Shown: positions 1 to 64,000 of the stretch, one piece after another
Layout: the number at the start of each line of letters is the position of its first letter
How positions within the stretch are numbered: the stretch's first letter is position 1
Assembly: GCF_032191835.1 (NCBI RefSeq)
Contig: NC_083237.1
Coordinates: 22,568,001 to 22,632,000, forward strand
Length of the DNA: 64,000 bases
Direction of reading: 5' to 3'
DNA from: Heteronotia binoei
Lineage: Eukaryota
Made by a program: the position numbers and the translations under genes
The notes under the pieces: generated by a model
Seen by the model: only the letters and a program-made list of their open reading frames with translations
Databases searched by the model: none
Told to the model about the DNA's origin: nothing

Positions 1-117
1 GAAGCTGTCCTTAAGCTCCTCAAAGCTCCTGAGGACCTTCACAAAGTCACTGATGGGTTCAGAGGCAATCTTTGTGACCTTAGCTTGGCTCACATTCTTG
101 GGAAAGTAACTTCCAAC
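1..117 (-). CDS. ITGAL: ITGAL exon 9 (truncated by the window edge)
   Basis: [39 protein letters not shown] after a ctccccag acceptor. Confidence 0.88.
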
Positions 118-3100
118 CTGGGGAGGCAATGAAGGACCACGTGAGACAGAGGCAGATTTTGAGCAGTGGTAAGAGAAGGGAGATCCTGAGAGAGTGAGCT
201 GGGGAGCAAATCATGAGAGAGAGAGAGAGAGAGAGCACAACCCTTCTGTGATTTGCTCTCTAGTTCTATGAACTGAGAAAAATCTAGAGCAGGGGTGTCA
301 AACATGCGGCCCAGGAGCCGAATAAGGCCCCCAGAGGACTCATATTAGGCCCCCGAGCAACCGGCTGTCATCTGTTTCCTTCTGCCTCTCTCCTGCTTCC
401 CTCTGCATCACAGCTTGCTTTGCCAGGCTTGCTCAATTACACAGGAACTATAGAACAAAGCCTCTATTTTCTCTATTGGCTGAGGCTCCTCCCTTGGGTA
501 GGAATAGTGTGCTTTGCCAGGCTCTCTCAATTGCACAGCAGAGTTACTTAGCCAAGCCTCTCTTCCTTTTATTTGCTGAGGCTCCGCCCCCTCCTGGTCC
601 CCTGGGGAAGGAAGGAAAGAGCCAGAGCTTCCTTTGCCAAGTTCCCTGGATCGCACAGGAGAGATAAAAAAAAGCACTTTTAAGACCAACACATGCTAAT
701 GTTTTAATCATGCTTTATTTTAAGCTTTTAAAAAATCTTTTTGCTTATTTGTTTATATCTCTGCTACCTGGCATTACATTTTATGACACATGTGGCCTGG
801 CCCAACAAGGTCTCATTTATGTCAGATCCGGCCCTCATAACAAATGAGTTTGACACCCCTGATCTAGAGGTTGTACTACTAGTTCTAAGGACTAAAAAAA
901 AAAGGAAAGGAAAGGTCCCTGTGCAAGCACCAGTCGTTTCTGACTCTGGGGTGACGCTGCTTTCACAACGTTTTCACGGCAGACACTTTTACAGGGTGGT
1001 TTGCCATTGCCTTCCCCAGCCATCTACACTTTCCCCCCAGCAAGCTGGGTACTCATTCTATTATTTTTTAATTTTACATTATTTTGAATGCCTGGGTGGG
1101 GAGTCACTCTAGCCTCCACACATTCAGTTTAAAACATGGATCATAAGCATGCAAGGCTTTCTCTGGGTAACCAGGAACCCTGCAGGAGAAGAGCTCCTCA
1201 TTGCACAGGGAGATACTCATGATGGTGGCGAAGGTGGAAAATGGTGCCCAGCTGTAAGGTTTCCAAGGCAAGAGACGTTCAGAGGTGGTTTTGCCATTGC
1301 CTGCCTTTGCTTAACAACCCTGGACTTCCTTGGTGGTCTCCCATCCAAGTACTAAATCAGAGTCAACCATATTCAGCTTCTGAGATCTGATGAGATCCAT
1401 CTAGCCTGGACCATCCAGGTCAAGGTAAGGTCCTCATGCAAAACATTAATAAAAGGGCAGGCTTTAGGCAGCATTACTACATAAACATGTGAATTTGCGG
1501 AGTAGGGAAAGGGTGAGAAGGACACTCCCTGAACCCCTGCAACACACTCTCAAAAGTGATTTAGGTTTAGTTACCTTCAGATAAGAGACTACTGGAGATT
1601 TACTGTTCTGTTTCAGTTAGTTATTCCAGCAAAGCACAACCAACCTAAAGGGATGCCTAACAGCAGGCAGCACAATTGCTAGTCCTCCAACAGAAGAAGA
1701 TGATGATGATATTGGATTTATATCCTGCCCTCCACTCCGAAGAGTCTCACAATCTCCTTTACCTTCCTCCCCCACACCAGACACCCTGTGAGGTGGGTGG
1801 GGCTGAGAGGGCTCTCACAGCAGCTGCCCTTTCAAGGACAACCTTTGCCAGAGCTATGGCTGACCCAAGGCCATGCTACCAGATGCAAGTGGAGGAGTGG
1901 GGAATCAAACCCAGTTCTCCTAGATAAGAGTCCGCACACTTAACCACTACACCAAACTGGCTCTCCCAGATTTCCCAGTAAACAGATTCCTTGCAGGCTC
2001 CAGCCAACCTAAGCTCACAGTTCTCTGAACTACACAGTATGCAGAAGGCCCATGACTTATCTTCAAAGCATTTTAATTTTTAAGTAAAATCACATTTTTA
2101 ACAACTCACTTAGAGATGGAGAGAGGAGATCCAAGAAGCAAGTGTTTAACCCTTTCCCTATAAAGTTTAGAGCAGGGATGTCGAACTCATTTGTTATGAG
2201 GGCCGAATCTGACATAAATGAGACCTTGTTGGGCCGGACCAAGTCGTGTTGGGCCAGGCCATGTTGGGCTGGGCCATGTCAGCCTTGGCCATGTTGGGTC
2301 AGGCCATGTGTGTACCTTATTTGAGATTAGGTAGCAGAGATATAAACTTTATAAAGAACACAAACAGAATTAAATATTTGTTTAAAAAGAAACCTTAAAA
2401 CATGCTTAAAATGTTAGCACTTGTTGGTATTAAAGGTTCTTTCGTTGTATTTCTTCCTTGGTATTCAGGGAACTGGGCAAAAGAAACTGTGGCTTTTTCC
2501 TTCCTTCCCCAGGGAGAGAGGCTTGTCTCAGTTGCTCTGCTGTATGATTGAGAGAGCCTGGAAAAACAAACTCGGCCTTCCCCTCTTTCTCCCCAAGGGA
2601 GGAGCCTCAGCCAATGGAGAAAATAGAGGTTTTACTCTGAGGCTCCTGTGCAATTGAGCAAGCCTTGCAAAACAAGCTGTAATGCAGAGGAGGAAGCAAG
2701 AGATCAGAAGAAGGAAGCAAATGACAGTCAGTTGCTTGGGGGCCTAATAAGAACCCTCCAGGGGCTTGATTTGGTCCCTGGGCTGCATGTTTGACACCCC
2801 TGGTTTACACATTTGTATGAGAAACCTGATTCTGGAGTAAGCCATCCAGCTATTTATTTTTTTAGGATATTTCTATGCTGCTGCTTCAGAGTCCTGTTCT
2901 AGGTGGCCTACGATCAGTTAGAAAAGCAAAAGTTCATATAATATACAGGGTGGGATCCAGCCAACATTTTGTCTGGTGAAAAGGGGTGTGGGTCTTCACT
3001 TTGATGACACAACAAGTCTCTTCTGGAGATCATGAGCAAAAGCCATCTATGGGCAGGGACTGCAGTAAGGAGAGGAACTGGGCAAGAATGAAATCTAAAA

Positions 3101-6100
3101 ACTGCAGGATCCCCTTAAGTTGTTACACAGAATGCAGAGAACTAAGCAATGCCCATGTTTACAAAAGTACAAAGGACTCTTAGAATGTTTACCCCAATTA
3201 TGAAGCGCAAGATCTTCTTGTCCTTGGCAGCCTGTACGCTTCTTCCACCAGCGTCTGAGTCGGTGGCGTCTCCATCTGTGATGATGACCATTACTCGGTT
3301 TGCTCCTGGTCGGGTGCCACGTTCAGGAACAAAAACATTTTCCCTGTCATCGACAAATGAGGTATATAAATATACACCACCATCACCAGAATATAAATAA
3401 ATGCTTAATGCTATTCTGCTCACTGGCTCGTTCACACATGCATGTTATACCACTTGACTATACAACACTACGAAACAGCAGGACATTGTGTGGAAGTTCT
3501 CAAAAATGCAGGGGCTTGGTGTTCTCTGTGCCGGGGAAACTCCCAGCATAGAGGAAGTCTGAACTTCAATGCCAAGTGGGGATCTGAACTCCAATCCCCC
3601 ACAGTCCTAATCCAACATTTTAACCAGCGTACTATCGTGTTCCATTCTTGACAAATCTTGCTTCCTGTCACCCAGGGTCTGTTCTCAGCTTGTATGTAGA
3701 TAATGTCACAAGACCATCATCCCTAACTCCTGAAGCATCCCACAAGTTCCCAAGTAGTCTCATTCCTGACACCGTCTCCCCACTTTAATGACAAAAGTAC
3801 TCACGCCACGTATCTGATGGCCTTGAAAGTGTTTGTAGTACTTTTCTTGTGTTCCACACTAGCCAACAAATTTCGAGGATTGGGATTGTTGGTGTAATTA
3901 TTAAAATCAAACTCGATACTGATATCAAATGAAAACTGCACAGCAGCAAACTGGGGGGAGGGAGTTGGAAGGAAAACAGGAACATTGTTAGGCAACATTA
4001 TACAATGTCTCTTACTGTTCAGGTTCAGGGATAAAAGAGCTAACACTCAAAGGCCACAAAAAGGTGTGAACAGAAAGGCTACTTCCACCCTCGGTCTGGA
4101 ATTGTGTAAATGTGTCTCTACTGTGGAAGCAACCAGTGACCAAAGTCTTTGAAAGAACTGTTGAGTTTTTCGGAAGACTTAGCTGCCACGTACAGTTTTT
4201 ACAGAATCATACAGTATATTCCTGGCTGTATCAATTTCTGCTGCATAGTGTAACCATTTTTTTTCAAATGTTCTCATACACTAAAAATTCTTTGCATATA
4301 GGCAATGAACCAATCAGAAACTATACTCGTAGCCTTGCCTCCTGATTGGTATACAAGCTTTCTACAGGAAAGGGGGTGTTATTGTTCCAAAAAGGGAGAA
4401 ACCCTCCTCCCACACCTGCAGTCTGAAATGGTACAGCCCTACAAGATTTCTACTGTGCAGTTTTGCTGAGCAGGTGGATCTTTATGTGTTGCATTCACTG
4501 GCTGAGCTGGGACAAGCTGCCAGAATAACCCAGTACTTTCCTGGGGAGAAAAAGCTGTTTGCACACTCCAACTTTTTATTGTACATAGCCCGGAGAGTGA
4601 GAGATGTTGCAGCAGTTCTTTCCCTTGTACCTCCAAGACCAGCATATGCTCCTATCAGGAAAGAATTATGCACCTGGATTATATGGCAGCATTAATGACA
4701 TGCTCATCATGCACACTGCTAGAAAAAAACTGCCCCTCAGGGGAAAAAATCATGTGTGTGGATGTGGCCCCACTTTATTTGGTCTCTAAAAGCCTTGGGC
4801 ACATGACTAACCCTCAGCACATGACTAACCTACCCCACAGGGCTGTTGTGAGGATAAAATGGAGGAGAGGAGAACGATGTAAGCCCATTGGGAAGAAGGC
4901 TGGATGCAAATGAATGAATTAAATAAAGAAATGACTGGCATGTTGTACCCTGATGGTGCTGTTGTGTAATTTCTCCATCACATCAATCATGAACTCCTTG
5001 ATGTTGTTGAACTCCCCACTTTTCAAGCTTTCTGAGCCATCAAAGAGAAACACCAGGTCCACATCCCCTTTCAGGCACTCTGCAGGACACAAAGATGGGA
5101 CAGAGTTAGGATTGGCATGGAAGACAACTGTCTTATCTATTTAGCACCGTCCAGGATTGTGGAATGTTCCATGAAGCCAGAATATCACCATTTTAAAAAT
5201 CCATTATGGTGTCATTACCAAGCAATGGGATGAGGGCTGCTTGCCCTTCTCCCAGCCTGCAACAGTCAAGGTGCTGATAGAGTTGCCAGCCTCCAGGCGG
5301 GGCCTGGAGATCTCCTGCTTTTACAACTGATCTCCATCTGCAGAAAATGGCTGCTTTGAAGGGTGGACTCTATGGCATTGTACCATACTGAGGCCCCTCC
5401 CCTCCCTAAACCCCTCCCTCTCTCAGTTCAACCCCTGAAATCTCCAGCTATTTTCCAGCACAGACCTGGCAACCCTAGGGGTGCATGTAACAGCACCGCA
5501 AACCTTCCCCAGCTGTCCAGTTGCTATTAGTGTGGGGGCAGCTTCATAGGAAGAACTGGTCTGCTCACAGCTTAGCACATCCGTTTTTTGTTTTTAATAA
5601 TTGCTATCACTTTTAATTTATTTCAGTTTCCATTTTCCGACTTAGCTGCTCCAGAACAAAAAGCTGTTCAGTGAATTATCCACAGGTAAAAATGTTACCC
5701 AACAATGTTAAATGTTACAACAATTAATCACAAATTTAAAAGTTCATTTGCATTTGTAATTAGTGTAAGTATCAAACAGAAGTACATCTATTTCATAAGA
5801 GTTCCATACAGGGTTGCCAGCCTCTAGGTGGGCCCTGGATGTTTCCTGGAATTTCACTTGACCACAGAGATCAATTGGCCTGGAGAAAATAGCTGGTTTG
5901 GAGGGCAGACTCTATGGCATTATACCCTGCTGAGATCACTCAAGAGTCTCCAAAAGTACAGCAGTTTGGAACATTTTTGCTAAAGAAAAGCTTTTGTACC
6001 ACTCAAATTTCAGATGAATAAAATTAAAAGTTGTTTCTACATGGTATAAACATATTCTCTATAACTTTTTTAAATGAGGCAATACTGAGATTCAAGGAAG

Positions 6101-9100
6101 AGTACAAAGAGAAGAAGAGATTAGATTTATACCCTGCCCTTCACTTGGAGTGTCAGAGCAACTTACAACCTCCTTCCCTTCTTCTTCTCACAATGGACGC
6201 TCTGTGAGGTAGGTGGGGCTGAGAAAGCTCTGAGAGAATTGCTCTTGAGAGAACAGCTCAGAAAGAACTGTGGCTGACCCAAGGTCACTCAGTAGATGCA
6301 TGTGAAGAAGTGGGGAATTAAACCTGGTTCTCCTAGATAAGAGTCAGCACACTTTAACCACTTCACCAAACTGGCTCTCAAGAAAATAGCATAAATCAAT
6401 GCAATCAATCAAAGTAAGACATCTGATAAGCAAAGTAGCAATACAGAGATCTGGAAGTATTATTAGACACAATAAGTTAACAGTACCAAAATGTGGAACT
6501 ACACAGGTAGAAAACAATGTAGCAAGAGCGAGATAATAATAAACATGGCAAACAGATAATATATACTGTGCACAGTAATTCTTGGAGATCTCTAGGTTGG
6601 TAACCCTAGTGTACAGTTCCCTCCCCCCATCTGTGCATTCATTGTTTATAAAGATAACATGTGCAATCCTAGACCAGCTATTCTACTGGAACATGAGTGT
6701 TTAGAAACAAGATAAATTACCTAACAATTCATACCCAAAGATTTTTATTCAGTTCAGCTGGTTTCTGCAAGTTTCTTAGTACAAAGCTTTCCTAAAAAAG
6801 GAGCATTCATATCTGGAAATTCCTTATTTTAAGGGGAAAGGAAGTAAAGCCTAATTTCTGGAGAAGACTCATCCTAAAACACTGCCCCCCTCCTCAGCAA
6901 CATGGGGACCATAATAGTGACCTAAAAGTTCTTGTGAAGATTACTGAGATTATGTTTTTGAAGAGCTTTGCTCATTCTATGCAAAATGTGAGGAGAGTGG
7001 ACAGGGCTGGCCCTAAACTGTCTGGTGCCCTAGCCAAGTCTAATTTCTGGTTCTTTTCCCCCTGCACTGATGTCAGAATCACACAGGGGTGCCCAATTTG
7101 ACACCCCCAGAAGAATGGTGCTCTAGGCAATCACCTAGTTTGCCTAATAGCAGGGCAGGCCCTAAGAGTGGGGTAAACAGGTGGAGGGAAGTGTGCTGTT
7201 CTCCCCCTTCCCCTGCCAGCTCCTACTTTGCAGAGGATAAACCACAGAGTTCATAGCTTCCTCCCCGCTCCCCCACCCCGCCGGCCTTCTAGCTACACCC
7301 ATTTCCTGCCTCTCTTTCTTTGCTTGCGAATAGGTCTTTACTTATGAACTAACTGGGAGCATTTCTGGTTCTTCTTCGGTCTACTTTACACATGCAGCAA
7401 ACAGCATGGCAGATGGAGCTCTAAAGGTGTGCCATTTCAGATGGCATGATAGGAATGCCAGCCTCCAGGTGGGTAAAGGGAGAGAGGTCACTTGTAGGAT
7501 AAAGACAGCACAACTAAAGTTATAGTGACCAAATAACTAAGTGTATTGAAACAAAAATCATACAATATGTTCAACAGAAGACTAAACAGAATTAACAATT
7601 CCCCAAAGGTTTATTTAGTTATTTAGTCTTCTATTGAACATATTGTATGATTTTGTTTCAATACATTCTTTTTTATTTGGTCACTATAACTTTGGTTGTG
7701 CTGTCTTTAGCCTCCAGGTGGGACCTGGGGATCCACTCTTGCATTTGAGGGCTTTGGCAAAGTGGTAGTTCCCTGAGAAACTGCACATAAAATATTATGC
7801 TACTTATGAATTCCGACTTACAAAGTCTGCCTCGATATCTGTCCATTTGGAGGACAACTATCTGTCTGATACAAATAAATAACTATGCCACCCAAGTTTT
7901 ATCCTTGGGATTGGGGTGGTGGTGGTTCTAAAGGGTTAAACTTTGGGTGCCAAGAGATTAGAATAAAATTGCCTGAAAGTGATGGAACTTCTTCTCACTT
8001 TGGTATCCTGTAGTTATGTTCTTGGGTTCATGTAGTTTGGCATCAAACAGATAGCAGATCCCGCTCACAAAGAGATTTTTGTCACAGTGCTGGGCAACTC
8101 CTGGCCCACACGCCTGCAGGAGAAGAGATAACAAGTTAATAAATGTATTATATTTTAATAAGGGGAACAGGTAGTGGGGATGCTGAGAATTTCAAAAACT
8201 GGATTCCAGAGTGACAGTATTGAGCAGGGTAGCTGCTTTGCATAGATAGCAGGTCAACTGAAATGAGAGGCGGTGTGAGTGCGAAGTTCCACAGTGAGTT
8301 CTTTTTCCTTAGCTGGTGACGTCCTTCCACAAAGCTACCTCAGGTGGCTGTCCTGGCCATGACAGAGGTAAATTTGGGGCAGTATAACAGATTATTGCTT
8401 TTATTGATGGGAAATTCTCCTGCACAAGTCTAGTTGACATGAACTGGAGCTAAGAACTAGGACTGACAGTCCTGTGCAGACAAATGCTGGGAGATTTCTG
8501 GGGTGGTGTTTGGTAAGTTTCAGGGAATGTGAAGGCACATTCTGCATGATGCTCTAGGAATCCCCCAGTTTCTACGATAAAGACCACAGAGATGGGGAGA
8601 TTTTTAGTTTTCACCTAAGATATGACAGCACTTCCAGGTGGAGGTTTGGAGGATGTACTGTCACTTCCAAATGATACTCTAGGAGTCCTTATAATCTCTA
8701 TGGTATTTTTCTGAGATTTCAGAAATTCCTAGAGCATCACCATTGATGCTATTTCCCCTTGTAGTTTTTTTTTCTCCCACTCCTCAAATTGTCAAGAATG
8801 GGGGGTTTCCTGCTGTCAGTGTGCAAATGGCAAGCTTAGTAAGAACACTCCCTAGTGGCTTGTGCCCTGTATTCATTAACAGATGTGTGTGAGAGGAAGC
8901 TATTTTGATCTGCCACCTCAAGTCATGCCTATTAAAATTTGATACTGCTGTCAAGTGAAAACTGCACTGTCAGTTTAAAAGAGAAAATGGAAGCCGTGTT
9001 AAAGGCAGAGACTGTTGCCAGGTGTGCTGGAGATCAGCAGATCTATTGAACGATATGCCAGTCTACTTTGTCTGAAAGTTCCATTCAACTGAGACAAACC

Positions 9101-12100
9101 TACTGATTTTTGGAAGAGTTCAATGCCTTTTGCAACTGACAGGGTAGTCTGCTCAGCTCTCAGTGCCAGAATTACTTCCTACCATCTTGCTGCTGTCTGC
9201 AAAAAGCTAGGGGAGCTTTTTCACAGGGTTTCTTGGTAGTCAATCCAAGCCTGTGATTGGTCAGTCTTGCGAAGGATTTTGGACTCTCGCTGTTTGGCTC
9301 CACAGAAACAGCAGCTCTGTTTAAAGAAGATGTCATACAAACACAAAGTCACACAGGACAATCTTTTTGCAAGAGGGTACAGTGGTTGTTCTTTTTCCTT
9401 TGCTGCCTGATTCCTAGTCTGACTAGATCACCTCTGCTTTTCTCTTCCTTGCTGTGCTTTTCTCATGGAGGGTGGGAAGGAAAGTGATAAAAGTAGCACA
9501 CTGTAGCACACACACACCCCCTCTGTAAACTGCATAAATATAAGGAGGTGTGAGAAACAAGAACTATTTTCTGGGTTGTGGGGACTATTGCAAATGTGAC
9601 TGTGATGTGGCAGCTGGTTGAGCCGCTCCTGCTGACAAAGAACACGAGTGAAATAGCACATAAAATTACTGCTCAAATGATCATGCAACCAAACTCGTTA
9701 AATACAACTTCAGTAAGGACTTAACTACACATGCCATTTTTGGCAAGGTAGGCTGGGGATCCTGAGTCTCAACACACTTCCCCTGCAGTCACACAGCAGC
9801 TGCAGGGGGGGAGGGAGATTAATTTCTAAAAAATCCTTAGGAGTCCAGTTCTGCTTCAAACTCTACAGTGAGGGAAGGAGAAGCTCCTGCCTTCTACCCT
9901 ACCACATTTTCCCAAGTCAAAAAGGCCCCAGCAAGAAGTTTGGCTTAATTCTGGAGCTACAGGGACTTGGAATATTCCGCGTGAGGCTCCAAAGTTATAC
10001 AAATCATTAGTAGTGAAAAACTTTGCGCTGCCCCTTAGCCTCAGACTTCAGAGGAGAACTACAGCCAGCCAGAGAGATAGATAGATCAGTTACCAGAAGA
10101 GATATGGGCCTTGTGGAACCTCAACCAGTTCCGCCAGGCCTGCAATCATAGCACCAAATTAAATTGTGGTTTTAAATTGTTAGTTTAATTACTGTTTTTA
10201 ATGAAATTGCATATTTAATTAAGGAACATAACTGTTATGTAATTGGGGTATTTTATTATTGTACTATTGTAATGTTGTATTTTATGCTATGTAAGCCGCC
10301 CTGTGCCTGCTTCAGCAGGGAGGGAAGGATATAAATTAAAAATTATTATTATTATTCATTTCAACTGCTCTGCTACTATCCCTTTGCTATGTAGACTGCT
10401 ACTCTCTGGGAATCTTCCTTCCTGCCTGCCTTCACTTTCTCTGCCTTTTCTCCATCTTGCTATCATAACAGCGGGACACACTACCTGCTTACTTAGATCC
10501 AAATTCTATTTCCAGGGGTCATTTTGTAGAAAAAAAGGTGGTGGAGCTCATCCAGGGATTGTTATGCAGCTGCACCTACTATTCAATGGACAAGATGGGA
10601 AGGAGGAGGTGGAACTGTCAGAAAGCTTCAGGAGCTGTGCTCCTTTGAGCTCCCACTGAACCCGAGGCCTGCCTATTTCTACTCTATCCTGCCTGGAATA
10701 GAGTGCCTTATAACAAAGGACTCTTTACTTTGCTAAGATAGAAAGGCTCCATGGCAACTTTGTTTCTTCAACAGCACCCACACCAGGTAATTCCACTGTG
10801 CCATGCACCTTGAGCGCTCTGCAGCTTCTGTCGCAAATCACTTCACAGCTGGCGACACATCAGCTTTGGAAGACATCACCATGGAAAGGAAGGCAGGAGC
10901 CTCTCTTCCCTTCATGCCACAGTCCCAAGCAGAACTGAGCTCCTGTGGATTTTAAAATGCATTTGCCCACAGTTGCTGTGCAGCTTCAGGGAAAGCATGT
11001 TCAAAACAGGGTACTCTAACATAACATAAATAAAAAAGTAACATGCATTTTAGTCAAAAGTGGAGATTCTACAGTTCAGAAACAGGTTAAAAGCATGTTG
11101 AATTCCCAGTGGGAAAGGGCCCAATTATTGGGGGGGAGGAGCAATCCATGCAGAAGAAGATGAAGGAGGAAAAGGAGAAGGGGGAGAAGGAGGAGCAGGA
11201 GAAGGAGATTGAATTTATACCCCCTTCACTACCCGAAGGAGTCTCAGAGTGGCTTACAAATCTTTTTTCCTTCCCCTCCCCACAACAGATACCTTGTGAG
11301 GTAGGTGGGGCTGAGAGAGCGCTCAAAGAACTGCTCTTGAGAAAACAGCTGTGAGAGAACTTGTGGCTGACCCAAGGTCACTCCAGCAGATGTATGTAGA
11401 GAAGTGGGGAATCAAACCATTATACCAAACTGGCTCTCAGAGGCAAATGCTTTGCTTGCAACTACAAGCAGGCAGGCAGAGGGGCAAGGGGGAGACTTCG
11501 CCCTTCTCCCCTGTGATAGGCAGCTTGTTGGCTTTGCAGGTGGGAGAAACAGAGGCAGAGATTAAAGCTTCACAAATCAGACATGACTGATGTTGAAAGT
11601 GCCATGTATGAGGCCTGTCAGGAAAAAATGAGTTGGGAATCCTTATGTTCTTATGTAAAAATAAAGCATGTGTGTGTATCAATTTTAAAACAAAACTGGA
11701 ACATGTAGAAACAGGAAGCTATACCCTGCCCAGTACCATACTTGGAAGCTGAATCATTTTTGTCTCAGCCTAGTTCTGATACTGTAAATCAGCATGGAAT
11801 CTGAGCATGAACAGCTTCAGTTCTCCTTGCCCAGGAATACCACCTTTTCTAAAAATACATATATAGACCCCTTCTACCACTTGATAGTTCTGAGAAACTA
11901 TAAAAAAGTCACATACACCCCTCCAACTCACACCTCACTGGGCCCATTCTGCAAGTGAGAATGTGAGATGCATATAAAATAGGAACAGTTTCTCCCTGTC
12001 ATGATGAAGGAAAGACTTCTTGGGCAAGGAGTGCAACCCCTGAGAATTTCATCGCTAGCGGCAGGGAGAAAAGAACAACAACAGGCTGCCAGAAATAAGC

Positions 12101-15100
12101 GTCCTATTGAAACTAGCTGATTCAAGAATAGTATAATTAATCCAGATACACATTATCTCACAAAGAAACAAACAAAGTTAGAGAAAACATAGCCAGAAGA
12201 AGAAGAAGTGCAGATTTATACCCCATCCTTCTCTCTGAATCAGAGTCTCAGAGCGGCTTACAATCTCCTGTATCTTCTCCCCCCACAACAGACACCCTGT
12301 GAGGTGGGTGGGGCTGAGAGGGTTCTCACAGCAGCTGCCCTTTCAAGGACAACTCTAAGAGAGCTATGGCTGACCCAAGGCCATTCCAGCAGCTGCAGGT
12401 GGAGGAGTGGGAAATCAAACCTGGTTCTCCCAGATAAGAGTCCGCACACTTAACCACTACATCAAACTCCAGCTCCCTAAAATAGCTGTGCACATCTCAA
12501 GCCTTTTAACAGCCTCACTCAAATCAACATGCATATTCTCAGCATGGAATTGACGTAATGAGAAGAAAAGCCTGGTAAGAAAAAACTAATGTTAAAAGGA
12601 GCACAGGCTCAGTCCAATAGATGCTGCATGCTGCAGTACTTACTATCATCTTAGATCTCTGAGAGTTGCTTGCCAGTGTCATGCCAAGGTGGGATACTCC
12701 AGAGCCTCCTGGGAAGACACATGAGGCCAGATGGATTAATGCTGAAGTAGACACGTGCCTATGCTTCCCCACCCCGCCCCCCACCTGGGACCATGGCTCA
12801 GTAATAGAACCTCTGCTTGGCATGCAGAAAGTCCCTGGTTCAATCCTTGGCATCTCCAGTTAAAAGGACCAGGCAGTGGGTGATGAGAAAGACCACTGCC
12901 TGAGACACTGCAGAGCCACTGCCAGTCTGCATAGATGACTTAACTTGATGGACAAAGGGTTTGATTGTATAATGCAGATTCACATGTTTGGATTTGGCAC
13001 CACTATTCAAAAAAGCAGAGCACTGGTTCAGGCCCAGAGATGCTCCGCTGAGGTGAAATCACTACCTTTCTTACTTTGAGCACTGTCAGGGGAGGTGTGA
13101 TTTCCTATCTTGAAGGAGCTTGGACCACGCCTTGGCTATTTTATAGTTAAGAACCATCTAACAAGAAGGCTATATTTTCAGAGACAGAACAGGACTGAAA
13201 TATACAGTGTCTGTCTGAAAACATACAAGGTTCCCATAATATCAAATTGTTCCAAGAACTGATGGAGACCAAAGTCTTCTTAATCTTGGAGGAATGGGCC
13301 CTCAGGCCCACCATGTTATCAGAGCATCCCAATTTGAACTCTACCCAAATTAAAAGCAAGTTATGAAATCTTTCTTCTAAATGTGATTGGTGAACTTCTG
13401 CTCCTTAGAGCAGGAGAAATGGCTCAAGAAAAAGTACACACTTCTCTTCAGTAAAGGTAAAGGTAGTCCCCTGTGCAAGCATCAGTCATTTTCGACTCTG
13501 GGGTAATGTTGCTTTCACAACGTTTTCACAACAGACTTTTTACAGGGTGGTTTGCCATTGCCTTCCCCAGTCATCTACACTTTCCCCCCGCAAGCTGGGT
13601 ACTCATTTTACCCACCTCAGAAGGAAGGCTGAGTTCAACCTGGAACCGGCTACCTGAACCAGCTTCTGCTGGGATCGAACTCAGGTCATGAGCAGAGGGC
13701 TCTGACTGCAGTACTGCAGCTTTACCACTCTGCACCACAGGGCTCTTTCTCTCCAGTGAATGGGCATAAATAAGGGAATAGTCTGGAGCAGAGGATATCT
13801 ACACCATCCTTTATAGATACCACAAATTTATCACTTCAGACTCACCCAATTTCCCACTTCTTGCCTGTGGCCAGGGAGACCTGGCAACCCTATACGTTGA
13901 GCTGTCCACTGCCTGAAAAAAAGCAATGCCCTGTCCCCCCAATAAAGACTTGAAGGATTCTGTTGATCAGGCTGTTTTTTACCTCCATGTCATGAAAAGC
14001 TTCAGTGGCCCATTCCCACACATTAAGCCTCTGTTAACAGACCAGGACATGTTTCTCCAGGTGTGAAAAAGATGAAGATGATAATACTGGATTTATACCC
14101 CAGCCTCTGCTCAGAGTCTCAGAGCAACTCACTATCTCCTTTATCTTCCTCCTCCACAACAGACACCCTGTGAGGTAGGTGGGACTGAGAGAGCCAGTTT
14201 GGTGTAGTGGTTAAGTGTGTGGACTCTTATCTGGGAGAACCGGTTTGACTCCTCCACTTGCACCTGCTAGCATGGCCTTGGGCCAGCCATAGCTCTGGTA
14301 GAGGTTGTCCTTGAAAGGGCAGTTGCTGTGAAAGTCCTCTCAGTCCCACCCACCTCACAGGGTGTCTGTTGTGGGGAGGAAGGTAAAGGAGATTGTGAGC
14401 TGCTCTGAGACTCTTCATAGTGGAGGGCGCGATATAAATCCAATATCTTCTTCCCAGAAGCTGCCCTTTCAAGGACAGCTCTGCAAGAGCTATTGCTAAC
14501 CCAAGGCCATTCCAGCAGCTGCAAGTGGAGGAATGGGGAATCAAACCCAAGTAAAAGGCTGTGCAATTAATCACGATACCAAACTGGCTGGCTATGCTCA
14601 ACACTTCAGCTAAAACCTCTTGGAAACACAGTTGGGTAGTATGTCTTCCTGGAAGCTGACAAAGATGCTGTTCTCTGAACCTTCAGTAAATCGTTTCACA
14701 GGATCAGTCAGTAGCACAATGAACTGAACAGAAGCCTAAAGGAGGGCACTGTTGGATACCTGCTGGCTAGAGAAGTACCAGTGGTGCGTGAGCACCTAAT
14801 TTATTGAAAAGCCTGGGTGCTCTCTCCATAAGAGCACCAGAGTCCTTTTCAATTATGAAAGATCGCTCATTCCCTTTTATTCAAGGCCTGATACTCACCC
14901 TCAAGTGGAATATCCTGGCACTCTTCATTTTGCATTTTACACTGGTACACATGGCCTGTGGTGTTTGGCTCACCAGGGGCTCCTATAATGATCCTGAAAA
15001 GAAATAAAAGAATAGAGGGCACAGACAGGGTAGTGCTATCATTAGTAAACTGACCTCTTTCCAAAGCACCGTCAAGTCTTATTTTCAATCCCCAGGCTTA

Positions 15101-18100
15101 AGCTTGACCCCTATTCAAAGGTATAATCTCCTGTGCTTTAAAAATAATCATGTTAGTTAGGGTTGCCAACCTCCAGGTGGGACCTGGAGCTCTCTCAGTA
15201 TTACAACAGATCTCTAGATGACAGGAATCAGTTCCCCTTGAGAAAATGGCTGCTTTGGAAGGTGGATTCTGTGGCCTGAGAGCCAGTTAGATGCCGTGCA
15301 CAGAATTTAATTTATTTTTTAAATTTATATCCCACCCTATCCCACAAGCGGGCTCAGGGTGGCTTACAACAGTAATCTGGGAGAACTGGGTTTGATTCCC
15401 CACTCCTCCCCTCCATATGCAGCTGCTGGGTAACCTTGGGCAGGCCACTGTTCTCTCAAGAGCAGTTCTCTGAGAGCTCCCTCAGCCTCACCTACCTCAC
15501 AGGGTGTCTGCTGTGGGGAGAGGAAAGGAAGGAGTGTGTGTGTAAGCTGCTCTGAGACTCCGGGTGAAGGGCAGGGTAGAAATCCAATCTCTTCTTCCTT
15601 CACTAACTCCATCTTTCTGAGGCTCCACCCCAAATCTCCAGCTATTTCCCAACTTGGAGTTGGCAATTCTAGGAAGGACTCAACAGAGAAAGCCTTTTCC
15701 TGACAATGGGGAAAGCAGCAGCATCTGTATTTCAGCCTCTCATGCAGCAGTTAAAGAGACCCATGTGCCAACATTGTTGCTTTAGCAAACAGTTGCGAAT
15801 ATTATTTTTGCGGCTTGTTTTAATTGATTTCATTCATTCATTAAGCCACCTTGAGTCTCTCAAGGGACAGGCAAGATTTAAATATTCAAAATCGATAAAT
15901 GCACTTCCTATCTCCCTCCCTGCTCCAACCCTTTACTCTCACTTCCTACAACAACTCATGTGAGAAGAAGCGGTATGACTCACCAAAAAAGGAACAAGAG
16001 GTGAGATTCAGGCCAATGAAACAGCTAAAGAAGAGAGGGACGTGCCCCTCTACCCTGAACGAAATGAAACTGTGTGGCGCGATTGACTCTGCTAATCAAA
16101 TACAGCTCGATGGGGAAAACATGAAAGCTTATACCCAGAATTAAACTTTGTTGGTCTTAAAGGTGCCCCTGGACTCAAATTTTGTTCTGTTGCTTCAGAC
16201 CAACATGGCTACCCCACCTGAATCTAACCTGATAAGAGAATCCAGACTGAAAGTAGAAGTCACATGTGTGGGACTCCTCTTCCCCAAACAAACACTTCCA
16301 TTGTGATGCAACCTCCAAAATGCCTGTTCATTTCCCATTTCACCCAATCTTCTCCCTGAGCTTATAGATACCCACGGGACTCTCCAGTTTTATGCCAGTG
16401 AAACTGACTTCCAGTTCTTTTTTTGCTTCCTCCCTAAGTTTGCCACTGCCAACAGGCCGGGAGAAGAATCACCTGTCCCTTGCATAGAGACTCCATCTGT
16501 GAAAGCAGGCGATCCGAGCTTTTCACAGCATAAAAGTAAATAACGTTTAATCAAGGGGCAGGGCATTTCCCCTCAAGGCAGTAGGCAACCCTACAAGTCA
16601 TGTTCATACCTTGATTGCTTTTACTCTGCGGTAAAGCCACAGAGTTTCTGGTAATTTCTAGAGCAACTTGCCATCACTTGAGAGCTTTCCCCAGAAGTCA
16701 TGCCACACGAAATGTCAGTGATTTTTTTTCTCTCTTCCTGCATCCAAAGCAGTGGTAATGGAGGAGGAGGAGGGAGATTGGATTTATACTCCGCCCTTCA
16801 CTTGGAATCTCAGAGCAGTTTACAATTTCCTTCGCTTCCCCTCCCCATAACAGACACCCTGTGTGTGGGGCTAAGGGAGTTCTCAGAGAACTGCTCTTGA
16901 GGGAACAGCTCTGAGAGAACTGGGACTGACCCAAGGTCACCCAGCAACTGCATGTGAAGGAGTGGGGAATCAAATCCAGTTCTTCCAGATTAGAGTCAGT
17001 GCTCCTACACCAAACTTGTTCTTGAGGAGAGCAGGTGGCTGGAAGGAGATCTCTCACCATTGCAGGAGATCTGGCAACTTTGGGGGAAAGTTTTACAGCA
17101 TCGCCCGGACATGACAACACACCTTCTCCACCTCCACTCTCCCCAAGAACTATACCTCAGATCTCCTTGCATTTTCCTATACAACGTTGGAAACCCTAAC
17201 TTCTAAATATAAACAATGGCGATGGGCTTATGTGTTTGAGATCCAGTAGAACAAGTTACAATTCCTACTGGCATGCCGCACACACATGCACACACTAACC
17301 CTGGATTCTACTACGTTTAGGGAATTACCTGGCTTCAGGGCCTTCCCCAATCTGCAGAACCTCATATCCAAATTGCACACTGGAGTTGGAAGAGAATACA
17401 GCGGCAGGAGAGATGTCGATATTGTACCCCAGTGCTGGGGAAGGACCTGCCAAAAGAAAAGAAGCAATGTTTATCTAACATATGCTGGAATTAACTTTCA
17501 TGTCTCTCTTCTGCACCAGATGATCAGCTTGGCCTGCTTCTATTGCCCTGAATAGCAATTTGAGCTACAGGTGTAGCTCATGGGAATCTTCCCATGATAT
17601 GGAGCTCAAAATAATCTTTTACTATTAATTCTAGATCAAGCAGTTTGTCAAAGGCACAGGGCCAAGTTTGTGGAGCAAAAGAAGCAGAGCACACAATCTT
17701 GAAGCCCATTTCAAATTCCATAACCATATGACTCTAGGAGTCTACCTATCATTCATTTATTTTGATATTTATATCCTGCTTATCTCCCCCATGGGACTCA
17801 AGGCAGCTCACAACATTGTTCTCCTCTCCAGGGCTTTTTTTGTAGGAAAAGCCCAGCCAGAACTCATTTGTATATTAGGCCACACCCCATGACATCACCA
17901 TTGTTTCGCACGGGGCTTTGTTGTAGAAAAAGCCCAGAAGGAACTCATTTGCATATTAGGCTACACCTCCTGACACCAAGGCAGCTGAAACTGCTTTCCT
18001 ACTAAAAAAAAAAGCCTTCCCTCTCCTCCATTTTAATCTCACAACAAGAAGCTGGGAAGGTAGGGCTAGGTAGAAAGCATGTGATTGGCTCGAGGCCATC

Positions 18101-19218
18101 CACCAATGAGCTTCCATGGCAGACTGAGAATCTGAACCTTGATCTCTCAGATCCCAGTCTGATGCTTTAACCACTACAACATGCAGGTTCCATGTTTTAG
18201 AACAAAATGAAGATCATCCTTTCGAGCATCAAACTTGTTCTTTTAATTCGTTAATTTCACTATTTGCCCATTGGATTCTACCTTTGTACTATTTTGCATG
18301 CTTAACCAGTGCCCACAACAAGCTATATGTAGCACTGCTAACTGGACCCCATTTCATTGTCTGATGAAGTGTACTTCTAGTATATGAAAGTTCACATTCT
18401 GAATAAAACTTTGTTGGTTTTAAAGGTGCTACTGGACTCCAACTTTGTTCTGCTGCTTCAGACCAACACGGCTGCCCACCTGGATCTATCTTTAGAGCAC
18501 CCTTTTACCGTAGAGGATGATGATATTGGATTTATATCCCACCCTTCACTCTGAATCTCAGAGTGGCTCACTATCTCCTTTACCTTCCTCCCCTACAACA
18601 AACACCCTGTGAGGTGGGTGGGTCTAAGAGACCTCTTACAGAAACTGCCCTTTCAAGGACAATTCTGTGAGAGCTATGGCTAACCCAAGACTGTTCCAGC
18701 AACTGCAAGTGGGGAATCAAACCTGGTTTTCCCAAATAAGAGTGCACACTTTTAACCACTACACCAAACTGGCTCTCTGAAGAGTGGACTGAGTTCACCC
18801 AGCAGTAACAGGATGAGTTCCACACATGAAAAATTTAAAGAAGCTGTGTGAATCCTCCAGATGCTATAATTGCACTGGGTTTTACTTGGCAGCGGATAGG
18901 CATGACTCAAACTTCTGAAGAACAGCTCAAGCTCAAAGTAGAGGGCGCAGGGCAAAAGAAATGTTATGTTTTTGGTGTTTCTCCAAAGACAAGGAAGGGC
19001 TTTGACCTTAGAAATTTCCCTGCATGATGGTTAAACATGCCTATGAATCAGGAGAAGGAGACCGTCCCAAAAATGGGGAAAGCACATTCCATTGCTGAAG
19101 CAAAAAATCTCGCCCACAAGATTTGCTTGCCAGCTTCATGCATTATCAAATCAAAGAGAGACCACTAACCAAAGTTAGAAACAAAGTTCTCAAATAGAAA
19201 CTGTTAAAAACACCAAGC

Positions 19219-19256
<38 letters not shown>

Positions 19257-22200
19257 GGAACCGTTAAGATACAGACACGCCAAACAGAAATGGTTACTGA
19301 AGGTCTTGGAAAGCCTCGGGTTAAAGATCTAAAATGTGTGTGTGTATGTACACACTCACACGCATGTGAACACACAAACACAGCTCCAGGTTGGAGAACT
19401 CCTGGAGATCGGGAGGTTGAGCCTGGAAAGGACAGGGACCTCAGTGGGGTACAAGGCCATAGACCCCACTCTCCAAAACATCGTTTTCCTCCAGTGGAAG
19501 TGATTTCTGTAAGTCTGGAGATGACATGCAATTCTAGGGTGGTCTCCAGGTGCCACCTGAAGGCTGACATTCCTAGCTCTAGTAGTCCATGGAAATCTTT
19601 AGAGTGCCAAAAAGTCCTTTTTGTTTTTGCTTCAACAAGACCTAACTTTATGTTAATCTATCCTCATGCCCATATGATAACCTTTGATCAGACATGCCTT
19701 GTGAATTCTATGACAAGAATTCAGTTCCCATGGACACAGGAGCTTCTGTCTCAAATGCCACTTTCCTGAACTGAAACATCCCAGGAAACTACTATTTGAC
19801 AATTTGGGATACAGATACTGATAGCTTTATGCAGGTTTCCCTAGCAGGGCATTTTTGCTTGAGAAAAGACGATGGTGGGGAAGGCTCATACCCCTTCTAG
19901 ACCACAGACCGTATATTTATACCCCACCTGTCTCCCTGAATCAGAGTCTCAGAGCAGTTTACAATCTCCTTTACCTTCTTCCCCCACAACAGACACCATG
20001 TGAGGTGGGTGGGGCTGAGAGAGCTCTCACAGAAAGCTGCCCTTTCAAGGACAACTCTTGTGAGAACTATGGCTGACCCAAGGCCATTCCAGCAGCTGCA
20101 AGTGGAGGAGTGGGGAATCAAACCTGGTTCTCCTAGATAAGAGTCTGTGCACTTAACCACTACACTGAACTGGCTCTCTTCTCCCCACACACCACAGTTT
20201 TGATCCAAGCAGGGCCTTCATATACCTGGACACTGAGTTCTGAGAGCATACCTGGACACTAAGTTCTGAGCACAAACCTCAGAAGGCACATGGGACCAAA
20301 ATCCTTGAGGAGGACCTGGGGAGGATGTCAGGATAACATAATGTATAGTTAGGTCCAGATTAATTTTAAAAAATTGAATAAGGTGATGACTGCATTCAGA
20401 TGCCATGCACAAATCTCTGACAGGCACAAGCTTGGCTTGTTCTCCTACAAATGTGTTCCTTCCCTCCTCTATTTAACGGGTTAATTGAGATCTTCTAAAC
20501 TGATGAGTTACTGAAACAGAAGCCATAAGTAGCAGTTGATTAGTGACTGTAAACTGCATCAAGCAGGTTCCCTAGTAGTGGCATAAGCATTTTCTAAACA
20601 AACTGAGCTTTTGGCTGTGGTTTGAGAAAAAGATACGAGTTCAGCAACATGGCAAGAAGCACCAATCACAGTCATTCTGAAATCTGCAGACACTCCACAA
20701 AATGCTTACGTTACCATGCTGCTTCCCTTCCCAACAAGAACAGTCAAAATATTCTCTTTCTTAATGACTAGTAAAGAAGGTGATGATATTGGATTTATAT
20801 CCTGCCCTATACTCTGAATCTCAGCGTCTCAGAGTGGTCACAATCTCCTTTACCTTCCCTCCCCCCCCCCACAACAGACACCTGTAAGGTAGGTGGGGCT
20901 GCGAGAGCTGTTACAGTAGCTGCCCTTTCAATGACAAGGGATGCTTTCTAGAAGAAGCGGGAGCTGTACAAAAAAGACGGTCTCCAATTGTCCCCAGATG
21001 GAACCAGGCTGCTGGCGCTTAAAATCATAAAGGTGGCAAAGCAGTTTTTAAACTAAATCTTGGGGGAAAGCCGACAGGAGATGAAATGTCTCTGGTTCGA
21101 GAGGACTCATCTCAAAGAGATGAAGAGTTAGCTGTTACTTTTCTACTGGATAATGGATCCGAGTTGTCCACTGAGATGGTGACAAACAGAATGGACTGCC
21201 TGCCAGAGTCTCGAGGTGGCAGAAGGAAGGTGGCGGGAAGGAAGCTTGCCTGGGAAATTATAGATGTTTGTACACAAATGCTAGAAGTCTTCAAAGTAAA
21301 ATTGGTGAGTTGGAATGTTTAGTGTTGGGGGAAAACATAGAAATTGTGGGAATTTCAGAAACTTGGTGGAATGAGGAGAATCAGTGGGACACAGTGATTC
21401 CTGGATATAAGTTACATCAGAAGGATAGGGAGGGAAGGGTTGGAGGTGGGGTGGCTCTGTATGTCAGAGAGGGCATACAGTCCAGTAAGACTAAGGTCAG
21501 AGAATTAGATTCCCTTCTAGAAATGCTTTGGGTTGAACTAGAGGGCCCAAAAGGAAATTTAACTATGGGAGTTTGTTATTGCCTACCAAATCAAAAGATA
21601 GAGGATGACTATAATATGATGGAAGGCTTAAAGATAGACGTAAAAACTGTGTTGTCATAGGTGATTTTAACTACCCGCAGATTGATTGGGTCAATATGTG
21701 TTCTGGTCGAGAGAAAGAAATTGAGTTTCTAGATGCTCTCAATGACTGTGCTATGGAGTAGATGGTCTCTGAACCTACCAGGGGTGGGGCGTTCCTGGAT
21801 TTGGTCTTAAGTAATGCCCAAGACTTGGTGAGAGATGTAAAAGTGATCGCACCGCTTGGGAGCAGTGACCATAACGTTATTGATTTCACCATTTGTATAA
21901 ATAGAGAGTTGCTCCAAAAGACCAGCACAACCATGTTTAACTTTAAAAGGGGTAAATTCTCTGAGATGCAGAGGCATGTGAAGAGGAAACTGAAAGGAAA
22001 GGTAAATACAGTCAAAACCCTTGAGGAAGCTTGGAGGCTATTTAAAACTACAATCCTAGAAGCACAGATAAAATATATATCACAAGTTAGGAAAGGTACA
22101 AACAGGTATAAGAGAAGGCCTGCATGGTTAACAAAGTAATGGAAGCTGTAAAAGGTAAGAAGGACTCCTTTAAGCGGCGGAAAGCTAGTTCAAGTGAGAT

Positions 22201-25200
22201 TAATAAAAGGGAACACAGGCAGTGGCAAATCAAATTCAAGACTGTGATCAAGCAGGCAAAAAGGGACTATGAGGAGCATATTGCAAAAAACATAAAGACC
22301 AACAATAAAAATTTCTTCAAATATATTAGAAGCAGGAAACCAGCCAGGGAGGCAGTGGGCCCTTGGATGACCAAGGGGTCAAAGGATTACTGAAGGAGGA
22401 TAGGGAAATGCCTGAGAAGCTGAATGCATTTTTTTGCCTCCGTCTTCACTGTGGAAGATGAGAAGTGTTTGCCTGCTCCAGAACCACTTATATTGGAAGG
22501 GGTTTTGAAAGACCTGAGCCAGATTGAGGTGACAAGAGAGGAGGTCCTACAACTGATAGACGAATTAAAAACTAATAAGTCACCAGGTCCGGATGGCATA
22601 CACCCAAGAGTTCTGAAAGAACTCAAAGTTGAACTTGTGGTCTTCTGACAAAAATATGTAATCTTTCATTGAAATCTGCCTTCGTTCCTGAGGACTGGAA
22701 GGTAGCAAATGTCACCCCCATCTTTAAAAAGGGTTCCAAAGGCGATCTGGGAAACTACAGGCCAGTCAGTCTGACTTCAATACCGGGAAAGTTGGTAGAA
22801 ACCATTATCAAGGACAGAATGAGTAGGCACATTGATGAACACGAGTTATTGAGGAAGACTCAGCATGGGTTCTGTAAGGGAAGATCTCGCCTCACTAACC
22901 TGTTACATTTCTTTGAGGAGGTGAACAAACATGTGGACAAAGGAGACCCGATAGATATTGTTTAACTTGACTTCCAGAAAGCTTTTGATAAAGTTCCTCA
23001 TCAAAGGCTCCTTAGAAAGCTCAAAAGTCATGGAGTAAAAGGACAGGGCCTCTTGTGGATCAAAAACTGGCTAATTAATAGAAAGCAGAAAGTGAGTATA
23101 AATGGGCAGTCTTCGCAGTGGAGGACGGTAAGCAGTGGCGTGCCGCAGGGCTCAGTTCTGGGTCCCATGTTCTTTAACTTGTTCATAAATTATTTGGAGT
23201 GGAGAGTAAGCAGTGAAGTGGCCAAGTTTGCAGATGACAATAAATTGTTCAGGGTGGTGAGAACCAGAGAGGATTGTGAGGAACTCCGAAGGGATCTGTT
23301 GAGGCTGGGTGAGTGGGCGTCAATGTGGCAGATGAGGTTCAATGTGGCCAAGTGCAAAGTAATGCACATTGGGGCCAAGAATCCCAGCTACAAATACAAG
23401 TTGATGGGGTGTGAACTGGCAGAGACTGACCAAGAGAGAGATCTTGGGGTCGTGGTAGATAACTCACTGAAAATGTCAAGGCAGTGTGCGATTGCAATAA
23501 AAAAAGGCCAACGCCATGCTGGGAATTATTAGGAAGGGAATTGAAACCAAATCAGCCAGTATCATAATGCCCCTGTATAAATCGATGGTGTGGTCTCATT
23601 TGGAATACTGTGTGCAATTCTGGTCACTGAACCTCAAAAAGGATATTATAGCATTGGAAAAAGTCCAGAAAAGGGCAACTAGAATGATTAAAGATTTGGA
23701 ACACTTTCCCTATGAAGAAAGGTTAAAACGCTTGGGGCTCTTTAGTTTGGAGAAACGTCGACTGCAGGGTGACTTGATAGAGGTTTATAAGATTATGCAT
23801 GGGATGGAGAAGGTAGAGAAAGAAGTACTTTCTCCCTTTCTCACAATACAAGAACTCGTGGGCATTCAATTAAATTGCTGAGCAGTCGGGTTAGAACGTA
23901 TAAAAGGAGGTACTTCTTCACCCAAAGGGTGATTAACATGTGGAATTCACTGCCACAGGAGGTGGTGGCGGCTACAAGCATAGCCAGCTTCAAGAGGGGG
24001 TTAGATAAAAATATGGAGCAGAGGTCCATCAGTGGCTATTAGCCACAGTGTGTGTATGTATATATATAATTTTTTTGGCCACTGTGTGACACAGAGTGTT
24101 GGACTGGATGGGCCATTGGCCTGATCCAACATGGCTTCTCTTATGTTCTTATGACAACTCCTACGAGAGCTATGGCTGACCCAAGGTCATTCCAGCAGCT
24201 GCAAGTGGAGGAGTGGGGAATCAAACCCGGTTCTCCCAGATAAGAGTCTGTGCCCTTAACCACTGAATTTTATTTCATACCATCATGGCAAATCTACAAA
24301 CTTTAATCTGCACATGTAGTAGAATTTTGAGGAGGAAGAATTGATAGTACTCCTTCACACTACTGGTGGAGGGACTGGATTCTGAAATATTATCTGATAT
24401 TAAAAAGTGTCTAGATAAATCCCACATCAGGAAACAAGTGAGGCTAGAATCTTACACCTGATAAATTACAGGGGTTATTTGCAGACTTTTTTAATATAGA
24501 AAAATAATCCGAAACAGCATTCCCTGTCAAAAATTTGATGTCTACGGAGTCCAATTTGTACATCAGGTTTAGAGGTGCCATTTGCCTGCTTTTGGCAGGC
24601 AAACTCTCCCTCACCACTGCTCAAATGAGAGGAGGGAGAAAATGGGGGGGATGGATTGTCAATCCATCAGGGCTTTTTTTTGTAGCAGGAGCTCCTTTGC
24701 ATATTAGGCCACACACCCCTGATGTAGCCAATCCTCCAAGAGCTTACAGTAGGCCCTGTTCTAAGAGCCCTATAAGCTCTTGGAGGATTGGCTACATTGG
24801 AGTGGGGTGGTCTAATATGCAAAAGAGTTCCTGCTATAAAAAAAAAGCCCTGATCAACACTACTTCCAGCTAAAATTTGGATGTGATGTCACCGGTATGC
24901 TAGGATTTTGCTGATCTTAGATTTCACCATAGAGAATGAGACGTTGCTATCACTTTCAGGTTTTAGCTAGAAGTGCTGTTGACATGTTGCTGATGTCCTC
25001 TTTCCTGTGTGCTGTCCCCCAAAATCTCCTAGGGGCTCCTGGCATGAACCTGGCACCCCTAAGGAATCTACTGCCTCATCCACTGACTCATGTATAAATG
25101 AGTTTACCTGCACACTGAAGATGCTCAAGTATATTTTGAACCATTATATGACAGGCTCAAATAAGGTAGCCAGATCTGACTCAAGAAATATCTGAGGACT

Positions 25201-28200
25201 TTGGGGGTAGAGGCAGGAGCAAGAGTGTGGCATTAACAAGGATTATTAATTTCTTGGCTGGACTGACAAAGAGGCCCCTGCCTCTCACTCAGTCAGCCCC
25301 TTCTGCTGAAAAGTGCAGGGTTTATAAACGTTTTTTTCCCGGAGCACTGACATCACTTATCAGATCTACTGGGTCACAGTTGTGCCTCTGATGTCAACAA
25401 TAATACTTGCCAACTCAAAACATTAAGGTCAAGATTGTCCGCAGTTCACTCTTCCCTTTCACCTATTTTCTGGGTCTTTGCAAATGGCGGCTTCCTGCAA
25501 TACCAAATATGGTCTTCCTGTCTTGGGGAGGCAGCTTCAACCTTCACACATTGACCCAGATTCTCAGCTTATGGCTGAGTGATTACATTGCTGTTGAGAG
25601 CAATATGAACGCTTAAGGTGCTGAAGAGCTTAGAACTCTGGTGGCCAAGTTCATAACTGCAGCCAAAAATCATAGAGAGCTATAGAGGCTTCTAAGGTGT
25701 TTGAAGAGCTTATTTCACAAGAGACCCAACCCAAAATTCTGTGACACCGCCACCCCATTGGCCAGATTGGAGAAGGCATTTTTGTCTTTAAGTTACGTCA
25801 CTTCTCCAAGCCAGCAGGTGGCTTGGCGAATGTGTTTAAAATTAAAGTTGCTTTCTTGCCACCTCTCCCTCCCCATCTATTTATTTTCTTCCTTCCATAT
25901 GCCTTGTTGCTCTCAAACATCTGATGTTTATTTTCTTTGCGGCTCTTTATATTAAGCAAGTTTTGCCACCCCTGTTCTACAAGAAGGTGTTCCTGAAATT
26001 TCCGTTTTGAGATTTTTTTGCAAACTGGTAGAAATGGGGGGGGGGTTGTCTTCTCTTTGCTGACTCTCTCTGGATGATGGAATCTTGAGCAGGGGCCACC
26101 TGAAGATGGGGGTGTTCTTACATACCGGAAAGCGCTCTGTTCCTATCTCTTCATCATTCTCATGCATAATAATAGAAACCACTTCACACTCTTTTGAAAG
26201 GTGAGCAGCTACTACCCATGTGGTTCTTGAGGGAGGTTTCTCACTCCGACATGATTACCCTTGCTAATTAAAACAAAAAAAACCCTCTTTTCTGGTTCTC
26301 AGGCTCTGATCTCCTTCCAGCTGAGCTGGCTTACACACACAGTTGTGTTTTCCACTACATGCACACACAACAACTTGCTGCTATCTCTGTTCTGTATCCT
26401 TGTACAGTAAATGCTAGGGTTGCCAGCTCTGGTCTGGGACATTCCTGGAGATTTGGAAAGCCTGGGGAGGGAACTCAGCAAGGATGTCATGCAATGGAGT
26501 CCACTTTCCAAAGCTGATATTTTATCCAAGGGAACCAATCTCTGTGCTCTGGAGATCTGTTGCAATCCCAGGACATCTCCAGGTCCCACCTGAAGGCTGG
26601 CAAATCTAGTAAATGCGAAGGCCTGTTGTATTTTTTTTGTTTGTTTTATTTATTTATTTTCTCTTTGTTCTTTTCAGCCTATTGGCACCAGGGCTTTTTT
26701 TGAGCAGGAACACAGTTCCGGCTGGCTTGACGTCAGGGGGTGTGGCCTACTACACAAATGAGTTCCTGCTGGGCTTTTTATACCAAAAAAGCCCTCATTG
26801 GCACGATCAATGTCAGTTTGTTCTCTTATTATCTTGCGTAATATTTAGGGTAATATTATTCCTGGACTCCCTGCATCTATTCTCAAGTCTCTCCTAATTG
26901 TCTCAAATGCTGCCAAGAGCCCAAGCAATGAACAGAGAGGACAATCTCTGGTTTCACCAGAAGACTGGTACCTGTAGAACAAAAGGCCTAAGCAGGAAGA
27001 AGAAGAAAATGAAATACAGAAAGAGGAGGAAGAACATGGAGGCATTTCGAAGTAAGATCTGATCAAAGACTAGACCCATTTCAATGGGGTTTCAGACCTG
27101 ACTTTGGACAGAGACTGTTTTGGTTGCTCAGGTGAAGGATGGATAAGTATTTGCAAACGAATAAATACCTGCTGTCTAACCAAGACCAGAGGCTAAACCT
27201 GGTGTGAGGGAACAGACAAATGAGATTGTTGAGCAGATTTAAGGGTATGCATGGGTCTCTACCAGGAAAAGTGGGTCCCACATTGTGAGGGGGCCCATAA
27301 AAACAGGGGCAGAAAAAACAACAACCAACAAGCGAACAACTAAATGGACCACTTTAGAGATGGCAGAAAACAGCCAAATATCATTAAATGCCTGTACAAT
27401 AAGAAAAATATTTCACCTGGCACAAAAATATTATAGCAAAGTAGATGCCCGGCAGAGAGCTTTGGCCAGGGATTTCCACAAGCAAAGGACCAGCAGGCAG
27501 GGGCTATCGCTTAGGGGCAGAGCACGCGCCTTCCATGAGGAAACATCACAGGTTCAGTCCCTACCACCTCCAGTCAAGTGGTCCCAGGACCCTGAAGAAT
27601 TGCTGCGGGTTAAACTAGACAAGACTGAACTGAATGGGAAAGTGGCCTGGCTGGAGAGATTGCAATTTCATATTTCCCAATGCAGAAGGTTCTATCCTTG
27701 TCAACCTCCCAGTTCACTGACAAAAGCAGAAGCATCTATAGCAGGGCCACCACTGCAGACCATAACAACTAGGTACGTTCCTAAAGGAGCAAACCGTGTG
27801 GTAGCACAGCATCCTCAGAGATGCTGGAAAAGATTGGCTAAGAAGCCAGGAGGGAGGAGTTGGGAGAAGAGCTGGGCTTTTTATGAGCAGGAACACACAG
27901 AAATGCAGTTCCAGCTGGCTTGGTGCTACGGGGTGTGGCCTAATATGCAAATGAATACCTGCTGGGCTTTTCCTACAAAAAAGCCCTGTGTGATGTCACA
28001 GGGGGTGGCCTAATAGGCAAATGAGTTTTTATAAAGCCCTGGAGAAGAGGCTCTAGAAAGCACAATTAGCCATTCTGAGAACGTTGCGCCAAATATGCTC
28101 AGCAGTTAAGCATACCATTTTCAATAGCCGTGTGGTTACTTGTGAACCACAGCTCAAGTCACCTTGTCTCACCTTCTTTGCTCTCTATCGACTCGAGAGC

Positions 28201-31200
28201 TGAGCCGAGCAGTTTTGCAGCTATGCAGGAGCTGCAGTGGTAGAATTTAAATTCTTTCTGCCTTGAGGGCGCTTTTGCACCTAACACAGTAGGCAAAATG
28301 GATTCCCTTCACCCCAGGGTGACAAATGGGCACATGATACGTGGTGAAAATTACAACACCCGCAGCACTTTATGACGGCGCTGCAATTCCAGACAGCTTG
28401 GCAGAATTAATGTTGACGTGTCAGACAGACACAGATGAACACTGAATGATAAGCCTTAAAAAACTGTGCAGTATTTATTTATACGGGATTGGCTCCTTTT
28501 CATCATTTAATTGCAGGCAGCAGTAGCATCTGGGGCAGAGGGTTTTACTGTGTGCTGTGTATGACCATCAGGAAGTGGGGAAGCTCACAAGCAACCCCAA
28601 ACTTCCCACCAAACCATCACCTCCTTGTTCATGACGGGTGAGAGAGGTGTGAGCTGAACTGAGTGCTTGAGCATCTCTAGGCTTCTCAGAAAATTTGGGT
28701 TTGCCTCTGCATCATGGACAAAACAGTCATGAAATAAAGCCTGTCGCTCAGAAATGCTACGCGTTTATACATAAGGAACATTGAAAGTAAAATATAATTT
28801 AGTGGGAGATTCCTTCGTTTTGTCCTGGGACAGGGCAAAGTAGTGCGGAGTTGCTTTGTACAGAAGTCCCCCAAAAGCACCATAAATCTAGAAGTGGCTG
28901 TCACTTCAAGATAGTTTGACCAGGTCAAATTAATCAATAAAAAAGAAAATATATCTTTCAAGTAAAAAGATGCCTGTGATTAGTCAGATGAAAAATTTCT
29001 TTTAAAATGGTTAATTTTTAAATACTTAGTCAAATGTGGTCCAAAAGAGATTTACAGCCTTCTAAAACCCACTGAAGTCCACGGGGTCAGAACGGTGTGT
29101 CTGGTTATGATTGCATTGAATCTCTAGCTAGCAACTGAAGCACTGTCTTGGAAGAGAACATTCCACCTTCTTTCTCATGCCATGTAGGTGAGAATGCCCG
29201 TTTGACAGTGATGCTTCTTGCGATACACATGCACATCCAGGCCTTTTTTCTGGAGAAAAAGCCCAGCAGGAACTCATTTGCATATTAGGCCACACCCCTT
29301 GATGCCAAGCCAGCCAGAACAGTGTTCCTGTGCATTCCTGCTCAAAAAAAGCCCTGTGTACATCAACTTACAAAGGAGGAAAGTATATTTCCCCACTCCC
29401 ACATAGTGCTGTTTTATTACAGGCACAAGTGCATGCATAATTCTTATTGTACAGGCATTTATTCCTAGGTTGTACTCTGCTTCTTCTTCAGTGCTCTATT
29501 CTGTTGTGCATCTGTTGATCCCCCCCCCCCCACAACCCCTTTTTTACTGCAGTTTTAAATCCCATCACAATCTGGGACCCACCTCTCCGAGTACAGACCC
29601 ATGCACACCCTTAATCTCTTTAGTTAACAAACTGATGAACAAGCTGACTTCAGTTAACAAACTGATTAAAGCTCATGTGATTAATCCACAAAAAATTCTT
29701 CAATTAGGTAACTAACTACCCATTTTTATTTTGTGAAACGAAACATGCAAACCAACCAACCCTCGCTGCCTGCTCCATCCCACTCTTTTCCCCAGCTGAC
29801 TGGGATCAAGCAGTACAAAATGAAAGGAAGGATGAACTTGTGTGTTTAAAATATCTGGGCTGGAAAGTGCAAATGCTGCTGCTTGCCTGGAATGAGAATT
29901 TTAGACAGATGAGTCTTGGCTTAGTGCCTTTTTTGAGGTGCTTCTGAGTCTTGGCTGAAGATTTCTTTTTAAAAAAAAATACGGATGTTGCTCTGCAAAT
30001 CAGGGGGAGATATATTTTCACGGAATGGAAAATTTCCTCCTTCCCCTCTGTTTGAGCTCAGCTCTAGAGCCTGTGAATTAACAATAGAAAAGGGCACCCT
30101 GTGTGCGCTCAGGGGCATTCCTATCACCATGCTGCTTTCACAGAGCTGGTTATCAGTTTCTGGAGCTTGAGGAGTCACCTCATAATTTGAGAACCCGAAG
30201 TTTAGGAATAGTGAGGTTACCCCAACTAGGCTGGCTCAGGCTAGCCTCATCTCATCAGATCTCGGAAGCTAAGTGGGGTCAGCCCTGGTTCGTATTTGGA
30301 TGCGAGACCACCATGGAAGTTCAGGCTTGCGACACAGAGACAGGCAACGGAAAACCATCTCTGTTGATCTCTTGCCTTGAAAACCCTACAGGGTCTCAGC
30401 TGCCACTCGATGGCACTTTTCAACACCACCAGTAAAGCTGTGGTCCTGCAGCTGTGCCTATTAAAGGTAAAGGTAGTCCCCTGTGCAAGCACCAGTCGTT
30501 TCCAACTCTGGAATGACATCGCATCATGACATTTTCATGGCAGACTTTTTATGGGGTGGTTTGCCATTGCCTTCCCCAGTCATCTACACTTTCCCCCCAG
30601 CAATCTGGGTACACATTTTACCGACCTCGGAAGGATGGAAGGCTGAGTCAACCTTGAGCCAGCTACCTGAACCCAGTTTCCACCGGGATCGAACTCAGGT
30701 CATGAGAAGAGCTTGGACTGCAGTACTGCAGCTTACCACTCTGCACCACGGGGCTCCCTCTCTAAAACACTAAGCGTACTGATATTGCTTAGGGTTAGCA
30801 AGCTCCAGATTTACAATCTTCCAGAATTACAATTTATCTCCAGATTAGCTACCCAGGAGAAAATGGCAGCTTCGGAGGTGGCCTCTTTGTCATTACATCC
30901 CCTCTGAGCTCCTCACCATATAGGGTTGTCAGGTCTGTGTTGGAAAATACCTGGAGATTTTGGGGGTGGAGCCAGGAGGGCAGGATTTGGGGTGGGGAGG
31001 GTCCTCCACATGGTACAATGCCATAGAGTCCACCCTTCAAAGCAGCCATTTTCTTCACAGGAGCTGATCTTTGCCAGCTGGAGATCAGCTATAAAAATGG
31101 GAGATCTCGATGACCCACCTGGAGGCTGGCAACCCTATAATGTAGTGTCCCCAGATTTCCAGAAATTTCACATGCTGGATCTGGGAACGCTAATTCAGGG

Positions 31201-34200
31201 CTATAGTAATAACAAATAACAAATAATCATATAGAGATTAGACAATAAGTAGCAAGAAAAGTTTGTGCAACGGTGAAGAGGAACTGAGGAAACAGCGGAG
31301 TGTGTGCTTATGTGCAGTTCACACAGCAGTGTGAGGAGGCTTTACTGAAAGCCGCTTCCATTTCCCCTGGGTGTACAGTTAATGAAGTCAACATGTCCCC
31401 CAGAGCAAATACCCTACACCTTCAGTGGTTACAGAACAGGAAGAAATTTGACAGATGAAGCTCTTCTCATCGCCACACATTCTCATTTGAGAAAAGCACA
31501 TTTTCTGCTTCTTGGAATATGCCCCAAATACTACAGCCTTCTCCATAAAAACCACATCTCCAAGCTTTGAAAACCTTTGCCGGTTGATATCTGAACACCT
31601 GGCTGTTGTTAAAAGTACAGGAGCAGATGGGAGTGGATATTCTTTAGTCAGTTGGCAACTCTTAAGTAGGCTTCAAATTTACCCCTTCCATCTAGGCCTC
31701 AAACATATCTATAAAACTGATCCCTTATCTCAAATGTATTTAGAAGAGCTAGTTTTATACCTCACTTTTCTCTACTCTAAGGAGTCTCAAAATGGCTTAC
31801 AATCACCTTTCCCTTCCTCTCCCCCCTTGTGAGGCAGGTGGGTCTGAGAGAGTTCTGAGAGAACTATGACGGGCCCAAGGTCAGCCAGCAAGCTTCCTGG
31901 GGAGAAGAAGGGGGGAATTAAACCCATATTAGAGTCTTAACCACTACACCACACTGGCTTACCATGTCACGGCTGGGGCCGGGTCAGGCAAAGTCCAGAG
32001 GCAGTCCGAGGTCTGTAGCCAGTAAGCAGGAGGGTCCGAGGCGCCAAATCCGAATCACTGTAGAAGTATCGCAGGTCTGAGGTCCAGAAGCCGAGGTCAG
32101 GGAGTCCAGAAGTCCAAAGCCAAAGTCAGGGAGTCAGGAACCAAAGTCAAGCCGGAGTGGATGCTAGAATGTCAGGGAGATGACTAGTTGCTTCCACAAA
32201 GCTTCCTCCCAAAGCCCACAGCTATATAGCCCTCTGCTGGCTGTTGCCCGTTTGGGCTAATTGCTGGCTCAGGGAGGCAGCCAGGATCCTGTTACCACTC
32301 AAGCATCCTTGCTCTTAGAAGGGCCAGAATCCTCTCAGAACTCAGGGCTCAGGGAGCGTCTTGCTTGTGAGCGTGCCGCCCTCCTCCGATCCCTGAGGTC
32401 CTGCCGGAGGCGGTCACGCACACGAGCCACCCGAGAGGGCGAGGCAGGGGGGCTGGGATCTTCTCCAGCAGGAGGCAGGGGCACTGGTGCAGGTGGCAGG
32501 GGCACAGTTTCCTCATCAGACTCAACTTCCTCTGAAGGGTCCCCAGCACCCATGACACTATCCCCCCCCCCAGGGACCCCCTCCGTCGAGGGACCTGGAA
32601 GGTCGGGGTGGTCGTTGTGGAACTGGTGCACCAAGTCCGGGGCATGAAGATTGTCCTCGGGCTCCCAAGACCGGTCTTCTGGGCCGTATCCCTCCCAGTC
32701 CACCAGGTACTGGAGGCCTCCACGATGGTACCGGGAGTCCAGGATCTGGCGCACCTCATATTCTTCCTCGTCATCCACCAACACTGGTGGTGGCGGCGGT
32801 GGGGAAGGAGTCCGAGCTGGGTCAGGGGGTGCAGCCGGAACAAGGAGGGAGCGATGAAACACGGGGTGAATGCGGAGGTGGGGTGGCAACTGGAGCCTGA
32901 AGGCGACGGGGTTTATTTGTTCAACGACGGGGTAGGGTCCAATGAACCGTGCATCCAGCTTGTGAGACCGACCAGGCCGGCGCAGGTAGCGAGTTGAGAG
33001 CCACACCTGATCCCCCGGCTGCACTGGAGGGCCTTCTTGCCTCTTTCGGTCCGCAGCCCGTTTATATGCCTCCTTGGCTTGCTGTAGCTGCTCTCGGAGC
33101 AAGTCTTGGCTGGCACGGAGTTCTTGCAGGTAGGCATCGACGACGGGGACATTCGTGGGTGGTAGGATCGCTGGGAAGAACCGAGGGTGGTACCCGTAGG
33201 TTGCAGCAAACGGGGTCATTTGGGTGGATGAATGGACCGCGTTGTTGTATGCAAACTCCGCTAGGGGCAATAGAGTGGTCCAGTCATCCTGCTGGTAACA
33301 GGTGTAACAGCGGAGATATTGCTCTAGCGTGGCATTGGTGCGCTCTGTCTGGCCATCTGTCTGTGGGTGGTAGGCCGAGGACAGGTGCACTCGAGTACCC
33401 AGGCTGGAATGGAGGGCTTGCCAGAACCGAGAGGAGAACTGAGGGCCCCGATCGGAGATCAGATGGGCTGGGAGTCCATGCAGACGAAAGATGTGTTGCA
33501 GGTAAAGCTGGGCCGTCTCCTGAGCTGTGGGGAGTTTCGGGCACGGAACAAAGTGGGCCATCTTGGTAAATAGGTCGACGACCACCCAGATACAAGTCTG
33601 ACCCTTGGAGCGTGGAAGTTCCGTGATGAAGTCCATCGAGATGGTATCCCAGGGTCCTGAAGATGTGGGCAAGGGCTGCAGCAACCCTGAGGGTTTGGCT
33701 GGGATGTCTTTGGCCCGTCGGCAGACGTCACAGGAGCTGACATAGCGGGCAACATCAGCGCGAACTCGTGGCCACCAGAATTCCCTTGTCAGCAAGTGGG
33801 TGGTCTTATGCTGTCCAAAGTGCCCGGCGGGTAACGAGTCGTGGGTCAGGCGTAGCACTTCTGCCCGCAAGGGCCCGGGCGGCACATAGAGGCGTTCGCG
33901 GTGTAGCAAGAGGCCGCCTCGAGTCGTGAACTCCCCTGTTGGGTCATCTTGGAGAGCCTGGAGGTGTTGCTGGACCCAGGGATCATTGGCCTGGCTAGCC
34001 CGAATGTCCTCCACGAGTGCTGGTGAAGTGGAGGTGGCTGCAAATACTGAGGGCGGCAGGATTGGAGCAGCGGGCGCGGTCTCAGTTGAGGCAGGGGCGT
34101 ATTCCGGTTTCCGGGAGAGCGCGTCTGCTTTCCGGTTCTGGGTATGGGGGATGTAGGAGATCCGGAAGTCGAAGCGAGAGAAGAATAGGGACCACCGGAT

Positions 34201-37200
34201 CTGGCGCTGGTTGAGACGGCGGGTGGTCTGGAGGTGTTCCAAGTTCCGGTGATCGGTGAGCACTTGAACAGGGTGGCGAGCCCCTTCGAGGTAATGTCGC
34301 CAAACCTCAAACGCCGCCTTGATCGCGAGCAACTCCCTCTCCCAGATGGTATAGTTCCTCTCTGCAGCAGTGAGCTGCCGCGAGTAATAGGCGCAGGGCT
34401 GTAGTGGCTGGGACAGCTCCTCGCGCTGGGACAGCACTGCTCCCAGGGCCACGTTGGAGGCATCAGCTTCCACCGTAAAGGGAAGCTGGGGGTCGGGGTA
34501 TCTCAGGAGTGGCCCGGTGGCAAAGCGAGTCTTCAGGGTGGAGAAGGCGTTATCGGCCTCTGGGGACCAGTGGAAGGGTTCTTTGGGGCGGAGTAGTTGA
34601 GTCAGGGGTGTGGTCAGGGATGCGTAGGCCGGGATGAATTGCCGATAGTAGTTGGCAAAACCGAGGAACCGCTGCAGGTCTTTGCGATTCTGAGGAGCCT
34701 GCCAGGTCAGGACCGCTTCTACTTTTTTCGGGTCCATGAGGATCCCCTGCGGTGACACGATGTGCCCAAGGAACTCGACGGAGCGCAGGTCGAAGTCGCA
34801 CTTCTCCAGCTTGGCGTAGAGACCATGGGCTCGTAGGCGCTGCAGGACCTGGCGGACGTGCTCGGCGTGCTGGGCAGGATTGCGGGAGTAAATTAGAATG
34901 TCATCTAGGTATATGATCGCGAAGCGGTCGAGCAGGTCCCGGAATATGTCATTCATGAACCTCTGGAAGACAGCGGGGGCATTGGTCAGTCCGAAGGGCA
35001 TTACCAGGTGCTCATACTGCCCGTATCGGGTCCCAAACGCAGTCTTCCATTCGTCTCCGGGCCGTATGCGCACCAAATTGTACGCTCCACGGAGGTCCAG
35101 CTTGGTGTAGATTTGGGCCCCCTTTAGGCGATCCAAGAGTTCAGGGATCAGTGGTAGAGGGTACCGGTCGCGGATGGTGATCTTGTTCAGGGCCCGGTAG
35201 TCATTGCACAGCCGGAGCTCCCCACTTTTCTTCTTCACGAAGAGGACTGGAGCAGATAGGGGAGAGGTTGAGGGTCGGATGAATCCGCGTTTCAGGTTCT
35301 TGTCCAGGAAGTCTCGCAGAGCTGCCAACTCCGGCTCCGACATTGGGTACAGACGCCCCACCGGGAGTGGTGCCCCAGGTACCAAATCAATGGCACAGTC
35401 GTAGGGCCGGTGAGGGGGAAGCTGATCAGCTCCTGTCTCTTCGAAGACATCAGCAAAGTCCACATACTTCTGAGGGAGCTGAGGACCACCACTCGGGATG
35501 CCAGCTGCTAGAGTGGTGGGAGGAGTCAGATGGGGGCATGGGTCTCGGAAGCGTAGTTCCTGCTGGGCCCAGTCCACGATGGGGTTGTGCAGCTTCAGCC
35601 AGGAAAGGCCTAGAATCAGCGGGAAGCGAGGCATGCGGGCGACATCAAACCGCAGCTGTTCTTGGTGCTGCTGGACGTGGAAGGTGATGGGACAGGTCTC
35701 CTGGGTGACGGGGCCAGAACGGAGGAGGCGCCCGTCAATAGCCTCCACCAGCGACGGAATCCCTTTTGTCTGCACAGGGATCTGGTGCTGCTTCACAAAG
35801 GCGGCATCTATAAAACAGTGGGCCGCTCCCGAGTCCAGCATGGCATACACGAACAGCCAGCGTTCGTCAGGCAGACGGAGTTTGACTGGTAGCAGGAATG
35901 GCCCTGGGGTATCAGCCCGCTGTTCGGAGGACCCAGCTAGTCGCCCCAGGCTGGGGGGTCCACTTACGCCTGGGGCTGCCCTTTTGGCGGCGGTGGCAGC
36001 GAAGGTCCAGGTATCCGATGCTTAGCAGGGCAGCCAGAGGCATAGTGGCCTGCCGTGCCGCAGTAGAGGCACAGATTCTGCGTGCGGCGTCTGGTCTTTT
36101 CCTCTGGGGTCAGGCGGGGTCGAGCAGCTCCAAGCTGCATAGGCTCATCCTTGGTGCTGGTACTAGCTGGGGACGGGCGAGGAGCCAGGTAGCACGGCGC
36201 AGGGAGCTGGCGCCCTCTGGTCTTGGCTTGGCGGCGACTTTCCAGGCGGCCATCAATGCGGAGGCAGAGGGTGATAAGTTCTTGGAGCGTGGGTGGCTGC
36301 TCCACCCTGGCCAGTTCATCCAGGACCTCCTCTGCCAACCCCTCAGTAAACTGGTCCATCTGGGCAGCCTCATTCCACGCCAAGTCCTGGGTCAGGAGCT
36401 TGAATTCAGTGGCATATTGAGCCACCGAGGAGTTGCCTTGTTTCAGTGCCCTGATCTTCCGGTTGGCTGTGGCTGCTTGGACTGGGTTTGAGAAAGCAGC
36501 AGACAGGTGGGCCTCAAACCCCTGGTAATCAGTCAGTAGGGGAGAGGACGCGACCAGTAAGGGTGTGGCCCATTTGGCCGCCTGCCCCTTTAACAGACTG
36601 ATGACGAAACACACCTTGGTTTTGTCATTGAGGAAGTCCCGTGCTCTCAGTTCAAAGTACAGCCGACACTGTGCTAGGAAGGCAGGAAATTCTTCCACGG
36701 CACCCCCAAATCTGTCAGGTGGGGGAACTGGGCACTTGGCTGGAGCACTGGCCGCAGGTTGTTGCTGCAAGTGCACTACTGCCTGTGTTAGCTGCTGTAC
36801 CTGGGCTTGGAGCGCAGCCAGTAGTTCTGTGGTTTCACTTGCTTCAGCATCCATCCTGTGGAGTGGGTGTTTGTCGGTGGAAGCAATCTGTCACGGCTGG
36901 GGCCGGGTCAGGCAAAGTCCAGAGGCAGTCCGAGGTCTGTAGCCAGTAAGCAGGAGGGTCCGAGGCGCCAAATCCGAATCACTGTAGAAGTATCGCAGGT
37001 CTGAGGTCCAGAAGCCGAGGTCAGGGAGTCCAGAAGTCCAAAGCCAAAGTCAGGGAGTCAGGAACCAAAGTCAAGCCGGAGTGGATGCTAGAATGTCAGG
37101 GAGATGACTAGTTGCTTCCACAAAGCTTCCTCCCAAAGCCCACAGCTATATAGCCCTCTGCTGGCTGTTGCCCGTTTGGGCTAATTGCTGGCTCAGGGAG

Positions 37201-40200
37201 GCAGCCAGGATCCTGTTACCACTCAAGCATCCTTGCTCTTAGAAGGGCCAGAATCCTCTCAGAACTCAGGGCTCAGGGAGCGTCTTGCTTGTGAGCGTGC
37301 CGCCCTCCTCCGATCCCTGAGGTCCTGCCGGAGGCGGTCACGCACACGAGCCACCCGAGAGGGCGAGGCAGGGGGGCTGGGATCTTCTCCAGCAGGAGGC
37401 AGGGGCACTGGTGCAGGTGGCAGGGGCACAGTTTCCTCATCAGACTCAACTTCCTCTGAAGGGTCCCCAGCACCCATGACATACCACTTGTTACCACATC
37501 TGAATTCCACCCTTCAGAGAACTTGTCACATAACCCCAGTGCAGCTGAGGGAGTCACAATTTCCTACTGACTTTGCTAACCTGCTTTAGGGGCAGACTTA
37601 CTTGACAGTGGCTGACAGATTCCAAATGTTTGGAAATTAGTCCTCTGCCATCACTGACACCTGAAATCATCTCAGAATCTTACATCAACTCCTCACACAT
37701 GTGGATTGCCAGAAGCTGTCCTGAGCTAAAATTGCCTCCACAGATTAGTTGGTTTTATCCTAGACCTGAGGCCTGACCAAAGACTGCTGATGACCACTGT
37801 TATAATAGGTGGGGTATGAAGGCTCCGGCATGTATTTGCCCCAGATGAAGCTAGTTCAGAAACTATGGTTCTGGTTCACAGGGCCGGATCTAGGAGGGAG
37901 CAGAGAGGGCGCCTGCCCCAGGTGCCGCCAGAGGGGGAGGTCCAAATTGGGTATGGAGTCCATTGTATTCTATGGGCCCATAAGGGGGTGCCGTTTTTTA
38001 ATTTTGCCCTCCTCAAAAACATATTGATTTGGTCCTACGGGTTCAGTGTGTTGGGAAATTTTGTGAGGGAAATTGTTTAAATTTTCCCAGACAGTTCAAT
38101 GGACCGCTGGATTGCAAAAGAAACTGAAAATAATAACACTATAGACTACGTCTTTACTCTATCGCTAACAAGCTTGGAACTCAGTCAGCTCTCCCAGATC
38201 CAAAACTGCCAACTGCTCTTCTTTAACCATCATTTTTCAACCCTCTTCTTAACATTCCATCAGCTCTCATCTCATTGGGAGTGAGGCAGATATCCCTTCC
38301 TGAGTCAGCTAAACAATAAACTGGTAAACATATTTAACCTATAATGACTGAACTTTAGACACTGCCTAGACTTGCAACATAAATACTCAGAATTCCAACA
38401 CAGTGTGGATCTCTGCAAGCTGCAGGGCCTCTGTCCAACAGGACTGAGACAGCAGATAGACGTCTGCTCAGCTGACATGTGGATCAGGTGAGAAGCCGTA
38501 TCCCTGGCTGTATGCCTTTCTCTGCAAATAACTAGTGAAGTCCCAGCAGCAGGGAGTGTTGAGTCAATGCATGCTGAGGACATATTGACAAGGTGCCTAA
38601 CATAGACCCAAAAGAGCCACAGCCTGTTGAGGCATCAAATACCACTGGGTCAACCTGAGTCGCCAAAGCCCATCTCTGCTCATTTCAAGGCTGAGTTAGG
38701 AGAAAGGGGAGTCATGTATTGGTCCCTCCTGGGTTATCATACTACAAAGTGCTAGCATTCAGCCTCTTAGCAACAGCATTTTCACTGGGCATATCCAGTT
38801 CTGTAGGCTCTTGCTAGCAACCAGTTCACTTGTGTAAGGCCTCCATGATTCTTAACAGAACTCAAGCAAGCGTGCGGGGATTTATCTCATTTTAGTTTCA
38901 CAACAACTTTGTGAGGCAGCTTTGGCTAAAAGACAACAGCCTTACACAGATGTTCGAAATGGACACAGGACATATACAGTGGTTGTTAGGGTGCACACTT
39001 TCTTTACCCCCTCATTGTGTTTGACTTCCATGCATTCTGAGGTCACATCTGCACAGGAGTACCAGCAGATACACCCCAATATATGTAGTCTGCTGAAAAA
39101 CTGAAAATCAGTTTTCAGTCTGCTGAAAAACTGGAGAGGGCAAGTCCAGATATATGTGTGCAGGTGCCTGTCCAGCTGTGACCTCAGAACATACAATGGT
39201 TGGGTGCATGCATGGCAGGGCCAAGGGACATGATCTTAAATCCTTACCAATGCCTTGCTAGAAGCACAGATTCCACCATACCCAATTAGAACATCTGCAT
39301 GGTGAGAAAAGGAATACAACTGTTTTCTCTCATGCTGTAGAAAAGAACAAGAGTTGAGTAGCACCTTAGAGACTTAACAAATTTGTGGCAGAGTATGAGC
39401 TTTTGTGAGTAATTGCTCCCTTCTACAGATATAGCTAGAATGTCAGTCCATCTGTCCTTATATCTTGGAGTGCAGTGATTTCAGATGCCAAATAACCACA
39501 ACAGATGAATTACAGTAGCAAGATGAGTTGTGGAATGCAGAGGATTAGCAGGTGTGGAGAATCAGCATTGGTAATAAGACAAGAAACCTAGGTCTTGATT
39601 TAGTTCAGGAGGATGCATTGTCTTGAGCTTCATTATCACTTCCCATTGAGCAGTCTTCATTCTAATCTCTTTGAAATTCCTTTGAATTTCTCCCATGCTG
39701 TTTTCCAAAAAGAAATTCCCCGTCATTCCTCCACATCAAGCTTCTACTTGCCACAGCAAGAGAAAGGAGAGAGTACCCACATCTTTTTCCTACGGTGGCT
39801 AATAGCATATCTGGGGGTTATTTCCAGGAAATAGCACAGGTGAGAAGCACTGCAGCTTTGATGTAAAACAAGAGCCTCTGCAGCTACTTTTTTGATGCAA
39901 GAGAAAACATTGGGATATCGAATTATGGATCTCTCCCACGAAACCTGTGAAACAGTAAGGTTTGGGGCCAAGCAAGAATTTAAACTTGTGTTTCCTATAA
40001 CCAAATATGGTTGCCATTTCATGGGGGGGGGGGAGGAGTTGGCCTGGTTTATGGTTATGCCTTTAGAAACAGCCAGATGAGCAAAAATTAGCTTTTTGCA
40101 GTATGAAGATAAACACTGAGATTATCTGCGTGGTTGTTTTCTGCTGCTAAAGGATTGTTATTGCACAATCAGCAGGAAAAAGAAATGAACATTGCAGCCT

Positions 40201-42300
40201 ACTAAGTATTTAATTTTATATTCCCCGTAAACAACATATTACTGAGTCTACTAAGAAGAAAGCCTCTTCAAGCAAAGGTTCTGTTTCTCCCTGCAGTTTT
40301 CTTTTGATCCTTTGTTTGCTTCCTAATTACTGAGGCTGGCCATTCAGAAATCACAGATCAATGGTTAATTCTCAGTTCTTGGGAAGGAGCAGTGCTATTT
40401 TCCAAGTTGTAGTCAGCCCTGACCACCGATATATGGAACAACTGCAAATATTGTTTGTAATATATTCTTTAAGAATGCAATACAGAGCAATTGTAAACTA
40501 GTAATAATATAAAATAAAACAGATTAATAGCTACATTTATTTTATTGTTATTATTTTGTAACAACACTATATTGCAATAATAAACAATAATTTAAAAATC
40601 ATGAGCAGTAACTTTGCCAGAATATAAAGTGGAAAATGGTACTGAAGGAGACCCCTTTCCTTCACAAACAGCCTCTAATGTTTAGAATTGATTAGTGATT
40701 AGAAAAAAAACAGCCAGCTGGAAGAGAACAAGAAGGAAACAGAAAGGAAAAAGAATGGAAAAATATTGAAAGAAGCTGTGCAAAACTTCATGGCTCTTTG
40801 ATTGTTCCAGTCGGACAGCCTGATGTTGCTGTTACACTTTAGAATCAAAATAAACCACAACAGTTGCATCAGGAAAAAAGATAGAAAAATGACAGAGGAA
40901 ACAGGACTGGATTGACAATGCTGTCCTGTGGATTCTCCATAAAAAATAATCAGCCATTAAATGACTAAAGTATTAAAATGCTTGTTCCTCAATCTGCCGT
41001 TAAAGTAACAGCCACTGCTAGCAAGCTGACAGGCTACAATTGCCCAGAGAGAAGAAGAAGAAGATGATATTGGATTTATATCCCGCCCTCCACTCTGAAG
41101 AGTCTCAGAGCGTCTCACAATGTCCTTTACCTTCCTCCCTCACAACAGACAACCTCTGCCAGAGGGCTGACCCAAGGCCATGCTAGCAGGTGCAAGTGGA
41201 GGAGTGGGGAATCAAACCCGGTTCTCCCAGATAAGAGTCCACACACTTAACCACTACACCAAACTGGCTCGCCACACCAAACTGACAGAGAGGGGAGATG
41301 CCCTCTGTTCAGGCACAGAGCCTCCTCTCTTTTATTATTCTATGTCTTGTGAGACTAACTCTTAACAGTAAAACCAAGTCCAGGGGCTGAATGCTAACTC
41401 AGGCTGAGCGCAGAGGGAAGCGGCTTGTATAAAAACATCAACAAGACAAATGACTGAAAGCAGCTGCATCCACAACCGGGAGAGAACGACAAAGAACGGT
41501 TAATGCCAGGAAGAAAATATTCTGGTTCTCCGCATGAATGACACCCAGAAACAGCCTCTGCTAGAGGTGGGCTCCAACTATAGATGGGCATTTGTTACAA
41601 TCTGTTTAATGCATAGAATTCTTACGAGATCAGTTCAGGGGAAAAGATACACCTCAACGCTTTTACACTTGAGTATTCCAAACATGCTTACAGTTTTGAA
41701 TCTGTCAATCTTTGGAAAAGAAGCATTAGAGAATAATAAACCACAATACGAAACATTCAATGAAGTAATAACAAGATGGTGTTCGGAGTCAATTACGGTG
41801 GGCAAATGTTAATTGAAATGCATGAGTTGTACAATTCTTTACTTGCATATATACTTTAGTTGTGCCCAATGATGGAAGCTTGGACTCTCAAAAAGTTTAT
41901 ACCATGAAACTCTTGCTGCTCTCTAAGGTTCTACTGGCTTTGAATCTAACCATACAACTCCCAGGACACTTTATGGAGAATTCAATAATCTTCCTCGCCA
42001 CCACAACTCTCAAATAAAGCTACTTGCTCGCAAAATAATTTTGACTTTTTTACTTTGCACGCCTCCCAATAACACCCAAACCAGGCTGTCCAAGAGAAGG
42101 CCAAGGATTTCCAGCCCTAGCAGAAGGCCAAGTCCACTCTGGTCACTCTGCACAGAACGTGTGGGCTTACACCAGCAGACTGTCGCCCCCCTGGCTTCCT
42201 TAAGCCGTGGCCATCTGATCCCCATCCAATTCAACTTACCTCGAAGCACAGATCCAATCAGAAGCATCAGAAAGTGGGATGGAAATGGGAGACCAGCCAT
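1..42300 (-). CDS. ITGAL: Integrin alpha-L (CD11a/LFA-1 alpha), exons 1-9; the gene continues beyond the left edge
   Basis: Coding exons 42240-42300, 17329-17446, 14899-14993, 12644-12708, 7999-8113, 4949-5079, 3805-3950, 3193-3343 and 1-117 all have GT/AG ends and splice in frame. They give a signal peptide, [38 protein letters not shown] and an I-domain with intact MIDAS ([18 protein letters not shown]). The motifs are closer to recalled ITGAL than to ITGAM/ITGAX, and the neighbours SEPTIN1 and DCTPP1 fit. Confidence 0.88.
290..861 (+). mobile_element. hAT (Charlie-like) MITE
   Basis: TIR CAGGGGTGTCAAAC; perfect 8-bp TSD ATCTAGAG. Confidence 0.9.
905..1058 (-). mobile_element. Sauria-type SINE, partial
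   Basis: 3' half of the same family. Confidence 0.75.
1250..1430 (-). mobile_element. 5S rRNA-derived SINE
   Basis: The reverse strand reads GATCTCATCAGATCTCAGAAGCTG..TTAGTACTTGGATGGGAGACCACC. Confidence 0.7.
1692..1965 (-). mobile_element. tRNA-derived SINE (Squam3-like)
   Basis: Minus-strand head GAGAGCCAGTTTGGTGTAGTGGTTAAG (A box), GGTTTGATTCC (B box), (TCT)n tail. Confidence 0.85.
2173..2802 (-). mobile_element. hAT MITE, same family as 290-861, opposite orientation
   Basis: TIRs CAGGGATGTCGAAC and GTTTGACACCCCTG; TSD GTTTAGAG/GTTTACAC (6/8). Confidence 0.85.
3193..3343 (-). CDS. ITGAL: ITGAL exon 8 (I-domain)
   Basis: [37 protein letters not shown]. Confidence 0.93.
3805..3950 (-). 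CDS. ITGAL: ITGAL exon 7 (I-domain)
   Basis: [48 protein letters not shown]; GTGAGT donor. Confidence 0.93.
4949..5079 (-). CDS. ITGAL: ITGAL exon 6 (I-domain start, MIDAS DxSxS)
   Basis: [43 protein letters not shown]. Confidence 0.93.
5278..5477. mobile_element. hAT MITE (TAGGGTTGCCA family)
   Basis: TAGAGTTGCCAG..CTGGCAACCCTA; body similar to 26415-26608. Confidence 0.7.
6108..6379 (-). mobile_element. tRNA-derived SINE (Squam3-like)
   Basis: Same family as 1692-1965. Confidence 0.8.
7474..7708. repeat. 235-bp insert with ~90-bp inverted arms, flanked by a 14-bp direct repeat
   Basis: Arms at about 7499-7588 and 7622-7712; AGCCTCCAGGTGGG at 7460-7473 and 7709-7722. Confidence 0.8.
7999..8113 (-). 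CDS. ITGAL: ITGAL exon 5
   Basis: [38 protein letters not shown]; GTGAGA donor. Confidence 0.92.
11153..11438 (-). mobile_element. tRNA-derived SINE (Squam3-like)
   Basis: Same family, internal deletion in the head. Confidence 0.75.
12195..12470 (-). mobile_element. tRNA-derived SINE (Squam3-like)
   Basis: Same family. Confidence 0.82.
12644..12708 (-). CDS. ITGAL: ITGAL exon 4
   Basis: [21 protein letters not shown]; GTAAGT donor. Confidence 0.88.
13452..13748 (-). mobile_element. Sauria-type SINE
   Basis: AAAGGTAAAGGTAGTCCCCTGTGCAAGC..GGTTTGCCATTGCCTTCCCC (RTE/BovB-like tail)..GGGATCGAACTC (B box). Confidence 0.82.
14188..14453 (+). mobile_element. tRNA-derived SINE inserted into an opposite-strand copy (14068-14187 plus 14454-14592)
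   Basis: Head at 14188, TCTTCTTC tail at about 14445-14453; the host copy resumes at CAGAAGCTGCCC. Confidence 0.82.
14899..14993 (-). CDS. ITGAL: ITGAL exon 3
   Basis: [31 protein letters not shown]; FG-GAP motif; GTGAGT donor. Confidence 0.92.
15375..15597 (+). mobile_element. tRNA-derived SINE fragment
   Basis: B box GGTTTGATTCC, body and TCTTCTTC tail. Confidence 0.7.
16720..17015 (-). mobile_element. tRNA-derived SINE (Squam3-like)
   Basis: Same family, diverged. Confidence 0.72.
17329..17446 (-). CDS. ITGAL: ITGAL exon 2
   Basis: [38 protein letters not shown]; ttttggcag acceptor, GTAATT donor. Confidence 0.9.
18345..18490. mobile_element. Penelope-like element terminal fragment
   Basis: AATAAAACTTTGTTGGTTTTAAAGGTGCTACTGGACTC motif, repeated at about 16128-16228, 39345-39470, 41865-41950 and 55970-56060. 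Family assignment from memory. Confidence 0.55.
18514..18778 (-). mobile_element. tRNA-derived SINE (Squam3-like)
   Basis: Same family. Confidence 0.8.
19224..19252. repeat. (TC)n microsatellite
   Basis: Directly visible; (GA)n at about 214-234 and (CT)n(CA)n at about 43911-43945 as well. Confidence 0.9.
19905..20178 (-). mobile_element. tRNA-derived SINE (Squam3-like)
   Basis: Same family. Confidence 0.82.
20773..24265 (-). mobile_element. tRNA-derived SINE split by the CR1 (20773-20937 plus 24151-24265)
   Basis: The two halves join into the family consensus across the CR1. Confidence 0.82.
20938..24150 (+). mobile_element. CR1 LINE, 5'-truncated, ORF2 broken by frameshifts and stops
   Basis: YTNARSL APE endonuclease start, [29 protein letters not shown]; 3' (TTCTTATG)2 tail. 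It splits a SINE and is flanked by ATGACAA twice. Confidence 0.95.
24668..24852. mobile_element. Palindromic MITE (CAGGGCTTTTTT family)
   Basis: CAGGGCTTTTTTT..AAAAAAGCCCTG with self-complementary arms. Confidence 0.78.
26415..26608. mobile_element. hAT MITE (TAGGGTTGCCA family)
   Basis: TIRs TAGGGTTGCCAG and CTGGCAAATCTA; perfect 8-bp TSD GTAAATGC. Related copies at about 5278-5477, 5811-5945, 15158-15277, 17000-17160, 19375-19565, 30921-31138, 44650-44860 and 58735-59440. Confidence 0.85.
30232..30425 (+). mobile_element. 5S rRNA-derived SINE with RTE/BovB-like tail
   Basis: CAGATCTCGGAAGCTAAG..GGTCAGCCCTGGTT..TTTGGATGCGAGACCACC resembles the 5S internal promoter; followed by GGCAACGGAAAACCA..TCTTGCCTTGAAAACC. 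Relatives at about 1250-1430 (-), 43750-43895, 54235-54410, 56730-56925 and 59990-60160 (-). Confidence 0.75.
30465..30756 (-). mobile_element. Sauria-type SINE
   Basis: Same family as 13452-13748. Confidence 0.82.
30921..31138. mobile_element. hAT MITE (TAGGGTTGCCA family)
   Basis: TAGGGTTGTCAG..CTGGCAACCCTA; no clean TSD. Confidence 0.7.
31730..31959 (-). mobile_element. tRNA-derived SINE abutting the Gypsy TSD
   Basis: Same family; its head ends at the TACCA TSD. Confidence 0.7.
31965..32557 (-). repeat. 3' LTR
   Basis: Direct repeat of 36889-37481, preceded on the minus strand by a G-rich PPT (about 32558-32585). Confidence 0.97.
32335..36021 (-). CDS. pol: Pol (protease, RT, RNase H, integrase, chromodomain) in the -1 frame of gag
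   Basis: Frame is open from 36021 to 32335. Motifs: LDSGA, YLDD, DAS RNase H, HHCC, integrase core, GPY motif, chromodomain [12 protein letters not shown]. Confidence 0.96.
35964..36854 (-). CDS. gag: Gag (capsid-like domain plus CCHC knuckle), 296 aa
   Basis: PDRFGG..FLAQC; sushi/PEG10-like capsid region; [14 protein letters not shown] knuckle. Confidence 0.95.
36889..37481 (-). repeat. 5' LTR
   Basis: TGTCA..TGACA; TATATA at 37147-37152; reads identical to 31965-32557. Confidence 0.97.
41049..41270 (-). mobile_element. tRNA-derived SINE (Squam3-like), internally deleted
   Basis: Same family. Confidence 0.8.
42240..42300 (-). CDS. ITGAL: ITGAL exon 1 (signal peptide)
   Basis: ATG at 42300; [20 protein letters not shown](G); 61 nt; GTAAGT donor; phase 1 matches exon 2. 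Confidence 0.75.
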
Positions 42301-43914
42301 GGTGTTGTGGCAGCAAAGGTTGTAGCCGCTTATCTTCAGGAGAGCATGACCTGGTAGGAGACGCCAGGGCACCCAGCTGAAGAATTCGATAAAGCCAAGA
42401 GATACTTTTGGAGCAGAGTGAGACTGAAAGAACACAAGAAGCAGAGGAAAGGGGAAGGGGTGGAAAGACTTTTCAATTTCCAAACAGATAGTGATCTCTC
42501 ACACTCCCCACACCCCCTCCCTTTGTGTGCCACTGCACAAGGTGCAGTAAGCATGGGCCAGAGGGAACTGGCAACACATGGGTGACAGGAGGAAGGAACC
42601 TACGCTTCTTCCTGCCTCTGCTCAAAGGGAGAGTGGTGAAATGCACCAAGCTGCCCCCAAGCAATGAGAGTTGCGTCAGCCCACGCGTGACAAAAACACT
42701 TTTTGCACTGCAATGCCTGATTTCCTGTGAACAGGATAGTGGTTTTGCCTAAATTCCTGCCTATTTTGACAGCAAGGATTTAACATCCTAACACTGATGT
42801 GTCTTTTGCAGGTTCCTGAATGGGCATTTTGTTAGCAGGGGTCTGAAGCCGGTACTCAGCAAGTGTGTCAGTAGGAGGAACTGCCATTTTGCAATTTCAA
42901 AAAATCAGTGAGAGGCTGGAGGAGGGGGAAAGAGAGCGCGTTTCCTATCGGGAGTTAGCTGAAAACTATGAAGCATCTGGCGGTGTGGGGGGGGTGGGGG
43001 GGGTTCTTTGCTGCCTGCTGAGCATGAATAATCTATGGATCACTTCCATGAGGGATAGTAACACACCACACCAAAACATTACAAAAGATTCACCTAAAAT
43101 ACATATTTCTGTACAGCTCAGCAAATGCAGTGTTATAAATATTTATATTTTATGGTTGCTGTATTAGCTATCTTCCAAAAAATGTTCAGAATTTTAAAAA
43201 TTCCTAGCAACGCTGGCAAAGAAATAAGATTGATCTAGAGGCCAAGGTGTAATGAATTTAAATTAGAGAGGTAACTAGATCCTGAACTTTTATCCTAACC
43301 TTCCAGTAAGGAGTTTGAAGCAATCTCTCTCTCTCCCCCTACGAAAGCCAATTTCTAAATAAACAAGCTATTAGAATGTATTGCTCTTATACTTTTTATT
43401 GAACTTTTAATGTCAGTGCATTGTACTTTCTCTGTTTACTTATTTAAACTGTGTAAGGTAATTTTGAGTCCCAGGACGAAAAGTGCACAAATAAATAAAT
43501 AAATGCTAATTTCACCGTTAGGGAAACAAGACCAGTAGGGGGTGCTGGAAGGTTTTCCTAGCCATTTACCTGAGCCCAAGCATGGATAGTTTTAGAAAAC
43601 AGCTCAGACAGTTCATATATGCTGTTGCCCAGGGTTTACAAAAACACGGAACTGGACCATAGTACATTAGCATTATGGTAATGAAATTAATTTCCTTGGG
43701 AACTTTTAATAGCATTAATCTTTCCATGGGAGGGAAGGTGGCACAGTATAGTCTGATCTCCAGAAGCTAAGCAGTGGTCAGTACTTAAAAGAGAGAGACC
43801 ACCAAGGAAGGCTCTGTAGAAGACGGCAATGGCAAACCAGTTCTGCTTAACCACTTGCCCTGAAAACCCCTGCTGGGTTTGTCGTAAGCTAGCTGCAACT
43901 TGATGACACCTCTT

Positions 43915-43945
<31 letters not shown>

Positions 43946-44250
43946 GAGTATCTTTACATGTCTGCCCAGTACAATGATCGTGGGCAAAAGGCAGGGAAGT
44001 ACATAGGTAGAAACACCAACAACACAGCCAAATTCTGTACTGCACTTTAGCAACATCCACTTACAACTAGCATCACCCACAGGTGAAGAAGGAAAAAAAC
44101 TAGAAATGAAAGTGGGCCAGCCAATGGGGGACCACAACGGGTGTGAAGACTGGCTTCCTGTTTCCCCAATGCGAGAGGAAGTGGTAAGCTGAGAGACAGC
44201 AAGGTACGCAGACAGCACTCTGTCTTGAACTGCACAGCCAGAGGCCAGAT
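42301..44250. promoter_or_regulatory. Divergent promoter interval between ITGAL (-) and SEPTIN1 (+)
   Basis: Start codons face away from each other 1.95 kb apart. RUNX core ACCACA at 44131-44136 and ETS/PU.1-type GAGGAAGT at 44175-44182. Confidence 0.5.
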
Positions 44251-47200
44251 ATGGTAAGTACCCAGAAAACAGCCCCCCTTGGCCTTGTTTCTTTTCTGGG
44301 TTTGAGAAGCAAGGGGTGTCAGGATACCAGGGAAGGCCCAGCCTTGAGGGGTGGTCTTTGATGGAATCTTTCCCTGTGCCTTAGGACAAAGATTATGTTG
44401 GCTTTGCTACCCTGCCCAGCCAAGTCCACAGGAAATCCGTGAAGAAGGGCTTTGACTTCACTCTGATGGTCGCAGGTAAAGTGATAAAATTACCGTTTCT
44501 TTCACTGTAATGAACACCAACCCGACATTCCCAGGACATCTGGATTCTCTATTTTTTCACACAGCTGCAGATATGCTGTTGTATAAAATGGTGCCTCCTT
44601 GTAGCCATTTGCATAGTCTGGTAGTTGAAGGAGAATATAGTTAGCATTTAGGATGGCCAACCTTAGGTGAGGGCCTTGCTTTCTCCTGGAATTACATCTC
44701 AATTTCTCCAAAGATCAGTTTCTCTGTGGGGAAATGGCCATTTAGGAGGGTGGATTCTCTGGCATCACATCCCTGCTGAGTTCCCTCTCCAAACCACCCT
44801 TTCTAGGATCCCCACCCCCACAAATCCACAGGAATTTCCCAAGCCAGAGTGGTGCTGGCATCCTAAGTGCTCGTTTAATAGACCTATTGGACTGTTCTTT
44901 CCACAAATGTAAAGGGGATTCAACCCACTTGAAAACTGGTATGGGAGAGGCAGAAACTCAGAGGTCCTAACAGGCAGGCCCTCTGACCCATTTAGCTACA
45001 TTCTCCTCCCAAACAAGGAAGGGAGGGGGCCTAAGGAACATTTCACAAAGTTCCAGCTTTGTTTCTGTACTTATTTTCCACGTACTTTATGCAGATGCCC
45101 TGGCACAATCAAATCGGATGAGACACTGGAAGATCTGTAGGTGGATGGATCTCCAGCACTTTGCACTGGGGAAGGGAGGGGAGCTAAAACTTTTCCTCTT
45201 GAACTGTTTGGTGCACTTCAGACATCCCTCTGAAGCTGAGATTTGCTGTTAGAGAAACACCCAGGTTGCTTCAATATTGCCTGCACATTTTCCTCACTGG
45301 ACAAACCGCAGCTTGGGAGGAGGGGAGAGTGGTTTGAGCTCACGAAATAGAGTGGGAGGAGGAAAGAAAGACTTCAATCTGCCCCATCATGCCCTACCCT
45401 GCAGCTTTAATCTTGGGTCCCTGGCACTGCCATAACAATGTTTTGATATGCAGTCATGGATTTTCCAGTGTGTGGCTTGATATGACCCCAAGAACTGTAG
45501 AATCATCAATTTATTCCCTCTCACTCATTCATTCTACAGGAGAGTCTGGCCTGGGAAAATCCACCCTCATCAATAGCCTTTTCTTGACAGATCTGTACAA
45601 AGATCGGACAGTTCCAGATGCCCAAGGTGAGCAAGGCTTCTTGTCATGAACAATCACAACAATAAAGTAGCCTCATCAGCATGCAGAGTGCTTTGAAGCA
45701 TAACCACAGGATGACAGATCCCTGCCCCAAGGCAATTACAATCTGAATTGCACATAGGGAGGCTATGGAGGGAAAGAAGGCAGCTACAGTAAATGGGACT
45801 AGGATTAAGAATAGGACTAAGGGCCTCTGTTGCAAAAAAGGTGAGTTTCTACAAGGAAGGAAATCTCCTTGGCTATTCTGGAGTCAGCTTAGGCATAAGG
45901 GGAGGCAAGGGAGAAAGGGCAAGGTTGTCTGAGGGAGCGGGAGACCTTTGGATGGCCAAGGGGGATGGACCAAAGATCTCGGGCAGGGATATATTGGGTG
46001 ACAAGAACAGAGAGAGAAGGGCAGCCAAGTCCACAGAGGGCTTTGAAGGTAAAGATTAAGAGTTTGTGCTGGATTTGAGCACTCAGAGATTCAGGACAGA
46101 GAGAAGGAGTGTCTTATGGTCAAAGGAACCAATGAAATCAATGACTTGGGTGGCAGTGATCTATACTGATGGGCATTGTCTGGAACATTAGGAGGCAGGA
46201 AGAGCATTTTGCTGACTGTTCTTCCATCCTGCCTCGTCTCCCTGCTCTGCAGCCAGGATCCCTCAGACGCTGGAGATCATCAAGCATGCTGTAGATATTG
46301 AAGAAAGGGGGGTGAAAGTGAAATTGACAGTGATCGACACTCCGGGACTTGGAGATGCAGTGAACAACGAGGAGTGGTAAGAGGTCACATATATATGGAT
46401 ATGTGCCACGGTCACCCTAATGGTGACAAAGGTGACCAAAAAGGGGCACCATCAGGAAGATGGCATGCAAGGAATTACAGTTCTTGGATCTTTTGAAGGA
46501 ACTGTGGAACCAACCAAATTAGAACTTTGGAACTTAGTTTTAAAATTATTTCTGTCAACATTCTGATAAATTTCTCTGTTCCAAATGTAAACTGTAGCGA
46601 TTTTAAAGTTAAGATCCAGTTTTGAGGACTACTTTCAAAATATCAGTGTAGACAATAAAGTTTATATTCTTAAGTATTAACTTCCTACATACAATATCTT
46701 AAACCTGTTCTTCTCAAACTTTTAGCTCAGCAATCTCTCATAATTGGTTATATGGTGTTCAATGGTTTAAATTGCAAGAAAATTTAAAATGTCATGCGCG
46801 TGTAGGTTTTTTGTAGCAGGAACTCCTTTGCATATTAGGCCACATACCCCTGATGTAGTCAATCCTCTAAGAGCTTACAGGGCTCTTAGCACAGGGCCTA
46901 CTGTAAGCTCTTGAAGGATTGGCTACATCAAGAGGGTGTGGCCTAATATGCAAAGGAGTTCCTGCTACAAAAAAGGCTGTGTGGGTGAATCTATCTGAGA
47001 GGGCTCTTTCTCATAACATCGTTTTCCTTCCCAATCTCTTGCGCAACATACAGCTGGAAGCCAATTGCCCATTACATCGACTGCCAGTTCGAGCAGTACT
47101 TTCGAGACGAGAGCGGCCTTGACCGCAAGAATATTCAGGATGGCCGCGTTCACTGCTGCCTCTACGTCCTCTCACCTTTTGGACATGGGTATAATGTGTG

Positions 47201-49660
47201 GAAGTTTACAGCTGTGACACAGAAGAGGGGGTTAGAGCCATACATTTAGTCTCTGGAGGGCCAGATACTTCCCAGATGTGGGACAATTAAAACTGAGACT
47301 GCGCCAGGACGAGTCCCCAGATATATTCCAAGCATCTTATTCACTGCTGAAAAAAAGTTAAATGATGTCACTGAACATGTGCAGGGGGCCTTGATCACTC
47401 ATGCCTGACGGCTAGCCTGCAAACTTCTGGATACAGGAAAGGGTTTCTAGGCAGGCAAAATTGAAAAAGCTAACCAGCTGAGACACCTTGGCCACACCTG
47501 GGAGTATATAAGCCCCCCCCATCAGAGCAAAGCAGCCTATTTAGAGTGCCAGAAGTCCCAAGTGCTCTGATAGGATATGCCAAGATTCTGACTCCTCCTC
47601 CTCTGCCACAGGCTCCGCCCTCTGGATATAGCATTCTTGCATGCCATCCACAACAAAGTCAATATTGTGCCTGTAATTGGAAAGGCTGATTGCTTGACTC
47701 TAACAGAGGTACAACAGAAGAAAGAGAAGGTGAGGCGCCTGAAGGGTGTGGTGGAAGGGAACCTCAAATCTCAGGGTCCTGGAATTGATTAATGGAGCAG
47801 AGTGATGAATGGAGCAGAGAAATCCTCCATCCAAAAGTAATAAAACCTACTTGAAATATCATGCCAGGAGAAAAACAGATGTCTCTGCTGCTGGGACTCT
47901 TGTATCCCGGTTTTACCCCTCTACTCCCACAGCTGCCTTTCATGGCTGTTTAACTGCTTGTTTCAACTCCTTTGACCCTGCAGATCCGGCAAGAGTTAGA
48001 AGAAAATGGGATCACCATTTATGAGTTTCCTGAGTGTGACTCGGATGAAGATGAAGAGTTCAAAGCTCAGGATGCTGAGATGAAGGTGAGAATTGGATGG
48101 TTGGCAGCTGAGCTCTTGTGTGTTCGGGGTTTCTTCAGAGGGAGATGGAGCACTAAAACTTACATACCCAATTTGTGTTATCCCTGTAGCATAGCATCCC
48201 CTTTGCTGTCATTGGATCTAGCCAGGTTGTTAGAGAGTTGAAGGACAAAGTATTCCGAGGAAGGCAATATCCCTGGGGAACAGTGGAAGGTAAGCTGCAT
48301 TCATGGGAGGGACCAGCAGATGGCACTGTGCCACAGGAAGCCGCTGATGCTACTTCCCCTTTTGTCACCCCCTAGTGGAGAATTCTGCTCACTGCGACTT
48401 TCTCAAACTTCGGAACATGCTGATTCAAACCCATATGCAGGACTTAAAGGATGTAACCCATGAAGTCCATTATGAAAACTACCGTGCACAATGCATCCAG
48501 AGCCTGACCAGAACTGGGGCTCGGGATCGCAGCAGCCGCGCGTAAGAAAATTCTGGGGTGCCAAAATCATCTTCGAGGGGAGGGACACTGGTCCAAGAGG
48601 ATAAAGACTCAATTAAGGAATCAATAAAAAGGGAGCCTCTTTTACAATTTAAGATTAGATAATCTATAACTTTAGAGCAATGTTCCCTCTAAGCTGCAGA
48701 ATCTTGTGAGCAAAAATTCTTTGTGAGCTACTGGTATTAAAGTGGGCTGCTGCATAAATTATCGTGCTCTGGGGCCATTTTTCCTGAGCTACGACAAAAG
48801 TATGTGAGCTGGAGGCTAAAAATCTGTGCGCTAGCTCACTCTAACTCAGCTTAGAGGGAACACTGCTTTAGAGTATCATTGGGTCTACCTCACAGTATCT
48901 TAAAAATGGCTAGCAATTGCAAGCGTCATTAGGTAATCACCAGACGGTCAATAATCAACTGCTTTGTAAAGACTGAGAAAGAGAGGTTTGTGTGAAGGTG
49001 AGAGAACTTTCTGGGAACTGATACTTGTCATCCGGTTAACTGGCTTTTATCAGATTGACCAGGAAACCTGCTTTACATGAAAAGGAGCTGGGTTTTATAA
49101 AATCCTTGTTAGTCATCAACAAAGGACAGGTTTCAACATAGGGCCAGGGGTGGGGGTGGAGAAAATGCTGCTCAGAGTGGTTGAACACAAAACTGATGAC
49201 TGAAAGGGAGGCCTTTACAAGGAGGCAGGATTCCTGGCTTCTAAGCAGCTCTCTGTTGCCTTTCTAGGAAGCTCTCTCGTCAAAGTGCTACTGAGCTGCC
49301 ACTTCTGCCCCTGAATGCTGAGACAGAGAAATTAATCCGTGAGAAAGATGAGGAGGTGAGTCTCTGGGGAATGGCCCTTTTGCCTGAAGCAGGTCTGTGC
49401 TTTTTAAAATCCTGTTTTCTGCTGGAGTCCGTGATCAGAGATCAGGGGGCAACAGACTCCTGTACGGTCACCTGGCCCCTTACTGGCCGCTCAATCTCAG
49501 CAGTGGGCAAAGTGTCAACAACTGCCGTCTTAACCCACCTCCCCCTTGGGCAATCTCAGCCTCTATCTCTTTTGCCCAGCTCCGCCGAATGCAGGAAATG
49601 TTACAGAGGATGAAGGAACAGATGTTGCAGAGTCAAGTGGAGCAATCAGACAGTCTCTGA
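44251..49660 (+). CDS. SEPTIN1: Septin-1, complete, 11 coding exons
   Basis: Exons 44251-44253 (ATG|GTAAGT), 44385-44475, 45540-45626, 46253-46376, 47054-47188, 47612-47729, 47984-48085, 48190-48289, 48376-48541, 49268-49355 and 49580-49660 are all GT/AG and in phase. Motifs: [18 protein letters not shown] (G1), DTPG (G3), VIGKAD (G4), [23 protein letters not shown], matching recalled SEPT1 termini. Confidence 0.93.
44385..44475 (+). CDS. SEPTIN1: SEPTIN1 exon 2
   Basis: [30 protein letters not shown]. Confidence 0.93.
45540..45626 (+). CDS. SEPTIN1: SEPTIN1 exon 3 (P-loop)
   Basis: [29 protein letters not shown]. Confidence 0.93.
46253..46376 (+). CDS. SEPTIN1: SEPTIN1 exon 4
   Basis: [40 protein letters not shown]. 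Confidence 0.93.
46805..46980. mobile_element. Palindromic MITE (CAGGGCTTTTTT family) in SEPTIN1 intron 4
   Basis: TTGTAGCAGGAACTCCTTTGCATATTAGGCCAC and its reverse complement. Confidence 0.75.
47054..47188 (+). CDS. SEPTIN1: SEPTIN1 exon 5
   Basis: [44 protein letters not shown]. Confidence 0.93.
47612..47729 (+). CDS. SEPTIN1: SEPTIN1 exon 6
   Basis: [39 protein letters not shown]. Confidence 0.93.
47984..48085 (+). CDS. SEPTIN1: SEPTIN1 exon 7
   Basis: [34 protein letters not shown]. Confidence 0.93.
48190..48289 (+). CDS. SEPTIN1: SEPTIN1 exon 8
   Basis: [33 protein letters not shown]. Confidence 0.93.
48376..48541 (+). CDS. SEPTIN1: SEPTIN1 exon 9
   Basis: [55 protein letters not shown]. 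Confidence 0.93.
48678..48865. mobile_element. hAT MITE (CAGTGTTCCCTCTAAGCT family) in SEPTIN1 intron 9
   Basis: TIRs; perfect TSD CTTTAGAG. Confidence 0.88.
49268..49355 (+). CDS. SEPTIN1: SEPTIN1 exon 10
   Basis: [29 protein letters not shown]. Confidence 0.92.
49580..49660 (+). CDS. SEPTIN1: SEPTIN1 exon 11 (last coding exon)
   Basis: [26 protein letters not shown]. Confidence 0.92.
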   Translation, partial: LRRMQEMLQRMKEQMLQSQVEQSDSL

Positions 49661-49909
49661 AAGATACCAAAGGAACTTCCTGCATTTTCCCCCTGACTTC
49701 CATATGGCAAGTGACTGAAGAAACTCTTTAGCACTGGAGATCACAGGGTCAATGTTGACGTTCTGGGGGTGGGGGGAAGAGAAGTAGGGATAGAAGACTC
49801 TTAGGCAATCCAGTTGGAGATTTTCCTATCTCTTACTCATGTATACATCCTTCTTTCTTCTCAGTATAATCAAAGCTGTGATGATAGTTCACAGGCGTGC
49901 AATTGCTTC

Positions 49910-49915
49910 AATAAA
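49910..49915 (+). terminator. Probable SEPTIN1 polyadenylation signal
   Basis: AATAAA 250 nt after the stop codon. Confidence 0.6.
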
Positions 49916-51074
49916 CTGCAAGAGCATTCAAAGAAAGTAAAATATATTTTTGCACAATGTAAAGTTCATGGAGACATCTAAAGTTCACAACTGATTTACC
50001 CACTTTTCATACTGACATCTGTTTCTCACCGAAGACTTGTCCCCAAAGGTACCTGTCCGTCAGGGTGTCTCTACCCTATCTATTCTCAAACAGATGTGTC
50101 TCTACGAATCCATTTCCTCTGCCCCCCCAACACCTGCAAGAACTATCTGTTTATCTAGAAATACACACCATGCTGTCCGCAGACCCTCTACAAACAGAGA
50201 GGCTGCAATATTACGGCAGACAGTTCTCTGAGGTGATATGGGTAATTTTAAGAACTGAGTAGCTAGTGGTAACTCAACCAGGCGATCAACCAGACGGGAC
50301 ACAGTTCTCAAGCAAAGAAAACTTTATGCTAGAGTAATGGACTGTGAGTCTGCATTCTAATGCTAAACCCAAAACAACCAATTGAGGGGGGGGGGGGGGA
50401 GTGTGAACAAGGACACAGTGGAGGCAACCAGCCTGAGCAGGGGAATAGATTGTGGGGGGGCAGATGTGCTGCTTAACCCTTTCCCTTCCTGCTCTTTTGT
50501 CACTCAAAATCCGTCACCATTCAGCTCCTTTTCCACTCGTGGATAGAAAGGATGCCTCTTCCCCGGTGGCTGGAACCAAAAGGACTGTGCAGCCTTCTCC
50601 CCTGCCAAAACTGGCTGCTTTCCCCAGGAATATACACAGTAAAGCTGCCATATGCAATCTGCTCTGTAACATCCAGCTTTCTCCTGACACTTGACCAGCC
50701 CAAAGCCACAGCATCTAGAAGTTCAGCTGCCTTTTCAAAGCCATGTCTGAAAGGGCAAGACGGACTTTTGCTTGCTCGGTTAGTTTCTAGAGGCAACTGA
50801 AGTATATGACAACTTGTAAAGAGGAGCAAGGAAGTAACAGCAGACCAGCTTATGCTTCCCCTCCCAACCCATTACGCACTAATTGGATATCAGGACAATG
50901 ATATCCAATCCAATGGCTAAAATGAGATAGGGGCATGCTTGGAACTGAAAATCTGGATGAGGCCTAACATCACAACCGCATACTCTGTCCCTCCTGACTT
51001 GAAACTAGAGCCAAAGAACCTTTCAAGGCCACAGTTAAGTTTCTGTCCTGCTCCGGAACAGGCAGGGGCAAGTC

Positions 51075-53535
51075 CTACTGCTGATACTCCGTGTACTTCT
51101 TGGACGAGCCGTAGACTTTCTCGGCCGGGTATTTGAGGTGATTCTTCTCTATTTTACGGAGGGCGGCAGAAGGAAGGTCCACATGGCACTTGTCAGCCAG
51201 GGCCACCAGGTAAATGAGGACGTCACTGAGCTCATCGGAGAGGGCTTCACGCTCTGATTCCATCCATCCCGGTAGGCCTTCAGGGGTTTCAGGCCTCCAC
51301 TGGCTGAGAACACACAAACAAAGCTGGGTGAAGCCTCAGCTGGGCCCAGGTTATGAAGAGCCTGAAAGGCAGCGTGTAATATTGAAAACCAAGAGGTGTT
51401 GGGGTCTGACCCTAATTTGAAGTTTCATCTTCTGCCCCACACACCATTCTTTGTCGTAGCTCAAGTCATCTAGGCTAGATGGCCATCTGACAGCAATGAA
51501 GATCCTGTGAATTTAGGGGGAAGTGTTTACGAGTTTCCTGCATTGTGTAGGGGGTTGGACTAGTTGACCCTAGAGGTCCCTTCCAACTCTATGATTCTAT
51601 AAAGCATTTTATATGGAACTGCCATGTGTTTGTTGATCCATCTATCTCCTCAAGACTTTATCTCAAGAGCAACAAATTATGTGTCATTTTTTCATTACTG
51701 TGCGATTTTCAAATCTGTGGAACGTTATGAGCGGGGCTTTTTTTATAGCAGGAACTCCTTTGCATATTAGGCCGCACACCCCTGATGTAGCCAATCCTCC
51801 AAGAGCTTTCAGAGCCTACTGTAAGCTCCAGGAGAACTGGTTACATCAGGGGGTGTGGCCTAATATGTAAAGGAGTTCCTGCTAGGAAAAAAGCCCTGGT
51901 TATGACTGTGGTTTCTCTTGCGGGAACAGGGGTTCAGGCAGGCAGGTTTCCTCACAATAAACACAGAAATCATGATTAGGAGAAGATCAGCATCTTGCAT
52001 CTTTGCTTACAGCAACAAAACCCAGCCATGTAAATGCAAACAAACAATTTACACTTGACTGCACCATGTATGTGTTGTGCCATTTAAGCTCAGGTAAATG
52101 CTTTATCCATGTTCTAAGAGGTGGGCTGTGGTTCAAGAAGACAGCATCTGTTTTGTACGCAGAATGTCTCAGGTTCAATCCCTGCCATCTCCAGTTAAGA
52201 GGATTATGTTGTGGGCAGTGTTTCCTCTAAGCTGAGCTCATATGAGCTAGCTCAGTTTTTTAGCCTCCAACTCACACATTTTTGTCTTAGCTCAGCCTGC
52301 TCAGGAAGCACGGCCCCCTGAACACACTAATTTATGCAGTAGCTCAAAACTTTCATGTCAGCAGCTCACAAAGTAGAATTTTCGCTTACAAGACTCTACA
52401 GCTTAGAGGGAACACTGGTCGTGGATGACATGAAAGACTTCTGCCTGGGACACTGGAGAGAGATTGCCAATCCGAATAGACAAAACTGACTTTGATGGAC
52501 CAATGGACTGGTTTTGGCAAAGTAATGCCTAGCCATCCATTTAATTAAAAAGCCTAAGCACAGGCAACCCTCAGCTCCCAAACTCCCGTCTCCAGGTAGG
52601 GTTGTGGCTTCTTCCAAATTAAAATGTGATGGGAGTATGGAGATCAACACCGCCAAGGACATAACTATCGGCCTCCCCCTTCTTCCACCCCCTGCCCCTT
52701 CCCAAGTATTGCTTTTCGGCAGGCTGAGCAGCAATTCCCTCCTTGGTACTCACAAGAGCTCAGCCACTTCCCCCACCTCCCCAACGAGGGCAAGAAGCAG
52801 ATTCCGAGGCTGGTGGTACTTTCCCCAGCCCCTCTCGGCAGCAAAGGCAGACTGGAGGCTTCGGCTGGGGGAGAGAAAGGAAAAGAGGGATGAGGCCAGG
52901 AATGGAGGTTGTGCATGTGCACATGTGCATACAGAAGGCTTCAGAAAGAATGGGGGAATGAAACAGTTGGAACACCTGAAGATGAACAAGGTTATGGGGA
53001 CGCTCACTCTCTCCTAAACCACATTATGGGGAGACGGAATGCAAAGTGGGCAGCCCATAAACAAAACTCATGCAACACTATGTCACATGACATGACCTTG
53101 AATCAAGACCAACCGAAATATTATGAGACTTTTTAGATTTTGCTATGGGACGACATAGCGACATCACAGCAAAATCCAACTCCTTTTCCAGGGTTTTCAA
53201 TTGAGCCAGAGCTCTATTCACATATATCTGTATATGCACATCAGCAACATGTGCAAGTCAAGGGCTGGAAATTGCCACTCTGATACAGCTGCTTCCTTCC
53301 CTTGAATGGACACTCAGCCTACCCAGAATGCTTTGTGTGATGCGGCCTTATCAACTGAGACTGAGTTCTGGGGTGGGGTAGGGTGGAAGAGGGGCAAGGA
53401 ATCTTACATGTCTTCCAAGGTGGGCTCACTACTGAACTGAAACGTCTTTGCTGAATTTCCAGCCCCATCTTCCACTATCGCTTCATCTGTTTTTTCTACT
53501 TTTATATCCAAAGAACTGGCTGAAGAGTGCAGAGC
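51075..53535 (-). CDS. DCTPP1: dCTP pyrophosphatase 1 (MazG-like), conserved exons
   Basis: Exons 53408-53535 (..TFQFSSEPTLED), 52754-52864 (RSLQSAFAAERGWGKYHQPRNLLLALVGEVGEVAEL) and 51075-51303 (QWRP..DELSDVLIYLVALADKCHVDL..KYTEYQQ*) are GT/AG and in phase. There is no in-frame ATG in 53408-53535. Confidence 0.93.
51732..51898. mobile_element. Palindromic hAT MITE (CAGGGCTTTTTT family)
   Basis: Long inverted arms; TSD GTTATGAG/GTTATGAC (7/8). Relatives at about 17829-17975, 24668-24852, 26690-26796, 27880-28040, 29236-29356 and 46805-46980. Confidence 0.8.
52216..52417. mobile_element. hAT MITE (CAGTGTTCCCTCTAAGCT family) in a DCTPP1 intron
   Basis: TIRs; TSD GTTGTGGG/GTCGTGGA (6/8). Confidence 0.82.
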
Positions 53536-53880
53536 CTAGTGAGGAAAAATAATAATCATGTAACTCTTAGTTTGCACCAAAGAATGAAGCAACTTCCCCA
53601 TCAGTTAAAAACTGGACAGCAGGTAGCTCTGTAGGTGAGGCACTTGGCCCTACTCCATGTGCCACTGGAGCTTTCGGGTAGAGAAGAGCAGCTCAGTTCA
53701 AGTTGGGGCACTGTGGCCACAGCCCACCACCATCCTGGTTCTGGGAATCAGGTAGTAGGCAGCCAATCTCATATTGCTGCCTGCTTTAAAGATCTGCCGT
53801 TCTGCTCTTTTGTTAAGATAACCTGGTGCTCAGGGAAGCCACCAAGCTCGGAACTGCCCATCCACCAGGCCCAGATTTAC

Positions 53881-53901
53881 CTGCCTTTGAAACAGACACA
53901 T
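53881..53901 (-). CDS. Candidate 21-nt micro-exon (MCLFQRQ), phase 0-0
   Basis: gtttgtgtttccattgctgtag|ATGTGTCTGTTTCAAAGGCAG|gtaaat. Confidence 0.3.
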
Positions 53902-54234
53902 CTACAGCAATGGAAACACAAACACACAGCAGAACCCACCTCTCTTTCAGCATTACAATTTACTCACAGGATACACCCCATCTATTAGTTACATCTTCCC
54001 TTGTGTGGTGCTCAGAGACCCAGAAGACTTCAAGGTACCAGACCCAGCTTCTGTTTACGCTCCTCGGAGGGTAATGCGCTGTCCAAGAGCCAGGGCTCAC
54101 ATACCCAAAACCTGTCTTGATTTTTATTCTCCATATTGCAAGCCAAACAAAGCCCTTCAAATCCCTCCTACTCTTAGCTGATCTTTTTCCTACACTGGAC
54201 TTCTTGAATGGTGGCATGTTTGAGCATACCAAGC

Positions 54235-54410
54235 TAGCCCAGCCTCATTAGATCTTGGCAGCTAAGTAGGGTTAGTAAGCCCAGGCTAATCTTGGATGGG
54301 AGAGCACCAAGGAAGCCAGGGTCATGACACAGAGGCAGGCAATGGCAAACTACCTCTGAGCATCTCTTGCCCTGAATACCTCAAGGGTTAACTACGTGAC
54401 AGGACTTTCA
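54235..54410 (+). mobile_element. 5S rRNA-derived SINE in the predicted DCTPP1 intron 1
   Basis: TAGATCTTGGCAGCTAAGTAGGG..CTTGGATGGGAGAGCACC plus the GGCAATGGCAAAC tail. Confidence 0.68.
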
Positions 54411-54929
54411 ACTACCACCACCACCAGAGGGGCTAGAGAAGCAAGGATATGACTTCAGCCAGGCCTCAGGGCTCTCTCCCACAAGTTCCTGTGCAGAAGC
54501 AGCTTCTAGGTGGGAAATGGCTTGAACCCCACACATGGTTCATTACATATTATGAATATTCATATTCTCATTTTGCCACATCTCCCCTCAGCAAGACTCT
54601 GGTGCCAGCTGTGCGCAAACAGGAATGTGACAGATTATATACATGGTTTGCAGTCAGATTTGCCAAAGGGATTCTGGGTCAGACATTTACCTAAAGTACC
54701 AGCAATGCTTTGCCACTCATTCGTGCACTACCCTCGAAGTTGGAGGGAGCCCATCCTACTCATTTCAAGTTCCCAAGCCTTTTTAGCTATCTATTTTGCT
54801 TTCTCTCCACTTGGCCAAGCCTCCATCACAGGATCGCTGTGCGGATAAAATGAAAGAAGAGCCATGTACACCACCTTGAGCTCCCTGGGAACAGGATAAA
54901 CATGACAGAGCATATACAGCATGACCCAC

Positions 54930-55900
54930 GCCGAGAGAGAAAGATACTCCACCTTATCGGCTTCAGTCGAGCCATCGGTTTCTAAAAACACAGCTCGCTT
55001 TTGGTTCTGCATTCGAATGCTGCGCATGTGCCCTCCTCCCGCCGCGTGCTGCCTCACATCGCACACCCCACCGTGAGAGATGGAGAAGTCCCTATTGCAA
55101 GCACTGCAGCGCGCTTTTAGAGCGTTATCCTGCACTTTGTGCAGCCACGGAAACCCTTTCTCCCACTCCTGCCGGTATTTCTGCATCCGCCTGCCTTTCT
55201 TGGCTGGAGGCTGTGCATGCGGCGATGCCATGACCCTCGGAAAGGAGCCCGGAGCTCTTCACAATCCACCCGGCTCGGCAGCAGCGGGCATGGAAGTGGA
55301 TTCTGATTGGATAGCAGCGGCATGGCAGGGAGGAAGGACAATCTGTGACCCAATCAAAGTTGGGAAACGTAAGGGGGTATCTGCACCCAATCGCTGAAAA
55401 GTAACGAAGGCGGGAGGAGCAGGTTGTAAAGCTTCTCACGAGAGGACAGGCAGAGAGAGTGTCCAATCAGAAGCCACCTGTAGCTAATACATTTTTTTTT
55501 TAATAAAAGGTAGGGAGGAAGACTCACAAAGGAAACTTTTATATGTTGAAATTTTAACCTTGATTCTGGAAAAGGAAATAATTTTCTTACAAAGAGACCG
55601 AAAGTATTCTGAACTCACAATTCCCACCAATGGTAGCCAGACTCTGGAATATGCAGACCCAATAAGAATGCAGTATTCTGGTTTCTCTTTTGCGATTGGT
55701 GTTGACTCTTGAACACACACACACAGGCTAGCCAATGGAGAAGGGCGGGTGAATCTGCTTTAGGAAAACACGCGCTAGACCTGGTAGCGCGCGAAAATGT
55801 GGTGTTGCGTGGAGTCCAAGTGTATTACCGAAGGGTTTTTTTCTTCACGCAGTGGCCTCTTTTTGGGGTATAGGTTTTTTTCTTCCGTCATGCAGAGCAT
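54930..55900. promoter_or_regulatory. CpG-rich, probably bidirectional promoter region between DCTPP1 (-) and QPRT (+)
   Basis: CpG-dense compared with the flanks; several CCAAT boxes (about 55305, 55350, 55387, 55463, 55733); GC box near 55743; E2F-type GCGCGAAA at 55789-55796. Confidence 0.6.
54953..55231 (-). CDS. Candidate first coding exon: NLS-like motif plus BED/TTF-like C2H2 zinc finger of transposase type; predicted to splice to DCTPP1
   Basis: Strong-Kozak ATG (GTCATGG) in a CpG island. Peptide: PPAKKGRR, KYRQEWEKGFPWL, C-x2-C-x16-H-x5-H (CSAC..FSISHGGVCDVRQHAAGGGH). Phase-0 donor AAG|GTGGAG is non-consensus at +4/+5. Confidence 0.6.
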
Positions 55901-56729
55901 GTGGTTATTAAACAATTTATATATATAAAAAAATTGGCAGTTCCCATCCTTAACGCAAGACCCCTGGCTACAGATAGATCCAGGTGGGCAGCCGTTTTGG
56001 TCTGAAACAATAGAACAAAGTTGGAGTCCAGAGGCACCTTTAAGACCAACAAAGATTTATGGCCAAACTTGTTTGACGTCAGAGGCACATAAAATAAACG
56101 TCAGATGTTTGAGAGCCACAAGACATGAATGTCAGATGTTTGAGAGTTGCAAGGAAGGAAGGCAAAAAGGCAGGAGTGGAAAGAAAGCAACTTTAACTTT
56201 AAATGCATTCTCCAAGACACAGGCTGACTGGGCTTAGAGAATTTGTTTAAAGAGAGAAATGCCTTCTCCAAGCCAGGTGGTGGGGGCTTCAAGAGCCATA
56301 TGTGTGAAAGAGCCACATGTGGCTCCTGAGTCTCAGTTTGGCCACCCCTGGTCTGAAGGTGCTGCTGGATTCCCACTTTGCAAAATCCCTGTATTATAAT
56401 TATTTGGGAAAGAGGCTTTTCGATAGACATCCTGCTTCCCTGGCAAGTTGCTTCTTTTCGTTTCCTCCCTGTTTCAGGGAGGGCTGCCAACATTTCTTGC
56501 TTAATTCCTTCTCCTTCACTAGGGCGCCTGTCTGTCTCCTGGATCAGTTCAGGGTCGGAGGCTTTCATTGCTGTTTTTCATATTCCTTTTTATATTTTAT
56601 GTAATATGCAATGACAACAATTTGAAAAATTAACAGTCTGCCTATGGAGAGAGGGGAAACCAGTAGTTAAAGGCATTTTCCAATTGTTATTGCTTTGCCT
56701 TTTAATATTTTAAACAGTAGCTGCTTTGG

Positions 56730-56925
56730 TGTCCAGGCCAGCCTGATCTGGTCAGATCTTGGAAGCTAAGTAGGGTTGGCCCCAGCTAGTATTTGGCTGG
56801 GAGACCACCAAGGAAGTCAGGGTCTCCCCACACTGAGGCAGGCAATGGGAAACCACCACCTCTGAACATCTCTTGCCTTTAAAACCCTCTGGGGTTGCCA
56901 TAAGCCAGCTGTGGCTTGACAGCAC
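56730..56925 (+). mobile_element. 5S rRNA-derived SINE
   Basis: GATCTGGTCAGATCTTGGAAGCTAAGTAGGG..TAGTATTTGGCTGGGAGACCACC plus the GGCAATGGGAAACCACC tail. Confidence 0.72.
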
Positions 56926-58871
56926 TAATTACAACCACCAAACCGCTTCGGTAGACAGAAAGTATATAAAACACATAGAGTAAAGGAATATACACTCACA
57001 TCATTTACTATACTACGGTTGCTTCCTTTTTCTATGGACTCTGATCCCAGGCCTAACACCAACCTGATGTGTCAGTTTAACAAATAACTATGAGAGAGAT
57101 GTCTATCTGTGTGGCAGTTAGACATGTGCCTTGCTTCCCAAAGTGGACTAATGGTCACGCCAAACAGCCATGCCTAGGCAAGAAAGCTCTCCTTTTCCAT
57201 CTGTTTCTGCCCTGACGAGATGAAAAGCTTCAGCTGCCCATTGTCACATATTAATGCATCTTCTAGAAAGCACTGTGCTCAGTGTTTCCCTTGCCACCGG
57301 TGTGGTGCCCAACACTGTGCATTGTGAATGGTCAGTCCACACAGTGGGTTTCCTTTTGTATGTTTGTATCCAGGCTTTCTGTTTGCATGTTTCCTGCTTT
57401 CCTGTACACACTTTTCAGTTTTTGCTACTTTTTCAATGAGCATTGTTTTTGAAAGCCCACCCCCCTCAGTTTATGAGCTCATGTCCTCTAATGATTTCAT
57501 ATCAGCAAATGCCCTGTCATCCCACCTGTGAGGTTTTACCTTGCATTTTAACTTTCTCACAAAGAGATTCTACAGAAAACTTTGCTTGTATGTCCAAATA
57601 TGAATCTTGCTTGGAGAAACAAAACTCAGTAAACACGTGTGTTGAATGAAAGCATCTGTGCTATAAGTAATGGATGTGGAATCCTTGAATATTTTGTCTC
57701 AAATTTTGCTACTTGGAGACAGTCTCTTTTGAACAACCAATCCCCTTGGTTTTAATGCTCTTTTAAAGATCCTTCAGAATGGATTTCGACTGTCCTTCTG
57801 GTCATTCTCTTGTCCCTCCTTCCTTTTAACATCTCTGTGTATTGAGCAGGGATGGCTGTTTGTACAGGAAACTGCCTGAGTCCAAAGTGCTCCAGATCTA
57901 ATCCCACCCCTCACCCTGCAGCCTCCCACCCCTCAGGAATTCAGGAAGTTAGTTTTGTGCAACCAGTGGAACTAAAGCCAGAGTTGCAAAGGAGAGCTGA
58001 GCAGGGTGGGTCTTCAGGTAAGCAACCAGAGCTTCCTTTTTTCAGTTCCTTTTTCAATTTTTCACGGAATGGGGTATGTGTCATAAAATAAAAATCCAGA
58101 CGCACCAAAAAGACAGTCCTGTTTTGCCTCATTTTTATCTGCTCTGGGCTAACTACAATTGCAACTGCATTTTCTTCCGGGTTCTCGTTTTCTGCTGGTT
58201 TGGGGGAGGTTATCATGCTCTATCTGAGCCTGCCTTGGCGGCGGGGGGTGGGGGGGGGTGGGAGGCTGGGCGGGGATATAAATCAAATAAAGTATAAAGT
58301 ATATGCTGCATTTTAAAGTTGCTTGCATGATTTGACTTTCTCGCTTTGGAGAGGTGGAGGCCCATCTACACCTGATCTCCCATTAGCGGCTGCTGAAAGT
58401 CTGAATAAATTAAAAACAAACAAAAATAGATGTTTTTTCTTTTTTCTGTGGAGCTTACTTAATAAAGTCAGCCTGTACAGACAAAAGTGAATGTTGACCT
58501 TTATCCTGCTGAGCTGACCAGGGCTACAAAGTTGATTTGGTTTGGTTGGCTCACCCATCAGGAGCAGCTGACTCAGGAAAGGGGATTGGAGGGGTCCATA
58601 GGAAGGCACCCCCTCCTAGCACTTGGTGTGAAATCCCTCTTCCCCTTATGAAAAGAACTGAAGGCAGCTGTAGCCATGATCACACGTTACAGTGAACATA
58701 TGTACTTCCTGTATGTACACACATACCCCTGCTTTATTAAATAGGACATACCTGGATATTTGGGGGCAGGATTTGGGAAGGAAAGGGACTTCAGCAGGGT
58801 ACAATGCCATAGAGTCCATCCACAAATGCAGCCATTTTATCCAGAGGAGGTGATTTCTATTGCCTGGCAAT

Positions 58872-59388
58872 CAGGGTTGCCAATCCCCAGGTGGGGGCAG
58901 GGGATCCCCCGGTTTGAAGGCCCTCCTCCCCACTTCAGGGTCATCAAAAAGCGGGGGGGGGGGGAAATGTCTGTTGGGCACTCCATTCTTCCCTATGGAG
59001 ACTTATTTCCATAGGAAATAATGGAGAATTGATCCGTGCCTATCTGGGGGGGAGGCTGTTTTTTGAGGTAGAGGCACCCAATTTCCCGTATAGAATCCAG
59101 TGCCTCTCCCCAAAACACCCCCCAAGTTTCAAAAAGATTGGACTGGGGGGGTCCAATTCTGTGAGCCCCCAAAGAAGGTGCCCCTATCCATTATTTCCTA
59201 TGGAAGGAAGGCATTTAAAAAAGTGTGTGGTCCCTTGAAATGGGATGGCCAGAACTCCCTTTGGAGTTGAATTTTGCTTGTCACAGCCTTGCTCCACCCC
59301 CCCAATGTCTCCTGGTTCTACCCCCAAAGTCTCCTGACTCCACCCCCAAAGTCCCCAGATATTTCTTGAATTGGACTTGGCAACCCTA
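58872..59388. mobile_element. 517-bp hAT MITE nested in an older MITE
   Basis: TIRs CAGGGTTGCCAA and TTGGCAACCCTA; perfect 8-bp TSD CTGGCAAT. Confidence 0.88.
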
Positions 59389-59620
59389 CTGGCAATCCAT
59401 TGTAATAGTGGGAGATCTCCAGGCCTCACCTGGAGTTGGCGACTTTTTGTCTGTTCATAAGAAAGCCAGTGTGCTCTCACTTTACAAATGCAACTGGAGA
59501 TCAGTACTTGGGCAGATGTGGGGTTTAAATCATATATTCAGCTGTATGTGCATTGAATATAACACGGAAATTCCTGTGTGAACATATAAAGAAAAATCAA
59601 GTGCACACTCTACATGGATC

Positions 59621-59814
59621 CAGTGTTCCCTCTAAGCTGAGTTAGCGTGAGCTAGCTCACAGCTTTTTAGCCTCCAGCTCACAGATTTTTGCCTTAGCTC
59701 AGGAAGGATGACCCCAGAGCACACTAATTTATGCAGTAGCTCACTACTTTAATGCCAGCAGCTCACAAAATAGAATTTTTGCTCACAAGACTCTGCAGCT
59801 TAGAGGAAACATTG
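59621..59814. mobile_element. hAT MITE (CAGTGTTCCCTCTAAGCT family)
   Basis: TIRs; perfect TSD CATGGATC. Confidence 0.88.
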
Positions 59815-60855
59815 CATGGATCATATATGTGTTCACTGTCACCTGTGAAAGGGGCATTAGATGAAATCCAGAAGTAGCAGCAGCAGAAGTAACCTTTATT
59901 ATAACTAACTAAAAAAAAAAATCACAGAATAGTAAGCAAGTTTTTGAATTCACTCTGTGTGCAAAGTACCAGCAGTTCATAGCTGACCTATGGCAACCCC
60001 ATAAGTTTTTCAAGACAGGAGACGTACAGAGATGGTTTGCTGCTGCCTGCCTTTGCTTAGCACCCCTGGACTAAGCCTCCCATCCAAGTCCAACCAGGGT
60101 CAACCCTGCTTAGCGTCTGAGATCTGGTGAGATGAGACTAGCCTGGGCCATCCAGGTCACGGTTTTGAACTTTCTACTTCAGTGACTTTTCCATTGGTCC
60201 TAATAAGGTCACCAGTGGCACAATGGCTGTTTGTCCAGGAAACTGCCTGAGTCCAGATTTTCCCAAGTGGTGTCTCTGACTATGGGGATGATTGGCAATT
60301 TGTAACTATAAGCCAAATAAGGACCTAAACATAACCCCATAATTTTTCTTTATTTTCGTATTTATTTTCATCCCAGGGGATAGCTGGGAGATAAATGTAT
60401 AAATGTATTCAGCCCCAGATTCACTCCGTAGAAGCAGATGTTGTAGGGCAGTTGTCTTGAAGCCTTGGGTCAGGCCCTTCTGGTGAGTCCCAATTCCCTG
60501 TAGCTCTGCCATTCTTTTGCTACCTTTCAGAAGGACTTGATAACAGAGTGCTATGGTATATCCCTTGTTTCTCTTTGTACAATTGCTGAGAAAAGCAGTG
60601 GAACAGCGAGGTCCGTAGTCCTGGCTTTGACAATGGCTGGTCAAAATTCTGGCTCCCTCTCTTCCTGTCATGTGACTCTGTCATGTGCCTTCTGAATCAT
60701 GCTTGCAGTTCAGTGAGCCTCAGAACTGGAAACACTGAAAACCACTGCTGTTGAGCGTGTGATGGGAATCTTCATTACTTACTTCTATTTGGTCTTCCAC
60801 TGGCTTCTTAGAATGTTGTCTGGTATATTTTTGCCATTTCTCCTTCCCAGCTTCC

Positions 60856-61407
60856 ATGGCCTCACGTCCTGACCTTTCACACCTTCTCCCCGCTGCCCAG
60901 TTGCGCCAACTGGCCCGTGAGTGGCTGCAAGAAGATGCTCCTAGCTTTGACTATGGAGGCTACGCTGTGGGCGATCGACAGGAACGAGCCATGCTCCTTT
61001 GCAAGTCTCCAGGAATTCTGGCTGGCTTTCCTTTCTTCCAAGCTGTCTTTGCTGAGGTGGGCTGCTCCGTGGAGTGGTTCCAACCAGAGGGAGTATGGGT
61101 AGAACCGATTACCCGGGTGGCTGAAGTCCGTGGGCAAGCCAAAGACCTCTTACTTGGTGAGCGGGTGGCTCTGAACTGCATGGGACGGTGCAGCGGTATC
61201 GCCACGCTGGCAACAAAGGCATGTCGGGTAGCACAAGAAACTGGCTGGCATGGAGAAGTGGCTGGAACAAGAAAGACCACACCTGGATTCCGTCTCCCTG
61301 AGAAATATGCCCTCCTAGTGGGAGGAGCGTCCTGCCACCGTTATGATCTGGGAAGTCTCATCATGTTGAAGGATAACCACGTGTGGGCTTCTGGCAGCAT
61401 CACACAA
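60856..61407 (+). CDS. QPRT: Quinolinate phosphoribosyltransferase, first coding exon; the remainder lies beyond the window
   Basis: WLQEDAP, LLLGERVALN..RCSGIAT, AGTRKTTPGFR, HRYDL..MLKDNH. Acceptor tccttcccag at 60850 and donor CAA|GTGGGT at 61408. Confidence 0.93.
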
Positions 61408-61478
61408 GTGGGTGTTTCGTTGATGTCTCACTTTTCCTCCATAATTGTACAATGCATGTTGCAGTTGAAAGGCTGCTC

Positions 61479-62340
61479 CAGGGGTGTCAAACATGCAGCT
61501 GGTTTCTATATGGCCCCTGAGTAACATCTGCTTCCTTCTCCCATTCTCTTGCTTTCTTCTGAATCACAGCTTGCTTTGCCAGGCTTGCTCAATCACACAG
61601 GAGCTACAGAGCGAAGCCTCTATTTTCTCCATTTGCTGAGGCTCCTCTCTTGGGGGGGAGGGATAGCTTGCTTTGCCAGGCTCTCTCAATTGCACAGCAG
61701 AACTATTGAGCTAAGCCTCTCTTCCTTCTTTTGGCTGGGCCTCCTTCCCCTCCTGGTGCCCTGGGGAAGGAAGGAAAGAGGCAGAGTTTCCTTTGTCCAG
61801 TTCCCTGGATCCCATGGGAGAAATACAAAGAAAGCACCTTAATTGTAGGAATGAAGACTCTCGACACGTATATTGAGGAAGTGAGGAAAGCTTGCCTGCT
61901 CTCTGCAAGTCCTCGTTTTATTTATACATCTCTAGCTGATGCTAATCAGGCAGTTAATGAAACAGGAAGCTTTTGTTCAAAAGCATGAGGTTATATCTTC
62001 ATAGCCTCCAAGATTCGATACAGCCAGCAATTTATCAAGAATACATGTGTCAGCAAAAGGAAGCGAGAATATGAGAGTAAGATGTCTGTGCCCTTTTAGC
62101 CTTTCAGACACAATGTGGGCGGCTCAGGCTGATATGCCAAATGTGTGATCCACCCACATTTCTGTCTTCAGGCTTTGTGGGGTCTGGGGGCTCAAGCACG
62201 TGAGCCCCACACTTAATGAGTGTTAATGTTTTAAGCATGTTTTAGTTTAAGTTTTTTAAAAAATCTTTTAATTGTTTTTTTCTGTGTCTTTTATAAAATT
62301 TATATCTCTGCTACCTAATCTTAAATAGGTACACACATGG
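61479..62340 (+). mobile_element. hAT MITE, same family as 290-861, interrupted by an internal insert and by the CR1
   Basis: Starts CAGGGGTGTCAAAC; body matches 290-861; right TIR not seen. Confidence 0.7.
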
Positions 62341-62351
62341 CCCCTTCTACA

Positions 62352-64000
62352 CATGTGTTCTGGTCAAGAGAAAGAGATTGAGTTTCTTGATGCTCTCAAT
62401 GACTGTGCTATGGAGCAGATGGTCTCAGAATCTACCATGGGTGGGGCGATCCTGGATTTGGTCTTAAGTAATACCCAAGACTTGGTGAGAGATGTAAAAG
62501 TGATCGCACCGCTTGGGAGCAGTGACCATAATGTTATTGATTTCACCATTTGTATAAATAGAGAATTGCCCCAAAAGTCCAGCACGACCACATTTAACTT
62601 TAAAGGGGGTAAATTCCCTGATGAGGAGGCATGTGAAGAGGAAACTGAAGGGAAAGCTAAATACAGTCAAAACCCTTGGGGAAGCTTGGAGGCTATTTAA
62701 AACTACAATCCTAGAAGCTCAGATAAAATATATACCACAAGTTAGGAAAGGCACAAACAGGTATAAGAAAAGGCCTGCATGGGTAATAAACAACGTAATG
62801 GAAGCTGTAAAAGGTACGAAAGACTCCTTTAAGCGGTGGAAAGCTAGTCCAAGTGAGATTAATAAAAGGCAAATGACAAATCAAATGCAAGACTGTGATC
62901 AGGCAGGCAAAAAGGGAGTATGAGGAGCAAATTGCAAAAAACATAAAGACCAACAATAAAAATTTCTTCAAATATATTAGAAGCAGGAAACCAGCCAGGG
63001 AGGCAGTGGGGCCCTTGGATGACCAAGGGGTAAAAGGATTACTGAAGGAGGATAGGGAAATGGCTGAGAAGCTGAATGCATTTTTTGCCTCCGTCTTCAC
63101 TGTGGAAGACGAGAAGTGTTTGCCCGCTCCAGAACCACTAATTTTGGAAGGGGTGTTGAAAGACCTGAGTCAGATTGAGGTGACAAGAGAGGAAGTCCTA
63201 CAACTGATAGACGAATTAAAAACTAATAAGTCACCAGGTCTGGATGGCATACATCCAAGAGTTCTGAAAGAACTCAAAGTTGAACTTGTGGATCTTCTGA
63301 CAAAAATATGTAATCTTTCATTGATATCTGCCTCCGTTCCTGAGGACTGGAAGGTAGCAAATGTCACCCCCATCTTTAAAAAGGGTTCCAGAGGAGATCC
63401 GGGAAATTACAGGCCAGTCAGTCTGACTTCAATACCGGAAAAGTTGGTAGAAACCATTATCAAGGACAGAATGAGTAGGCACATTGATGAACACGAGTTA
63501 TTGAGGAAGACTCAGCATGGGTTCTGTAAGGGAAGATCTCGCCTCACTAACCTGTTACATTTCTTTGAGGAGGTGAACAAACATGTGGACAAAGGAGACC
63601 CGATAGATATTGTTTAACTTGACTTCCAGAAAGCTTTTGATAAAGTTCCTCATCAAAGGCTCCTTAGAAAGCTCAAAAGTCATGGAGTAAAAGGACAGGG
63701 CCTCTTGTGGATCAAAAACTGGCTAATTAATAGAAAGCAGAAAGTGAGTATAAATGGGCAGTCTTCGCAGTGGAGGACGGTAAGCAGTGGCGTGCCGCAG
63801 GGCTCAGTTCTGGGTCCCATGCTCTTTAACTTGTTCATAAATGATTTAGAGTTGGGAGTGAGCAGTGAAGTGGCCAAGTTTGCAGATGACACTAAATTGT
63901 TCAGGGTGATGAGAACCAGAGAGGATTGTGAGGCGCTCCAAAGGGATCTGTTGAGACTGGGTGAGTGGGCGTCAACATGGCAGATGAGGTTTAATGTGGC
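62352..64000 (+). mobile_element. Second CR1 LINE (5'-truncated, in a QPRT intron, runs off the right edge)
   Basis: About 95% similar to the 21695-23350 part of the first copy (offset about 40.65 kb); inserted into a hAT MITE. Confidence 0.95.

What the first reader, a model, noticed from the sequence alone, without database searches (positions are those of the whole stretch)
51075..55231. Candidate host-transposase fusion: a BED/TTF-type zinc finger spliced onto DCTPP1
Seen: the DCTPP1 exon matching mammalian exon 1 (53408-53535, ending FQFSSEPTLEDI) has no in-frame ATG and starts at a phase-0 acceptor (ttattatttttcctcactag). About 1.4 kb upstream on the same strand, inside the CpG island, a strong-Kozak ATG (55231) opens 93 codons. 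These end at a phase-0 AAG|GT (54953). Joining 279+128+111+229 nt gives 747 nt, an unbroken 248-aa ORF: NLS-like motif, C2H2 finger, linker, MazG-like dCTPase. Established: DCTPP1 is a MazG-family NTP pyrophosphatase, and the human protein as I recall it has no zinc finger. Transposase DNA-binding domains are known to be captured by exon shuffling in tetrapods. Inference: a lineage-specific fusion that could tether nucleotide-pool sanitising activity (dCTP, 5-methyl-dCTP) to DNA. I do not recall this fusion being described. Caveats: the GTGGAG donor is weak, and the micro-exon at 53881-53901 offers an alternative ATG.
Basis: partly seen in the sequence, partly recalled or inferred. Interest (0 to 1): 0.88.

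Follow-up and report, generated by a model that had tools for sequence, protein, structure and literature searches.

The report
Transposase zinc finger fused to DCTPP1
In this gecko, and in diverged form across lizards and snakes, the nucleotide-cleaning enzyme DCTPP1 starts with an extra exon that was once the zinc finger of a hAT "jumping gene"; geckos keep it under strong selection, so it is a real, old and apparently undescribed gene fusion.

Summary
Four minus-strand exons (54953-55231, 53408-53535, 52754-52864, 51075-51303) join into a 747-nt, 248-aa ORF. This ORF is exactly the public model "dCTP pyrophosphatase 1 [Heteronotia binoei]".

The same four-exon layout, with a phase-0 first exon, holds in all nine squamate loci I mapped. 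A spliced 1483-nt transcript contig from a skink-like species carries finger and MazG domain in one ORF. Fish, coelacanth, frog and mouse DCTPP1 have no finger.

The finger belongs to a large family that heads hAT transposases. More than 100 copies sit in long open frames in this genome, at only 33-38% identity to the DCTPP1 exon. Pfam does not recognise the finger, which explains why a Pfam-based fusion screen did not list it.

- **Geckos:** the exon evolves as slowly as the catalytic exons (dN/dS 0.11-0.19) and stays basic (pI about 9.5-10).
- **Other squamates:** it is relaxed (0.25-0.61) and acidic, and it is eroded in snakes.

The alternative micro-exon ATG is not conserved among geckos. 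Junction reads in this species could not be obtained. DNA tethering remains an inference. Verdict: a real fusion, a new member of a known kind, of moderate interest.

The parts
55232..55520 (-). Promoter and 5' UTR region. It is CpG-enriched and carries CCAAT-type boxes (ATTGG / CCAAT).
   Evidence: GC is 0.48-0.57 and CpG o/e 0.59-0.76. Sequence read. A few RNA reads fall in 55126-55523. Partly alignable to the Gekko upstream flank.
54953..55231 (-). Exon 1: start codon plus 93 codons encoding the hAT-transposase-derived zinc finger. It ends at a phase-0 donor, AAG|GTGGAG.
   Evidence: It is 100% identical to the N-terminus of P0151. It has 637 family hits among 1.84 billion representatives. 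dN/dS among geckos is 0.11-0.19.
55007..55183 (-). Folded finger core, residues 17-75: helix, three strands, helix, with ligands C42, C45, H62 and H68.
   Evidence: AlphaFold2 model m5a4c14aa032f has pLDDT of about 90 over this stretch. C42 is invariant, and C45, H62 and H68 are at least 90% conserved in 66 family members.
53536..54952 (-). Intron 1 (1417 nt). No transposase remnant is detectable in it.
   Evidence: tblastn with six full-length family transposases matches only the finger exon, one alignment running 7 codons past its donor to 54932. Raw RNA reads give zero depth in the unique intron bins.
53881..53901 (-). Candidate 21-nt micro-exon with an alternative ATG. Judged a chance feature.
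   Evidence: The acceptor and ATG are deleted in Gekko kuhli. The donor and frame are broken in Eublepharis. The region is absent from the 631-nt intron of Paroedura.
53408..53535 (-). Exon 2 (128 nt): acidic, disordered linker plus the conserved FxFS-EPTLEDI start of the DCTPP1 core. It has no in-frame ATG and a stop lies immediately upstream.
   Evidence: Residues 86-123 have pLDDT of about 30 in the full-length model.
52754..52864 (-). Exon 3 (111 nt): first half of the MazG-like domain, including the E-x-x-E metal motif (E165, E168).
   Evidence: These are invariant columns in A2. Aligns to mouse RS21-C6.
51075..51303 (-). Exon 4 (229 nt including the TAG stop): second half of the MazG-like domain (E197, D200) and the C-terminus.
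   Evidence: Pfam MazG-like PF12643 hits at E = 4.1e-11. Also.

Best explanation
This is the DCTPP1 gene of a gecko; its product is identical to the public Heteronotia binoei protein.

**Origin (inferred).** In a squamate ancestor, the first coding segment of a hAT transposase was captured as a new first coding exon. That segment is a basic, BED-like C2H2 zinc finger. Its phase-0 donor lies on a Lys|Val codon pair (AAG|GTG) that the closest full-length transposase also has. It splices to an acceptor just upstream of the old DCTPP1 coding sequence, and the rest of the transposon has decayed.

**Product (shown).** The protein has two domains: finger (residues about 17-75), a disordered acidic linker of about 40 residues, and a MazG-like dCTP pyrophosphatase domain with its metal-binding residues intact.

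**Evolution (shown).** In geckos the finger is kept under purifying selection as strong as on the enzyme. It retains the charge and zinc ligands of the transposase family. In other lizards it has become acidic and evolves faster, and in snakes it is partly eroded.

**Function (inferred, about 40% likely).** In geckos the finger still binds nucleic acid or chromatin. Mammalian DCTPP1 is a tetramer, so four fingers per enzyme could concentrate hydrolysis of dCTP and modified dCTP in the nucleus or on DNA. In this species the exon also supplies the only conserved start codon.
For: **The ORF and its public models**
- Exon arithmetic and splice sites check out.
- The spliced ORF equals P0151, 'dCTP pyrophosphatase 1 [Heteronotia binoei]'.
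- Five more gecko models are 82-90% identical over the full length.
- Finger-bearing DCTPP1 models exist in anguid, agamid, iguanian, lacertid and skink lizards and in snakes. Fish, coelacanth and Xenopus proteins are 139-216 aa without a finger.
- Mouse RS21-C6 aligns from its residue 18 to gecko residue 120.

**Gene structure and transcripts**
- The four-exon structure is conserved in 9 loci: 255-294 nt (always a multiple of 3), then 128/122, 111, and 226-232 nt (229 in seven of nine).
- Logan contig L001 is colinear with the four Tiliqua exons with introns removed. It has an in-frame stop 13 codons upstream of the ATG.
- In this species, sparse RNA reads lie on exons 1-4 and none on unique intron 1. 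One RNA run holds 0.23 of the exon-1 words.

**Transposase origin**
- The finger has 637 hits in the representative library.
- Long hits and a resident 653-aa ORF carry Dimer_Tnp_hAT.
- Relatives are named hAT dimerisation, transposase or DUF4371 proteins.
- This genome has 124 matches, most in 532-689-aa open frames at 33-38% identity.

**Selection and properties**
- NG86 dN/dS for exon 1 is 0.11-0.19 in geckos, against 0.12-0.17 for exons 2-4. In non-geckos it is 0.25-0.61.
- Exon-1 pI is 9.5-9.95 in geckos, against a family median of 9.5 and 4.9-6.7 in other squamates.
- The AF2 finger core has pLDDT of about 90. The full-length model shows a disordered linker.
- The metal ligands E165, E168, E197 and D200 are invariant.

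**One capture event**
- A family HMM built without DCTPP1 scores non-gecko exon 1 at 22.6-39.9 bits.
- The tree places all nine squamate exons in one neighbourhood. One clade is not rejected (AU p = 0.171).
Against: - No read spanning the 54953|53535 junction was obtained for this species. Only about 6% of each RNA run was read, exon depth was below 3, and the single read-laying run is spent.
- The gecko donors are weak (GTGGAG, GTTGGA).
- The Gekko japonicus model uses a different junction.
- Pfam does not recognise the finger. Structural matches are weak: Foldseek against PDB gives E >= 0.1 and the best AFDB match is 3e-3. The top PDB matches are RNA-associated U1/matrin-type fingers, so the ligand may not be DNA.
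- The putative NLS KKGRR is deleted in Sphaerodactylus.
- Non-gecko squamates tolerate acidification, a 2-3-residue deletion of the HGG motif and, in snakes, loss of a zinc ligand. The finger function is therefore dispensable in most of the clade.
- No outgroup between squamates and mammals could be examined (tuatara, turtles, crocodilians, birds).
Confidence: 0.78

Rival explanations
1. The finger exon is retained mainly because it supplies the promoter-proximal start codon after the ancestral ATG was lost. The zinc finger itself has no targeting role, even in geckos, and is just an N-terminal extension.
For: Exon 2 of this species has no in-frame ATG and an in-frame stop directly upstream. 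Outside geckos the exon keeps its frame while its sequence drifts: dN/dS is 0.25-0.61, it turns acidic, and snakes lose the W motif and a ligand.
Against: In geckos dN/dS is 0.11-0.19, equal to the catalytic exons. All four zinc ligands, the HGG motif and the basic charge of the transposase family are kept. A mere start-codon donor would not need this.
Confidence: 0.15
2. The finger is functional but is not a DNA tether. It binds RNA or a protein partner, or regulates the enzyme's oligomerisation or activity.
For: The best PDB fold matches are U1/matrin-type fingers of SF3A2, the TUT1 finger and the JAZ finger, which contact RNA. The finger is joined to the enzyme by a long flexible linker.
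Against: All these fold matches are weak (E >= 0.1). The sequence family is the N-terminal finger of hAT transposases. AFDB neighbours include the hAT-derived proteins C17orf113, ZNF862, GTF2IRD2, ZBED4/6 and CGGBP1. Seven relatives reach zf-BED. From established knowledge, that domain binds transposon DNA.
Confidence: 0.2
3. Geckos and the other squamates acquired their finger exons independently, or the gecko exon was later replaced by a fresh transposon copy, so there was more than one capture.
For: Gecko exon 1 is 46-60% identical to fish and lamprey family members but only 14-24% identical to non-gecko squamate exon 1. The free tree is 25.6 log-likelihood units better than the tree with one squamate clade.
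Against: Position, orientation, phase and the downstream acceptor are the same in all nine loci. Non-gecko exons fall next to the gecko exons among 149 rows, and one clade is not rejected (p-AU 0.171). The long non-gecko stem fits relaxed constraint.
Confidence: 0.08
4. The fusion is an annotation artefact. The finger exon belongs to a separate short transcript sharing the CpG island, and DCTPP1 is translated from another start such as the 53901 micro-exon ATG.
For: No junction read was seen in this species. The donor is weak. The micro-exon has canonical splice sites.
Against: A spliced transcript contig in a skink-like species carries both parts in one ORF. Frame and phase are conserved in nine loci, with purifying selection. 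The micro-exon is destroyed or absent in three other geckos. The first Met after exon 1 lies inside the MazG domain.
Confidence: 0.04

Closest known systems
Host-transposase fusion genes of tetrapods (Cosby et al., 'Recurrent evolution of vertebrate transcription factors by transposase capture', bioRxiv 10.1101/2020.05.07.082677)
   Same: A transposase DNA-binding domain is joined in frame to host exons by splicing. It is then conserved at a syntenic locus under purifying selection.
   Different: - The host partner here is a metabolic enzyme, a nucleotide pyrophosphatase, and not a KRAB, SCAN or other transcription-regulating domain.
- The finger sits at the N-terminus as the first coding exon and replaces the host start codon.
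- That screen required Pfam transposase domains, which this finger lacks. DCTPP1 is absent from its text and from the 10 held supplementary files.
Mammalian DCTPP1 / RS21-C6 (PDB 2A3Q, 2OIG, 6SQW, 7MU5)
   Same: Residues 120-246 align to mouse residues 18-144 at E = 1e-46. The E-x-x-E and E-x-x-D metal motifs are kept. The Pfam families match: MazG-like and MazG.
   Different: The mammalian protein is 170 aa and has only 17 residues before the aligned core. The gecko protein has 119 residues there, including a folded zinc finger and a disordered linker.
hAT transposases with DUF4371 and the hAT dimerisation domain, and their domesticated relatives (C17orf113, ZNF862, GTF2IRD2, ZBED proteins, CGGBP1)
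   Same: The finger belongs to the N-terminal finger family of such transposases. Its predicted fold weakly matches the corresponding regions of these domesticated proteins.
   Different: Only the finger survives. No catalytic or dimerisation part remains in the locus. Identity to the resident transposon copies is only 33-38%.
SETMAR (SET methyltransferase fused to a mariner transposase; recalled from memory, not tested here)
   Same: An enzyme domain is joined to a transposase-derived DNA-binding part by exon capture in one vertebrate lineage.
   Different: SETMAR keeps the whole mariner transposase at the C-terminus, and is primate-specific and much younger. Here only a hAT finger remains, at the N-terminus, and the fusion is shared across squamates.

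Membership tests
DCTPP1 / MazG-like all-alpha NTP pyrophosphatase | Match to the MazG-like domain model above its curated cut-off | tested here: met
   The exon-4 peptide scores 43.4 bits against PF12643, whose cut-off is 27. PF12643 and PF03819 are precomputed for P0151.
DCTPP1 / MazG-like all-alpha NTP pyrophosphatase | Conserved acidic metal-binding motifs (E-x-x-E ... E-x-x-D) and alignment to solved DCTPP1 | tested here: met
   E165, E168, E197 and D200 are invariant in 26 sequences. The alignment to mouse RS21-C6 has E = 1.3e-46.
DCTPP1 / MazG-like all-alpha NTP pyrophosphatase | Orthologous position in the genome | tested here: met
   The same neighbours are present in the gecko loci: SEPTIN downstream, and QPRT upstream in Paroedura. 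Their flanks align to window 47984-51070 and 60762-61459.
DCTPP1 / MazG-like all-alpha NTP pyrophosphatase | dCTP / 5-modified-dCTP pyrophosphatase activity | not testable with these tools
   Needs an enzyme assay.
Host-transposase fusion gene | Contains a domain of transposase origin | tested here: met
   Family members carry Dimer_Tnp_hAT or DUF4371. More than 100 transposon copies with the finger are in the same genome.
Host-transposase fusion gene | Fused in frame to host-derived coding sequence at a conserved locus | tested here: met
   The exact spliced ORF was reproduced in 9 squamate loci.
Host-transposase fusion gene | RNA evidence for the exon junctions | tested here: inconclusive
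   A spliced mRNA contig exists in a skink-like species. In this species only sparse exon-confined reads were seen, with no junction listed.
Host-transposase fusion gene | Purifying selection on the captured domain | tested here: met
   dN/dS is 0.11-0.19 among four geckos and 0.25-0.61 among five other squamates.
BED zinc finger (Pfam PF02892) | Match to the zf-BED model | tested here: not met
   There is no zf-BED hit for the 93-aa peptide even at E <= 10. Only 7 of 66 aligned relatives match, best at 8e-6. It is BED-like, not a demonstrated member.
BED zinc finger (Pfam PF02892) | C-x2-C ... H-x3-5-H ligand pattern on a beta-beta-alpha core | tested here: met
   The ligands are C42, C45, H62 and H68. 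The AF2 model has strands at 30-32, 39-42 and 47-50 and a helix at 56-64. The fold match to ZBED2 2DJR is weak (E = 0.55).
TTF-type zinc finger | Match to a TTF-finger model | not testable with these tools
   No TTF model is in the libraries offered. The only pointer is a weak AFDB fold match to ZNF862 residues 136-224 (E = 0.057).

The most novel reading that the evidence does not exclude
In geckos the transposase finger still recognises DNA, possibly motifs of the cognate hAT family, of which more than 100 copies remain in this genome. It would bring a tetrameric dCTP / modified-dCTP pyrophosphatase onto chromatin. Nucleotide-pool sanitation, for example removal of 5-methyl- or 5-halo-dCTP, would then be spatially targeted to defined genomic sites or replication zones. 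That would be an enzyme-targeting host-transposase fusion, as opposed to a transcription factor.
Probability: 0.15. Interest if true: 0.8.

Novelty: new member of a known kind. Interest (0 to 1): 0.55.

Why it matters
Host-transposase fusions are a recognised route to new vertebrate genes. Catalogued cases are almost all transcription regulators and were found through Pfam domains. This case differs in four ways.

- **It was missed by domain-based screens.** The finger has no Pfam match, so such fusions are probably under-counted.
- **The partner is a housekeeping enzyme.** A DNA-binding-type module is joined to an enzyme of dNTP-pool control. That raises the testable idea that nucleotide sanitation can be targeted within the nucleus.
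- **It offers a natural comparison.** Geckos keep the finger under strong constraint, other lizards let it drift, and snakes erode it. This can be used to ask what the finger does.
- **It shows lock-in.** The captured exon replaced the host start codon, so it has become structurally locked into an essential gene.

Tried and rejected
- **Raw RNA reads on 50350-56300.** Only about 6% of each run was read and exon depth was below 3. Intronic repeats dominated and no exon-exon joint was listed.
- **RNA-run search with exon 1 alone.** One run holds 0.23 of the words, which is weak.
- **Pfam on the finger.** Only sub-threshold zinc-ribbon noise.
- **Profile search of PDB sequences with the family alignment.** The best hit is the HIV-1 integrase N-terminal zinc domain at E = 0.1. 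This is not significant and I treat it as chance.
- **Foldseek against PDB.** Nothing at E <= 0.001.
- **Search for transposase remnants or TE DNA around the exon.** None found.
- **Micro-exon ATG at 53901 as the real start.** Rejected because it is not conserved in other geckos.
- **Looking for the fusion among the 150 best finger-family representatives.** None carries a MazG domain, because the DCTPP1 cluster is represented by a diverged sequence.
- **Outgroup test.** The age of the capture is bounded only by squamates against mammals, frog and fish.
- **Literature searches.** DCTPP1 combined with zinc finger, lizard or transposase found nothing relevant.

Full report
**1.

On the minus strand an ATG at 55231 (G at -3, G at +4) opens 93 codons that end at AAG|GTGGAG (54953).

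The exon at 53408-53535 follows the acceptor ...cctcactag. That tag is an in-frame stop, and the exon has no in-frame ATG. Exons 52754-52864 and 51075-51303 complete the gene. Joining 279+128+111+229 nt gives 747 nt and an unbroken 248-aa ORF.

The surrounding 54800-55600 is CpG-enriched (o/e 0.6-0.76, against 0.04-0.28 in the flanks). The 21-nt micro-exon with an ATG at 53881-53901 also exists.

**2. The ORF is already a public gene model**

A search with the finger found a 248-aa protein named 'dCTP pyrophosphatase 1 [Heteronotia binoei]' (P0151). It is 100% identical over the finger. Five further gecko models were found: Gekko kuhli, G. japonicus, Paroedura picta, Eublepharis macularius and Sphaerodactylus townsendi.

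The six gecko proteins are 82-90% identical to the window's protein (mean column identity 90%). C42, C45, H62 and H68 are invariant.

**3. The fusion is squamate-wide**

A search with the full protein returned finger-bearing DCTPP1 models of 236-306 aa. They come from Elgaria, Pogona, Phrynocephalus, Podarcis, Tiliqua, Sceloporus and Anolis, and from pythons, boas, colubrids, elapids and vipers. Non-squamate hits were 139-216 aa and covered only the enzyme half; those I aligned (sturgeon, coelacanth, Xenopus) have no finger.

Mouse DCTPP1 (170 aa, PDB 2A3Q and 6SQW) aligns from its residue 18 to gecko residue 120 at E = 1e-46. The mammalian protein therefore has no room for a finger.

I fetched eight further loci and mapped each protein exactly. 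Every one has four exons:
- exon 1 of 255-294 nt, always a multiple of three;
- exon 2 of 128 nt (122 in Python);
- exon 3 of 111 nt;
- exon 4 of 226-232 nt (229 in seven of the nine loci).

Neighbouring genes are shared too: a septin downstream, and QPRT upstream in Paroedura. Their flanks align to the window.

**4. Transcript evidence**

A 1483-nt Logan contig (L001, from one public run) holds an uninterrupted 256-aa ORF with finger and MazG domain. It aligns colinearly to the four exons of the Tiliqua locus with the introns removed. An in-frame stop lies 13 codons upstream of its ATG. This is a spliced mRNA of the fusion in a skink-like species.

For the window's own species the evidence is thin:
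- A handful of reads fall on each of exons 1-4 and the 5' UTR, and none on the unique parts of intron 1.
- No junction reached the listing threshold.
- One RNA run holds 0.23 of the exon-1 words.

The junction in this species therefore rests on the public model and on conservation, not on reads that I saw.

**5. The finger comes from a hAT transposase**

The 93-aa peptide has 637 significant relatives among 1.84 billion representatives. None of the 150 best carries a MazG domain.

- Long relatives carry the hAT C-terminal dimerisation domain.
- The closest full-length one is a lamprey protein, P0017. Its relatives are named hAT-dimerisation, transposase or DUF4371 proteins in fish, coelacanth and insects.
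- The gecko genome itself has at least 124 matches. Most lie in 532-689-aa open frames and are 33-38% identical to the DCTPP1 exon.
- One such copy encodes a 653-aa ORF with Dimer_Tnp_hAT.

The DCTPP1 exon is thus single-copy and old, while relatives of its source are still abundant. Nothing else of a transposase survives around the exon, and transposon DNA does not match the locus.

P0017 continues ...EADKV... across the point where the gecko exon ends ...EADK|GTG. This suggests that the donor arose from a Lys-Val codon pair inside the transposase ORF.

**6. What kind of finger it is**

- **Sequence.** Pfam does not recognise it. Among 66 aligned family members, 7 reach zf-BED (best 8e-6), 12 reach zf-C2H2_2 and one reaches zf-C17orf113.
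- **Model.** AlphaFold2 with that alignment gives a confident core (pLDDT about 90 for residues 17-75): a short helix, three strands and a helix running into a long helix.
- **Fold matches.** These are weak. In the PDB they are U1/matrin-type fingers of SF3A2, the TUT1 finger, JAZ, ZBED2 and ZBED3 (E >= 0.1). In AlphaFold-SwissProt they are Su(var)3-7, C17orf113, ZNF862, GTF2IRD2, ZBED4/6 and CGGBP1 (best 3e-3).

I call it a BED-like C2H2 finger of hAT transposases, not a demonstrated zf-BED or TTF member.

The full-length model shows the finger, a disordered stretch (residues 86-123, pLDDT about 30) and the four-helix MazG core.

**7. Selection differs sharply between clades**

Values are pairwise Nei-Gojobori dN/dS and exon-1 pI.

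| Group | dN/dS, exon 1 | dN/dS, exons 2-4 | pI of exon 1 |
|---|---|---|---|
| Four geckos | 0.11-0.19 | 0.12-0.17 | 9.5-9.95 |
| Five other squamates | 0.25-0.61 | 0.10-0.18 | 4.9-6.7 |
| Transposase family (median) | - | - | 9.5 |

Non-geckos have lost the HGG motif through a 2-3-residue deletion and gained an acidic insert. Snakes lack the KY..WE segment, and several have lost the second histidine.

**8. One capture or two?**

A family HMM built only from non-DCTPP1 sequences scores non-gecko exon 1 as follows (search space 1e6):
- Tiliqua 39.9 bits;
- Elgaria 38.7 bits;
- Sceloporus 34.9 bits;
- Anolis 22.6 bits;
- Python 11.2 bits, not significant.

These exons are therefore family members in their own right. 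In a 149-row tree all nine squamate exons fall in one unresolved group together with P0017. Forcing them into one clade is not rejected (p-AU 0.171). Given identical position, phase and acceptor, a single capture on the squamate stem is the simplest reading. Independent capture or replacement is not excluded.

**9. The alternative start is unlikely**

The micro-exon region aligns to intron 1 of other geckos at about 74% identity, but its features are not kept:
- in Gekko kuhli the acceptor and ATG are deleted;
- in Eublepharis the donor is replaced and the frame is broken;
- in Paroedura the intron is only 631 nt and lacks the region.

In this species the first Met after exon 1 lies inside the MazG domain. 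Exon 1 is therefore the only conserved source of a start codon.

**10. How it most likely works**

*Shown:*
- a two-domain protein with an intact metal-binding motif (E165, E168, E197 and D200 invariant);
- a constrained, basic, zinc-finger-like N-terminal domain in geckos.

*Inferred:*
- The finger binds nucleic acid or chromatin.
- Mammalian DCTPP1 is a tetramer (established for RS21-C6; not tested here), so the enzyme would carry four fingers. These could concentrate dCTP / modified-dCTP hydrolysis in the nucleus or on DNA.
- I put this at about 40%.

Rivals are a non-DNA ligand (RNA or protein), or a role merely as start-codon donor. The drift outside geckos shows that the finger function is dispensable for most squamates.

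**11. Comparison and novelty**

This fits the host-transposase fusion class described by Cosby et al. (bioRxiv 10.1101/2020.05.07.082677). That screen required Pfam transposase domains. DCTPP1 is absent from its text and from its 10 held supplementary files. Other literature searches found nothing on this fusion.

The gene model is public, but the transposase origin of its first exon appears undescribed. The fusion partner, a nucleotide-sanitising enzyme, is unusual for the class.

**12. Limits**

- I saw no junction reads for this species.
- No tuatara, turtle, crocodilian or bird locus could be examined.
- dN/dS is pairwise only.
- Structural matches are weak.
- All functional statements about the finger are inference.

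Noticed in passing
G000 genome-wide; example L020:2059-4017 (G000:C21:148692000-148698000): The gecko genome holds at least 124 matches to the finger. Most sit inside 532-689-aa open frames with near-identical scores. One copy encodes a 653-aa ORF with a hAT dimerisation domain. This looks like a young, possibly still mobile hAT family.
   Followed up: partly
P0013 (XP_063355484.1) and P0020 (XP_056132361.1, Lampris incognitus): The same finger heads other RefSeq models: a STAT1-alpha/beta-like protein with STAT domains, and a ZBTB17-like protein of the fish Lampris incognitus. Many short fish ORFs (P0004-P0022) lose similarity right after the D-x-V that corresponds to the gecko donor AAG|GTG. 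This hints that the finger segment has been captured repeatedly at the same cryptic donor.
   Followed up: partly
P0001, P0002, P0003, P0006, P0034: Proteins of about 900-1800 aa carry 2-5 tandem copies of this finger. P0002 also carries a hAT dimerisation domain.
   Followed up: no
P0153 (Gekko japonicus), P0162 (Rhineura floridana isoform X2), P0175 (Pogona): Alternative gene models exist. The G. japonicus model reads 11 codons through the exon-1 donor and omits part of exon 2. The Rhineura isoform leaves exon 1 before the CxxC and so lacks the finger. A 143-aa Pogona model lacks the N-terminus. Finger-less isoforms may therefore exist in some species.
   Followed up: no
window 51345-51941 and 52141-52538 (intron 3 of DCTPP1): High-copy repeats collect thousands of RNA reads and many inverted joints in all four runs. 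They swamp the genic signal.
   Followed up: no
window 60762-61459 and 47984-48679: Flanks align to the neighbours of other gecko DCTPP1 loci. A QPRT exon lies upstream, head to head (87.5% identity to Paroedura). The septin-gene side lies downstream (89.6% identity to Gekko).
   Followed up: partly
window 51058-51375: One 318-nt contig of a metatranscriptomic run crosses the exon-4 acceptor unspliced. It is either pre-mRNA or DNA carry-over in that library.
   Followed up: no
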